A stretch of DNA of 57,217 bases, counting the filler, from Asterionella formosa (lineage: Eukaryota), in assembly GCA_002256025.1 (NCBI GenBank). It is 6 parts of 6 records of this genome, joined end to end, with 100 filler letters (N's around TTAATTAATTAA, not from the genome) between each part and the next. Parts side by side here need not be neighbours in the genome. Positions count along the whole stretch, not along the records: positions 38,227 to 47,672 come from NKIB01010645.1; 5 more parts are not named here. One strand, 5' to 3'. Numbering within the stretch: the stretch's first letter is position 1; the number at the start of each line of letters is the position of its first letter. This document shows, piece by piece, positions 1 to 57,217 of the stretch. The notes under the pieces are model-generated. The model had not been told where the DNA came from and ran no database searches. It saw only the letters and a list, made by a program, of their open reading frames with translations. The position numbers were made by a program, and so were the translations under genes.

Positions 1-544
1 CAGCACTGATGTATGTTAAAGAAAAGGATTTATTTGAGCAGGAGCTCCCATTGCTTGGCTGAAATGTCAAGAGTCTTTTTATTACACATAAAATCATATG
101 TTTTCAACCTTTCTGCCTTTTATGTACACATATATGCATTTTGTGCATGAAACCCTGGTACCAGGTACCAGGTACTGTATCTAACTACAAACACAGTAAA
201 CTTTTGTTGATCCTCCGTCGATACACCTCGCCTACTGTAGTACTGGTAGTAGCATACGATTCAAAAAGGCCATACTCATTGGAGCTTATAGTAAAAGGTT
301 CTACGATACAGGTGTACTGGCATTATGTACCGGTATGTTCAATAAAGGAAACAGATGTTCGTCGGAGTTAGATAACGGTATTATGTATCCCGGTAAACCA
401 GTACTTGTCATAATATAACGTCCGTATTTGAAGTCATCAGCAATTCATAACAACGGCGGGGCACGCACCAACTCCTCCCTACATATACTCTTACTATTGC
501 TTTCCATTTGCTTAGCTCGGTGTTCATACAATTTCAGAATCACC

Positions 545-3286
545 ATGCAGCAGCAGCAAGAACAAGGCGATCAGCAGCTCCCTCCACACTCCATTGATGT
601 TGACGAAGAACTTTCCCGGATACAGCATGCGTTGGAAGCAATTCACTCGACAAATCAAACACAGACGGCAGAATGCAATGATTGGTGGACCCGTCGTCAG
701 TTAGCTGATCGTTACTTAACCTCCTTTCAGCAGACAGCAGTTGCATGGATGGTTTGCGATCGCCTTTTGCAAGACACTTCTGGTGGTGGTAGTCCCATGA
801 TTTCACAGCAACGGCGCTTCTTTGCAGCGCAGACTCTTCATACGAAATGCAGGTCAGACGTTCAGCAGATCCCCTATGACAGCCTTTCATCATTGCGTGA
901 TTCACTCGTCACTCATTTGACGAACTCGTTTAGTCAGCCTGCATTAATTACTCGACTTGCCCTTTGCGTGGCGGCATTGTCGGTTCAAATGTCGTGGACA
1001 TCCATTGTGACTGATATGCTGGAAAAACTTGGGCATCAACAGGGAGTAGTGCTCCAAATTTTCAGGGTTTTACCAGAGGAGTGTGCGTCGGATCGGCTTA
1101 TATTGGTTGACGAGAATGCTCGCTATCTTATGAGGGATCAATTAATTAGCTCTTCTGGGCGGGTTATTAGCTACTCTAGCGAGTACTTGGTGCAAAACCA
1201 ACAGCTTGTCTTTGATATTTGGCTTGCCTGGGTCCGGTATGTACCGATTCCAGCCCATGTCATCGTCGAGTCCAACATTTTAGAAACCATTGTGCCGTCA
1301 CTACAAGAAATGAACGAAGAAACGTCGGTTGATGTATTGGTAGAGATTCTAAGGATGTACCCTAGTCACGTTCCCAGCAACGAAGGACTGGTCCAGAAGC
1401 TCCTTCCACTTGTCCTCTCGCTACCGTTAGACCAAGCTCTTCGAAGCGACGATGAAGATGTTCTTCGAGGCTACTGTCGGATTGTTACTGAATTGGGTGA
1501 ATCATATCTGAGTCTTATGCTGGACCCCGCCCAACAACAGATTTCACATACAATTGTCCAAGCGATGCTAAAGTGTTCCAGTATTGATGATGCAAGTATT
1601 ATCAGCATGACTTTTCAATTTTGGTACACATTTGTTGCTAGTCTGGAAAACATTCATGATTATCGTCAGCGACAAGAATTAGTCGATTCACACACTCCTG
1701 CTTTGTTGCAGTTACTTGACATCTGCATGCGGCACCTTCAATATCCATCTGATATTGACGGCCTTGCCGACGATATCGTTGATGACTTACATCGAGAGCG
1801 ATTCAATTTGGGAGAAACGATTGAAGATTGTTGCAGGCTCCTTGGTGGCCATGTTGTCCTAGAGAGGTTCGGTCGAAATTTGCAGCAGTCAACCGACTCG
1901 TGGATCAAGATTGAAGCTTGCCTGTGCGCTCTTCAGAGCTTGACTCGTTATATAGCAAGTGATGAAGAAACATATTTGCCAAGCTGCTTTGGACTTATTT
2001 TGCAGCTGCCTACTGATATCGACGCTCTTCGATTCACCTCTAGTGTGACCATTGGGAAATATTCTGAGTGGTTGGCGGCTCACCCTGTGCTTCTTCAGCC
2101 GCTACTTCCCTACCTTGCAGCCGGACTGTCGAATTCAAAATGTTCCACTGCTTCAGCCGTGGCAATTAAAGAGTTGTGCCGGAAAATTCAAATGGGTGAC
2201 TCTGTCTTGCAGCTTTACCAACAATCAGCTGGTAAAGTGGCTCTTCGCGATGAGTTGGAGATTTTGGAAGGTGTTTGTCAAACCATTCCTGAAAATCAAG
2301 CAGAGTCCTTTCTTCCACATCTGATACATCCAATCGGAAATAGAATGGTGGTAGCGTTAGCCGGAGACGAATCAAAGCAAGTTCTAGCCGAAGTTGATCG
2401 ATTGACAGTGGTTGTCCGCTTCCTTAGATTGAGTCATCCTCAGCTTCTCGAAGTAATGAAATCGAGCTGGGCACTGCTGGAAGCTGCATCTCAGAAATTC
2501 AGTAGCGATGCCATGATGGCAGAAAAGGTTTGTCGATTACACAAACATGCATTGCGAACATGCGGACCTCGAGTATATGAACCAATGCTGGGCGATCTCA
2601 TGTCGTACCTTGTGAAGTCCTTCGAGCTCTCGCATCAGTCCCCTTATTTGTATTGTGCCAGTATTTGCATCACAGAGTATCCCAACGACGGCCGACTACT
2701 AGATATGCTTTTTGCTCTATCTCACACAGCCTTCGGGTTTCTCAAGTCTTTGGATGACTTAACGACGTATCCTGACGTAGTGGAAGAGCTTTTCTATCTT
2801 ATGGGCCGTATGATGAATTATTGTCCAGAACCTCTTGTTGCTTCGCCACTTCTGTCTCATCTATTTCAATGCGCTGCCGTTGGCATGCAGCTTGATCACA
2901 AAGACGCTAATCGGGGAACACTAAATTTCCTCGAGAGTGCTATGAATTTCGGTCGATCTGGGCAGAATCATCGAGCTGCTCTAGAACCTACAGTTGTCAA
3001 CGAAGGGCAGGCGGTAGTTGCAAACCTCATTCGTGCTCTACTAGGAGATTTGCCTGCATATTGCATCGATAGTGGAAGTGGTTCCATAGCTGGGATCTTG
3101 TTCAAACTTAACGAGTTGTTCCCTGATTTATTGAAGCGATGGATTTCAGCGGCATTACCAACAACCCTTGATCGATCTGGGCAAGAACTCTTGGGTTCAT
3201 TGGCTGTAACTGATCGAAACGACTTCAATGTCGCGATCCGGGCGTTCCACACAGCGTGTGAACGACGTCGAAAGCTTCGACGATAG
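545..3286 (+). CDS. TNPO3: Transportin-3 / Mtr10 / MOS14-like importin-beta family protein (HEAT repeats)
   Basis: Intronless 913-aa ORF from the first good ATG (caccATG, 545). Importin-beta N-terminal motif (YLTSFQQ..AW...FFAAQTL..K) and TNPO3-like C-terminal motifs IGKYSEWL..HP, PDVVEELF.L and LDHKDAN. Confidence 0.85.
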   Translation: MQQQQEQGDQQLPPHSIDVDEELSRIQHALEAIHSTNQTQTAECNDWWTRRQLADRYLTSFQQTAVAWMVCDRLLQDTSGGGSPMISQQRRFFAAQTLHTKCRSDVQQIPYDSLSSLRDSLVTHLTNSFSQPALITRLALCVAALSVQMSWTSIVTDMLEKLGHQQGVVLQIFRVLPEECASDRLILVDENARYLMRDQLISSSGRVISYSSEYLVQNQQLVFDIWLAWVRYVPIPAHVIVESNILETIVPSLQEMNEETSVDVLVEILRMYPSHVPSNEGLVQKLLPLVLSLPLDQALRSDDEDVLRGYCRIVTELGESYLSLMLDPAQQQISHTIVQAMLKCSSIDDASIISMTFQFWYTFVASLENIHDYRQRQELVDSHTPALLQLLDICMRHLQYPSDIDGLADDIVDDLHRERFNLGETIEDCCRLLGGHVVLERFGRNLQQSTDSWIKIEACLCALQSLTRYIASDEETYLPSCFGLILQLPTDIDALRFTSSVTIGKYSEWLAAHPVLLQPLLPYLAAGLSNSKCSTASAVAIKELCRKIQMGDSVLQLYQQSAGKVALRDELEILEGVCQTIPENQAESFLPHLIHPIGNRMVVALAGDESKQVLAEVDRLTVVVRFLRLSHPQLLEVMKSSWALLEAASQKFSSDAMMAEKVCRLHKHALRTCGPRVYEPMLGDLMSYLVKSFELSHQSPYLYCASICITEYPNDGRLLDMLFALSHTAFGFLKSLDDLTTYPDVVEELFYLMGRMMNYCPEPLVASPLLSHLFQCAAVGMQLDHKDANRGTLNFLESAMNFGRSGQNHRAALEPTVVNEGQAVVANLIRALLGDLPAYCIDSGSGSIAGILFKLNELFPDLLKRWISAALPTTLDRSGQELLGSLAVTDRNDFNVAIRAFHTACERRRKLRR

Positions 3287-3762
3287 AAATGATGAAATAG
3301 AATCTCGAATTGTTTACGATAGGGTGAGGGGTGAATCACTGCTTCGAACGAAAAACTCAGAGTAATATCGGACAAGCGAAAAATGTACTAGTAGTTGGGT
3401 AATATGAGCAATCATGTGAAGCCTTCATTGTGGGGGAGCCGGGGGTCGACAGTGCAGTGGTGCTCGACACTGCCTAACAGCCATCGTAGCTAACAGAAGG
3501 TTGCGCTTCATCCACCGGGTATAGAAGGACCTGCACGAATCCGATATCATATCCTATATCGTAAATAGTGGTCATCTTGTCTCATCTCGTTCATTCAAGG
3601 TGCCACATGTACTCTGGTTTAAAGGTATACAATAGTTGCCTAGCAACGAACAATTGACCATTGAGTCCACCTGTAATAATGATAACATGGGCAATTGAAG
3701 TACCAGCACACATTGCAGTGTAGTACTGTGGATTAGTGACATCATTGTGGGTCCAAATTACC

Positions 3763-3859
3763 TCACAGAACTGGTAGACCCGCTAGGTAGATTAGATCTA
3801 CCAGCAGTTCTGTGACTAGCATCTGTAGCTACTAGAATTCCTTCCATGATAGTAGCTAC
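3763..3859. repeat. Two adjacent imperfect inverted repeats at the edge of a CpG-poor, TE-like tract
   Basis: tcacagaactggtaga (3763-3778) pairs with tctaccagcagttctgtga (3797-3815). A tagctacta/tagtagcta pair follows. Confidence 0.5.
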
Positions 3860-4789
3860 TAGCTGGAATAGTTCGTCACCTGATGCAACCATCATGTGAC
3901 CAGTCATTATTACACAAAGATCAGGCTAGTTGAGCTATTCAAAAGTGGTCGAAGTGTGTTGTTTTCTGCAGTAATATACCAATGAATATGGCACTCTGAC
4001 AGTAAAAAATGCTAGAAAATGTTGCTTAAACAATTTGTTATGTGTTATAGTAGAGCGGTATTAATCTAGCTAGATGTAAATTTCAATGTAGTTTGATCTG
4101 CAACAGGGTTAGCTCGTGCATGTTGCAGATTAGATATGTTATCCTTCAGAGGCAACATTGCTTCATTGGCGTTTCCACCTTGATCTGGTACTAAATCACT
4201 TTTTTGTACATCCTAACCTGCCTCAGTGACTGTCTGTTAGGGTTAGATGCTCCTTTTGTCTGTAGGGTACTGAAAGACAAGACATTTACTCGACACTTGA
4301 TCATATTGAGTATGTTCTCAACCATTTTGTATATAGTCCACTAGTCAATGATGGAAACCATTACACAGTTTTTCATGTGCCTTTGAATTAAGGCTCCTTT
4401 ATATGAACCCCTAGCTCGAGCAAATAGAACAATATTGATTCAGAGTAATCAAACACACACATTTCTCAAGTAAAATAGAATTGTTTAATTCTAGATGGAA
4501 CTTTCACCATTGCCACCCTTTTCATATGCTTGATGCAGTGATTGTTCAAAGTATGAGTATAGATCAACTCTCCAGTATATGAGGCAGGACATAAAGATAT
4601 AAGCTCCAGTGAGAAAGTGCAGAAAGAAAGACCCTCGGTTTTTCCCTATGAAAAAATGACTAGAAAATGCAGGGTTAAGCATTTTTTGTATACTAAAGAA
4701 GCGAAGTTGCCTTCTGCACTTTCTCACCAGGAATAAATACTGATACAATTTGAAAGTTTCCTTTGCATTTTATTGGCCTTCAAACCCCA

Positions 4790-5000
4790 TCAAGCAATGT
4801 TGAGCAATCATGCAATCATCTTTGGAAAGGTCGACAAAATAAGCCTTTCCAAAGATCTCCAATATTGGAATCAGAATCACTATGTACCAAAATATCCTCA
4901 TTGGAATAGGAGTCTTGTGAATTTTTTAGTCAAAATTTCCTATTCATTTGCCTATGCACCAGTTCCAAAAGATTCAAATAATTCCAATGCAATCTAAACT
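4790..5000 (+). repeat. Interspersed repeat; homologous copy at ~54490-54680 (- strand, contig 6)
   Basis: attggaataggagtcttgtga...gcctatgcacca.ttcca matches the reverse complement of 54520-54600. Conceptual translations PHWNRSLV..AYAP...NNSN and PDWNRSLV..AYAP...NNSN agree. Confidence 0.75.
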
Positions 5001-5553
5001 AATTTAATACCTAGTGGCCTTGGGTTTTAAATGCAGGAACCTTTAATGACTCATAGTTTTTTTTATGGTTCTGTGTAGCAAAACACTGTAGTGCAGGAAA
5101 CAAATGATGCACTCACACCCCACTTTGGAATCAGGAATCGCTTTTGCACTCACAACCTACTATGGAATCAGGAATCGCTTTGAGTTTCAACTTGGACCGA
5201 TATAATTTTATCGTTATACATCGTACAGGTTCTCATTCTATATTTTATATTCTTATTACTTTTGGTCCGGTACGAGGTATCAGGTGCTAGATACCAGTAC
5301 TCTGAGCACATGTTAGCTACCGGTATGTTTAGACTTTACATAGACCAGACTACCGGTACCTGGTACTATCATTATTTATAAAACTACCGGTAACTGTATT
5401 TGATTTTTCATTAATCATTCATTCAGAATTCTTTGTGTATGAGTAATGTTTTAATGCATCTCCTGAACCATCCTCATCGTGCCTTCATACATCGAGAGTA
5501 TCCTTTCCTGGGTTCATCATTAGTTCTCGGACCACACTTTGCTTGTTGATATT

Positions 5554-6937
5554 ATGATGCATCAATCTTGCGGCTTGATTGTTACTCGGGTGGCTCTGGC
5601 ATCAAAGCGCCTCCTTTCGAATGTTCCAACAGCTACCGCTACACAAACATACTTCCCTGTGGACTTCACGACGAATGCTAAAATTGAAGGCGAAGAATCC
5701 CAAATCGCCACAATTCGACTTTCGCCCGGCGAGAGAATACGAGCCGAATCAGGCAGTATGCTATTCATGACGCAAGAAGGAGTCGAAATGGAAACGTCGT
5801 CAAGCGCCAGGGATGGTATGAAGCGGTTCTTGACTGGTCAAAACATATTTGTCACGGACTTCTACTACGAAGGGACCAAGTCTGGAATAGTTGCATTAGG
5901 AACTCGATTTCCTTCCAAGATTTTGAAGCTCACCTTGCAGGATTATCCAGATGAAAAGTTGATATGCCAAAAAGGAGCATATCTTGCGTCGAATTTAGAC
6001 GTCAACATTGAGATGGAGTTTACCAAGAATGTAAGTATGGAAATATCTTAGTTGCAAACTAGAGTTTATGTATGAACATCCACATCTGACTTCATTTTCG
6101 AACAAAAAGTTTCAAGCGGGATTCTTCGGAGGTCAAGGATTTGTACTGCAGAAGCTAGAAGGTAAGGGTGACGTGTTGTTGCAAGCTGGAGGTACCCTAG
6201 TGAGAAAATATTTGGACGAGGGAGCAACTTTGCGAATTTCATCAGGTTGTCTTGTTGCATTCACTTCCACTATAGATTATGACGTTTCCATGATGCCCGG
6301 CTTCAACAATGTCGTATTTGGTGGAGAGGGATTGTTTGTGACTACTCTGAAAGGACCTGGTACCGTTTGGTTGCAAGGTATGCCACCTGATCGCCTAATT
6401 AGTGAAATCGCGCGAAGGGTGCCCCCTGGAATGGGTCTCGGAATTCCGATTCCTATGGGCGTAGGAGGTGGGGGAGGTGATGCAAGTATTGCAGGCGAAG
6501 CGTCACCTAACGACGGAAGTATTCCTACCACCGATGCATTCTTTGAAGCAGATCGTCAAGCATCTGTAGCGACCTCCGGCCTTGACTCTGTCGATTCAGA
6601 GTCACCAAATGCGCTTTTTGGAGATGCGGCACCTTCAGTTGGAACGACATCGCCAACATTCCAGGATGATACTTTTGTCAGTTCTTCAACAGACTCTTCA
6701 ACCTTTGAAAAATCTAATAATATTGAAGATATCGTTGGAAATGATTTTGCAGACGATACTAGTTTTGCTGGGGACGATGATTTTAGTGCTGATTTCAAAG
6801 ATGATGAGACGTCGTTTTCAACCTTCGAGGGGTCAGGTGCCGGTGAGGCTTTCAGTGACGGCGACGCAGAAGAATTACAGTCAACCGCAAATAGAATTCT
6901 GAATGCTCTGTGGGACATGTTCAAGGGCGACGATTAG
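5554..6937 (+). CDS. AIM24: AIM24 / TIGR00266 (DUF124) family protein, 2 exons (5554-6030, 6110-6937), acidic C-terminal tail
   Basis: Motifs L.PGE.IRAESGSM, ICQKGAYLA, GFFGGQGFVLQKL.G.G, FGGEGLF.TTL.GPGTVWLQ.MP. Phase-0 intron 6031-6109 (GTAAGT...CTGAC...AAG) joins EFTKN|FQAGFFGG in frame. Confidence 0.9.
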
Positions 6938-7266
6938 GCATTCGAAAAATTGTTCTCGTAGTACACCGCAGAGCGAATAGATCACTGAGGGAAAAGAGGT
7001 AAACGTAAAATTTGTACGAAACAGTTTCAGCGTCGTCACGCCTGAACTCGTAGCTTAGCTTCAAGTGAATCGATACATGAAGGGTAAAAGTAATTCTAAC
7101 ACTTCCAACCGCACAACTTCAAGGCATACTATTAATAATTGGAGTGTCATCTATTACTACAACAATTCACTCGCGGGAATAGCCGAGAACGTGTCAATGA
7201 ATGTAAATTGGACCAATAGGAGGTCATGTCATTACTGACCTACCAATTAAGATTATTTCCAGTGAG

Positions 7267-8526
7267 CTATTTGCTGACATCAGGATTGGATGCTCTGGCC
7301 TCTTTCAACCAGACAGCCATTTTATCTTCATCGTACCGACCGCGCTGGAAGACTGGTGGGAACTTGCGTTCATCGTCGTTGCACTTGTTTAGAGCAACAA
7401 TGTTACGGCCCCAATTGATAGAACACAGATTATCATCCCCTGGCATAATGCTCAACTCAAACGCTCCAATGTGGCTCCGCACCATAACGTCAAGGAATTG
7501 CTTCAATTTCTCGGTGGCACTCGTGTGAGGCGTACTTCCAATACCGGCGCCAGTAATTGCGACATGATTTCCCACTTCTTCGCCGTCGCGATAATAGCTG
7601 CTATCCAGGCCTTCGATAATGTATGTCCCTCCTGGTTTTAGTGACGACCACAGTCCATAGAGTGTGGTTATCATGTGACCTGGGATATGAGAGCCATCGT
7701 CAATGATGATGTCGAAAGGGCCCTTGGGACGAATAACATTGAGGGTCTCCACTGAAGTGGGGTCGCCTTGCATAGATGCAACCCCTCTGGGTAGGTTGTC
7801 CTTTCCTTCCATGTCAGCTCCCACAGTCAATCCTTGAATAAGCGCAGGAGCATGGTAAAAGTATTTCGGCCACTTGAGCAATGTGTCAGTGTTCCGAGCA
7901 CCAATCTCCAAGACTTTCATATCTTTCTCGAGACGATAAGGCTTGAACCACTTATCATAATAGTGATCATAATGATGCCTCCACAACTTTTCCGATTTCT
8001 GCTCCTCAAGTATATCTTTGAAGGTTGGAGGCTTTGGAGTCTCCCCGGTAATGAGATTGTCAAAGACATCGGCGAAGGAAGGTACCGGCAAATTGTCTTG
8101 CAATGCTTTCGGGCTGACAAGATGTCGAGCGGCGGGTGCAAGGACTACTCTGCGAAACAAACTTGCTGATAGACGACCCATGAAAAAGGCAAAGATGCAG
8201 GGAAGGAAAACTGATGGCGTGCAAAATGCGGGTCGTTTTTTGTATAAACCTGCACAGGCCGACACGGTAGAGGTGGCTGCTTCTTTGCATGGGGCACAGG
8301 ACATCAGACTCACTGGAAGAGTAAAAGATTTGGATTCCTTGAAGGAACGGTAAAATGACATCAATGGTAAGGACGATCTCTTTCTGGGAAGGCTGGTGAA
8401 AGGCGATGACTGTGACTTCATCCAATTGCTACCACGAGGACTGGTGACGGACGTTTCAGACAATGACTTGAGCGTCAAAGGCTTTTCCGCTAATCCCACT
8501 GAAGTACGTTTCTTAGCAAACGACAT
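7267..8526 (-). CDS. Class I SAM-dependent O-methyltransferase, MycE/TylE-like, with predicted N-proximal membrane anchor
   Basis: 419-aa ORF with HHY..YY, KVLEIG, QGD, FDIIIDDGSH and LKPGGTYIIE motifs. Hydrophobic segment VFLPCIFAFFMG follows a basic/Ser-rich N-terminus. Confidence 0.75.
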   Translation of the reverse strand: MSFAKKRTSVGLAEKPLTLKSLSETSVTSPRGSNWMKSQSSPFTSLPRKRSSLPLMSFYRSFKESKSFTLPVSLMSCAPCKEAATSTVSACAGLYKKRPAFCTPSVFLPCIFAFFMGRLSASLFRRVVLAPAARHLVSPKALQDNLPVPSFADVFDNLITGETPKPPTFKDILEEQKSEKLWRHHYDHYYDKWFKPYRLEKDMKVLEIGARNTDTLLKWPKYFYHAPALIQGLTVGADMEGKDNLPRGVASMQGDPTSVETLNVIRPKGPFDIIIDDGSHIPGHMITTLYGLWSSLKPGGTYIIEGLDSSYYRDGEEVGNHVAITGAGIGSTPHTSATEKLKQFLDVMVRSHIGAFELSIMPGDDNLCSINWGRNIVALNKCNDDERKFPPVFQRGRYDEDKMAVWLKEARASNPDVSK

Positions 8527-9467
8527 GTTGTCTTGTTTGCAGTTTGATCAATAGAAAGAATGAGAAAAATAAGAAGAAGAAGAGCTGCGACGCGAACAAT
8601 CAGCAACGAATGCCGTGCTCACTGTGTAAAATTAAAAATAAGATTTATAATTATTCCTCTGAGAAAAGAGCACCATCAGCGAGAAATGATTGCCTGCATG
8701 CTCAGCGTATCCATAACCAAGAATGTACGGCAGGGACGTTGGTACTCTACCAGGTACCAGGTATCTGGTACTTCCTCAGGTACCACCAGGTACAATACCG
8801 TAAACATTGGATGTACATTTACTGTACGAGGTTGATGTAGAAATTAGGATTGTTTGCTTCTCGAGCTCGTTCCAAATTTTGGTGGGTGCCGATTCACTCC
8901 ACTGTTCGTCATGTCGATTCCGCGGACCTCGCAAGAAGCAACTCCAAGTATGTGTACGTCAGATATGTACCCCGTATACTTCATTGTCCTGGACACACCA
9001 ATGTACACTGCCGTGACTGAATTTGACTGAATTTACTTAAGGGGGATGAAGAGATTTCCCTAATACTGGACCTAAGTAAATTTCATTAATTCTACAGGAT
9101 AGCGCGCATTTTTCTAATATAATTATTTATGTGACAATTATTTCCGTGATGTGAAAAATGAGAGCGTTCTTCACCTCGCAAGAAAAACGCGACTTCATGC
9201 TGTTATCGGCGATCTCAATATTCGTTGTCATTATTAGTGTTATTACTTTACTTCTTTTACAATCATATTTTCCATGTCATTCTTAACATAGGTAGCAAGT
9301 AGCAAAGCGTCGTTCTCTATTTTCGTGGAGATAATTCGTATTTTCGTCATGGTCAAGGATGGTGCGACAACATGATGAAGGATTCTCCAGGTGCTCACAG
9401 GCACTACCTTTCTTCTCTTGTGTTTTGTATGTACAAAAGAATCGCAAAATCCTAGCTAAATAATTAT

Positions 9468-9567
9468 NNNNNNNNNNNNNNNNNNNNNNNNNNNNNNNNN
9501 NNNNNNNNNNNTTAATTAATTAANNNNNNNNNNNNNNNNNNNNNNNNNNNNNNNNNNNNNNNNNNNN
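9468..9567. other. Artificial contig spacer (N run with TTAATTAATTAA linker); also at 19024-19123, 28577-28676, 38127-38226, 47673-47772
   Basis: Five identical 100-nt spacers. Contig lengths decrease monotonically (9467, 9456, 9453, 9450, 9446, 9445), consistent with a length-sorted concatenation. Confidence 0.98.
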
Positions 9568-10645
9568 TATCGATTTGCAAGTTCCCAAGGTCAATACCCG
9601 TCGACACCAAGCACTTTTCACCCGTCAGTTTGCAATTGCTCTCCAAGTGCAATAGAGTTTCCACCGGAGAGTCTTCTTTGACTTCACCACTCCTACATAC
9701 TAGAATAATGAGCACATGTTTCGATCTTGTATCCGTCAAAAGCGCTTTGACTATATCCACACTGGCAGTGTCTGCCCAATGGATGTCGTCCAAAACGAAA
9801 ATTATAGGATGCTTCTCTGTTGCAACAGCCCTTAAAAAGGCGCGGCAGATCAATCGGAAGCGGGTTGAGCTTGGAGCACTGTAAGGTACAACATCCTGTT
9901 CCGAAAACGCGGAGCCTTTATCGTTTCCATCATTAATTATGATAGCGAGGTTTGAGATGAGCGATGTCATTCCTTTGCTGTCGTTTCCTAATGCCTCAGT
10001 GATCGCATCTTTCATTTCGTCAAGCTCGTCGGATTGCAATATCGCTTCACAAATGTCCGTGAAAGCATTCACGAGAGCAGAGAAGGGTTCATTCTTCGCC
10101 TGCAAATCGAACTTTCCGTATACGTAGTACGGTTCTTCGTCTCGTACTTGAACTGGGTTTCGAAGACTTTCGACCAACGCACTCTTCCCTGTTCCTGTAA
10201 ATCCTTTGACAAAGACGACTTCAGAATCATGCCCTGGATCGCAGATACGCTGGTATGCGTTTTCCAACAGGGCGAGTTCATGTTCTCTGCCATAAATCCT
10301 AGATTCTGCAACGGAGAGTTTCCTGTCAAAGATGTTGTCTCTGTCAAAGAAATTTCCCATTGTAAGCGAGCTGATCACAGTTCCATCAGAAGCCATACCA
10401 GGAAAAAGAAATAAATCTCTTCCGACAAAGTCATGAACATTCGAAGGGTTGAGACTCATATCGTAGTTCTCCAACGAAGACTGATTTCGTAATGGCCTCG
10501 TGACAGTGGCGTCCTCTGGAAGTATATTCCATTCATTCTCGATTTGTCTCGTCGTCATGATCACTTCGGATGACGAATTATTGCTGTATTTCAGCTCGTC
10601 CTCATCGTCAACCGCAACAAGGGGTTCTGGAGTCATGGTTTCCAT
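9568..10645 (-). CDS. STAND-type AAA_16 ATPase (kinase/histidine-kinase-associated type), 3'-truncated by contig end
   Basis: IYGREHEL, Walker A GFTGTGKS, YGKFD....PFSAL, Walker B IIFVLDDIHWAD, ILVCR. The ORF runs into the spacer. Confidence 0.85.
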
Positions 10646-10651
10646 TGTATT

Positions 10652-11630
10652 AATTGATCTTTCGTTAATTTTTTAAATTGATCTTGTGATCTTTCGTTAA
10701 TTTTTGTGATGGTGGACAAATAAATAGAAGTCGCTTTGAATTTCTGTACAGCATGGAGTACTGGTACTCGGTGTATGAACTGTCGCGTTTTGTGAGTGGT
10801 AGCTGTATACCCTTGTAAACGAGTATGCTGTTCTAGTCATACGCATTCAGTGTACAGTGCATACAGTGAACTGTACAGTGTATACAGTCCAAAATGGACA
10901 GTATAAAATACGTTCACCTCAAAAGCAAGAACAAACCGCCCAGATGGATTATCAATACCCGGTACCTCGTAGTCATACGTGACTACCGGTAGTCTTATCG
11001 GTATGCAAACGTATCATGGCAACCAAGTATGACTGGTCTACCGGTATAAATAATGCATATCAAGGGCGGTATGTAAAGTCTTCATTTGTCGTTCCTTGGA
11101 ATATTATGTATATAATCAGGCGACATTTACGAAGCCCTGCCTCCTGATGACGAAATATGATTGTTGATGACGTAATATGATTGTTGATGACGTCAGATGA
11201 GCAATCTCAAAGAATCAAAATACTACTACCTTATTGTGAGCGCCCCCGCTTCAACACAGATGTATATAGGGATAGGGTTATATCAAAAACTTGCGGGTGT
11301 GGAACAGGTACCAGGTAACAGAACTCAATAGTGAGAGAACTGCCTAGATACTTCCGGACCAGTACAGTACAGCAATTGATCTTTCGTAGATTTTTGTGAT
11401 CGCGATGGAAAATGTATGTATGAAATACAAGTCGCTTTGAATTTCGGGACAGCATGAAGTACCGGTACTCGGAGTATGAACTGTCGCGTTTTGTGTTGTT
11501 TGTAAATAATGGAGTACACGGGTAAACTGTACCCTTGTGCTAAACCAATAGTGACCATTTACAGAATATGCATACAGTGTACTCTACAGTGTATACATTG
11601 CACAGTGTGACCCAATGTTTGATACAGTAT
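10652..11630. repeat. Diverged ~250-bp direct duplication of the region upstream of the ATPase gene (10652-10905 vs 11374-11630)
   Basis: aattgatctttcgt..., aagtcgctttgaatttc..acagcatg.agtac.ggtactcgg.gtatgaactgtcgcgttttgtg and gcatacagtg are present in both copies. Confidence 0.85.
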
Positions 11631-13057
11631 ACTATATATATCTGTGCGTGGACTACATGCAGCAACGTAGATTCAATATAACGTATAAACAAGATACATG
11701 AGCATACATGTTGGCATACTCCTAATTTATATATGTGTTTTGGCGTTGAGCAAAATTATGTCTACATACAGCAATGCAGATATGGTATCAACGTTTAAAT
11801 ATCATTTTTGTTTGTTTCAAATGGAACTCAATCAATCTGGCCCCGCTTCCTATTTAATTCAAATATTCAAATGGACACTCGAATCATGGGAATTCATAGT
11901 AGGAAACTCCCTATTCCACGCCGTCCTTACAACCCTAACGATATTTTCTCCGAACTAGGGTTAAGCCGTGGCCGCAACCTTAAGTAAATTATCAATCGAA
12001 ACCTGATGCAAGTACGAAGAGTATGTTCGAAGATGCACTCTACTCAACGAATAAGTAATCAGTTTCGATTCAGTGTATCAAGCCATGGAGATCTAATATT
12101 TTCAAAGTCATTAAGATTGTTGCATAGCGGTGGCTTACAGTGCATGTTATTCTACACATACATGAATATATTTTCCCCCAAACCGTGATTATTTTTACTC
12201 CGTTTATACTACAGAAACTCTTTTCGTATTACTTCACCTGCTGTTAGGCGTGATACAATATGATTTTTGCGCTTGCCACCATCACCAAATGCTAATGACG
12301 CATAGTGTATTCGAAAGCATGATGATATTGTACATCTAATTAATTATACTAAATTAATTTTATCGGAAGAACATTATCATTCTTGTACATATGCCGGTAC
12401 ATGTATAGAAAAGGCGATGCCAGCTCAATAGAGTAAACGTGAAAATATCCATCATGTTTCGCAATTTCGCGTCAACAGCAACCTTTGGGCCATAATAAGT
12501 ATTTAACAACTTACACAAAGCAACAATACAAGTACGTAAGTATTTACTCGCTATATAAATCTGAACAAATACTTCGTGACAATAAATAACGTATCTTGCA
12601 AACTAAGTTCAAACCGTGCGTTTACTCCGTTTAGCGGTGACTTACAGTTCAAAAGTCGTCATAGCGGTGGCTTACAGTTTTTAACTGGTACCAGGTACTC
12701 TTTCCGTCCAGAAAGAGTTGCATCGATTTCTCAAAATTCTCCGGGGCCATTTGGACTCCAACGATTTTCTCCGGATCAATTGCTCAGTGCAGGCTTGCTC
12801 TAAGCAACAGATCCATGTACTAAAATTCCTGCATTTCAACCCTGGGGCAAAAATTAAAATATTGCTTGGTAGGGTTGCCAAAATTCTCCTGGAACTAAGA
12901 ATTTTTATGAGCTATTTTTGAATAATTATGATTCCATTTGAAATACCGGTATTCAAATCAATGGAAATTTGCACATAAATACATAGATCCCTTTTCGAAT
13001 TTGCTAAATATATATAAACATTCTACATTGCTCTATGTTTATATAGTAACCTATACC

Positions 13058-13275
13058 GGGGAATAGCTTAGGTGGTTAGCTCACCTTCCAAGGTGGCGGG
13101 TTCGATTCCCGCATTCTCCACCTGCTTTGTTTATGTGGTCCCTTGGGTTCCGGGTTGTGAGGCAGACAACAAGCAGGTCTAAGGCCCTCTGGGGGGCCAA
13201 GTGCGACTTCACAACCTCCACATTCGTCGAGTTCTTTAACAATAGCATACTATAAAATTTACTTTATAATTTTTT
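13058..13275 (+). mobile_element. tRNA(Ala)-derived SINE-like element with target-site duplication
   Basis: tRNA head at 13058-13120: acceptor GGGGAAT/ATTCTCC-A with G3:U70, A-box TAGCTTAGGTGG, T-arm GCGGG-TTCGATT-CCCGC, shortened anticodon arm. AT-rich tail. Direct repeat TATAGTAACCTATACC(G) at 13042-13058 and 13276-13292. Confidence 0.85.
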
Positions 13276-13393
13276 TATAGTAACCTATACCGATAATACG
13301 ATCAACATTGACTATATGTGGCATACAAGCTGGTAGCATGGCAAATATTGTTGATGACTACCAGTAAGAAACAAACAAATGCAACAATCCACC

Positions 13394-13924
13394 ATGAGCG
13401 AAATTACACATCACAATGATGACAATGGTGATGACAAATTTAACTACAGTCATGAAAGTTTTCCTACCTGTCAAGACTGGTTGATTGTAGAGTCGGCTGA
13501 GGAGGGATGTGAGGATCACATCTTCTGCGAATACTGCGATTTTGGTTGCCCCAAATGTCAGTGCCAATGGGATGAAGTAGAAGAATTGGTGGAGAAGTTT
13601 CTGGAACAAGGTGAATCCATTCTTACCAGGTTGAAGGATGAAGACAATATGGCATCAAGAGCTCGCAATCTTCTATACAAGATTTTAATCAGAGTTTTCA
13701 GTGGTCCATTGGGAAAAGGTGTTCAGATGCAAATTCCTGACTGTTGTTTGAAGGGGGTTCGATCTCTTTTGAAGAACAAGGACCCAAACAAAGTGTACAC
13801 TGGCTTCAAACCTGCTGTTTCTAAACGCGTTAAATCAAGTTACTATTTTCATTCATTTCAGTATATTTATCACTTCAATGCACCTAAGTATGTCGTTTCA
13901 AAAAATTTTAGAAGAAGCAAGTGA
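13394..13924 (+). CDS. P2X7 C-terminal 'ballast' (P2RX7_C)/KolX-like Cys-rich protein
   Basis: CxxC/CxxC cluster followed by R..LY.......GPLGKG....IPDCC..GVR.......YTGFK, the pattern I recognise for P2RX7_C-like domains. Lies directly upstream of a transposase fossil. Confidence 0.7.
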   Translation: MSEITHHNDDNGDDKFNYSHESFPTCQDWLIVESAEEGCEDHIFCEYCDFGCPKCQCQWDEVEELVEKFLEQGESILTRLKDEDNMASRARNLLYKILIRVFSGPLGKGVQMQIPDCCLKGVRSLLKNKDPNKVYTGFKPAVSKRVKSSYYFHSFQYIYHFNAPKYVVSKNFRRSK

Positions 13925-14249
13925 GGTGGCATGTATTCTTCGACTTTGTCTCAATGGTTATTTTTTTTAACATTGATCTATAGTTTGATAGTTTAACCCA
14001 TCAATAGTAGTAGCAACAAACAATATAGGCAACAACATCAACATGCCATGCTCTAGTGGTGCCCATCTTGTTTCCGAAATTGGAACTGGTTCATCGGCGA
14101 TGAAAATCAGAATTGGTGGTCATTGTCATCAACATCCTCTCCCCCTCTCCCAACAAATAAAGCAACTAACAACAACAGAAACAACAACCGTCTGAACAGC
14201 AGTCCCAGAACAGGAACCACTTAATCGACTGTAATTCATTCACTAGATT

Positions 14250-15400
14250 GCTGAATGATGATGTGATTTGCAAGAGTTGTGTAAATGCACCATATGTCAA
14301 AGAATATTGTAAACAAACAGTACAAGACTTAGTGCCTATCACATTAGCATAAATAAGAAATGTGAATCCTTCTTGGAAAAAGCGTTTCTATCCACGGAAA
14401 TCCCATGCATCCCGCAACCATTGATCGTTGTGTCCTCTGAGAACTTAGGGTTGGCAAGCGAAATACAAATCACCTGTCCGACCTGTCAGAAAATGATAGC
14501 TAAACTTGAATCTGCAAGAAGCGATAACACCAAAGACAATGGTGAGATAACAAATAAGGAAATTGAAGCAAAACACTTTTCAATCAACCAACAGATTATT
14601 TTGGGTGGTCATGAGGCGGGATTGGGACCTGGCGATGCAGACTTCATTTGTTCTGCAATGAACTTACCGATTCCAGTTGGGTACTGGTCAAGGCAAGGAA
14701 ACTTCTGTGCTGTTGAGGAGCTTGTTGGGAAAGCCCAACTGGAAACAACAGCTCTTGCAATGCAAGAGGCATGTGATGCAGAAATATACAAGACGCTCAA
14801 TGTGCATGAGTGAGTCGATTGGGCAGACAAAGTACGTGATTTCCAGTATTTGAAGTCACTATCTGGTACTGAAAGTATGGCTGTGCAGAATATGCCACGC
14901 CTGACATTTAGTTACAATATGGGCTGGCAGTAGCGATGAAGTGGAAATAAGAACAACTTGCTCGCTCCGTAAGCGGTCATGCATTCTCCATCAGTGGCTA
15001 GTACACACCAAGAAAGATACTAAACTATCGAGTAAAATCAAAGGTCTGTAAATTGTGCGACAGGGCTATACGGTACAAGAAGCAAACCTATCAAGCATCA
15101 TGCTTTCTCCAAGAATCATGTAACTGGAAGATCGAAGGCAATGGAACCAGATGCGGGTGTGGAACAAATGATGGTTGATACCAGTATAAATACAATGTTA
15201 TCTACTCTACAATCATCTGTGATGATGATTCTAAAATTTGAGCTGTGTCGAAATGGTCCTAAATGATTTATTGAATCTACAGTCTGTATTTGAATGGCCA
15301 AGAACATTAAAGGGGCAAAACCGACAAAGGTTGCCTTCCGCTACATGTCCCAGGACCGCGATTCCTTTCTGATCCATCACACCAGCGTCTGCTAATAGAA
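14250..15400 (+). mobile_element. Decayed Kolobok/'Mutator-like' DDE transposase pseudogene
   Basis: Frameshifted segments GLASEIQITCPTC, INQQIILG...GLG....MNLP, LTFSYNMGWQ*R (D1 region), SGHAF, KILNYRVKSKVCKLC, GRSKAMEP, TIICDDDS (D2), FLSDPSH. Confidence 0.8.
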
Positions 15401-15781
15401 AATATCGTACTTATAAGATCAGGGGTATCATACGATAATTGGCACAGAAATTTTCTGCGCATGATACATATTTTGTTATACGTATGATAAATGCATACTA
15501 TGAAAGTGAACAGGCTAAGCTTTCTCATAATAATCAAACCGCCATGTAATTATCAAAACATTATACTATGATGTACATTCCTTTATCATACATCTATCCT
15601 TATGTGATGGTAACTCTAATCGAAATAGCTGTTAAAAATAGGTTGAAATGGGAGGATTGTAATTTTACTTTTATATCACGAAATCATTTTTATGTTTCTA
15701 CATTTTGTGTGGTTAAACAGCCACATCTAAGACGCCGTTTACGGGACTTTTTCGAATTCATGTCTAAGTGACGTATTGATG

Positions 15782-15852
15782 CTACTTTTTTAAAATATTA
15801 TGTTACTTTTCTAAAATATTATTTTACTTTTTTGAAATATTATGTTACTTTT
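15782..15852. repeat. AT-rich ~21-bp minisatellite (~3.5 copies)
   Basis: ttactttt..aaatattat(g/t) repeated. Confidence 0.8.
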
Positions 15853-16429
15853 TCCCTAATTTATTCGGGTTAAACAAAATTTTATTTCACTTATCGAATA
15901 ATTATGTGTGCTCGTGACAAGACATGTTGACCAACTAGCTCCGCTACAATATTATGCTGCTTTCACCATATAATGAACGAAAGAGTCGCCAATTCCGATT
16001 CACTTATTATTTTTTCTGCTCCGACATATTTCTTTGATCTCAACTGGCAAATAACAACACATGCAAGAGGAAGATTCACACAGTAGAATTGAGCACACGT
16101 AGTGGTAGTCTATGTTGTAGGCACATTGTTTAGTCATTGTTGATTGTAGAGATTACAATAGCCTGCCAGATTAGAAAAAAAGCACCTTCTTGGTCCTCGT
16201 TGAGCATTGCATGTCTCCTTAGTGAATCGAAATTGAGATGTGCCACAATGGCCTTCTCTGTTTCGGAGCAGCTACAAATAGTCTACAGCGATAAGTCTAG
16301 CAGGTACAATATAGAAAAAGAATCAGAGGATGAGCAGCTGTCATCGATAGAATCCGTAAATTCATTAAGAAACAGCTGTTGCATATTTTTAATATTCAAT
16401 GCATGTTGCCAGAGTGAGTCAAAATTGAG

Positions 16430-18295
16430 ATGTTGATTGGTTGAGAAGGAGAGTTTGGCATTTTTGTTGCCACAGTACTGATGATCAGTCCACAAGCATC
16501 CGAAAATTTTACTCATCCTGATGCCTCCATTGATCAACATATAGTCGTTCTGAGAATATCGACAGTGGCCATGACGAATTTGATCTTGTGTACATCGAAA
16601 ACTTTGCTGGATATAAATCGGTCTTCAATTGGTGGAGAAAGATGGTGTGGAATACCGGTCATGCAGCAGTCCACAAGAACCGAAATTATACACATCCTGA
16701 TGACTAATTTGATCAATATATGTTCGTTTTGAGATTATCGATATTCGAAATGACGGCACTGTTTTCGTGTACATCGAATACTTTGCTGAATATAAATCGG
16801 CCTTATATTAGTGGAGAAAGATGGTTTGGAATGTTTGTAATGACAGCACTGATATTCATTTCACAGCAAGCACCGAGATTTTACAAACCTTCCTGATGAC
16901 CAATTCGATTTATATATGTTCGTTCTCAGAATATCGACATTCAACATGACTGCATTGATCTCGCGTACATCGAATACTATGCTGGATAGAAATCGGCCTT
17001 AAATTGGTGGAGAAAGATGGTTTAGAATTTTTGTTACGACAGCACTTATGATCACTGCACAGCAAGCACCGAAAATTTACACACCCTCTTGGCTGATGAC
17101 CAATTCGATCAATATATGTTCGTTTTGAGAATATCGATAATCGAAATGAAGGCAATGATCTTGTGTACATCGAATACCATGCTGGATACTAGAAATCGGC
17201 CATAAATTGGTGGAGACAGATGGCTGGTTTGGAATTTTTGTAACCACAGCACTGATGTTCCATCCATAGCAAGCACCGAAATTTTACACACCATCCTGAT
17301 GACCGATTCAATTAATATATATTAATTCTAAGATTATCGCCATTCGCCATGTCGGCATTGATCTCGTGTATATCGAATACTACTCTAGATAGAAATCAGC
17401 CTTAACATGGTGGAGCAAGATGGTTTGGAATTTTTGTTGCCACAGCACTTACAATCAGTCCACATGCACCGAAAATTTATTTCACATCCTGATGAACAAT
17501 TTGATCAAAATATGTTCGTTCTTAGTATATCGAAATTCATTATGACGGCATTGATTTCGTGTTCATCGAATACTATGATTGATATAAATTAGAATTATAT
17601 TGGTGGAGAAAGATGGATTGGAATTTTTGCTGCCACAGCACTGATGATCAGTCCACAAGCATCCGAAAAATTACACATTCGGATGCCTCCTTTGATCAAT
17701 ATATGATCGTTCTGATCATATCAACATTCGACATGACTGCATTGATTTTGTGTACATCAAATACTATGCTAGATAGAAATTGGCCTTAAATTGGTTGAGA
17801 AGGGTTGTTTGGAATTTTTGTTGCTACTGCACTAATGATCAAGCCACAAGTACCGAAAATTTTCACACCATCCTGATGACCAATTTGATCAATGTATGTT
17901 CGTTCTGAGCGAGCATATAGACATTCGAAATATCGGCTTTGATCTCGTGTAAATTGAATACTATGCTAGATAGAAATTGACAATGAATTGGTAGAGAAAG
18001 ATGGATTGGAAGTTTGGTTGTTAAAGCACTGGTCATCAGTCCACAGCAGACACCTAAAATTTAGACACCCTGATGCCTCCTTTGGAAAATATACGTTCGT
18101 TCTGAGCATATCGACATTCGACAAGAAGAATTTGATTTCGGGTACATCAAATAATATATTTGATAGAAATCGGCATCAAATTTGTTGAGAAAGAAAATGA
18201 ATTGGAATTTAGGTTGCTACAGCACTGGTCAGTAGTAGTCCACAGCAAGCACCAAAACCTTTTACACATCCTGATGACGAATTTGATCAATACTG
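16430..18295. repeat. Tandem array of ~10 diverged ~192-bp units
   Basis: Anchor ggtggagaaagatgg at about 16439, 16631, 16810, 17006, 17209, 17409, 17602, 17793, 17990 and 18184. Shared blocks cctgatgac..attcgatcaatatatgttcgttctgag and gtgtacatcgaatactatgct. Confidence 0.95.
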
Positions 18296-19391
18296 ACTAA
18301 GCATAGACTGCGCCAGTTTTTCTGAAGTACAATATACACAAATTTAGTACAAAATGAATGTTGGCGAGGAGGACCCCCGTCCACACCAGTTTTCTTCATG
18401 AAAAACAACTACTGCTGGAATGAAGGAACAAAATATCACATTCATGGTAAAATGAAATTGTTGTTATTGTTGTCGTTTTTGTCGTCTTTTCTGCTATCAT
18501 GCTTGTGTTCTCGTTGTCTTTATCGCTGTCACAGTTGTTTCTTCTGTAATTTTTCTTGTCCTTATTCTATTGTAATTTCGTTGTGGTTACTGTGGCTTTA
18601 TACCCTTCTCTTCCTTGGTGTTCCTCGCCCTGCGTTTGAACTTGGACATGCATTGTTTGATATGGAATGTAAAAAAGTCTTGTTTGTTAAAATCCAGCCA
18701 TCATCTGACTCTGTGAATCTTGTTCTTCGCTTCCAGATAACAAGGACTCTGTTGTGGGCCGGTTCCTCTGCATCTACAACGCCGATTATTGGTACAACCG
18801 CCACAAAAAAAACGCTAGTCAAATGTGATCACCCAAATTAATTATTTGGGTGGCCTACTATGAAAAATTGGGCTACGTACATAATTTAAGGGTATGAAAC
18901 CAAATATAAATGTGATGCATCATATAATATATATGATAGGATTGAACTAAAATAGTTTCGACAACTTCCATAAATTTTTATAAACCCACATAAATTTTGA
19001 GGCAAAGTAACAATATTTTTGTANNNNNNNNNNNNNNNNNNNNNNNNNNNNNNNNNNNNNNNNNNNNTTAATTAATTAANNNNNNNNNNNNNNNNNNNNN
19101 NNNNNNNNNNNNNNNNNNNNNNNATCATGAAAGGAGAAGCAGCGCACTCTGTCCATTAAATGTTCTAAAATGGATTTTTTGTACACGCGATTTTATTACA
19201 AAAAATTGACTCTTTAGACTCCTATTCCATTGACGATGTTTCCGTGATTACTGATTCTGATTCCGACATTTTGGAGAACGTTGAAAAGGCCGATATTGTC
19301 GAATTTTTGGACAACATTAGCTCAAGATTGGCAGTGTTTGAAGAAGTGTTAAGTACATAGCTAATCTTCATATAGCCCCAGAATATAACTT

Positions 19392-19501
19392 CTGGTGAGA
19401 CAAAGGGCAGAAAGGAGCTTCGGTTTTAAGTTGGCGCAGTAAAATCCACTATTTTCAGCATAGTATAAAAACCGAAGTTCCTTTCTGCAGCTTCTCGCCA
19501 G
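19392..19501. repeat. Fold-back hairpin (21-bp near-perfect stem plus outer stem)
   Basis: gcagaaaggagcttcggtttt (19407-19427) pairs with aaaaccgaagttcctttctgc (19468-19488). Outer ctggtgaga/tctcgccag. Confidence 0.85.
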
Positions 19502-21329
19502 TTCCTATATCATGACAATATATAACGTTGACCCATACCCCTTGTTTTGGTTAAATGACTGTATCTAAGCATATGGAAAGGGTGTATATTAGTGAAAGCT
19601 CCATTGAGCGATGTACATTTATATTTTACTCGAACAATGTCTGTGTTTTGGACATCATTAGCTCAAGATTGGCAGGGTTTGAAGAAAATTAGCCACCAAC
19701 AATCACAAGGAAAAAATGAGTGCATTCCGGTAGCAGTGGAAGCTAAACTGATCTGAAGGTACATTAACAAGGGTGTAATGACAATGGCCGCCTTTCACAG
19801 CATACTCAGTATTGAGAATCTGGAATCACTTTTCTTTCTCGCTAATGAGAATATGAATAAGTTAGCCAACACACATCTGGTCTTGAAGCTGATACTTGCA
19901 CCTTTCGGTTCATCTTCACTGGTCATAGCAGGCGCTTTATATGAAACAATGGCAAATGAAAATCGACTTATACTGGCAGAACACATCACATCCAAAATGG
20001 AAATTAACTTGCAGGAAAGAATTATCAGTCCAGACAAGCTGGCCCAAAATACACTAGTCTCTTAAATGTAAAGAATCAATATATACAACAACCTTTGTTA
20101 GATGCAAAGAAGACTAAACAGAATTGTGCGATGCCCTTCTCAAACTTTATGGAATGGATTTGCTAATAAAGACTTGACTCAACCCTTGGTCTGTTTCTTT
20201 CCAATGTCAATGTTAAAAGCTAGGCCTCAGCAAGCAATTAGTCCATTTCAAGACAATAAGCCTTCAAATGGAATTGATGATTGCCGGCCCTTGAAACCTG
20301 AGAAGTCTACAGCCTCACCAAGGAACTTCGAGGCACAAGTGCAATTTAAGGCTAGTTTAAATGTATTTTAAATTCACTTGATGAATAATAGACACTGGGG
20401 CAGTGTCATCACGATGTTTTGTTCTTCAGACTTGAGATTTGTATGCTAATCCCCTAAATGCTCTTTGTGTATTTATATCATTGTTGCAACCATCAGGGAC
20501 TGGTATTTAATTCTGTATGACTGTCAAGTACAGTACACAGACATAAGGCAAACTTGTGTACACCTTTTAAATTCCTACCAGTGCACTGCTGGTAGGCATT
20601 ATGCTGCCAGCAGCATGAGCCATATTTTAAACCAATAGAAATGCACAGTGATGCATTAATACTTGAAGCTGAAATTGGTTTTGCTTTTTGTCAATAATAT
20701 GTACATGCAGTTGGCATTGAGCTGCTCTACACACATGTGCATCCAAGTTAAAATTAGTGGGGCTTCATCCTACCATGCTCCAGTTCTGCCCTGGAATGAC
20801 TGGTCCAGATCTTACTCACACCACTTGTTGCATATTATTAATCTGCTATATTAACACTGTCTATTTCCATTCAGATATTCATGAGACTACATACTAGTCT
20901 TCAGACACCTGTCAACATCAACAGCATAACAGACACATTCTGACACCGTTCCCCTCCTGTTGATGCTTGACATACAACCACATCATCCTAGTTTGCATGC
21001 ACAACACACCCTATCCTACAGGAATTTTCATAGTGACTCTCTTTTTTTTCTTTTCTTTCAGTTCTTGCTGACGACTCAAACTGTTGACCCTGGTTTTCAC
21101 GAATACATACCCATGTACATGTACAACTAGAACTGGAGTGCGCTACTATGTTCAACTAATTACCGCTAGTTTAGTGGACAAGCAAGAATTTATGTCATGA
21201 TACACACGCATCATGCAATACTACATACCGGTATTATAGTTTGAAAGCGCGCCCACCCACAAAATCAACATTTGGTATCAGTACGGTTAGGGACCAATGG
21301 GAGGGAGTGCCTGTGTTTTGCTCTCCTTC

Positions 21330-21580
21330 TTGTTCTTCATTTTGTCTTCATAGATGAAACGCGTGATACCAGAGGGGCAACAAAAACGGCAATATCACTC
21401 ACAGAAATTGCAATCCAGATATAGAGATGCTCAAGGTGGCGTGGGAGTTCGATCTGCCATTGCCTGCTGCTCAGTTCCACCTTCCACTTTTGTTCCGTCT
21501 TCAACTGGTTATAGTTTCTTGACTGGACAGTCACCACTTATCTATCTAAAGGAAGTATCTTTGGTCAGAGCTGAATGAAG
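21330..21580 (-). pseudogene. Degenerate partial copy of the juxtamembrane/TM segment of the adjacent PT-repeat gene
   Basis: LYIWIAISV...SSMKTK vs SIYIWIAISVGG...FIYKKR. The DNA resembles ~21920-22160 but is frameshifted. Confidence 0.8.
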
Positions 21581-21634
21581 AAGCCCGTTCGACAAAGACA
21601 AACCAAAGCCTCATCAAACAGCGAAAATAACAAT

Positions 21635-24600
21635 TTACATTGATTCGGCAAGCTTTAATCCACATGTACATCCCAACATCTTGCATCCACAGTTTGTATC
21701 TGCCCCATTCGTTATTCCGGAAGCGAGGGTTTCATCTTCAAACAATGGCTCCATCGCCCGACGACTCCTCAGACGAATTGGTTTCACCTTTTCGACTACT
21801 GAAGTGTTACTCTCAAAATCAACATTTGGTGTAAGTACCATTGGAACCACAGAGGATTGCCAAATGTTCATCTGTTCTTCTTCTTCGTCGTCATCGTCTT
21901 CTCCATCATACTCCTGTTCCTCATTACGCTTTTTGTAGATGAATCGCATGGTACCAAAAGAGGCAACCAAAACGAAAGCACCGCCCACAGATATTGCGAT
22001 CCAGATGTAGATGCTCAAGTTGGCTTGGGAGTTCGATCTGCCAGTGCCTGCAGATCCACCTTCCACAGGTGAATTTTTCGATCCCCCGTCTTCACGCAAT
22101 GTATAGTTTGTTGACTTGACAGTCACCACTTGACTAAATGCAGTGTCTTTGGTCGCCTGAAGCCTTACGACAAGGACAGTCCCATTGTCATCAAAGATGG
22201 TATTGCACATTGCTACTAAATCCAAATCCCCCACTTTTGCATCTCCCCTTACAAGCATACTTATTATAATATCAGTACCCTGAGCTAGTCGTCGTCGAAG
22301 TGTCGACTTTGATAATGATTGATTCAACACTGAAACTTTCACGTGTGAGACAGGAGGTACTTGGAGGCGTAACCAGTTGCCCAAAAAAGCTTCCGTGGTA
22401 TTTCGAAATGTCTCCATAGAGCTGACATCCATTTCATCCACCACATGGGCCATAGTGACAGATACATTGCCTTGTAAAGAATACACTTTGGTCAATGCAG
22501 GTTCAACAGTAAACGCAGATGGGGTGAATGTAGGATAATCAATAGGAGCAGTTGTAGGGCCCACAGATGGGGTGAATGTAGGATAATCAATAGGAGCAGT
22601 TGTAGGGACCACAGATGGGGTCAATGTAGGATAATCAGTATGTGCAGTTGTAGGGCCTTCAGTCGGTTCCAATGTAGGATGTTCAGAAGGAGAAGCTGTG
22701 GGGTCCGCAGTTGGTTGCAACGTAGGTTCCAATGTAGGATTCTCAGTAGGAAGATTTGTGAGTTCCGTGGTCGGTTCCAACGTAGGATACTGTGTAGGAG
22801 AAGCTGTAGGTTCCGCAGTTGGTTCTAACGTAGGTTCCAATGACGGATGCTCAGTAGATGAAGCGGTGGGGACTATAGTCGGGGGTTTTGTAGGATAATC
22901 AGTTGGAGGTGCTGTGGGTTCTGTAGTTGGGGTCATGGTTGGATCAGGAGTAGGAGAAGCAGTGGGTTTATTAGAAGGGGCCAATGTAGGATCAGGAGTA
23001 GGAGAAGCTGAAGTGGGCTTAACTGTCGGTTCAACAGAAGGTGAAGCGCTAGGAGAAGCTGACGGGTCTGCTGTCCTTGTTAACGACTTCAGTGTGATCA
23101 CTTGACTAAAGGAGGTGTTGTTAGTAGCCTGAAGCCGCTCAACAAGGATATATCCCTTGTAGTCAAAAATATTGTTGCACATTGTTGTCAAATCCAAATT
23201 GTCTACTACTGCTTCTCCAGTTACCATCATACTTATTATGATGTCATTGGCCTGCGCTATTCGTCGACGCAGTGTCGACTGAGTTAACAATTGATTCAGC
23301 ACCGTAACTCTTACGTTCGACACCGGAGGCACTTGGAGGCGCAACCAATTTCTCAAAAATGCTTGACTGGTATTGAGAAATGTCTCCGTGAAGCTATCAC
23401 CCAATTCAGCCCCCACGAGGGCCATAATTATTGATACATTGGCTTGTAAAGCATACACTACAGCGTTTGTAGGTGCCGTTGTAGGCGCTGTTGGTATCAA
23501 GACCGTAGGTTCAGGTGTAGGAAAAGCTGTAGGACGTAAAGTGGGAATATATGTAGGTTGCATAGTAGGTGAAGCAGTGGGGTTGGCAGTCGGTTTCAAT
23601 GTAGGAGAATCCGTTGGAGATGCTGTTGGGTCAGCAGTCGGGCTAGACGATGGATAATCAGTAGGAGCAGCTGTTGGGTCGGCAGTAGGGGCCGACGTAG
23701 GATGCATAGTCGGTGAAGCTGTTGGGTGGGCAGTAGGTTCCAACGTCGGATGATCAGTAGGTGAAGCTGTTGGGTGGGCAGTCGGGTTCAACGTAGGATT
23801 ATCAGTAGGAGCAGCTGTTGGGTCGGCAGTAGGGGTCGACGTAGGATGATCAGTAGGAGGGGCTGTCGGCTCCGCAGTCGGTTTCATCGTGGGATGATGA
23901 GTAGGAGAAGCTGTGGGCTCAGTTGTCGGTGCCAACGTCGGATGATCAGTAGGAGATGATGTTGGCTTTTTCGTCGGGGTCGATGTGGGTGCAACAGTTG
24001 GAGAAGCTGTGGGATCCACAGTCGGCTCCAAAGATGGCGCATCGGTAGGAGGACAACTGGGGTCAACAGATGGTGCCGGCGTAGGCTTAAAAGTAGGAGA
24101 AGCCGTAGGTTTAGCAGTAGGTGTCATTATAGGATAATCAGTAGGAGAAGCTGTGGCCACAGTAGTCGGTGCCAACGTCGGATGATCAGTAGGAGATGAC
24201 GTTGGTTCTTTTGTTGGGGTCAATGTTAATATTGATTCTGAAATGGGAGAAGCTGTAGGGTCCAAAATTTTATTTGTCTGAAGTAAGCTGGAATCAGTGG
24301 AGGGGGCCAAACTAAGTTTAGTAGGAGAAGGTGTGGAACTGGGGTCGGTAGATGGGACCACCGTCCACCTAATAGTAGGAGTAGTTGAAGTGTCCTCATT
24401 CGTGGGAAACATAAAATCTGCTCGAGGACCGGTAGTCATCGGTGCAGAAGTCGAGGAGTCTGATGGGCGCTCGTTTGGATTACTAGTCATTGGTGCAGAA
24501 GTCGCGGAGATTGTTGTACTCGCCGACGATGTAAATGGAGGATTGGTTACAGGGACACTAAGAGGGAAAGTAGTTCCAGAAGAAAGAGTGTTGGCCAAAT

Positions 24601-24727
24601 CCAAGATTGAAACAAGAAAAGGCACTTTGACATTCTTTGTTGTTAGCGGTGTTGGGGCTTTACTTGGTTGATACAATGACGCTCGGCAGTTCCCCAAAGA
24701 AAAGAGGAGAACTGCGAACCTTACCAT
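21635..24727 (-). CDS. Mucin-like PT-repeat type I membrane protein with two SEA-like globular domains
   Basis: Signal peptide MVRFAVLLFSLGNCRA, extensive PTxxPT repeats and two homologous ~130-aa domains (NWLRLQVPPVS.V.V.VLNQ...TLRRR.AQ). TM IYIWIAISVGGAFVLVASFG followed by an acidic cytosolic tail. Confidence 0.9.
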   Translation of the reverse strand: MVRFAVLLFSLGNCRASLYQPSKAPTPLTTKNVKVPFLVSILDLANTLSSGTTFPLSVPVTNPPFTSSASTTISATSAPMTSNPNERPSDSSTSAPMTTGPRADFMFPTNEDTSTTPTIRWTVVPSTDPSSTPSPTKLSLAPSTDSSLLQTNKILDPTASPISESILTLTPTKEPTSSPTDHPTLAPTTVATASPTDYPIMTPTAKPTASPTFKPTPAPSVDPSCPPTDAPSLEPTVDPTASPTVAPTSTPTKKPTSSPTDHPTLAPTTEPTASPTHHPTMKPTAEPTAPPTDHPTSTPTADPTAAPTDNPTLNPTAHPTASPTDHPTLEPTAHPTASPTMHPTSAPTADPTAAPTDYPSSSPTADPTASPTDSPTLKPTANPTASPTMQPTYIPTLRPTAFPTPEPTVLIPTAPTTAPTNAVVYALQANVSIIMALVGAELGDSFTETFLNTSQAFLRNWLRLQVPPVSNVRVTVLNQLLTQSTLRRRIAQANDIIISMMVTGEAVVDNLDLTTMCNNIFDYKGYILVERLQATNNTSFSQVITLKSLTRTADPSASPSASPSVEPTVKPTSASPTPDPTLAPSNKPTASPTPDPTMTPTTEPTAPPTDYPTKPPTIVPTASSTEHPSLEPTLEPTAEPTASPTQYPTLEPTTELTNLPTENPTLEPTLQPTADPTASPSEHPTLEPTEGPTTAHTDYPTLTPSVVPTTAPIDYPTFTPSVGPTTAPIDYPTFTPSAFTVEPALTKVYSLQGNVSVTMAHVVDEMDVSSMETFRNTTEAFLGNWLRLQVPPVSHVKVSVLNQSLSKSTLRRRLAQGTDIIISMLVRGDAKVGDLDLVAMCNTIFDDNGTVLVVRLQATKDTAFSQVVTVKSTNYTLREDGGSKNSPVEGGSAGTGRSNSQANLSIYIWIAISVGGAFVLVASFGTMRFIYKKRNEEQEYDGEDDDDEEEEQMNIWQSSVVPMVLTPNVDFESNTSVVEKVKPIRLRSRRAMEPLFEDETLASGITNGADTNCGCKMLGCTCGLKLAESM

Positions 24728-25379
24728 TTCGCGTGTATGGTCACTTATTTAACAGGCGATGATGAGATGGAACTGCTAATATATAAATTGATGATTGTGA
24801 GAATGATGCATTTCACAAAATTGGCTGTTGACGAGCAATCAGTACTCGCCCGTATCCAATGGATAAATTGTATTTGATTGAGCATCGTATTTCTTCTTTC
24901 TTGTAAAATGCCTTGACCTTTTCCTTGGACATTACCGATTACTCTTGCACAAGTGATTATAACAACAAAAATTTTCCAAGCATCGCCGTCTTACCGTAAG
25001 TAATTGCGATTGGGATACTGCACTGCTTTTTGTTTTCTCCCAAAATTCTGCGACGATGGGATTATAGTTTGAGGAATAGAAAGCAATATTTTGAAAATAA
25101 CGATGATTTGTGGACGATACACATATTCTGAAATCATTTCATAATGTGTGACCGATCAGCACGGTCCTCCCATTCCAACGACTTTTATCGCCAAAGCCAA
25201 ACGATACGTACTTCCCGCGACAGGTGCAGTGTTGTACGCAGTTCAAGTACAGTACCAGGTACCAGGTGGTACCGGAAATCATCAAAAATCATTTTGGCCA
25301 GTCGTCGCACTAGATACCAGTACCATGGTACTCCATATATATATTCATGAATATAATTAATGTGTCGGTGACTGGAGTA

Positions 25380-25994
25380 ATACTGCAGCCATCATGCGGG
25401 CTATACTTTGAGAAAGCGAGTATACTGATATACCGTATTCTTTTACCCAACAGTAAAGTATTCTAATATGGATATACCAGTATACTGATACTGCTACCAA
25501 AGCATTATTCTTATTCTGACTATCACAATTTTTTTGCTGAACCTAAGGATGCAGCAGGGAATCATGGCAAATGGGGCCTTGTAAAGTAGCTACGGCACTC
25601 CTACTACTGGTTTAGTTCTTTGGTTCTATCATGTTAGTCTAAATGATCATCCATCTCTCACAACCATGCAAGTTTCTTTCGTTAAATCTTGAGATAGTTG
25701 AAGCCATGATGAAGTTGCGCACTTTTAGTTTTTGTGGTAATTTTAGTGATGATGCTATGCTGATTTTTATCTAGTTTTGGTGTGGCTCCTAGCCTATGTA
25801 ATATGCACGAAGAGAAATTTGGCTCTCCAATCCTTTACAAGACATGCAGGATTTTCTGTATGATTCCTAAATAGCAGTATACTGGTAAAGTTCTAGTAAG
25901 GTATGGTACTTCAAAAGGAAATGACATCTGTATAATGGTATACTGGTATACTGATACTGCTTCAGGAGCAGTATCAATATCCAATACTGCAGTA
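25380..25994. mobile_element. Possible MITE-like element with subterminal GTATACTG motifs
   Basis: tactgcag at the left end and ctgcagta at the right end. Clusters ataccagtatactgatactgct (left) and agcagtatactggta / gtatactggtat (right) are in inverted orientation. Confidence 0.4.
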
Positions 25995-27189
25995 GACTTT
26001 TACTGACTTCTGTGTACATCCCATTTGACCCCTGCGCTTTGAATACCAATCAATGCATATTATTTTATTGTTAAGTGGGTTGTGTGATGTGGGAGTCATT
26101 TCAAAATTGGGTTCATGATATTTTAAGTAAATATGATATATGCCCTATATTTTAGTTAACAAGATGTTAGCCAAAGACAAAAATTGCCATGACTGCTGTA
26201 CAAAATGGTAACTGAAATTTACTTCTGAAGCAATCTGTTATGTCATTTCAGCTGGATTTTTATATTCAGCTGAAATGATGAGAGCACAGCAAATCTGGTG
26301 AATAGATTTTTCTTTAAATTATATTAGCTGTGAGTATATGTATTTCTGACGCAGGCCACATGATTCATCTTATGTAATTTTTTTGCAATTTTTATTTCAC
26401 CCAAAACCTCTTTTCTCTATCAAAACTTAGATTTATGTAGATATAGCAGCAGGATGAGCAAGTGATAGCGATCTGTTCTGTCAAATGCTTGATTGCAGCC
26501 ATTTGCAGCCACTTGCAGTGAATCTTCAATATAAGTCGTCAATGCACAACTAAATCTATTGATTGGTCTGTTCACAGTCGTTCATCTTGTACTTACACCG
26601 GAAAAGCTCCTCTGATTCGACATGAGTTCTTCGAAGAAGAATTGCAATAAAGATAGTAGTGATAAAGAGTGTGTGTTGAGTGAATTCTCATATGTTTCTT
26701 CATCGTCATCCAATGACGGCAAAGCCACTGTCAGCAGTGGTGGTGCACATATAATGAGAGAATCCTTTGGCACGCATTTAAATGCTTTAGCTTTTGGGTT
26801 TTTAAATGAAAATGTGACAGCAGGAATGAATTCAAATGCATAAACCATACAAAGGCTGCAAAGAATGACACATCAGGAACAATGACAGCGAATGTGCTAA
26901 CCGGATTAACGACAGCAAAGAATGAAAATGCGACAATAGGAATCACTTCAAATTGGGAAAATGGATCAAGGACTACAAAAGAGGAGGTATTAGGAGCAAT
27001 GAGTGCAAATGTGCAAACCGAAACAACGAGGACTGCTGCAAAGAAGGAAACAACAGGAATCAAAAAATTAACGCAGCAAGAACAAGAGGAATCGAAAATG
27101 CTAAAACCAGAACAAGGAAAACGAGCGACGGCAAGAATGATTACAAGAACAAAGGCAAAGAACATTAACAGGAATAGGAAAAACAAGAA

Positions 27190-28330
27190 CATGTGACATG
27201 ACGGATGAGAAATAAAATGAAGTTGTTTATATAATTGAAAACTGGGATAACCCAGAGATCCGGAGAAGAAATTGAATCGGTTATTCAAAGAAAGACATGG
27301 AAGGCAATCTAGTTACGGATGAGAAATACAATGAAGTTGTTTATATAATTGAAAACTGGGACAACCCAGAGATACGGAGACGAAATTGAATTTCTTGTTC
27401 AAAAAAAGGAAGGCAATCTAGGAAAAAATCTCTATGTTATCAGGAGAGACAGTGAGAGATCAGGAGATAATGTGGGCGGACAATTTATTTGATACAAGGA
27501 AATTTTTGATGCCATACATGATGCTCACTATTGTCTTGGTCACTTGAGTTCATCTGGTCCGATTGCTTGCCTTGTCCTGGGTTCGATTTTTGGACCTGAA
27601 ATTGTAAAGATATCAGCTACTTATCCACATAATTATCGCTCCTTTATTAAAACAATGTTCAAGGAAATGGTCAATTTCTCAATACTGAATTGATCTCCTT
27701 ACCAAGTGAACTACATGATACTGTTTCAACACAGCAAGTGGATACTGCTGATGAACTGATGCTATATGAAGTGATAGCAAGAAAATTACTTCTTCGGAAT
27801 GAGAACAGATATGCAAGACATGCTGTGGAAAATGATATAAGAGTAACTCCCATCAAATAAGAAAAATGCAAGATAGAAACATGCACGATATGTCAGAGAA
27901 GAACGACAGAAGGATCAAAGCCAATACATGAAAAGCAGACATATGCAGTCAAAGCGAAAGGCAACTATTGGATCAATAGTTACACTTAGAATTCTTTACA
28001 ACAGAGATATAAGCAACCCACATGGAATTCCTGTCATTGTGTGTGTCCTGTCTACAAACCTTGAACTGGGACAAGGAATACAAGCAGTGAATGTTAATGG
28101 CATTATATGTTCTGGAAAAAGGAGAAGAGAGTAGATATAATTTATCCCTCAAGAATGATACATTGACCTTCCAAATGAGCAGTCATTTCACCATATTTGA
28201 ATGAAAATAGGCAAGCCATACTACTTGATATGTAGCAAGCTCATGCTTTGTGTTATCCTCAACATAGCAAGTCAAAACAACGGTGTAAATGTATGAAAGA
28301 ATGCACAAATGGTTGTGGATCTGTTAAGGA
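27190..28330 (+). mobile_element. Decayed Ginger2/KRBA2-like integrase element
   Basis: EIFDAIHDAHYCLGHL (integrase Zn-finger start, ~27499) and a C-terminal IGSIVTL...GIQAV..NGII...RCKCMKECTNGCG. Internal ~115-bp tandem duplication at 27201-27421. Confidence 0.55.
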
Positions 28331-28705
28331 ATAGCATGGTTCATCTAAGCCGCGAAATACGCCACTTTTCGAAATTTCGTCTACGTATGAGTGTTAATTA
28401 TGTGGTACTTCACATGCATTAATGCCACTCTTCACGTAAAAAAGATTACTTTTAACGGTTTCATGTGAAGTTTTAACTGTTTCATGTGAAGTTTTCACAA
28501 TGAATTTTGAACGCGAGACTGAATTAGTTGATGTTTCAAATAATTCATTTGAAAGTTCAACTAAGATCCTGCTCTTNNNNNNNNNNNNNNNNNNNNNNNN
28601 NNNNNNNNNNNNNNNNNNNNTTAATTAATTAANNNNNNNNNNNNNNNNNNNNNNNNNNNNNNNNNNNNNNNNNNNNTTGAACATTGTTCATCCTAGTAAG
28701 TCAAC

Positions 28706-29223
28706 ATGAAGCATTTGATAGTCATCCTTCTCCTCCTTCCTTTCGCCGTAAATGGCCGCTCCTTACGTGGAAACTTCCTCGAGCATACCTCCTCTTCAAG
28801 TCGTCAGTTAATGACGGGAGGAGGAGGTGCTGGTCGTGGTCGTGGTCGTGGTTTGGTAAAGGTCGTCAAAACCCCAGCGCCAACCAAGGTCAAAATCCCA
28901 TCGTCAGCCAAGGTCAAGACCCCAGCGCCAACCAAGGTCAAGACCCCAGCGCCAACCAAGGTCAAAATCCCAGCGTCAGCCAAGGTCACCCAGCGCCAAC
29001 CAAGTCCAAGACACCAGCGCCGACCAAATCCAAGACACCAGCGCCGACCAAATCCAAGACACCAGCGCCAACCAACTCCAAGACACCAGCGCCAACCAAA
29101 TCCAAGACACCAGCGCCAAAGAAAACAAAGAAACCAAAGAAACCTACTGCATCGCCCAGCATGCCCTCTTCATCGCCTTCTACAAATGATTTAAATTTGG
29201 AGTCAGCAACTCCTACAGTCTAA
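28706..29223 (+). CDS. Secreted Lys/Pro/Thr-rich protein (KTPAPTKxK repeats), silaffin/cell-wall-like; apparent 4-nt frameshift at ~28988
   Basis: Signal peptide MKHLIVILLLLPFAVNG, RSL and RQL motifs, 24-bp repeats. The repeat register continues in another frame after gtcacccagcg (expected gtcaagaccccagcg). Confidence 0.75.
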
Positions 29224-32153
29224 CGTCTTATGGTCGGCATTCTCCAAACTGACCACAACGATGTTTGCCGATTCGTGAAGTCTCCTATGATGTCCTATTA
29301 CTACTGTCATGACTACCAGACGGTGACAGCATAACTTTTGTAAAACATCCATTACAATATAATACACGTTTGTTTGAACTAGTTGCTTCATCAAGAATCA
29401 ATTTTAAATAGATGTCACAAAAGCTCCCTGTCAAGGGTCATAATTCTCAAATGGCAAGACTACTGTACGTTAACCGAGTTTCCCTATTTGCTGATATTTT
29501 TATGTGCAATGCATATTATCAAGGTTTTTAGTTTTTTTATGCAGAGAATGACTGAAGCGCGCATATGTGCGCATTTTTGGAAAACACCGGTATACGAATT
29601 GAAGGAGTATGACTGATATCAAATGAGAGTACAAGCAAATGACTGGATTCATGCTCACAATACCCAAGGTAGCCCATGTACCGGTAGCCTCCTCTAGTAA
29701 AACAATTATTTTGTTTATGAAGTACTCGGAGTACTGCTTAAAAATTCCCCTTATACGAATTACTGCTGGTAATGATTGTATATGTAAATCAAATGGTCAT
29801 CAAAGAAAAAAACAAATTTAACTGGGTCAGCCAGCACACCAAACACTTAAATTACCGCTCAAAGGATTACTACTAAAGATCAATGATATATACCTTGCAA
29901 CTTCATTGAAAACAATAAGAAGGGAAAATGTGAACAGAAGATAGCCATGATAGCTAGGTTAAAGGAATATGTGAGAATCTTCGATTGTTGGGTTGACAAT
30001 AACTAAATGTGTGCTTTCTCTTGCTTCAAGTGATTCAATACCTGACAAAACTATGTCCACTCGTGGGGGGGGGAACTTTGATGTGAACAAATGACTGTTG
30101 GTAAATGCTGTCGTTGGATCAATGCATGTTGTAGTCTAGTAAGCAAAAACAAGCCAAACAATTAATTATTCCCCATTTGTTAATACAGTGAACAAGCAAA
30201 ATGGATCAGCCAATTGACACATTATGCTAAGGAAACGCGTAAAAAGAATACATCTATTTGTGGTAATTGAAGATAGAATGGAACTGTATGTTGTTGCATA
30301 AGAATAATATGACTAACAAGTAGTTGCTTCGCATTTGTTACAACATGAAATGAATAATGATGAAGAAAGACACAGAGGGGGAGTACAAGGGATTGGGGAG
30401 AGGTAGCCCCCTATCAATAACAAGAGTTGATACTTCAGAATCAGAGTGTACGGGAAAGGCCATAGACAATGAGAAGAAACAGTTGTATCAGAATTGGGTT
30501 AGCAGGGAAGCAGACAGAAAGACAAGACAACAACGAGCAGTTGGATAGGAGAAAAGGGAGAACAATGAATAAGATCTTTTCTAAAAAAAATTAAAATTCA
30601 ATCCGATTCCACCTTATTTTAGACATTCAATACTTTCAAAAGAAATACGACGGTGTTAATGTGAGTATAAGATGAACAAATACACAGAACCAATACAGGA
30701 TGCCATTAAGCTAGCTAACTCGATGCTGGTGTTCTAAAATCAATTAGTATTTCATGATTATGAGAAGAGCGATATAAATTCAAAGAGGAATCACGTTTTC
30801 GACTTGAATTGTTGTTACGAAATCACTGTTGTACATTGTATGATAACTTGTTGTTAAACTGTTGAGTCAATATTGATCAATATTATGATTATGATTTGAA
30901 TGATTTTAATAATTGATGATTCATTATAGAACACTTTCATCAAATTTTATGAAAAGCGTAGACCTCATAAACAAGCATTGCCCTTGGGTTTGTTGGAAAG
31001 GTGTTGGTGTGCTGTGGCGCAATTGTGCACCGATCATTCCATCTCCATTTGATCATCTGATGATTGATTATATGATGTGGAAAGTGCATCAGTGCTGTAA
31101 TATCGTTTTCATTATAATATCGACTTAAAAATGGGGTTGGCAGTGGCTGGGTGCATGTACGGACCGGAGCGAATGCGTTTTTGCTGTAGTGATAGCGCCC
31201 TATTAAATGAATATTCTCATAAAGGAACCCGAAAACCTTTGCAGACTTTCTACCAGCAGATCCCTTGCTACTCTGTAACTGCACTAGTATAGTCTCTATT
31301 TTGCTTGCCTTTATACTTAGCTAAAAAGTGTCGAATGCCCACTCAAATTGAGCCTTGGAAGTTATTGTAATTCTATTTTTTGCATGTGTTTTTGCTGTCA
31401 GCCTTCAAGCAGCCAGGGAGACCAGACTGGCTAGCATGGTAGGCTTTGAAAAACTTTCTCGTACCTAGCTTGAAACATAAGAAGTGCTGTGGATTTCTAT
31501 AGTGAATTTCAGTCCTACCACAAATAATGCATGAAGTGGCTGAGGTAATCAAAACATGCCTTGGAAGGTCTGGTAGTCAAACTGTTTGGCTGAGGTTTTG
31601 TAATCAGCCTTCAATCAGATTATAAGCATTCTGAATGAGATGCCATGGCAGGCCATGCATCATTTGGCACAAAAATCGAATTATAAAAACAATTGTCTAT
31701 TTGCAATGAAACATAATTGCTATTTTCATTTAGCAAATATTGTTATGCTGAGCAAAATGTTATTTCCAATCAATGAATAATGTCAGCAATTACCAAAACA
31801 TTTCACAAATAGCGATTGCTAAATCATGAATTATGGTCATGTCATTGGAGGAAAATTACTCTCAGAAAAGCAGCAGAATTCCTTTGGCTGGCGTTGAATT
31901 ATTCGAGTACTGCGGCAACCTCAGTATATATGATTGTGCGGACATTGCACAGTTAGTGTCTCATCCTGTCTCCAGTGATCTAAAAAATGTGAAATGGTAT
32001 CTATATGGCTCGTCAGGGAATAGAGTATAATCTAGTTTCGCAAAGTGCCCTGGTACATCCGATCTTCCCATTGTTGAAATTAAAGGTGTGACAAGAATAC
32101 AACAACTTCCAGAAGTGTGTACAAGAGAGGCTTTATCGATGTAAACCAGATAA

Positions 32154-33130
32154 TTATAAAAGAATTAACATAGCCCATGTATTATTCATACCTATTTTGA
32201 CACCTTTTTGTTGTTGACGCTTCACTGACCGACAACGTGGCCTTCTTCTGTTTCTTTTTGTCACAGTAATCCATCCAGTATCTTCATTGTAGTCTGATGA
32301 GTGTACTTTCATACTTTCTAACACATTCTTGTGATCCTGCAAGCTGGTGATTGTAGGATCAATATTCATGATCTGTTGCCTAAATTTCTTGAAGGCTGCA
32401 CCCTGAAGGGGATTGGCGAAAAAATCTGCAATCATGTTTTGTGTAGGGCAGTATTGCACAAAACCATGAGAGGCAATCCTTTCTGTCACAAAACATCGAA
32501 TATTGATGTGTCAAGTACGCTTGCTGTTGGATGCCTTTCCGTTTTTTTCCAAACGAATAAAACTCTGATTGTCCTAGTATATCACTGAGTCAGATATGGC
32601 ATACCCCTATGCTTCCAAAAATATCTAGTCCAGAGGATTTGAGGCATCACACCATTCACTCTTACAAGCTCCCCCTCAGTGGATCTTATCGTGTTAACTT
32701 TTCGTGTTAATTTTCTGTCGAGTCGATGAACCATGTATGATGCCCTTTCCTAGGTTCATTGCTCCTCCTGTAAGACTCTTCATGTCTGGGTTTACTGTAA
32801 ATGAGGCATCAACCCACCACTTCACAATCTTAACATCATCTGTTTCTGATGTCAGCTGCATGTCAACTGTCCCTTGTAGGTACCTCATAACACGGCACAA
32901 CATAGTTTCTTGTAGTCATCCTCATCGGAACATTTCACTCTGATGCCTAGTAGGAATGCGATAGCTCTCTTAATATTGGACCAAGCCCGACCGTTTGCAT
33001 GGAAATAATAATTAGGCCACGTTATGATGGAACATTGTAGCCTTCTCAGCGTCAAGTTTAATAGAGTCAAGTACATTTACCTCGAACAGATGATTGGCTG
33101 CTGGAGTCACAGCCTCCCCACTCAGCATGT
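32154..33130 (-). mobile_element. Copia (CoDi-like) LTR retrotransposon RT/RNase H remnant
   Basis: RVMRYLQGT, KWWVDASF.V.PDMKS.TGG, STRQKINTKS, YCPTQNMIADFFANPLQG..FKKFR. Multiple frameshifts. Confidence 0.92.
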
Positions 33131-33680
33131 CTATCTTGTGAGGACTGCTAGGAGTATGTAGTAACAAGGTATGACCGGTAATTATGAACAACTGTCTACA
33201 TCTTGTTGAAGGACATGATATGATGATGTACGTACTTGGTAGTACGATTCTTTTTCAGTTGTGTACATACATATATACTATACGCACACCATCTTTATAT
33301 CCATAAGTGTGTAAGTAGCTACCGGTGTGTTATTTGTCCATCGCAACAGTACTTGTAAGAGCATGTACGATCTCCCATTTCCCTGAATTTTTAGCGACAC
33401 GCACTTCATCATATGCTTCTTGTCCTTCCTCACCTCACCTGTTATACAATGCCTACAAAACCAGTGCCAGATTTGGCTCGAAAGCGAGTGATAGCAGATT
33501 TTGGAACCTTTCCTACCAGTTATTTAAAAAAAGGCAAAAGCAGTATACTGTTCATGACGCCTTTGGCGGTGCAACACCTTCCAGAAAGGTTCTCTCCTAC
33601 TCCATCATGCTAATGGAAAATTACTCCTCCATAGCCAACTGCACAATTTTGACTTCCTGAAAAATGACAAGAGAAAACTG

Positions 33681-36600
33681 GTAACCTTTCCTAGAGGTTG
33701 CTTACAGTTCATGCAAGTCAGACCTCATAACTCAAGAGGTTACCAGTTAACAGTAGCGGATTCTTTCCGGCTAGGCTGATTTCAGTCTAATAGACTGGAT
33801 TCAGTCCTAGATCAATTCAACGGATATTTCATTTCTGAAGAGTTAATCTAAATCTACAGAAGTGTTGGTTTCTGGAGAGGTATGTATGGCAATGAGCTTA
33901 TAGGCTTAAAAAATTTTCAGATACATGAGAAGTCTACCAGCCGAAAAAGCCTCAAAAATGTTTGCGCGGGATGGCGCAAAAACGAAAATTGACAATGGGC
34001 AAAGGTGCCATCGTTTCATGCCTATCAAAGTACATTCACCCTTCACTGTGGGTCCAAAATCATCATCTGAACATTGGAAAAGGTCATCGACTTGAAGGAA
34101 TGACAGTTCTGCAGAGGGAGCTCAAGAAAATTAGAGGTAAAGAGGTGATGGCCATTGTGGTCAAGGCACCCTTTATCCAATTTTTTATTCCTTTCAATGT
34201 TCTTGGCCATTAGAAGGATGGCTGTAGTTTCAATAGTTCCTTATAGGACCATCTAGAAAATAACAGGGTATAGATGATGCACTGCTCCTTGTGTAGACTA
34301 TATTTGATCATTTCCATATTTCATACTATACAGGTAAAGCATGGATGACTCCTCCCGCCATTTCATTAGATATGCAGCCATGTTGCGATAATTCTACAGG
34401 ACCTGTAGGATTGGTAGTCTGGTGGTCATCATTTCCGCATTGTATATACCAGTAAGAGTCATGTACATATGCATGCATGCTGCGATAATTCTTACAAGAC
34501 ATAAAATTTTGTTTGCTTGGGAGTTATCACTTCCGGACTGTATACAGGGGAGGAAGGGAATGCATGCATGAGAAACGACTACTATGGTATAAACTATGAT
34601 CTTAATCGATGATTCTTGATTCATTTATCCTATAACTTTGATCATATCATATTGATCATATGATGAACGGTGTCATTGATGAGAAAATTAAAGATCAGCA
34701 TTCATGTTCAAGAATTAGGATCAATTGATCTTAAAAATATGATCAAATGATCCTAAACACATGAGCATATTCAGTTTTCCGCTGCACTATTGTGGTATTT
34801 CCATGATGGAAGAAATTAACAGCAATTATACAGTACTACCGGTAGGCCATATGAATTTTGGTCAATATGTCTATATACATAAATGTATGATTTCGACCAT
34901 TTGAAAAATTGGTGATGACTCCCGTTTATTAAGGGGCTTAATTAAATCAGCCATTGACTTTTAGGTACAAGAATTGACACAAAACAAATTTAAAAAACTC
35001 AACAGGTCGTGGAAAACTATGAACTCATCATGCATTGTATGAATTTGAATTATGTATACTAATCAAAATTGATATTAGTATACACAGGATGTGCCGTATA
35101 ATGAGCGTGTTTAAAACTATTCAAATGTTCAACTATATATACATTTAAACTTCTTACAAATCTTTATATATTTATTCATGGATGAAACATTTGAAATCAT
35201 GTTTTCATGCTCCTTGTCATGCATATACTTTGCTCCTGAAATGAAGGATCATCACACATGATGATGCATCAAACAAAAGTGATAATACAGCACAATGATA
35301 CTTGCGGCTTAGAAGAGAAGGGCGGAATCAATTGATGGTAAGTCAAGAGCAAATGGCTTTCATGTTCCTTGTCATGCATCCGCTTCCTGAAATGAAGGAT
35401 CTCAAGCAACACATGATGCGAAAAACTGAAGTGACAATACAGCACGATGATACACCATGCGGCTAAGAAGGAGTGAATATGATGGAGAAGAGCGGAATCA
35501 ACAAGCTGTGCAAAGCATCACAGTTTGTCAAGAGCAAATGCCAGGATGATCAATTGCTGGGATTAGAAATACGGAATGACTCGTCCCCTTTCAGTGATTC
35601 AATAGCTCCTTTTCGATTTGGTGGCTGGGCAACCATCAATGTGGACAAAAGAAATCGGTAAGTGCTATCAGCCATCTTTGGGTCAATCCACAACTGTTAG
35701 AAAAACTTACACATATGTGTTACTTCTTTCAGGATAATGGTAGACAAACAGTATTTGTAAGTTACAAACAGCAGCGTTGGAGCCCATTTATTGATCAATA
35801 CTTGGCTTCTCATTCAATCTTCAACTGACACATTATTCTACAGAAATATGCATCAGTTACTTCCTCAATTTGTGGTAAGTGAAGATAGAAGCAAAATGCA
35901 TGTTGTTGTGTAAGCAAAACATGAACAGCTAAAAATGAATTGCTTCTCTTTGTTAGTATGATGGCTGATTGGAACAACGAAAAAACGGATTCAATAGTAA
36001 TAGGAAAATGCGTGAATGCAAACTCAGATCCGTCAGGAGTAACTGGAACAAAGCAAGGGAACAACGGCAAGGCAACCAGCAGTACTACAACAACAGCATT
36101 CAGAATTGGATTGGGGGGAAGGTGGAAGAGAAAGCTGAAGCACCAATCATTGCGATGAGAGCATTGTAGAACATTCTGTAGCCACTTATGATATAGAAAC
36201 ATAAAACCATTCTTAAATATAGTTCTAAATATCGATCAATTTCATCCTATTTTAGAAAGTGATATCGATGAGAATTACGATCATGCTAAGATAGATGTAT
36301 GACAAAAGTATACACATCATATGACCATGTTTAACTAATTATATGATGCAATGGTTATCAAAAAACTATCATACTATATGTAAAAATCCTGTGCCACTTA
36401 GCGTACGATACCCTTGATCTTATATTCATGATAGTTTTTATTTACAGACGTAGACAACATCCCCTTCCACATATATTGCATGAAGGAACCAGACTACGTG
36501 ATGTCTCTAATGTCTATGTATGGGACCTTAGAACCAATTGACAAGGTTTCAATGAGAAATTGGTTGGTACAAGGAACAAAGCGCCAAAAACAGGTTACAT

Positions 36601-37452
36601 ATACTGAGGTTATCCACAACCACTACAAGTTTCGGCATGCTGTTCAATCAGTTTGGAAGTGGTATGGGCGACAAAATGGTGGCCAAATAGAGTATTTGCA
36701 TTTATCTTGTCAGTCACGGAAGTAAATGCCATGCTGGCATATAAACACTTCTGCAAGGAGGACGTTGATGGTATTCTCGGTTTTTTCAAGCTTTTGGCAG
36801 AGGCATTGGTATGTAATCCTTATTACAAAGAAGAAGAAGAATCGCCTCGACGGTCATCAAGATTGACAAAAAATGCTGAGCACAGAGTTTTCCGGCTACC
36901 CAAAGGCAAGAAATTTTTCGGGACAGAGGTTGTGGATGCTGACAGTTCCCACCCCCAAAGTACATGTGTAGACTGCAAAAGAAAGACTTGGACATGTTGT
37001 ATATGCTCCATGGGTGTCTATTGTTGTGTTGACTGTTGTTTACATCATTCCATGGAAGCAGTATTGAGTCCTTCCAGTGCAGACTGATATGTGTCTGTGG
37101 AATTATTCATGTTGTGACTGGTGGCTCACGACTAAATATTACTAATTCAAATTTCAATTCTTTTTCTTCAACATATATAGGTCTTTTATTCAGGCGAAAA
37201 ATACTATCCAGCGATGTATATAAAGTTAAAGGAAGGAGATGTTAAGGCTTTCTTATCAGGCCACAAAGGGAGACTGATATTAGCCTGTGGAGCCAGAAAG
37301 AACCCGGTAGATGTACTGTTTTTTATCATTAGCAAGAGTAACCATGATTGACCTATCAATTTGTTGCAACAAACCAGCACGCAAGTCACCATGATGGTAC
37401 CACCGACTTCAGGGGTTCCGCCATCAAAGGAGGGGGGGTCAGGAAAAGTTGA
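33681..37452 (+). mobile_element. Decayed piggyBac-like transposon: N-terminal piece 33971-34170 and C-terminal piece 36445-37087, with core replaced by foreign sequence
   Basis: C-terminal MKEPDYVM.LMS.YGTL, NHYKFRHAV, WATKWWPNRVFAF...VTEVNA and a terminal Cys-rich domain. Possible decayed ends gtaa|cctttcct (33681) and aggaaaag|ttga (37441). The boundaries are tentative. Confidence 0.65.
34670..35320 (+). repeat. Interspersed non-coding repeat; inverted homolog at ~44195-44780
   Basis: atgactcccg...attaagggg.tta.ttaaatca...aggtacaagaattga...ggaaaac.atgaa.tca.catgcattg is shared with the reverse complement of 44450-44575. Flanking blocks also match. Confidence 0.85.
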
Positions 37453-37994
37453 AATATTCGACTATAGAGAAAAGTGAACAAATGAAAATAAATAATTCCT
37501 TAAATAACCAGTGGCCTACATGACGTTCCCGTGAACGATATACTGGGGCATAATTTTCATCCGTAATAGTGGTCTTTAGCAGTTTTTGACTGGTTCCGTA
37601 TGTATGTAAGTATTAAATAGCGGAACTCGCGCACTCCTCATTCCTCAATACATTTTTTTTAAGCACGAACTGTATTTTTACACCATTATAGAGGTACCAG
37701 GTACCGTATTAACCTGTCTTTGACTGGTTCCGTGTGTATGTATATACTCTCGCACTCAACGAAGTTTGCATTTCAGCAGAAAATCGAAAATTTGGTCCTG
37801 AGCAAAATTGTCCAAGGCCACCGCCAGTCCTCGCACCTTTTGCGTCAAAGTTGACAGATCACGTTGATTTCTACGATGACAATTTTGTAGAATGACCAAC
37901 CATCTCTGTGCGAAGGTGTGGAGTGACTGCGTGTAAGGAAATTTTCCCTCACTTTACTTCCAAAACGAAAATAGAAATCAACCTTTGACATTTT

Positions 37995-38126
37995 TTGAAC
38001 ATTGTTCATCCTAGTAAGTCAACATGAAGCATTTGATAGTCATCCTTCTCCTCCTTCCTTTCGCCGTAAATGGCCGCTCCTTACGTGGAAACTTCCTCGA
38101 GCATACCTCCTCTTCAAGTCGTCAGT
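37995..38126 (+). repeat. Exact 132-bp copy of contig start 28677-28808 (5' end of the secreted Lys-rich gene; ATG at 38024, partial CDS)
   Basis: ttgaacattgttcatcc...caagtcgtcagt is identical at both ends of contig 4. Confidence 0.97.
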
Positions 38127-38226
38127 NNNNNNNNNNNNNNNNNNNNNNNNNNNNNNNNNNNNNNNNNNNNTTAATTAATTAANNNNNNNNNNNNNNNNNN
38201 NNNNNNNNNNNNNNNNNNNNNNNNNN

Positions 38227-38352
38227 CAGTGTTTCACCCTTACTGCTGCCCAGGCAACACTCCTCCTAGCTGGCTCGCTCTATGTCAACATCCATACTGC
38301 GAAATGCCCCAATGGTGAGATCCGTGGTCAGATCATGCGTGCAGTTGCCTAA
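38227..38352 (+). CDS. CHRD-domain protein, 3' end (5' part beyond contig edge)
   Basis: QCFTLTAAQATLLLAGSLYVNIHTAKCPNGEIRGQIMRAVA* contains the CHRD signature G.LYVN.HT...P.GEIRGQ. Missed by the ORF track. Confidence 0.9.
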   Translation, partial: QCFTLTAAQATLLLAGSLYVNIHTAKCPNGEIRGQIMRAVA

Positions 38353-38699
38353 GAAGACGATACAGTCAATCAATGACGAAATGGCTTTCTTGCACATGAC
38401 GAGTAGTAACAAGACAGGTAGTATGCTGCTTACCTGTCATTACCTGGTGGACTGTCTCAGTACTACAGTAACTAGTTTGGTATTAGTTTAAGTTGTTACT
38501 CAAATTACTTGTTTTGTTACCTTCAGTATCATTGTAAGCATAGCTGCAAATGCAAGCTAAAAGGGAGCTAAAGTATTATTGTTATATTAGCATTATGTCA
38601 TGCATAGCAGTAATTAAATTATTGTATAAACCAAACACAAAGCTAGTTGTCGCCCTTGATTTCGCTCAAGAATATTGCAGCAACTAAGCAAAGCGAGAC

Positions 38700-41600
38700 T
38701 GAGTTTTGGGAAGCTAATAGCTAATGGTACTTCACCCTTTGGGACTGGGCAGGGGAGCGGGGCATCTCCAGCTGTGTGGTTGTCCATCTGCATTACTTTA
38801 CTGTCGCTATGGAAGAGCAATGATCAATCAATAAAGACAATGTCAAATAAGATGAGAAGAAGAGACACAGATCAGGCACACCGTGCGATATGGGTGGCAC
38901 AAATGATGTATTCTCTACCAAGAATCACAAGCATGACATCAGTGCAACTGAAAACCAGACAAAGAAGTGGACACACATGGCGAGTCTTGGAAAAATGGGC
39001 TTTAATAAAAATTTCCCAAAGGCAGTGGTCTACAGCCCAATATCAACAGGGGGACTGAAATTAGTGGATTTAACGATCAAACAAGGGATCAGAGCCACAG
39101 AAAAATTATAATTCCACAAATATGCAAAAGATGAAGTGGCAAAAAAGATGGATATCTCTTTACGAACCAGTCAACTAGAATCTGGCCGAGGAGTACCCTT
39201 ACTCATGCACACAGAGGAGGAAATTCCGTACTCAACCCCAACATGGCTAATGCACATGCTAAAGTTTTGAGGCACAAACAAATTCAAAATCGAGATCAGT
39301 AACAAATGGAGTTCGGAAAGGCAATGTCAAAACGACTTGATGATTATGCAAATCATGGCGGGAAAGGGATTGAGTCAGTCCAGAATTTTTCATATAAATG
39401 CATACAGAATGTACCTACAGGTGACTACAGCAGTGGCGGACAACGCAACAGCAGATGGGCGAAGATTGAGGAAGGAAATCATGAAATGCCATTCAAAGAA
39501 TACCAGGACGGCTTACCAAATGGCAATGGCCAGCCAAACCAACCCAAGCCAACAGAACTGCAACAAAATGAATGGACAACGGCATTCAGACGGTACTTCT
39601 TCACAAATGGCTCAAAGGGAAAACTGATCCTAAGGCAACAATTGGGGCAATGTACTAAAAAACCCTCATAAGAATGGCTCACATAAATCCAACTGAAAGA
39701 ACAACTTCTCTGGGAGTATCAGAAAGAGGAGGTCACATGCATGGACAGTCTACCAAAATGCCACCACAAACTCTCGAACATTTCAATTCAACAAACAAAA
39801 GGGCACAAAATCAAAACTGTTGCCACCACAGGGCAGCATACCATGTGATGTAAACAAACAATGGGGAATAGCATATAGAATGATGGACATCAATGGAGGA
39901 AAAGCTATGACAAGACCTCAGCGCCTCACTTTCTTAAGACAACTGCAAGGGCTACTCAAAAGGAATGTCGTTATGACCAAATCGTCATGAAGTAGACTTT
40001 GTAAACGCCTTCAACTGGGTCTTAACATCCATATAGCGATGGATGGATCAATGGAATCAGACTCAAGGTGCTCGTTTGCGTGGACTCTGCACACAACAGG
40101 AACTAGAAGTTCAATTCCAAGGCAAACAGCAGCCTGCTTGTGGCCAGTCGATGGAAATATCAACCAGGGCGGAGTTGTTTGGAATTGCATCAGCACTGAA
40201 ATTTCTACTGGAATTCATCAAGATAGACACATCTTCAGTGGTAACTATTTGGACATATGCACAGTGCAGCAGCACCAGCTAGAGTTCGGTTCTTGTCATG
40301 GAGCAAACACATGGGATGTCCCCCAGCCAACACAGACATAGTGTAACTTCTAGCGGAATTGATTCACACACTACTTCCAATAGCGGCGAAGGTGAAATGG
40401 ATTAAAGCACACCAAGACCAGGGGGTGGGAAAAGGGAAACTGACAACATCGGGAACATTGAACATAATGTCAGACGCAATGGCCTCCATTTTTCTAGCCA
40501 AGTGCCCCAACACAGCGTCTAGGGGACCAAGAAAAATATCTCCGCATTACCCAACAATGCAAGCTAGCTTAATCATAGCAAAGTCCAGAATCCACACGGG
40601 CACAGCGGCCAAGATGAGAAAGGATATAAAATCTAGAAGGTATTGGGCCTATTTTATAGGAAAATACGACGAAAACAGGGAACAACAAGTGAACTGGGAC
40701 AACCTATCCGCAGCTTCTAGAGAGCAAGCGGGACAAACCCAAACAACAATCACAAAATGCATATATGGGTGGCTCTCAACAGGAGCAAGAAGACAGGTTA
40801 TGCACCAGGGCAGCGACAGCTGCGTTCAAAGCGGGGAGCGGGAAACAAATGAACACATGCACACCTGCAAGCATCCAAAGAGCAAATAAAGCAGAGACAT
40901 ACAAATTTCACAGATGTCACGAACTCTAGCTAGTACAAAGGCGGTCCAAGACGGCTGAGAGAGTTTCCTCCTCCATATGGATGGCATACCTACAACATGT
41001 CATGTCACAAAATCAGATGCGTTTTGTTCCCCAATTCGTCCCGGGTACACTACTTAGAACAAAAAGACACATATGTAAGGCCATTGCCCAACAAAGCAAA
41101 CGCTCTTGGTAATATAATGTCACTAAGGGGTATATGATCAAAGAGTGGAAAACAGTGGTACAAAGCTCAACGCAGGATCCAAGTCCGACAAAACAGATGT
41201 GCAACCTATGGGTGAAAACGGAAATTTCACAACTCTGGAAAGTCAGGGAAGGAGCATGGCAAGAAAGGAACCAATCACTACACAATGGACAGAATAACTT
41301 GATATCACAATCACAATTCCGCAAATGTGGAATACAAAACAGCATACTAAGTTACTACCAATTAAAGTGAACCAGGAATCTACAGGTGAGTCTACCTTGC
41401 GCTCTGGTTAAGGGGTACCTCTTCCCCACCATGGCGGACCCCTTTCCCCCTAAAAATATGACGGTCTCGGAATATATTCTACATGTGGCACCTTCAACGG
41501 CATTTCACGATTTATTGAATGAAGCCGGAACAGAGAAAAACGACTGTACAATGATCGATTTCGAAGCAGAATACACATTCCTGACATCAGAACCTCCGTT

Positions 41601-43400
41601 TAAACCACTCTGCAAAGAAACAAAACAAAAAGAGACGACTCGCAATGCCGGTACTCTCAACAACCACAACGACAAGCTATCACGCAAGACGACTAGTACA
41701 GGAAAGAGAACAATCATCAATACTGCCGCCACATCGTCAGTGAAGGAGCAAACTCAGAACAAAAATCACGAAGATAGGAAATCACATGCAAAAGCTACAG
41801 GAATTAGAGCCATCATCGAAAAAGCCACTCCTGCATCGGTTCATGCGCAAACTCATCACAAAGATCACGACGGCAGGACATCACACAAGCCAACAACAGG
41901 AATAAGAACCATCATTGCTTGGTAACGCCGCCATTCCATTGACGGTAAAAAATTACAAGGAGAACAACAAAAGGACCTCAAAAAAGATAAATATAGGAAT
42001 AGGAACAACCATTATCGATACAGCTGTCGCATTTTTGCCACTGCAAACTTATCACAAACATTACGACAGAAGGCCACCACGCAAGACAGCACCTACAGCT
42101 GGAGGAACCATCATCAACAGCGCCACTGCCTCTATTCAAGCGCAACCCTAATACAAGCATCATGTCAACAGGAAATCAAACAATACAACCAAAGGAATAG
42201 GTACCACTATCAATCACACCGCCACACTGGTTCAGATGCAAGCTCATTGCAAACATCACTACAAATTGACCTCCCATCAGAAAAACACAGGAATAGGAAC
42301 CATCATCGATCATGAAACTGGATCAATCAAGGTGAATAGCTAGCCATCACAAACATCACAACGAAAGACATCACTCCTCAAGACAACAACAGGAATAGGA
42401 ACTATAATTGCGAAAGCTGAACATCACATTGACAAGACATCACGCCATCAGCAGACAAAAACAGGCCACAGCCTTGATAGTGTCACCACCTCTTTTCAAG
42501 CGCATTACATTACCAAAGGACTTCACACCAGACAACTACATGAATAGGAATTATCATCGATAATTTCGCTGCGTCATTGTTAGAACAACAACATCACAAT
42601 AACAAAAGAACAACATACAAGATAACCATAGGAATGCTAGGAAGTAGAGCTGTTATTGTCACCATGCAGATTCAAGCAAAAATCATGATATCAAAAGGAA
42701 ACCCAGCAAGATCAAAACAGGAATAGGAACAATAGGAATGCCCAATTCAAGCACCAAGTAAGTCAAAGATTCGCGGTTCTTCAGAATCACACAAATGAGT
42801 GTACAAACCAACAAAGACTGCACTGCAGTACGTGAGACCCTCTTGAAATTAAATGGAATGGACAAAAGGGTATGTGAGGCCCTCCTGAAATTGAATGGAA
42901 TGGACAAAAGAGTGCATTATTGTCCCCCCTAAGATTTATCAATTTCCCCAGTGTCTATCCAGGCGCAAGTGCGATTATTACTTAAGTTTTAACGTACTCT
43001 AAAATTTTATTTTCCCCCCCCTAACTTGATATCACAATTAGAATACAATGAAAAAATTTAAAAACTGTATCAACACAAAGGGGAAATCTCGAGTAGAGAT
43101 GAGCACCTTTTTGGTAATCCTCTCGAAAATCTACTAAAATCAAGATTGGGAGAAAAGACCAGATTTTTGGAAAGAGCCAAACACTTATTCGCAGATTCAA
43201 AAGCATGGGCAGAGAAAGGTCAAAAATCAATAAGCTCTCACTATCAGCAAATATCTCCAGTAACGACACAAACCAAGAAACAGCAACAAGAAGTGGGAAA
43301 ATACAGAAAACCATTCACCAAATCAACACTCACCATGCAATTCTCAGGCTGACATGAATAGTGCAGTCAAAGGGAACCGATTCAAGATCAAAGCTACCAC
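38700..43400 (+). mobile_element. Decayed non-LTR retrotransposon (RT + RNase H; Ambal-like), interrupted at 41312-43021
   Basis: RT motif GTGQGSGASPAVW; MGFNKNFPKAVVYSP..TGGL; RNase H motifs DGS, STRAELFG, VKWIKAHQD, LNIMSDAMA. W..RN..LH C-terminus resumes at 43039 (RDEHLFGNPLE). Confidence 0.85.
41312..43021 (+). mobile_element. 1.71-kb insertion with 17-bp TSD carrying a decayed ORF with ~33-aa repeats and an oligo-C end
   Basis: TAACTTGATATCACAAT at 41295-41311 and 43022-43038. ORF from ccaccATGG (41431). Anchor acaggaataggaaccatcatc at 41698, 41797, 41896 and onward to ~42720. Ends ttttattttcccccccc. Confidence 0.8.
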
Positions 43401-44789
43401 AATTTTTTTACTCCTACTTCTTCAAGAGGAAGTGACTACCGGTACCCACCAAACATTCCACCGCCCCACAGTACAAGGGCCATGGAACGCAATGAAGACA
43501 AACCTAGAAATCGACTAGTAAAAATGCGCTATAAAAATGATTTGTATATATACTATTATATGTATGATAAATACAAACTTTAAGTATGATGATTTCAAGC
43601 ATACTTCAGACTTACTCCGATTTTACATTTCCTCACACGTCGGCTATTTTCCATTGGTCCTACCGAAATTTTACAATTCATTTGCTACCATAATCAGTAA
43701 TAATCATAGTTACAATGAGAAGCAGCGAACTTTTAATTATGTATTGCTTGTTTCCATCGTCAAAACAAACGCTTCCAATTCTAGATTAACTTATATTGCT
43801 GTGCGTAGCTATTTTCGAAAATATCTGAATAATGATCTGTCAGTCGAATTTCGCATTAGTAAAAATCAATATTTGATTAAATGCTTCTGTTTATAGCTTA
43901 CAAATGCCGTTTCATTTCCATTATCCTGAATGAAGCAACACGCATGTCTCAATTATGTTCTATCAGTTGTGAGTTGATCCATTTTGTCTAGTTGTCAACG
44001 AAAACACTTACCATCGCACTGTTTTATACTATATCAGTGGCTGCTTTTCCATTGAATGCTAGAGGATCTATTGAATCACTTGAGAAGAAATAATTAATTT
44101 AGTCTTTGTCCACTGAACAAGTGATAGTCCTGAGGACCTTTGCCCTTGATGTACATAGCTAGATTCCGTTCGCTTTTCCTTTTTTAATCCAGCTATCATT
44201 GTGTCATAGTATCATCACTTCAGTTTTCCTTGTCGTGTAACTGATGTGATCTTTTATTTCAGGAAGTGTATGCATGAAAAGGGACATATAAACATGATTT
44301 CAAATGTATCAGCCATGAATACATTTATAAAATTTGAAATATATATATATACTTAAACATTTTCATGGTTTAAAGAAAAGAATCTGCATATTGCACATCA
44401 TGTGTATACTATCATCACATAACTTTTTTTACAATTCAAAAGTATACAAGCAATGCATGGTGATTTCATTGTTTTCCAAGACCTGATGTTCTGTTTTTGA
44501 ATTATTTCAATATCAATTCTTGTACCTGGAACAAGTCAGTGATTTAAATAAACCCCTTAATTGGCGGGAGTCATAAACGAATTTTCATAGACTCTAGGAA
44601 AGGCATGGCTTGCTTACAGCCAGTGTACTTGGTATTTACTTGTATCATGGGATTACAGTGATAGTACAGATGAGCGGAAAACTGAAAATCATTCATTTAG
44701 GATCAATTGATTGTACTTGTATAATCAATTTTTAATAATGCTTAGAGTCTATTTTGATCTTTCATTTTCTCATATTAACAACACGCACT

Positions 44790-45473
44790 GGGGGAATAGC
44801 CCAACTTTAGTTGAAAGTGGCAACAACCCCGGTTCAATTTTTCCGGTCACTACATGACTTATGGAATCAATGTCCAGGCTGTTTGTGATGCTGACTCACG
44901 ATTTATTTGTTTTTGTGTGATTTTAACGGGAAGTTTCTGAACGGACTTTCATTTTCGATCGAGTTGCAGCATTCAATACAGGTTTTTATCTGGTCAGCGA
45001 TGCAGCATACACATTGTCTGATGTAAAGCGTTTTCCCTTTGTTGGCTGACAACCTGATGATCTGACACAGGATACATTTAATTGTCTCATTTCATAGCTG
45101 AGGAGAAGAATAGAAATGGCATGTGGTCTTCTTCAGACAAAATGGTGTGTTCTGATAAAAATACCTATCGACAAGCTTGAAAATATCTGCACACATTCTT
45201 GATTCATGTGCTCGACTTCACAATTATCTGATTAATAACAAATTAATTGATAAGATTTTGGATTATAATCAAATGCTTACAGAGATAATTCCAGTCAGTT
45301 TGTCACCCCTTGGTTGGGGCTACTTACCGACTGTGGAACCGTTGTGTATATTACCTGGAAGCTCTGTGATGCAACATGTGATTCTTACCAGATTGCGAAC
45401 CTTGGGCTTGCAACAAACTCCTGTCAATATAGAGAGGAGAAGGAAAGAATTACATGAAATAAATAGAATGTAA
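44790..45473 (+). mobile_element. PIF/Harbinger (DDE_Tnp_4, HARBI1-like) transposase remnant
   Basis: YGINVQAVCDADSRF, GFYLVSDAAY, LRRRIEMACGLLQTKW, CARLHNY, with stops and frameshifts. Confidence 0.88.
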
Positions 45474-45549
45474 AAACCTTCTGAAAGTAGATGAAAATAG
45501 TGATCCCGCTTTCTCTTGCATAACTTAATTCTAACCGAACCTGAACTAT

Positions 45550-46500
45550 ATCAGAATTTTCGGAGTCATAGCCACAATCTTCCAACCTTTCCAAATCCTT
45601 CCGAGCAATCTTGAGACGACTTTAATAGAGATCCAGAACATCTAGGATCTCTTTTTCGCGTCTTCATGCTGCTGAAGACTGAAGCACTTGAAGTTTCATT
45701 GCATTGACACTCTAGTCTAATACATTTGCCATTTGTAGCATAGAAGACGAGGAATGATAGGATGAAGGAGATGAGCATTTTCGTTTCTTGAGCAAACAGT
45801 CTTCGATGATAAGGACAATGATTGAGCGCTATCAGTACTTTCACAGAATGATGATGTTGGAAGCAATGGAACAGGCCAGCAAAATTGAGAAGGTGAGGAA
45901 CTTGGCACAACCATAACTGGTAGTAATATATATAAGGTAGTCTACTGGGCGCTATGCACCCTGGTGCAACCCAAAGAACTCCACAATAGTTGAGGATCAT
46001 AAATGCATACTTTAAAATTTTATTACCAACTATGTAAGGTTGGCTTCCATCAAAGTTAACAAAGTTATCATGACTTCCTGACTTTTGGTTATTCCTGTAC
46101 GAAATTTGGTAATGATAGTTAATGTACCCCTTTGCCGCAGAAAATTCGACAGAGGACAGAGCATCATATCTCTTTGGGTAACAACTGTCTATCCCCATTT
46201 GCTCCCAATAAGGATCTTGTGAAAAAAAAGAACATTGCTGTCATCATTGTCACCATCAAGGAAGGTAGGTATGGGTCTATCGAAAATGTATATATGCCTG
46301 AAGTTTCTTGTGTCCAGTTCAGCCATACTTGGAGGCTGACCAAGTATCAAAACATCGCTCCTGTGTTGCTCACACATGTAAAAGTAGATGACACAAAAAT
46401 ATGTGTTGGCAGAAGTGACACTGCATGGAGGAATTGATTTTGATATGTTAGCATTTTTCTTTTTTGTTGCCTTCATTGCAACAGGAGGAAGAGGCAATTA
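45550..46500 (-). pseudogene. Probable decayed second (accessory) ORF of the Harbinger element, convergent with the transposase
   Basis: Fragmentary frames (KSGSHDNFVNF.G..PY; YYYQLWL..PHLLNFA; coiled-coil-like end). The position matches the two-gene PIF/Harbinger layout. Confidence 0.45.
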
Positions 46501-46624
46501 TAGTATGTAAATTAAGAACAAAACCAGGGTCTTTGTCTGCTTCATATGGCTTCTCTTTCTGTGAATCAGAGTCCATATCAACATTGCCATGACTCTTTTC
46601 TTCATCTTCAATAATAGATTAATC

Positions 46625-46692
46625 ATTATTGTTGCTGTTGTTGTGGATGTTGATGTTGTGGATGTTGAAGTTGAAGTTGAAGTTGATGTTGA

Positions 46693-46726
<34 letters not shown>

Positions 46727-46915
46727 ATGGATGATGTTGTTGTGGATTTCTTTGTAGATGTTGTTGTGAATATTTTTATGGATGTTGCTGTTATGGATGT
46801 GGATGTGGATGTCAATTTGGATGTCAATGTTGATGTCGATGTGGAAGTCGATGTCGATGTGAATGTCGATAAGGATGTCGATGTGGATGTCGATGACGAT
46901 GTGGATGTGGATTGT
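46625..46915. repeat. Low-complexity (GATGTT/GATGTG/GTT)n microsatellite
   Basis: Directly visible hexamer and trimer runs. Confidence 0.95.
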
Positions 46916-46936
46916 CAGAAAAATATCATTTTCGTT

Positions 46937-47263
46937 TCCATCCCCAGCGAATCTGGTACAATTACCAGCCTTCGCTACCTATTTTTGAGTGACAATAGAT
47001 TGACTGGAACTTTCCCTTCACAGTTGGGTAACTTGCCAAACTTACAAGTCATCACTCTTCAATCGAATTATTTGGTCGGTGAAATTCCTACAGAATTGGG
47101 AAAATTGGCATCCTTGGAGAATCTTAACTTGTCTGGCAATGTTGACCTTAAAGGAAATATTCCCGACTCCCTTTGTGGTTTACGTAAGAATGGATCATTG
47201 TTGACATTTATTGCTAATTGTGGCACCTGTGAGGTACCCACATGTTGCAGTCAATGCGCTTAG
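46937..47263 (+). pseudogene. C-terminal fragment of an LRR (plant-RLK-type LxxLxLxxNxLxGxIP) protein with Cys cap
   Basis: Three LRRs followed by LC...NC..C...CCSQC. There is no plausible native 5' part; the upstream in-frame sequence is microsatellite. Confidence 0.8.
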
Positions 47264-47546
47264 CATAGTGTTCAACTGGGAGTCAGATGATCGAGGGACA
47301 TCTATACTACTATATACGTGGTGCATTTGAAGTTTTAGAATTTAATGAATAAATATTGATAACGAATCAAACAGGTGTGTATATGATAAATAGGGGATAG
47401 ATAAATTTAGAATTAGCATTGGAAAGCAAGGGTATGACATTCCCATATGAAAGTTCCGAAATCTATGCTGGCCTCATAACTACTATTTGAGAACGAGCGA
47501 GGGATTTCCTCATCCTTCATCTCATGAAACATTTTGTCCTTGTCGC

Positions 47547-47672
47547 TTAGACAACTGCACGCATGATCTGACCACGGATCTCACCATTGGGGCATTTCGC
47601 AGTATGGATGTTGACATAGAGCGAGCCAGCTAGGAGGAGTGTTGCCTGGGCAGCAGTAAGGGTGAAACACTG
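47547..47672 (-). CDS. CHRD-domain protein, 3' end (second, inverted copy)
   Basis: Reverse complement of 38227-38352 except the last sense codon (…RAVV* vs …RAVA*). Confidence 0.9.
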   Translation of the reverse strand, partial: QCFTLTAAQATLLLAGSLYVNIHTAKCPNGEIRGQIMRAVV

Positions 47673-48592
47673 NNNNNNNNNNNNNNNNNNNNNNNNNNNN
47701 NNNNNNNNNNNNNNNNTTAATTAATTAANNNNNNNNNNNNNNNNNNNNNNNNNNNNNNNNNNNNNNNNNNNNTTTTATATTTTATCATATATATTTTATT
47801 AGTCTATCCTCTGTGTGGACATATGCACCGGTAGACATTGCTTGTTTTTGAGTGTATGATATGGCGCGCCATATTGCGGTCTGGAGCTCGTAAAATGTTG
47901 TTGGTACCGGAGTACGTCGGAACAAAATTTACTCTACATTATCATACCGTATATGTATGACATGTATGAAAGTCGCTCATGCGTCCTTCTTGCTGTCGTT
48001 GGCTGACCGACACACCGGTTTCTATACCAGGTCCCTGTTACCCCTGGTAGCAGATGATATATCATGCCAGCACGATCATGATACCTGAAAAAGTTGCAGC
48101 AACTTTGCTATACTAAAGATTTAGCTATTTTTATCCCAGATTATTGTTGATTTAAGCAAAATGATCTCAATCTGCTGGTAGGTAGCATGTGCTACGGGTC
48201 CCAGAGTAACAGATACTGGTACCAGGGTACCAGCAATATCCTGAACGCCCACGGTGATGGTGTGGTGGAATAACAAGAACGACACAGTAACGGCGGCGCG
48301 ATTACAAGCAAGGTACCGGTAGCAGTGACCCAATTAACTGGTAGTACCAGGTACCAGGTGCCAACGGCAGTTCTTGTTCGTCTTCTACTTCGACTTGGTC
48401 TGCTCCCAGGTAGAACTGCTGTTTGATCTCTGCATGCCGGTATTAACCTTGTTGGTCCTTTGAGTTACTTGAGTTACTTGTCGTTTAGCAGTACACTGAT
48501 GCATAACAAAATAGAAAGACAGAGAGAGGAGAAAGAGAGAGAAAGCGAGAAAAAAACGAGAACAAGCCAGCCTATAATTGGTACCGGTAGTC

Positions 48593-51294
48593 ATGAAGCG
48601 ATCACTACCCAGAGCAACCACTTATCATCAAACAAAAGGTGTCGCCTTGCTCCTAACAATATTCCTATCGAACAGCACGTACCTAGTGGTTGCAACGGGA
48701 TTTCCTGGCACGTTGCCTTCGACGTATGCTACCGACAAATCACCTTCCACTCCTTGGAAAACAGGTTCACTTGAGCTTGCCGCCGCATCGAACTCATCCG
48801 ACGAGTTGGAATCAAGCTCCTCTGATACGGAAGCAACGAATACCTCTATTTATGAAACTCAGACATTCCGATCTACGCAACGAAGGGATCAGACTGACAG
48901 TACCGATGAGACAACGCCATCACATGTTTCGGAAGACGAACCACAACTTGGAGATCGGGAACATCCTGCAGACGTGCAACAGCATCGCAACATGATACCA
49001 ATAGCAGCTCATCCATCACGTCCTCTTAGGACGCTCAAAAAATTGCAGGCTATGTTAGACGAGACAGACTATATGACAACGGCTCCACACAGATCGAATG
49101 AGCATGATGTTCTGCCGAAAATAGAAACCACTGCATTGCACATGAAACACATTTCAGAACAACTTGACATGCCCGGGGATGATTCGGCAGAAGATGACTC
49201 CGGGGTTTGGGAACCTGGCTTCGATACAGTGTCAGAACACATTCCTAATGAGGTACCACCAGCTCAACCATTCCTATTACCACCATCACCACCGCAGCAT
49301 TCAAAATCAGAACAGTCGGAAATAGACAAGCTTTGGACAAGCAAGGACAGAATTAAATACAAGAAACAACAAGAACGGTTACGTAGAGTTCAAGAAGAAC
49401 GAAGACGCCTTGAACATCATCTACAACAACAAGGGGGATCGTCGGATGACGATGCAGATGCAGAAAGTGGAACGGATGATGGATTGGGATACACATTGCC
49501 CAATTTGTCAGTATATCTCAGTGATGCTGAAGATGCTACAGATGGAGTCATGGACTACTCTGAGCCGCAGCAGCAACATTCACTTCCGAGGCCGAGGATT
49601 AATTCACAGCAACAGCTGCAGCAGCAACAACAGCCTCCACTGCCTCCGTTTGCACAGCAACAACAGCAGCAGCAGCAGCAACAACAACAGTATCAACAAT
49701 ATCCTGGACAGTATCCTCCTTACCCTCCTCCACTCCCAGACCCAATGCAGATGGGACCTCCTCCATATATACCATATCCACAAAATCAATTTATGCCATA
49801 TCCTCCATACGGTCATTATACTTCTCAACAGCAGCAAATGATGGCTGCTCAGTTTTCTTCCTGGGCCGCACAAGCGACCAACATGCCGTATCGGCCATAT
49901 CCACTATATCCACAACGACCCTTTCAACCTCAATCTGCAGCTTCAATGTATCCAGCCACAAACTACAACAACCCAAGACTTTCGCAGTTTGAACAGGATA
50001 CACTGCCAATAAACCACTTGTCGAATGTTGCTATATTGCCCCTGGAGGCGCAAATGGAAGTCGCTATTGAAACGGTACGTTATTTAGAGGTATACAGTGT
50101 TTTTATTTGACAGATGCTATGCCATTCTGCTCATGCACTTTGTGTTTCAAGCCATTGTCGCTCGCTGAGGCCATAGCAAAAATCAATTTTGACTCGCTGC
50201 AAAAGATTTCCATTCTTGTCGTTAGTGTTGTTCTCCTATGTTACTGTGCTGTGTCGCCGCGAACTCTTGAGCTGGTTGACTATAACAAAAAGTTCAGTCA
50301 AAACATGCGAATTGTGCCATTGGCCTTCATTGCTCCAATGATTTACTTCCTTTTAGTCTTTGACACGAAGCGAAATGATATTAATGATGCTGTGACGACA
50401 TTTTACCAATCCTTTACTATCGGCTACGTACTTGCATTCATATTGGAGGTTTTCTCGACCACGTTAATTCGAATCGGTGTATTTGCTTTGTGGGAACCTG
50501 CAATATTCAAGCTTTCACCTGAGATTCCATCATTGGTAGTGCCTTGGGTGATTCGAGAAACGGGTTATATGCCTCAAAGAATAACTCTCTTCGCAGCTGA
50601 CTTCTTGACAACATGTGTGGCAAGCCCCTTCATTGAAGAGTATGTCAAGCTAAAGATGCTTCAATGGAGTGTTAATCTTCCCAGAAACTTTCGATGGGTG
50701 GTCAAAAAGTCGAGCAAGAGCAAGAAGAAACGAATTGTAGCGGAAGCATTGCCACGGGGTCCAGGAGATCAGGATGTGTGCAATATTAACAGTTACGTGA
50801 CCCAAATGCTGGCAGCAAGTATGGGTTTGAAGCTGTGTGACAGTGCACGACGAATCCTCATGTACACGAAAGCATCTCATACGAACAAGTCGTTTTTTGC
50901 CTTGTGTCGGGGAATTTTTCCGATTCATGAACTTTGTGGGACCATGACAGCATTAGCTCTCGCCAAACGCGATGTTCTAGGCGTCAACATGCCTCTGTGG
51001 CAGATGCTCCTTCCGGCTGTAATAGTTCACGGTATGGCAAACTTTCGTGGGATGAAACCTATCTTCAAATGGAATGCAGCAACGCCATGGTCTGAAATGC
51101 AACTCTCTCCTGGCAAAGTATTTGCCAAGTTAATGTGGCTCATAATTTTGGGACGTGCACTAGGGTATTGCGTAAAAAATTATTACCTCATTACTCGCCA
51201 GGCCGTCAAGCGAACCACTACATATGCTGGAAAGCATGCTGCCTTTTCAGCTGAGCTAGCAGCAACAGAGATGCTGAAGAAATCGAAAGACTAA
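48593..51294 (+). CDS. PrsW-family (glutamic intramembrane protease-like) protein with long Q/P-rich N-terminal region; 2 exons (48593-50074, 50152-51294)
   Basis: Phase-0 intron 50075-50151 (GTACGT...GCTCAT...AAG) fuses two ORF-track ORFs. Multi-TM C-terminus with PFIEEYVKL (EExxK), PIHELCG and AVIVHGMANF (HxxxN). Confidence 0.75.
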
Positions 51295-51639
51295 GAAGGC
51301 AAGTGAATGTTGAGTAACTAGACCAACATTTGGGATGTCGAACCTATACTGAAGCTCCTTTGTCACCATCATTGACGCTAATCCTGCTATTCAAGTGTGT
51401 ACAATCACTTTGCTTAGTTTTAACAAATCGTTTCTGTAATGACGCAAAAGTTCAAACTGATGGTTTCAAAAGTGTTAAAATTTGGGTTTTTATGGACAGA
51501 TTCGAGTAATGTAAGGCAATGTCAGACAGATGATGACTTGTTGGCTCATCATTTGCTCCCTCCCTGCCTGTCAGGATCAGGTATAATATAGAAAAGGGTT
51601 GAAATTAATATAGGCCATGATGGATAGTCCAATTCTAGC

Positions 51640-52043
51640 TAATGTGTGAGTAACCCACATGATAGTTTTGGTGTCATGCTTCCCTATCTACAAATGAAAA
51701 TTGGATGAGGAAAATACAAGCAGTGACTGACCATGGCAATATATTTTCAGGGAATGGAAGAATTGATAAGATTTACTTAATCCCTCAAGAAAGATATGGT
51801 GTCCAAAACAATGAGGTATTCATTTGCCCATATTGGAATGAAAAGCGACAAGTCATACTTGATGGAACTTTAGAAAATTCCAGAAAAATGAGTTGGCAAC
51901 AAGCTAAAGATATGATATGTTATCCTCAAGATAGTAAGTCCCAAAAAATGTGCAAGTGTATGAAAGAATACACAAATGCTTGTGGATGTGCTAAGGAAAT
52001 CTGCAAAATGTATGAACAAATTAATAAAATGTTAAATTCATAA
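51640..52043 (+). mobile_element. Ginger/KRBA2-like C-terminal remnant related to 27930-28330
   Basis: IQAVTDHG.I.SG...IPQE...CYPQ.SKSQK.CKCMKE.TN.CGC parallels the contig-3 fossil. Confidence 0.55.
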
Positions 52044-53270
52044 GCCATTGGTAGGTAAAACTAGTTGGCTTTTCATCAGATTACATGAATTAAGGAATTT
52101 TGAAGAAACAGGTGTGCAGGAAAATGTAGTGAATAAAGTAATGATTGGATCTTAGTAGCTTTGGGGATTATCTCTATTTCAATAGTTATTATTCTCTTAG
52201 TAATCTGCATTCTACGTTGGGAAATTGCAATCTTGCATAAGTATGCCCAAGGGTAGTATATGTCAGGGGAAGGGGGTAAAATTGGTGATTTTGTTCCTTT
52301 CTTCTACTAAAACAAGAAAATTTATGAAATTATCGATTGCCTTCAAATTTTTATGTTTTCATTTACTAGAAGAAAATTTATGAAATTTTTAATTGCCATT
52401 GAAGTAACAAAGTAATGAAATATCATGCTAAAAATCTATTTTATATGACTTCATAGATGTGATTATCATTCGAGCTGGTTTTGGTTCTTGGCAGTGAGAT
52501 CATCTGGAACAGTAGCAAGTGGGCGCTTTGGGAAAGAAATCTTTTCCTTGATTTCATAGATGGTATTGCTGTTGCAGCGCTTGTTTTATATTGGCATCAG
52601 ATGCTTTGTGTAACACTTGTTGGTTGTTGGATGAAGGGGTGGTTTCAATCTGTTGATTAGCGATTTTCATAGATTTCGAATTGCTGCATTTAATAATAGA
52701 CAACTCCATGATTTCTTTCTGTAAAATAGTCACATTCTTGGCATGAGCATGACATTGACATAATTCACGGTATTATTGTTACTTCACGATTTTCAACTTC
52801 TTCATCTCTTAGCCAATTCTGGTCACATTTCAGATTTATGCTTGCTGTTTATACATTAGCTTAAGTCTAAACTGTGACCAGGATTGGCAAGCAAATGAAC
52901 GAAATTGTTTTCCAATTGACCCCTTGTTTCCTTGCTCTCGATGGCAGCGACGAGACGAAATTAATTTAGCTCTAAACAATTCGAAGAAATTAGAATTCTT
53001 TTCAACACCAAAATCAGTTACCCTTTTAGTCGCATCTAGTTTGAAACGAAAAATGTTGTGTGTACTGTTCTTTTACTTCAGAGCGCCCCCTGTATCATCA
53101 TCCTCGTCTCGATGAGGGCCTGATTTAATTTTACACCTGCACAGAACCCGGAAATGGAATCGAGCGCTGGCTGATGGTGACTCGTGATCATGTTCGGTAT
53201 TTGTATTGCTGAAGTCGTTGCTATTGTTATGTTGAGCAGATTCATGTGCTCCGAGCATACAACAACATCA

Positions 53271-54041
53271 ATGAAATCATTTGTCCTCCCAATCCTCTTC
53301 ACAACCTACGTCTTGCCAGCGAAGGCATTTCTATTACCAGGCATTTCTCCTCTGCCGTTTGCAACTCCAACTGAGCTTCGCTCGACAGCCGCAAGTGATC
53401 CAGAGACATTCTTGCGACTATTGGATAATGATAGTGAGCTCAATAATGCAAGTTCCGAACGGACTCGGATGCTTACCTTGCTGATCGAGAACAAGATGGT
53501 GGTGGATGCCACTTCTTTTCCTTTGGGAAAGCCTGCGGGCAAGAAAGTGTCAATTTTGAATCCTGGACGATTAGAGTCCATGATGAAGGTTGCTACTGGG
53601 ACTTGGCAAGTAATATATGCCCCACATATGAAGCTTGGCGAAGCCTTGTTTGGAGGAGGCAATCTAGATGTTCAATATATTCTCTACTCAGATGGAACTA
53701 TTGAAAGCCACGCTAAGGTGTTTAACTTTCCATGGATGCTAGGTCTCAAAAGTATCTACCTATCTGTCAGTGGGACATACGGATCAGTTTCGGACAATGT
53801 GTGCGAAATTGCTTGGGACAATGCTTGGGTAAGGCATGTGTCAAAATCAGATGAGGATCAGTGCTACGCAAAATTTTCTGATGTTCCAGATAACTTGACC
53901 AAAGCCGTCATCACAAATGTTGGAAAATTCCTATTTATTCGACCTTTCTCAGTGTTCCCCATCTCATTCCTATCTGAAAATCTCATAGTTTTTGATTTTG
54001 AGGTACTTCGAACTAGAATATGTGCTCGTAAAATATCATGA
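53271..54041 (+). CDS. Plastid-targeted PAP/fibrillin-like protein
   Basis: Bipartite presequence MKSFVLPILFTTYVLPAKA|FLLP (ASAFAP-like), helical N-domain, GTWQVIY motif and beta-rich barrel. Confidence 0.65.
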   Translation: MKSFVLPILFTTYVLPAKAFLLPGISPLPFATPTELRSTAASDPETFLRLLDNDSELNNASSERTRMLTLLIENKMVVDATSFPLGKPAGKKVSILNPGRLESMMKVATGTWQVIYAPHMKLGEALFGGGNLDVQYILYSDGTIESHAKVFNFPWMLGLKSIYLSVSGTYGSVSDNVCEIAWDNAWVRHVSKSDEDQCYAKFSDVPDNLTKAVITNVGKFLFIRPFSVFPISFLSENLIVFDFEVLRTRICARKIS

Positions 54042-54292
54042 GAATAACGTGATGAATGCCAGGTTTGCGGCAATACCAGCCATAAAATATGATGAGAATG
54101 ATGTGACGAATGCCAGGTTTGCGGCCATACCTGCCGTAAAATATGATGAGGATGATGTGACAAATACCAGGTTTGCGGCTATACCTGCCGTAAAATATGG
54201 TAAGAATGATGTGACGAATGCCAGGTTTGCGGTCATACCTGCCGTAAAATATGATGAGAAAGATCTGACAAATGCCAGGTTTGCGGCCATAC
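54028..54292. repeat. 54-bp minisatellite, ~5 copies, overlapping the fibrillin-like stop codon
   Basis: gccaggtttgcgg anchor at 54058, 54112, 54166, 54220 and 54274. Confidence 0.97.
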
Positions 54293-55006
54293 GTGGAATC
54301 TGATGTATAGTAGAATACTTGTAAAATAGACAACAATAAACAGGATGCGTAGGCCCTTATTATTACTCCACGCCAATCAGAAAGGGTCAAGCAGATCTGC
54401 TATAACATATCTTAAAGTTGCTGAGTTAGAAACCCTAGACTATATTCCCAAATTTCATTGGAAATGGGAATTTGTGGGAGTGATTTTGAATATCAGTGAC
54501 TCCATTTGAATTATTTAAAATATTGGAAATTGGCGCGTAGGCATAATGTGCAGGAGATTTGAAGACTAAAAATCCCTTCACAAGACTCCTATTCCAATCG
54601 GGACTTTTCGATATGTCGTGATTTGGTGACTGTTGAAAAGGCCAACTTTGCCGGCCTTTTGGATGATGATTGATTAACATTGGCCGACTTAGAAGTGATC
54701 TTTATGTGTATTTCTATTATCTTTTACTCGGCGCACTCTGATTATAAAAAATTAATATATTAGCCACCATGTGTGTATTATATCACAGATTATTTTGGCG
54801 ATTTGATCCCTCCTAATATCATCATTGCGCTCTGCCTGATAATCAAGATATTTTAGATTAATTATCTGACATTAAATACATATTTAACTTTAATTCATAG
54901 CAGCTAAATTTCCATAGCAATGCATCCTCTGGTATGTTATACCTTCTCTTGTTCATTATATCTGTGAGTTCCATTGTTTCACCATTGTCCTCAGTCATTG
55001 ACCATG

Positions 55007-56200
55007 TCGGCTTTCCTCTCATCTCTTGATGATGATGATATTATCATCACATTGCTATTGTTAGCAGCATGCAATCTGTCAGTAAACAAGACGCCATCGT
55101 TAAGTGAAAGCTTGACTGTTGATGACGTTAGAAGAAGAAGCGGTAAAATCCGGCGCAACACACTACAACATCCATTGTTGGCAAGTCCATTCTGGACCTT
55201 GTTCAACATCAAACATGAGGATGATGCTCTCATCACATTGTCTTGGTTTGACCATGCTTCTTTCGAGCTCCTACAAAATACTATTTATTCCTTGTTTTGA
55301 CTCCTCTACTCCCTGTAGAAAAACACAAGTTTCATTATTAGAGATTCAGCAACCAAGAAAGGTCTGCAAGGATACCTTTGTTCTGTTAGTTGTCTAGCGC
55401 TTGAGTTGGCATGGACCAGAACCCGTGGTTCCTATAAGATTATTCAAAATTTTAATTTTTGTTCAACTCATGGTTCCTTGAGTTTTTGCATGAGGTTTTC
55501 AAGACAAATGATTATAAATGTGCTTCTGACAAATGAAGATGCCATTGTGAGACTACCAACTGCAGACGGAGCCACCTTATTTGCAACCATGATTCATAAG
55601 AAATACCCTTTGATAAAAAATTGTTGGGGAGCAACAATGGGTGGTCAGAAACTGACCCTGCAACGAGCTAGAAATGAAACACAGCGAAAAACTTCTACAA
55701 TGGATGGACTCATGAACGCTACTAGTATGTGAAAAATTAGTTTCTTTTTTGTCCTGATGGCGAAATTTGCTGCCCTTATTTCAATTCACCTGGTGTTCTC
55801 CATGACTCCACCATGGCAATTCGGTCATCGATTTGTGACCAAATTGAAACGGTTAACAGAGACAGAGGTGAAAACGCAGTTGTGTATTAAGCATTTGCAT
55901 CTAAGAGCTCAAATGCAAAGCTGAAATCGCATCAAAATAATGTTCATGCAAATGGTAATCCTCAACAAAGATTTGGTGTGAATCGCCAAGCCACATCAAT
56001 CTGACAGCTGTCGAAATGTGGAAAACGATGCCTTCAGGAATCATTTCCAAGAATCAAAGACAAATATTGTTATTGAAAATTAATACTGAATGATTGTATT
56101 GCTCTGCAACTTTCATGTTTGCAAGCGCAAAGTTAGTCAGAACCAAATTCCTGCTGTTTACATGCCCTATTTGCATAGGAATGCTAACAATAGATATGCT
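55007..56200 (+). mobile_element. Second PIF/Harbinger-type transposase pseudogene; probable convergent accessory ORF remnant at ~56350-56950 (-)
   Basis: DDALITL..FDHASF, LAWTRTRGS, KYPL..NCWGA, FYNGWTH, F.PDG, NSPGVLHDS, with many frameshifts. Confidence 0.85.
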
Positions 56201-57217
56201 ATATAATTCATAGAATTTATTTATTTATGATTATTTATCATCACTGCTTGCATTTATATCTTAGAATAAATTAGTGTAAGGTTATTCATCGTCAATACTA
56301 CTATCACTGTTATTTCTTGGAGTTCGACATTCACTTGAGGCTGAAAAAATTTGTTTTACATTGATTTCTGCTTTTTAGACTTTGCACTGTTTGCTGCATT
56401 GATGTCACGTTCGAAGCAATCATTTCCTGAATGGGTTTGGCACTGGCAGTTGAGGAGGCTGGTTGTTTGAAGTACCCCACAATTCAAGCAACATGGATTG
56501 AAATCATCATGTTCATTATATTTTGTTAGTTGCTGCTGCAGGTTATCAATAATGCTTCTACTAGCCTTCTGAAGCAACTACATTGAGAGAAGAGAAAGCA
56601 CTTTGTTAACATTGTTTGACGCTGTTAACTTATCTCTAAACCAAGGGGACATCATAGGTTGAGGAAATCTTTAACCAGAGAAATTAGCACAAGTGGCCTA
56701 TGTTGCTCCACCATTGCCTACACTCTCCCCAGAAATTGCTATAAACTCAACATTTGCCTCATCAACATTTGGCTCATTGAGTTCATTCTCTAGGCCAAGA
56801 TCAGTGGAGTGAGTCAATGGCAGCACTTGAATCTGCTCATTGTTCTATTCTTCGAAAGATTTTTTCATATCTGACCTCAGCTGGGAATGTTGGGTCCCCA
56901 GTTGGTTTCTTAACTTTGGGTCACTTTGTCTAATCTTTTGGTCAAGTGAAAATAGTTATGCGGGCTCCCCTACTAACCTGTCAGAGTATGTCTGTTAGGC
57001 TGTTGATGTCGACAGGTGTCCGAAAACTAGGTAGTCTGAAGAAGGTCTAAACAGAAATAGACAGGATTTATATAGCAAAATAATATGCAGACAAGCGGCG
57101 CGAGAAAGATCTTGACTAGTCATTCCAGGGCAGTACTTGAGAGCACTTGAGTAGGCACCATATATTTCAATCCTAACCTAAAGAAGGCGCTATATAAATG
57201 AAGTTAATTAACCTGCT

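Follow-up and report, generated by a model that had tools for sequence, protein, structure and literature searches.

Positions 13058-13275 of the 57,217-nt stretch of Asterionella formosa DNA analysed here (hereafter, the window) probably hold a full-length member of a SINE family that resembles tRNA-Ala and belongs to a pennate diatom of freshwater, a reading to which we assign a probability of about 0.8. We favour it because of the anatomy of the insert, its target-site duplication, a dispersed multicopy state with a sharp 5' end, the existence of paralogues of the surrounding DNA that are free of the insert, and a set of RNA contigs that is confined to the element. Such a family would provide a concrete case of non-LTR retroposition machinery that is active, or was recently so, in a pennate diatom. 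Its insertions could serve as presence/absence markers for strains and species of lake diatoms, and a small RNA of the Pol III type could be sought. The family also raises the question of whether the shortened tRNA-like head functions in promotion, in RNA processing or in the two together.

Anatomy of the insert and its target-site duplication

The insert comprises 218 nt with a G+C content of 48% and lies between two exact copies of a direct repeat (Table 1). Upon inclusion of the AT-rich bases that precede each copy, the repeat finder extended the match to 22 identical positions out of 24. Using first-order Markov simulations of 12700-13700, in which exact direct repeats at a spacing of 100-500 were scored, we obtained a longest chance repeat of 13 nt in 200 simulations, versus the 17 nt seen. 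As contigs of other copies begin matching at 13058, we place the start of the element at G13058, a base that it has in common with the left repeat, and the length of the duplication is therefore either 16 or 17 nt. A preliminary description of this DNA had claimed a 218-bp element that opens with a tRNA-like head, ends in an AT-rich tail and is bracketed by an identical 16-17-bp direct repeat. All of this was borne out by our analysis, with a cloverleaf that starts from base +1, a tail that closes in T6, and a bracketing repeat that is exact throughout.

The 3' end has its own signature. Within 13058-13292, the sole run of at least four T's on the + strand is located at about 13270-13276, where the element reaches its 3' end, and a weak AU hairpin is found directly before that end, while poly(A) is absent from the tail. 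For the remainder of the element, no particular structure emerged: the fold of the whole element was unremarkable (z = -0.79, with 41 of 200 shuffles equally stable), we claim no structure for the body, and the body (13121-13269) had no Rfam match. The repeat finder detected no terminal inverted repeats at the element ends. A blastn search with a word size of 7 returned no second copy in the 57-kb window, so the element is neither repeated nor tandem there.

Table 1. Features of the insert, its head and its surroundings, in window coordinates.
Feature	Position	Strand	Basis
Upstream flank, host repeat DNA	12300-13041		All bins 12300-13031 under many contigs, 80-99% likeness
Left copy of target-site duplication, TATAGTAACCTATACCG	13042-13058		Exact 17-nt direct repeat
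tRNA-Ala-like head, 63 nt	13058-13120	+	Fold, Rfam clan match, tRNA-Ala database matches, contig starts
Acceptor stem	13058-13064 / 13113-13119	+	Fold; third pair G13060:T13117 = G3:U70
A-box-like motif, TAGCTTAGGTGG	13064-13075	+	Read from sequence; likeness to the A-box consensus
D arm	13065-13081	+	Fold; stem and GG loop, tRNA-like
Mini 'anticodon' arm, CACCT/AGGTG, 5 bp, 4-nt loop	13082-13095	+	Fold
T arm	13096-13112	+	Fold
B-box-like motif, GGTTCGATTCC, T stem and loop	13099-13109	+	Read from sequence; likeness to the B-box consensus
Body, including variable linker at ~13125-13170	13121-13269	+	Contig ends and joints
Terminal T6 closing the AT-rich tail, Pol III terminator-like	13270-13275	+	T-run scan, contig depth
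Right copy of target-site duplication, TATAGTAACCTATACCG	13276-13292		Exact 17-nt direct repeat
Downstream flank of host repeat, with ORF 13379-13924	13293-13924	+	High contig cover to ~13824

A shortened tRNA-Ala-like head

The head folds into a four-arm cloverleaf of 21 base pairs (7 in the acceptor stem, 4 in the D arm, 5 in the 'anticodon' arm and 5 in the T arm), of which one is a G:U pair, with a fold energy of -24.9 kcal/mol (z = -2.25, 5 of 200 shuffles being as good). The cloverleaf contains neither linker bases nor a variable loop, and its discriminator, A13120, is followed by CC. The motifs TAGCTTAGGTGG and GGTTCGATTCC presumably agree with the consensus of Pol III A and B boxes, and the gap between them amounts to 23 nt. 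This is shorter than the corresponding gaps of tRNA genes, and at such a spacing, promoter function of the head, as read from its sequence, is not assured. G3:U70 and A73 together form the established identity set of alanine tRNAs. Since the head carries both, we assign it to alanine, an assignment that is backed by tRNA-Ala as its best database matches. The features that the preliminary description had listed for the head, namely A and B boxes, a perfect T arm, a G3:U70 acceptor pair, a discriminator A and a collapsed anticodon arm, were all recovered, the last as a 5-bp stem with a 4-nt loop that leaves no anticodon loop.

Tools for tRNA detection were expected to reject this head, and ARAGORN did so: it reported no tRNA or tmRNA in the window, and none in the region even at 80% thresholds, and its permissive mitochondrial mode alone listed the head, giving it a 2-nt "anticodon". 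Across the whole window, no Rfam family attained its gathering score. When 12500-13800 was searched by E-value, four matches resulted, the best of them to the tmRNA model RF00023 (28.1 bits and E = 3.4e-9, against a gathering score of 47), in an alignment that involved only the two ends of the model and skipped 304 internal positions. Such a partial match is expected when acceptor and T arm resemble those of an alanine tRNA and the anticodon arm is missing. It provides no evidence for a tmRNA. Two candidate identities were rejected. A functional tRNA-Ala gene, which would have a complete cloverleaf with a 7-nt anticodon loop and an alanine anticodon, is contradicted by the 4-nt loop, the lack of an anticodon, the negative ARAGORN result and the Rfam score below gathering; a tmRNA is contradicted by the low score, the missing internal positions and the negative outcome of ARAGORN in tmRNA mode.

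Comparison with phage sequences provided the alanine matches. When the 66-nt head was compared by blastn with 50,697 phage records, 259 of them had a match, none of which spans 80% of the head. Among 30 matches listed, six tRNA-Ala rows and one tRNA-Cys row, all from Streptomyces phages, have the lowest E-values (2e-5 and 3e-4) and cover head positions 34-64 at 93.5-96.8% identity (best tRNA-Ala, 96.8% at E = 2e-5). The same list includes two tRNA-Thr rows at E = 0.01, and its rows of widest cover, at head positions 19-55 with 81% identity and E = 0.1, fall on tRNA-Gly or outside any annotated feature. A gapped alignment of the head to a Streptomyces phage tRNA-Ala, which acts as a stand-in for the diatom's own tRNA, gave 51 identical positions out of 66, and it opens a gap of 4 nt where the acceptor meets the D arm and one of 6 nt within the anticodon arm. 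In this alignment, AGGTG, the 3' strand of the mini-arm, lines up with the variable loop of the phage tRNA. We infer that the head descended from a tRNA-Ala and would have lost about 10 nt on the way, including most of the anticodon arm.

Dispersed copies, subfamilies and RNA contigs

Using Logan contigs of four public runs, picked from 24 and aligned to 12300-14100 at 80% likeness, we found the element to be one member of a dispersed family. Three of these are DNA runs labelled as metagenome (X1, X2 and X6), and the fourth is a lake metatranscriptome (X16); the stretch itself occurs mainly in lake, river or freshwater metagenomes. At 13137, 13156, 13223 and 13225, the majority letter was present in 26-44 (X2), 7-12 (X6) and, by a counter capped at 128, at least 94-110 (X1) distinct contigs, numbers that count contigs of metagenome-labelled runs at 80% likeness and do not equal copy numbers per genome. 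The window copy has the minority letter at each of these four positions and is therefore one variant among many.

The copies have sharp ends. Matching begins exactly at 13058 in 26 X1 and 22 X2 contigs, and the letters upstream of it in those contigs are AT-rich, with a mutual agreement of 0.43 in X1 and 0.42 in X2, a discordance that is expected of copies in different places. At the 3' end, the summed depth in X1 falls 4.5-fold, from 333,770 over 13215-13275 to 73,751 over 13276-13336. Individual contigs also depart from the element near this end: the 913-nt X1 record 3 matches 13063-13258 and then continues into ~700 nt of other sequence, and X1 record 5 stops matching at 13272 and has 38 more letters beyond. 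The many dispersed copies that had been predicted for this element are thus present, as family-majority contigs in X1, X2 and X6 and as 48 contigs that begin at 13058 with differing flanks. We sought further copies with a CpG-free 20-mer of the head in JGI metagenome contigs, IMG/VR and GTDB genome contigs, and found one, zero and one loci, respectively, both of which share only a 20-21-nt word with the element and are chance hits.

The family comprises subfamilies. Behind 13124, 38 X1 and 19 X2 contigs diverge into a related but different linker, and several joints omit 31-44 nt within 13127-13172. Judged from these contig sequences, the linker at ~13125-13170 differs between subfamilies of the element. 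The linker of the commoner subfamily seems to contain a T6 run ~5-12 nt past the head, as read from a loose-end consensus with an agreement of only 0.58-0.62; if real, it would terminate Pol III transcription prematurely in the subfamily concerned.

RNA contigs were found for the element only. The lake metatranscriptome X16 contained three contigs, all inside 13073-13268, one of which is identical to the window copy over 113 nt (13097-13209), and the expressed variant carries the linker of the window copy, without a T run. In this run, 26 of the 30 bins were uncovered, including flanks that in the DNA runs are as abundant as the element; these gaps serve as an internal contrast only and are no proof of silence. 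Cover that is restricted to the element despite such abundant flanks argues against plain carry-over of DNA and for transcription of the element in lake samples, with the polymerase, the strand and the transcript ends lying beyond the reach of the contigs.

These observations also bear on the idea that the copies are retropseudogenes of one functional cellular gene for a tRNA-like Pol III RNA (an alanine-tRNA mimic with a 3' extension), that is, by-products of a master gene. Such a gene would account for a compact cloverleaf in which every pair is intact, for an acceptor that bears the alanine identity set and for an RNA contig that matches one variant exactly, whereas the subfamilies with their distinct linkers and 31-44-nt deletions fit several source copies, ~100 or more variants would be many for pseudogenes, and the element continues past its small-RNA part into a body and a tail. 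The latter is the practical mark that, in the available text of the SINEBase paper, separates a SINE from an RNA pseudogene (PMC3531059). We consider an origin as retropseudogenes quite unlikely and retain the SINE reading.

The host repeat and sites without the insert

The flanks of the element are a high-copy repeat themselves, a point that was absent from the preliminary description. On 12300-14100, we counted 13,564 X1 contigs, with each bin from 12300 to ~13824 covered many times. The ORF at 13379-13924 encodes a Cys-rich protein of 181 aa that belongs to no Pfam family; metagenome assemblies contain 30 relatives of it, with identities of 49-90%, and an ESM Atlas search with this ORF gave no usable match. 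Further downstream, the ORF at 14313-14813 matches the Pfam family PF20700 (Mutator) with 28.9 bits versus a cut-off of 26.5, and represents a remnant of a Mutator-like transposase.

Several contigs of this host repeat do not contain the insert. A joint in X1 connects 13048 to 13282, two sites that correspond to each other in the two repeat copies, and has 5 extra letters in between; a second X1 joint connects 13059 to 13313 through 17 intervening letters that resemble 13294-13312. In X6, contig 23 has letters of the upstream flank directly before 13313, at a depth of 35.5 versus ~4-5 in its neighbours. Their short sides (20-27 nt) and extra indels indicate that these insert-free contigs are paralogues and not alleles, and they show that the 17-mer occurs once in host-repeat paralogues where the element is absent. 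The empty site that had been foreseen was accordingly found in the form of paralogues that have the duplicated site only once, and not in the form of an allele. The 3' junction itself is spanned by X6 record 22 (13217-13543, with 17 differences and 3 gaps), which means that a filled site of this kind exists in organism A too and that the insertion need not be very young. Of the earlier proposal of a young non-autonomous retroelement, we hence keep the SINE-type retroelement and drop its youth, as record 22 bridges the same 3' junction.

The abundance of the flanks raises the alternative of a DNA-level element or an internal part of the Mutator-like repeat (a captured fragment or a MITE), with the direct repeat being a feature of the host repeat. 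While repetition of the whole of 12300-13824 and a Mutator remnant 1 kb downstream would be in line with this, the contigs that begin at 13058 differ in their upstream flanks, which are unrelated, host-repeat relatives that lack the element keep one copy of the 17-mer, and no terminal inverted repeats were detected. Its duplication of 16-17 bp, moreover, misfits Mutator elements, which make duplications of 9-10 bp. We regard this explanation as very improbable.

Proposed mechanism of mobilization

Under the SINE reading, we propose that Pol III initiates at base +1 of the head or right beside it, where it would be steered by the internal A and B boxes, then passes the body (in the subfamily of the window copy, one without a run of at least four T's) and would halt at the terminal T run. 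A reverse transcriptase given in trans would subsequently copy the element RNA at a staggered nick in AT-rich DNA, with a 16-17-bp target-site duplication as the outcome, which would fit target-primed reverse transcription. The target in this case would have been a non-coding part of another repeat, beside the Mutator-like transposase remnant. The absence of poly(A) from the tail points to a partner that recognises 3' sequence, as in RTE-dependent SINEs, and by analogy, the likeliest source of the reverse transcriptase would be an RTE-like non-LTR element that recognises an AT-rich 3' end without poly(A).

Published work is consistent with such a partner in some respects. According to the accessible part of PMC6007223, SINEs mobilised by RTE elements lack poly(A) and their duplications tend to begin with T; the T stretch ~10 nt upstream of the duplication, given there as typical of RTE, is absent at this single site. 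For the diatom T. pseudonana, the portion of PMC2806351 at hand reports a non-LTR family that is RTE-like. Within the window, no reverse transcriptase or endonuclease family matched any of 94 of the 95 stop-to-stop ORFs of at least 90 aa, the one ORF with masked bases being left out. A scan for bacterial promoters and terminators gave nothing, a result that is irrelevant to a eukaryote.

The element can also be compared with the formal description of SINEs. The available text of PMC3531059 gives as criteria a short interspersed repeat, at least 100 copies and at least 60% tRNA identity over 60 nt, along with reverse transcription by a partner LINE, as marked by a common 3' end or by poly(A). 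With 218 nt, the element lies below the limit of 1 kb for such repeats, and it is interspersed and non-tandem, as indicated by the differing flanks at 13058; the head has 51 of 66 positions identical, as calculated with the Streptomyces phage tRNA-Ala as a stand-in. By the same approach, a solo LTR from an LTR retrotransposon that is non-autonomous and has a tRNA-like Pol III promoter, of the TRIMp3 or Helenus type, is hardly credible. Elements of this type exist in fungi, animals and plants, and are characterized, in the part of PMC10886601 that was accessible, by two LTRs, a PBS and a PPT, and duplications of 4-5 bp (as for Helenus), a set of features that our element does not have: its duplication measures 16-17 bp, no second 218-nt copy occurs in the 57-kb window that could make up paired repeats, and the unit has no TG...CA ends but begins at tRNA +1 and closes in a T run.

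We give scarcely any credence to a tmRNA or tRNA fragment of an organelle or bacterium that landed in the nucleus, as, against the tmRNA model being the best Rfam match (with its E-value applying to the 1.3 kb searched), the 96.8% identity of the T arm and 3' acceptor strand to a bacterial-type phage tRNA-Ala and the CC after the discriminator, there stand a tmRNA score below 47 with only the tRNA-like ends matching, as they would in a tRNA-Ala without an anticodon arm, the lack of a tmRNA call by ARAGORN, a tRNA-like D arm with a stem and a GG loop, and the many copies, duplication and sharp ends that an insertion of organelle DNA leaves unexplained.

Comparison with known systems

Rodent ID elements and BC1 RNA constitute a tRNA-Ala-derived SINE of mammals with an A-rich tail and a dependence on L1. 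An alanine-tRNA head is common to these and to the diatom element, and the two are not related by descent. The head also resembles the tRNA-like domain of tmRNA (RF00023), with which it has in common the G3:U70 acceptor, a T arm, the lack of an anticodon arm and a 3' side that reads ...CUCCACC. Unlike tmRNA, the element has a D stem and is without an mRNA-like domain or pseudoknots, and it is eukaryotic, nuclear and multicopy.

A bolder reading is that the head, beyond being a decayed promoter, is a selected, compact alanine-tRNA mimic that would be excised from the SINE transcript by RNase P and RNase Z, and perhaps CCA-tailed and charged with alanine. It is suggested by a head of only 63 nt in which 21 of 21 pairs are intact and the G3:U70/A73 acceptor is retained, and as part of it, the anticodon arm could have been rebuilt from the old variable loop. 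We hold this mimic to be improbable. If it were true, the head would be a nuclear equivalent, carried by a retroposon, of the tRNA-like domain of tmRNA or of tRNA-like small RNAs of the mascRNA type, and the family would be the first structurally defined, expressed one among diatom SINEs.

Among SINEs, those with a tRNA-derived head, a body and a tail are the commonest class of SINEBase, where the mean SINE length is 253, as stated in the accessible text (PMC3531059). Our element resembles the tRNA-derived SINEs described there in being short (218 nt), dispersed and present in many copies, with a duplication of the variable-length type, and differs from them in its head, a shortened 63-nt cloverleaf without an anticodon loop and with a 23-nt gap between the A and B boxes, as well as in its diatom host. 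A tRNA-type head, the lack of poly(A), a duplication that begins with T and a weak AU hairpin ahead of the 3' end are points of likeness to the plant Au-like SINEs of RTE-clade LINEs, as described in the available part of PMC6007223; this likeness is drawn from descriptions, and no RTE element was seen in the window.

For diatoms, the texts available to us mention SINEs on several occasions: as putative SINEs in P. tricornutum (13 copies, 1,454 bp; PMC5859163), as RepeatMasker SINEs in C. cryptica (PMC7466962), in a 2021 paper by which SINEs are otherwise reported only in C. cryptica and S. costatum (PMC8147415), and as a SINE class in a composition plot for Pleurosigma (PMC12803021). As presented in these texts, the diatom 'putative SINEs' are the output of automated classifiers, given without an anatomy of head, tail or duplication, and it is by their descriptions only that we set our element apart from them. 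Within the literature searched, the accessible texts define no diatom SINE by head, tail or duplication, and the earlier remark that SINEs are poorly documented in diatoms agrees with their content, which consists of automated "putative SINE" tallies only.

The window also holds a transportin-3 ORF (428-3286), which has relatives at 78-100% identity. Its organism-named relatives (Nitzschia, Cylindrotheca, Pseudo-nitzschia, Seminavis, Fistulifera, Mayamaea and Phaeodactylum), all raphid pennate diatoms, have 42-52% identity. Given a protein identity of 42-50% between this organism and the diatoms with published 'putative SINEs', kinship of the element with those SINEs is unlikely.

Overall, and relative to the published texts as far as available, what is new here is a probable diatom SINE family with a defined anatomy, while SINEs as a class were already known, and the most unusual trait of the element is its head, which mimics an alanine tRNA in shortened form with every pair intact.

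Repeated DNA around the SINE

Contig alignment showed that the DNA flanking the tRNA-Ala-like SINE (window 12300-13824) is itself high-repeat in the same public runs as the element. Within the 1.8 kb around the SINE, 13,564 contigs of X1, a public DNA run labelled metagenome, could be aligned, with maxima of summed contig cover at 12544-12726 and 13337-13824 and a sharp drop past ~13824. No Pfam family was found for the Cys-rich ORF. A short Mutator-like transposase remnant lies downstream of it, and the two probably belong to a Mutator-like element, now decayed, in which the SINE sits.

Features of the window near and beyond the SINE
Feature	Window position	Strand	Match or relatives
STAND/AAA_16 ATPase-like ORF	9512-10645		
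Direct repeats	10722-10896 and 11423-11607		
Cys-rich ORF, 181 aa	13379-13924		30 metagenome-assembly relatives, 49-90% identity
Mutator-like transposase remnant	14313-14813		PF20700, 28.9 bits
Tandem array	16420-18300		
ORF, 1,030 aa	21635-24727	-	PT (Pro-Thr) disordered repeats, PF04886, E 9e-42

Other repeats and N blocks

Downstream of the STAND/AAA_16 ORF, there are two direct repeats ~700 bp apart, one of 73 nt (92%) and one of 39 nt (85%). The tandem array comprises ~9-10 diverged units of ~195 bp each (61-83% identity), and the ORFs within it had no match in Pfam. A strong GC skew marks the region of the PT-repeat ORF. Five pairs of 44-base N blocks (9468-9567, 19024-19123, 28577-28676, 38127-38226 and 47673-47772) recur at a regular ~9.55 kb spacing and look like masking rather than biology.

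CC after the discriminator

Immediately 3' of the discriminator A of the SINE head, the window reads CC at 13121-13122 (...TCTCCACC), a dinucleotide expected there by chance in 1 of 16 cases. It resembles an encoded partial CCA end and is reminiscent of the old idea that a CCA-tailed tRNA was the ancestor of some tRNA-derived SINEs.

What the first reader, a model, noticed from the sequence alone, without database searches (positions are those of the whole stretch)
41295..43038. RT-less 1.7-kb insertion with 17-bp TSD, oligo-C end and its own ORF, nested in a LINE
Seen: TAACTTGATATCACAAT flanks 41312-43021. Removing the insert restores the LINE frame (…LHNGQNNLISQ|LEYNEKI*KLYQ…RDEHLFGNPLE). 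The insert has no RT or transposase motifs, has an ORF in strong start context (ccaccATGG; MADPFPPK…) and ends in a T-rich run plus C8 rather than poly-A. Inference: an unclassified non-autonomous retroposon or retrogene with a C-rich end, or a G-rich 5' end if it is antisense.
Basis: partly seen in the sequence, partly recalled or inferred. Interest (0 to 1): 0.75.

Follow-up and report, generated by a model that had tools for sequence, protein, structure and literature searches.

The report
Retroposon-like insert in dead diatom LINE
A 1.7-kb piece of DNA without enzyme genes really did jump into an old, broken retroelement of a freshwater diatom, most likely copied in from RNA by a borrowed reverse transcriptase, and it belongs to a small family of decayed copies; this is ordinary transposon biology with an odd C-rich tail.

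Summary
An exact 17-bp duplication flanks a 1710-bp insert (41312-43021). Removing the insert and one repeat restores the host reading frame. Contigs from independent public runs bridge both junctions. Other copies of the host repeat lack the insert, and one contig skips exactly 1727 bases (1710+17). So it is a true insertion, not a misassembly and not part of the host.

The insert has no RT, transposase, terminal inverted repeat, LTR, tRNA or Rfam match. It is laid out like an mRNA: a 119-nt leader, a 164-codon ORF, about ten decayed 99-bp repeats and a 3' region ending in a T-rich run plus C8, with no poly(A).

It is one of a small family. One transcribed copy about 93% alike exists in the same organism. 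One RNA contig shares the 5' boundary but has a different flank. Eight clusters of relatives in public data all carry short, broken ORFs, and their non-coding leader is as conserved as the ORF.

Best reading (0.55): a non-autonomous, LINE-dependent retroposon in sense orientation, inserted by target-primed reverse transcription. Not settled: the orientation, whether C8 is templated, the partner LINE, and whether the host is formally a LINE. No whole genome was available. Modest interest.

The parts
41295..41311 (.). left copy of the 17-bp target-site duplication TAACTTGATATCACAAT
   Evidence: exact
41312..43021 (+). the 1710-bp insert (retroposon-like element; sense strand probably +)
   Evidence: + strand is 38% A and 20% T, like the host's sense strand
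41312..41430 (+). 5' leader, with a terminal hairpin AUUCCGC/GUGGAAU at 41316-41333; conserved in relatives
   Evidence: relatives P0004, P0005 and P0011 read through it. The similarity reaches 41316 by alignment and about 41313 by my reading of the letters
41431..41925 (+). ORF of 164 codons (MADPFPPK...IIAW*), basic (pI 9.1), no confident fold; cut short by a small indel compared with relatives
41698..42736 (+). about ten decayed units of roughly 99 bp (33 codons, core ACAGGAATAGGAACCATCAT); the first three lie inside the ORF, the rest are out of frame
42828..42911 (+). 42-bp tandem duplication (two copies, 88-90% alike) in the 3' region
42900..43013 (+). 3' region that folds better than shuffles on the + strand only, ending in a T-rich run
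   Evidence: z -2.76, 1 of 200 shuffles as good; minus strand z +0.84
43014..43021 (+). C8 run at the right end of the insert
43022..43038 (.). right copy of the 17-bp target-site duplication
38629..41311 (+). host repeat, left part: decayed, frame-shifted retroelement with RT-like and RNase H-like motif remnants (probable 5'-truncated LINE)
43039..43542 (+). host repeat, right part, ending about 43542 without poly(A); other copies run into different sequence after this point

Best explanation
The insert is one copy of a small, unclassified family of non-autonomous retroposons of a freshwater diatom. Its RNA (sense = + strand) has a conserved leader, a relic ORF with 33-codon repeats and a structured 3' region. 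An enzyme from an unidentified LINE copied that RNA into a dead, 5'-truncated LINE-like repeat by target-primed reverse transcription. Two nicks 17 bp apart produced the duplication. Reverse transcription began at the element's own 3' end (T-rich run plus C8) and not on a poly(A) tail. That is 'stringent' 3'-end recognition, as in LINEs and SINEs that end in something other than poly(A). Shown: the insertion event, the duplication, the absence of enzyme genes, the existence of further copies, and RNA contigs of this copy and of another copy in poly(A) RNA libraries. Inferred: the RNA intermediate, the orientation, the role of the 3' end, and the source of the enzyme.
For: (1) Insertion with a long duplication: an exact 17-bp repeat and a restored frame. 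One X5 contig skips 1727 bases, which is 1710+17 (depth 757, shorter side 55 letters). A second insert-free host form, with 8 other letters at the site, appears in X5 and in X1 (sides 34 and 39). P0021, another host copy, starts MMKKKKKLYQHKGE, which agrees with that second form. From general knowledge, a duplication of 17 bp fits LINE-type or Penelope-type insertion, not LTR elements or known DNA transposons. Duplication by staggered nicks is described in the passages read of PMC2881922. (2) No enzyme and no other class marks: Pfam none, Rfam none at E up to 1, no tRNA, no terminal inverted repeat. (3) Family: a copy about 93% alike is present in DNA (X5 record 14, X1 record 5) and in poly(A) RNA (X6 record 22, depth 247, against 98 for the window's own form). 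RNA contig X6 record 21 matches 41315-41394 (6 differences) and is preceded by 67 unlike letters, so it has the same 5' boundary but another flank. Two X1 contigs begin to match at 42985 after unrelated sequence, so the last 37 bases occur in other contexts. (4) Relatives decay like repeats: the exhaustive protein search gave 10 hits. I take 8 as true relatives, all 139 aa or shorter, with one cluster member of 189 aa. The leader is as conserved as the ORF: P0005 15/18 against 28/38 identical, P0018 15/18 against 31/38, P0011 13/15 against 109/162. Differences between the window copy and the 93% copy include indels of 1, 2 and 4 bases. (5) Sense orientation: the ORF family lies on the + strand. 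A distant relative (P0010; locus L001) is alike only at the protein level, since blastn of L001 against the insert found nothing meaningful. The + strand is A-rich like the host's sense strand. The 3' 122 nt fold better than shuffles on the + strand only. (6) The host repeat also ends without poly(A), so ends without a tail are not odd in this genome. LINEs that end in TAA or TGTAA repeats, and stringent 3' recognition through a stem-loop, are described in the passages read of PMC3747384.
Against: No complete second copy with its own duplication was seen, because no genome is held and no DNA of close relatives could be fetched. The insert's 3' region shows no similarity to the host's 3' end (119 of 300 shuffles score as well), so no partner LINE is identified. 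All read evidence comes from contigs. Summed contig depth is not copy number, so the apparent excess of both termini is only a hint. The fold signal comes from one sequence, without covariation. The hexamer CACAAT stands twice in tandem at the left junction (end of the duplication, then start of the insert). C8 would be easy to explain as untemplated addition at a 5' junction. Both points suit the opposite orientation. The mRNA-like layout and a more strongly represented paralogue also fit a retrocopied gene.
Confidence: 0.55

Rival explanations
1. Processed retrocopy (retropseudogene) of a cellular diatom gene. The more strongly represented copy, about 93% alike, would be the parent or a sister retrocopy. 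The family would be a gene family plus a few retrocopies, not a self-propagating retroposon.
For: The insert has an mRNA-like layout of leader, ORF in a good start context and a 3' region. A second copy has a deeper contig in poly(A) RNA than this one (X6 record 22, depth 247 against 98). A distant relative (P0010, locus L001) is alike only at the protein level and lacks the repeats, which suggests the ORF once came from a real protein.
Against: There is no poly(A) tail. No intact long ORF exists in 1.84 billion representatives. All 8 relatives I accept are broken at different places. The non-coding leader is as conserved as the ORF. The RNA contig of the other copy carries 67 unlike letters upstream of the shared boundary, so that boundary is not simply a transcription start. 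The ORF has no confident fold (mean pLDDT 53, pTM 0.14) and no atlas hit.
Confidence: 0.2
2. Same kind of event, opposite orientation. The RNA was the minus strand, with its 3' end at the left (...GGAAUUGUG). It was primed on the target's ...CACAAT-3' by short-repeat pairing or slippage. C8 on the + strand is then untemplated C added to the cDNA at the RNA's 5' end before the jump to the target.
For: CACAAT occurs twice in tandem at the left junction. A second copy also reads ...AAT|AATTCC at its boundary (my reading of the loose end). A hairpin sits right at that terminus. Untemplated nucleotides at the template jump are mentioned in the passages read of PMC2881922. LINE tails made of short repeats with template slippage are mentioned in PMC3747384. 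Two copies share the left boundary.
Against: The conserved ORF and leader are on the + strand. The + strand is A-rich like the host's sense strand. The right-hand 122 nt fold well on the + strand only, and the left-hand 119 nt fold worse than shuffles on the minus strand (z +1.85). Two contigs carry only the right-most 37 bases in other contexts. That pattern is expected for a 3' end (5' truncation or a shared tail), not for a 5' end.
Confidence: 0.15
3. DNA-level insertion: an unclassified DNA transposon without inverted repeats, or a stray DNA or cDNA fragment captured during repair of a staggered break.
For: No RNA-specific mark such as poly(A) or a lost intron is present. No partner RT was found.
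Against: There is no transposase, inverted repeat or hairpin end typical of any DNA transposon class. From general knowledge, a 17-bp duplication is longer than those of known DNA transposon superfamilies. The defined boundary shared with another copy argues against random fragment capture.
Confidence: 0.07
4. Not an insertion: a misassembly at the 17-mer, or an integral part of the host element.
For: The window comes from a fragmented assembly whose pieces show 127-132-bp end overlaps typical of graph assembly.
Against: Runs from different studies bridge both junctions without differences (X1 and X7). Host copies without the insert exist. The 17-mer is far shorter than the apparent assembly word length.
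Confidence: 0.01

Closest known systems
Non-autonomous retroposons mobilised by 'stringent-type' LINEs (SINE/LINE pairs such as UnaSINE1/UnaL2; tails other than poly(A))
   Same: No enzyme genes, a variable-type long target duplication, no poly(A), a structured 3' region ahead of a short simple tail, and several decayed copies. The concept is from the passages read of PMC3747384.
   Different: At 1.7 kb it is far longer than a SINE. It has no pol III head and carries an mRNA-like ORF. No LINE with the same tail was found (for the host family; others could not be searched). An oligo-C tail is not among the tails named in the passages read (TAA, TGTAA, poly(A)).
Processed pseudogenes / retrogenes made by L1-type LINEs
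   Same: An intron-free layout of leader, ORF and 3' region flanked by a duplication of LINE-typical length.
   Different: There is no poly(A) tail and no intact parent is detectable. The family members are broken in different places, and the leader is as conserved as the ORF.
ORF1-only or internally deleted LINE derivatives (HAL1, RIME/NARTc type; recalled, not tested)
   Same: A retroposon of kilobase size with a leader, one small basic ORF and LINE-type ends but no RT.
   Different: No autonomous relative sharing the ends or the ORF was found. The ORF has no known ORF1 domain and no confident fold.
Non-LTR elements reported in diatoms (RTE-like family of Thalassiosira pseudonana, as cited in PMC2806351)
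   Same: This shows that diatoms carry non-LTR elements that could supply the enzyme (one passage read).
   Different: The host repeat here has RNase H-like remnants, which RTE elements lack (recalled). No relation to that family was tested.

Membership tests
LINE-dependent non-autonomous retroposon | Flanked by a target-site duplication of variable, often long, size; the empty site is known | tested here: met
   17-bp exact duplication. An insert-free host form skips exactly 1727 bases. The frame is restored.
LINE-dependent non-autonomous retroposon | Encodes no reverse transcriptase or endonuclease | tested here: met
   Pfam found none for 3 frames of the insert. The exhaustive search found no relative longer than 189 aa that I accept.
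LINE-dependent non-autonomous retroposon | Several copies with the same termini, different flanks and different duplications | tested here: inconclusive
   One RNA contig has the same 5' boundary and another flank. Two contigs carry the last 37 bases in other contexts. One copy is about 93% alike. No complete second copy was seen, and no genome is held.
LINE-dependent non-autonomous retroposon | 3' tail shared with, or recognised by, a partner LINE | tested here: not met
   No similarity to the 3' end of the only LINE-like family at hand, the host. Other LINEs of the genome could not be searched.
SINE | Pol III head derived from tRNA, 7SL or 5S; length under about 700 bp | tested here: not met
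   No Rfam match at E up to 1, no tRNA, length 1710 bp.
Processed pseudogene / retrogene (L1 type) | Poly(A) tail at the 3' end | tested here: not met
   It ends in TTTTATTTT + C8.
Processed pseudogene / retrogene (L1 type) | An intact, usually intron-bearing parent gene exists | tested here: inconclusive
   No intact long relative among 1.84 billion representatives. The genome itself could not be searched.
DNA transposon (TIR classes) | Terminal inverted repeats and/or transposase; short duplication of fixed length | tested here: not met
   No terminal inverted repeat, no transposase, and the duplication is 17 bp.
LTR retrotransposon / solo LTR | TG...CA ends and a 4-6 bp duplication | tested here: not met
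   The ends are CACAAT... and ...CCCCCCCC, with a 17-bp duplication.
Penelope-like element / retrozyme | Hammerhead ribozyme in the repeat ends; GIY-YIG/RT gene in autonomous forms | tested here: not met
   No Rfam family, hammerheads included, at E up to 1 in 40800-43700. No RT.
Host repeat = non-LTR retrotransposon (LINE) | RT domain recognisable by profile | tested here: not met
   Pfam found none at E up to 0.1 for 10 host frames from the repeat itself, and PDB sequence searches found nothing relevant. Only motif remnants (FGTGQGSGASPAVW, GGLKLVDL) by my own reading.
Host repeat = non-LTR retrotransposon (LINE) | RNase H and Cys/His region downstream of the RT, and no LTRs or integrase | tested here: inconclusive
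   Atlas feature hits to RNase_H/zf-RVT clusters at 0.90-0.92, a lead only. No long direct repeats flank it in the piece. The 'longer' protein search found nothing.
Host repeat = non-LTR retrotransposon (LINE) | Many 5'-truncated copies with a common 3' end | tested here: inconclusive
   Summed contig depth rises toward 43381-43674, and copies diverge after 43542. However, summed contig depth is not copy number.

The most novel reading that the evidence does not exclude
Diatoms harbour a so far undescribed class of kilobase-sized, mRNA-like retroposons. Their RNA would be reverse-transcribed from a structured 3' end carrying an oligo(C) tail in place of poly(A). That implies a diatom LINE enzyme which starts on a C run, or adds a G run to the nicked target before copying. 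It would also be the first LINE-dependent non-autonomous family characterised in diatoms.
Probability: 0.2. Interest if true: 0.55.

Novelty: new member of a known kind. Interest (0 to 1): 0.3.

Why it matters
Transposon biology in diatoms is known mostly from LTR elements and DNA transposons. A documented insertion with a 17-bp duplication, an empty site and further copies shows that LINE-type machinery has acted on other RNAs in a freshwater diatom. It also offers a handle for finding the responsible LINE and its 3'-end rule: the 37-base tail and the C run. Three full-text searches returned no paper describing a non-autonomous retroposon in diatoms. The library is incomplete, so this is weak evidence of absence. 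The practical value is for annotation. The ORF should not be called a gene, and the element should be added to diatom repeat libraries.

Tried and rejected
- Other copies in the window: none.
- Earlier scan notes by sequence, for the insert and for the host 3' part: nothing. By words: nothing useful on LINEs.
- DNA of relatives: the metagenome scan gave a single 1147-bp low-coverage contig (L001). It is a distant relative of the ORF start, joined to unrelated sequence that looks bacterial to me (not searched), so it is probably chimeric and useless for boundaries.
- Prokaryote contigs and viral contigs: no hit with the protein profile or with terminal DNA patterns.
- Host identity: Pfam, the 'longer' protein search and three PDB sequence searches gave no RT or RNase H hit.
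- Internal motif: TTATTGTCCCCCCTAAGATT... at 42917 resembles the terminus plus target. The match is weak: 22 of 1000 shuffles reach it, and it beats the next window hit by only 29 to 27. I do not rely on it.
- Host duplication: a 7-bp TTGTATA lies at 38622 and 43542 but is one of five chance-level 7-mers.
- Other C/G runs in the window (30065, 37432): unrelated contexts.
- Continuation of the host after 43542: none elsewhere in the window.
- Parts without RNA cover: X6 has no contig beyond 42491, X7 none beyond 42940, and neither has any on 43087-44400, although the DNA runs cover that stretch deeply. This would fit a plus-strand transcript end inside the insert and argue against DNA carry-over. 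But the two runs stop at different places, and missing contig cover proves nothing, so it stays here.
- Summed contig depth (both termini higher than the middle): not used as copy number.
- A 23-bp duplication with two mismatches (D11): rejected, because by my reading of the letters two other family copies share the bases 41313-41317.
- Structure of the ORF: no confident fold, so no fold search was run.
Full report
SETTING. No genome is held for this window. Earlier notes of this scan describe the genome as a diatom; I did not test this. Public runs that hold the insert are freshwater, lake and 'algae' metagenomes and metatranscriptomes. Of 24 rows listed, 20 hold part of the insert, 10 hold half or more of its sampled words, and 5 are on record as RNA; the holders come from 11 studies. 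The 57-kb window is not one stretch of chromosome. It is six pieces of about 9.45 kb joined by N44-TTAATTAATTAA-N44 spacers. The finding lies in the piece 38227-47672. That piece has 127-bp inverted identical ends that encode the end of a CHRD-domain protein. Its other content is the host repeat, an AT-rich spacer and an LRR gene.

OBSERVATION.
- The 17-mer is exact at 41295-41311 and 43022-43038.
- The insert is 1710 bp (41312-43021).
- Deleting the insert plus one repeat gives the continuous frame ...NNLISQLEYNEKI*KLYQHKGEISSRDEHLFGNPLE....
- The ORF starts in the context ccaccATGG.
- The right end is TTTTATTTT followed by C8.

A 17-mer pair at this spacing is one of 24 in the window, so the repeat alone would not prove a duplication. 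The next section supplies the proof.

A REAL INSERTION. I laid contigs of two DNA runs (X5, X1) and two poly(A) RNA runs (X6, X7) from three studies on 40000-44400 at 90% likeness.
- The left junction is bridged by X1 record 3 (41276-42046, no differences) and X7 record 28 (41186-41466).
- The right junction is bridged by X1 record 7 (42934-43089, one gap).
- Two insert-free forms exist. One X5 contig joins 41312 to 43040, skipping 1727 = 1710+17 bases (depth 757, shorter side 55). Another form joins 41317 to 43051 with 8 other letters between, in X5 (side 34) and X1 (side 39).
- These come from other, slightly diverged copies of the host repeat, not from an empty allele. The exact-match flank contigs have the same depth as the insert contigs (about 780-910 in X5), not twice that.
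- P0021, a public protein 90% identical to the host frame right of the insert, begins MMKKKKKLYQHKGE, which matches the second form.

WHAT THE INSERT HOLDS. It gave no Pfam family, no Rfam family at E up to 1, no tRNA and no terminal inverted repeat. No other copy lies in the window. From left to right it contains:
- a 119-nt leader with a hairpin at 41316-41333;
- an ORF of 164 codons, basic (pI 9.1);
- about ten units of roughly 99 bp, with a core like ACAGGAATAGGAACCATCAT. The first three lie in the ORF and the rest are out of frame;
- a 42-bp tandem duplication;
- a 3' region ending in a T-rich run and C8.

The + strand is 38% A and 20% T. The host repeat's sense strand is 36% and 20%. An ordinary gene in another piece of the window is 25% and 29%. 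The ORF has no confident fold (mean pLDDT 53, pTM 0.14) and no atlas hit (recognition 1566).

A FAMILY OF DECAYED COPIES. The word-index search found one relative (P0001, 65% identity). The exhaustive search of 1.84 billion representatives found 10 proteins at E up to 0.001.
- I set aside two (P0006, 454 aa, and P0009, 344 aa) as unrelated repeat proteins that match the repeat part weakly.
- The other eight clusters hold 18 member sequences, from ENA, JGI and Logan assemblies. All are short: at most 139 aa for the representatives and 189 aa for one member. They stop at different places.
- Several read straight through what is the leader in the window. The leader is as conserved as the ORF: P0005 15/18 against 28/38 identical residues, P0018 15/18 against 31/38, P0011 13/15 against 109/162.
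- In the same organism, a copy about 93% alike is present in DNA and in RNA. It differs by indels of 1, 2 and 4 bases, so that part is under no coding constraint.
- One RNA contig (X6 record 21) matches 41315-41394 and carries 67 unlike letters upstream. P0004 matches from 41316. By my reading of the letters, the three copies agree back to about 41313. The left end of the insert is therefore a family boundary.
- Two X1 contigs start to match at 42985 after sequences unrelated to each other. Their agreement of 0.63 is what chance gives for two sequences. So the last 37 bases of the insert occur elsewhere without the rest.

I could not obtain a complete second copy. All attempts to fetch relatives' DNA failed or gave only a distant, probably chimeric contig.

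MECHANISM. From general knowledge, a long duplication of no fixed length, no enzyme genes, no inverted repeats, and a defined end shared by copies point to target-primed reverse transcription by a LINE enzyme acting in trans. The scheme of staggered nicks and duplication is in the passages read of PMC2881922. The missing poly(A) argues against L1-style copying of an ordinary mRNA. It fits 'stringent' recognition of a specific 3' end, as reviewed in the passages read of PMC3747384. Those passages name LINE tails of TAA or TGTAA repeats and 3' stem-loops.

Four observations fit that model. The last 122 nt fold better than shuffles on the + strand only (z -2.76, 1 of 200; minus strand z +0.84). 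The terminal 37 bases recur in other contexts. The host repeat itself ends without poly(A). T. pseudonana is reported to carry RTE-like non-LTR elements (one passage of PMC2806351). The partner is not the host family, since the two 3' ends show no similarity.

WHAT STAYS OPEN.
1. Orientation. CACAAT stands twice in tandem at the left junction. C8 could be untemplated C added to a cDNA at the RNA's 5' end. Both would suit a minus-strand RNA. I put that at about 0.15 because the ORF, the leader, the base skew, the fold and the 37-base tail all point the other way.
2. Whether C8 is templated. One bridging contig has a single-base gap somewhere in 42934-43089, but I cannot place the gap in the C run. 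An internal motif resembling the terminus is not significant.
3. Retroposon family or a few retrocopies of a gene. Broken relatives everywhere and the conserved leader favour the former.
4. The host's class. No profile or PDB match names an RT or RNase H. The LINE label rests on motif remnants that I read, an atlas lead to RNase_H/zf-RVT clusters at 0.90-0.92, the lack of flanking long repeats, and copies that diverge after 43542.

VERDICT. This is a genuine nested insertion of a new, small family of enzyme-less, RNA-like elements in a freshwater diatom. It is most likely LINE-mobilised, with an unusual tail that is not poly(A). It is a sound annotation result of modest interest. The C-rich end is the only feature that could make it more than a new member of a known kind, and settling that needs the whole genome.

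Noticed in passing
window 9468-9567, 19024-19123, 28577-28676, 38127-38226, 47673-47772: The window is six separate pieces of about 9.45 kb joined by N44-TTAATTAATTAA-N44 spacers. Features on different pieces are not neighbours in the genome.
   Followed up: yes
window 38227-38353 and 47546-47672: The piece holding the finding has 127-bp inverted, 99% identical ends that encode the C-terminal end of a CHRD-domain protein (Pfam PF07452, E 9e-12). This is either two inverted paralogues or an assembly-graph effect at a word length of about 127.
   Followed up: partly
window 28677-28808 and 37995-38126: The preceding piece starts and ends with the same 132 bp (100% identical), which include the start of a small secreted Pro/Lys-rich repeat protein. 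This could be a circular or tandem assembly overlap.
   Followed up: partly
window 41306-41317: CACAAT stands twice in tandem: once as the last six bases of the duplication and once as the first six of the insert. Other host copies read CAGAAT or CACAAT where this copy's right side reads TAGAAT. Its meaning for the joining step is unexplained.
   Followed up: partly
window 43530-43542: The host repeat ends ...TATAAAAATGATT without poly(A). Contigs of other copies continue with different sequences after 43542. A 7-bp TTGTATA lies at both presumed ends (38622, 43542), but at chance level.
   Followed up: partly
window 14313-14810: A Mutator-like transposase fragment (Pfam PF20700, E 7e-7) lies on another piece. 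Earlier notes of this scan describe split Mutator transposases in this genome.
   Followed up: no
window 44263-44400: An AT-rich stretch (TATATATA...) has very high summed contig depth in the DNA runs (about 320,000 in X5), which suggests a very abundant simple or dispersed repeat.
   Followed up: no
window 21638-24748 (minus strand): A 1037-aa ORF carries long PT-rich repeats (Pfam PT, E 1.5e-41) and a C-terminal membrane anchor-like segment. It is probably a mucin-like surface protein.
   Followed up: no
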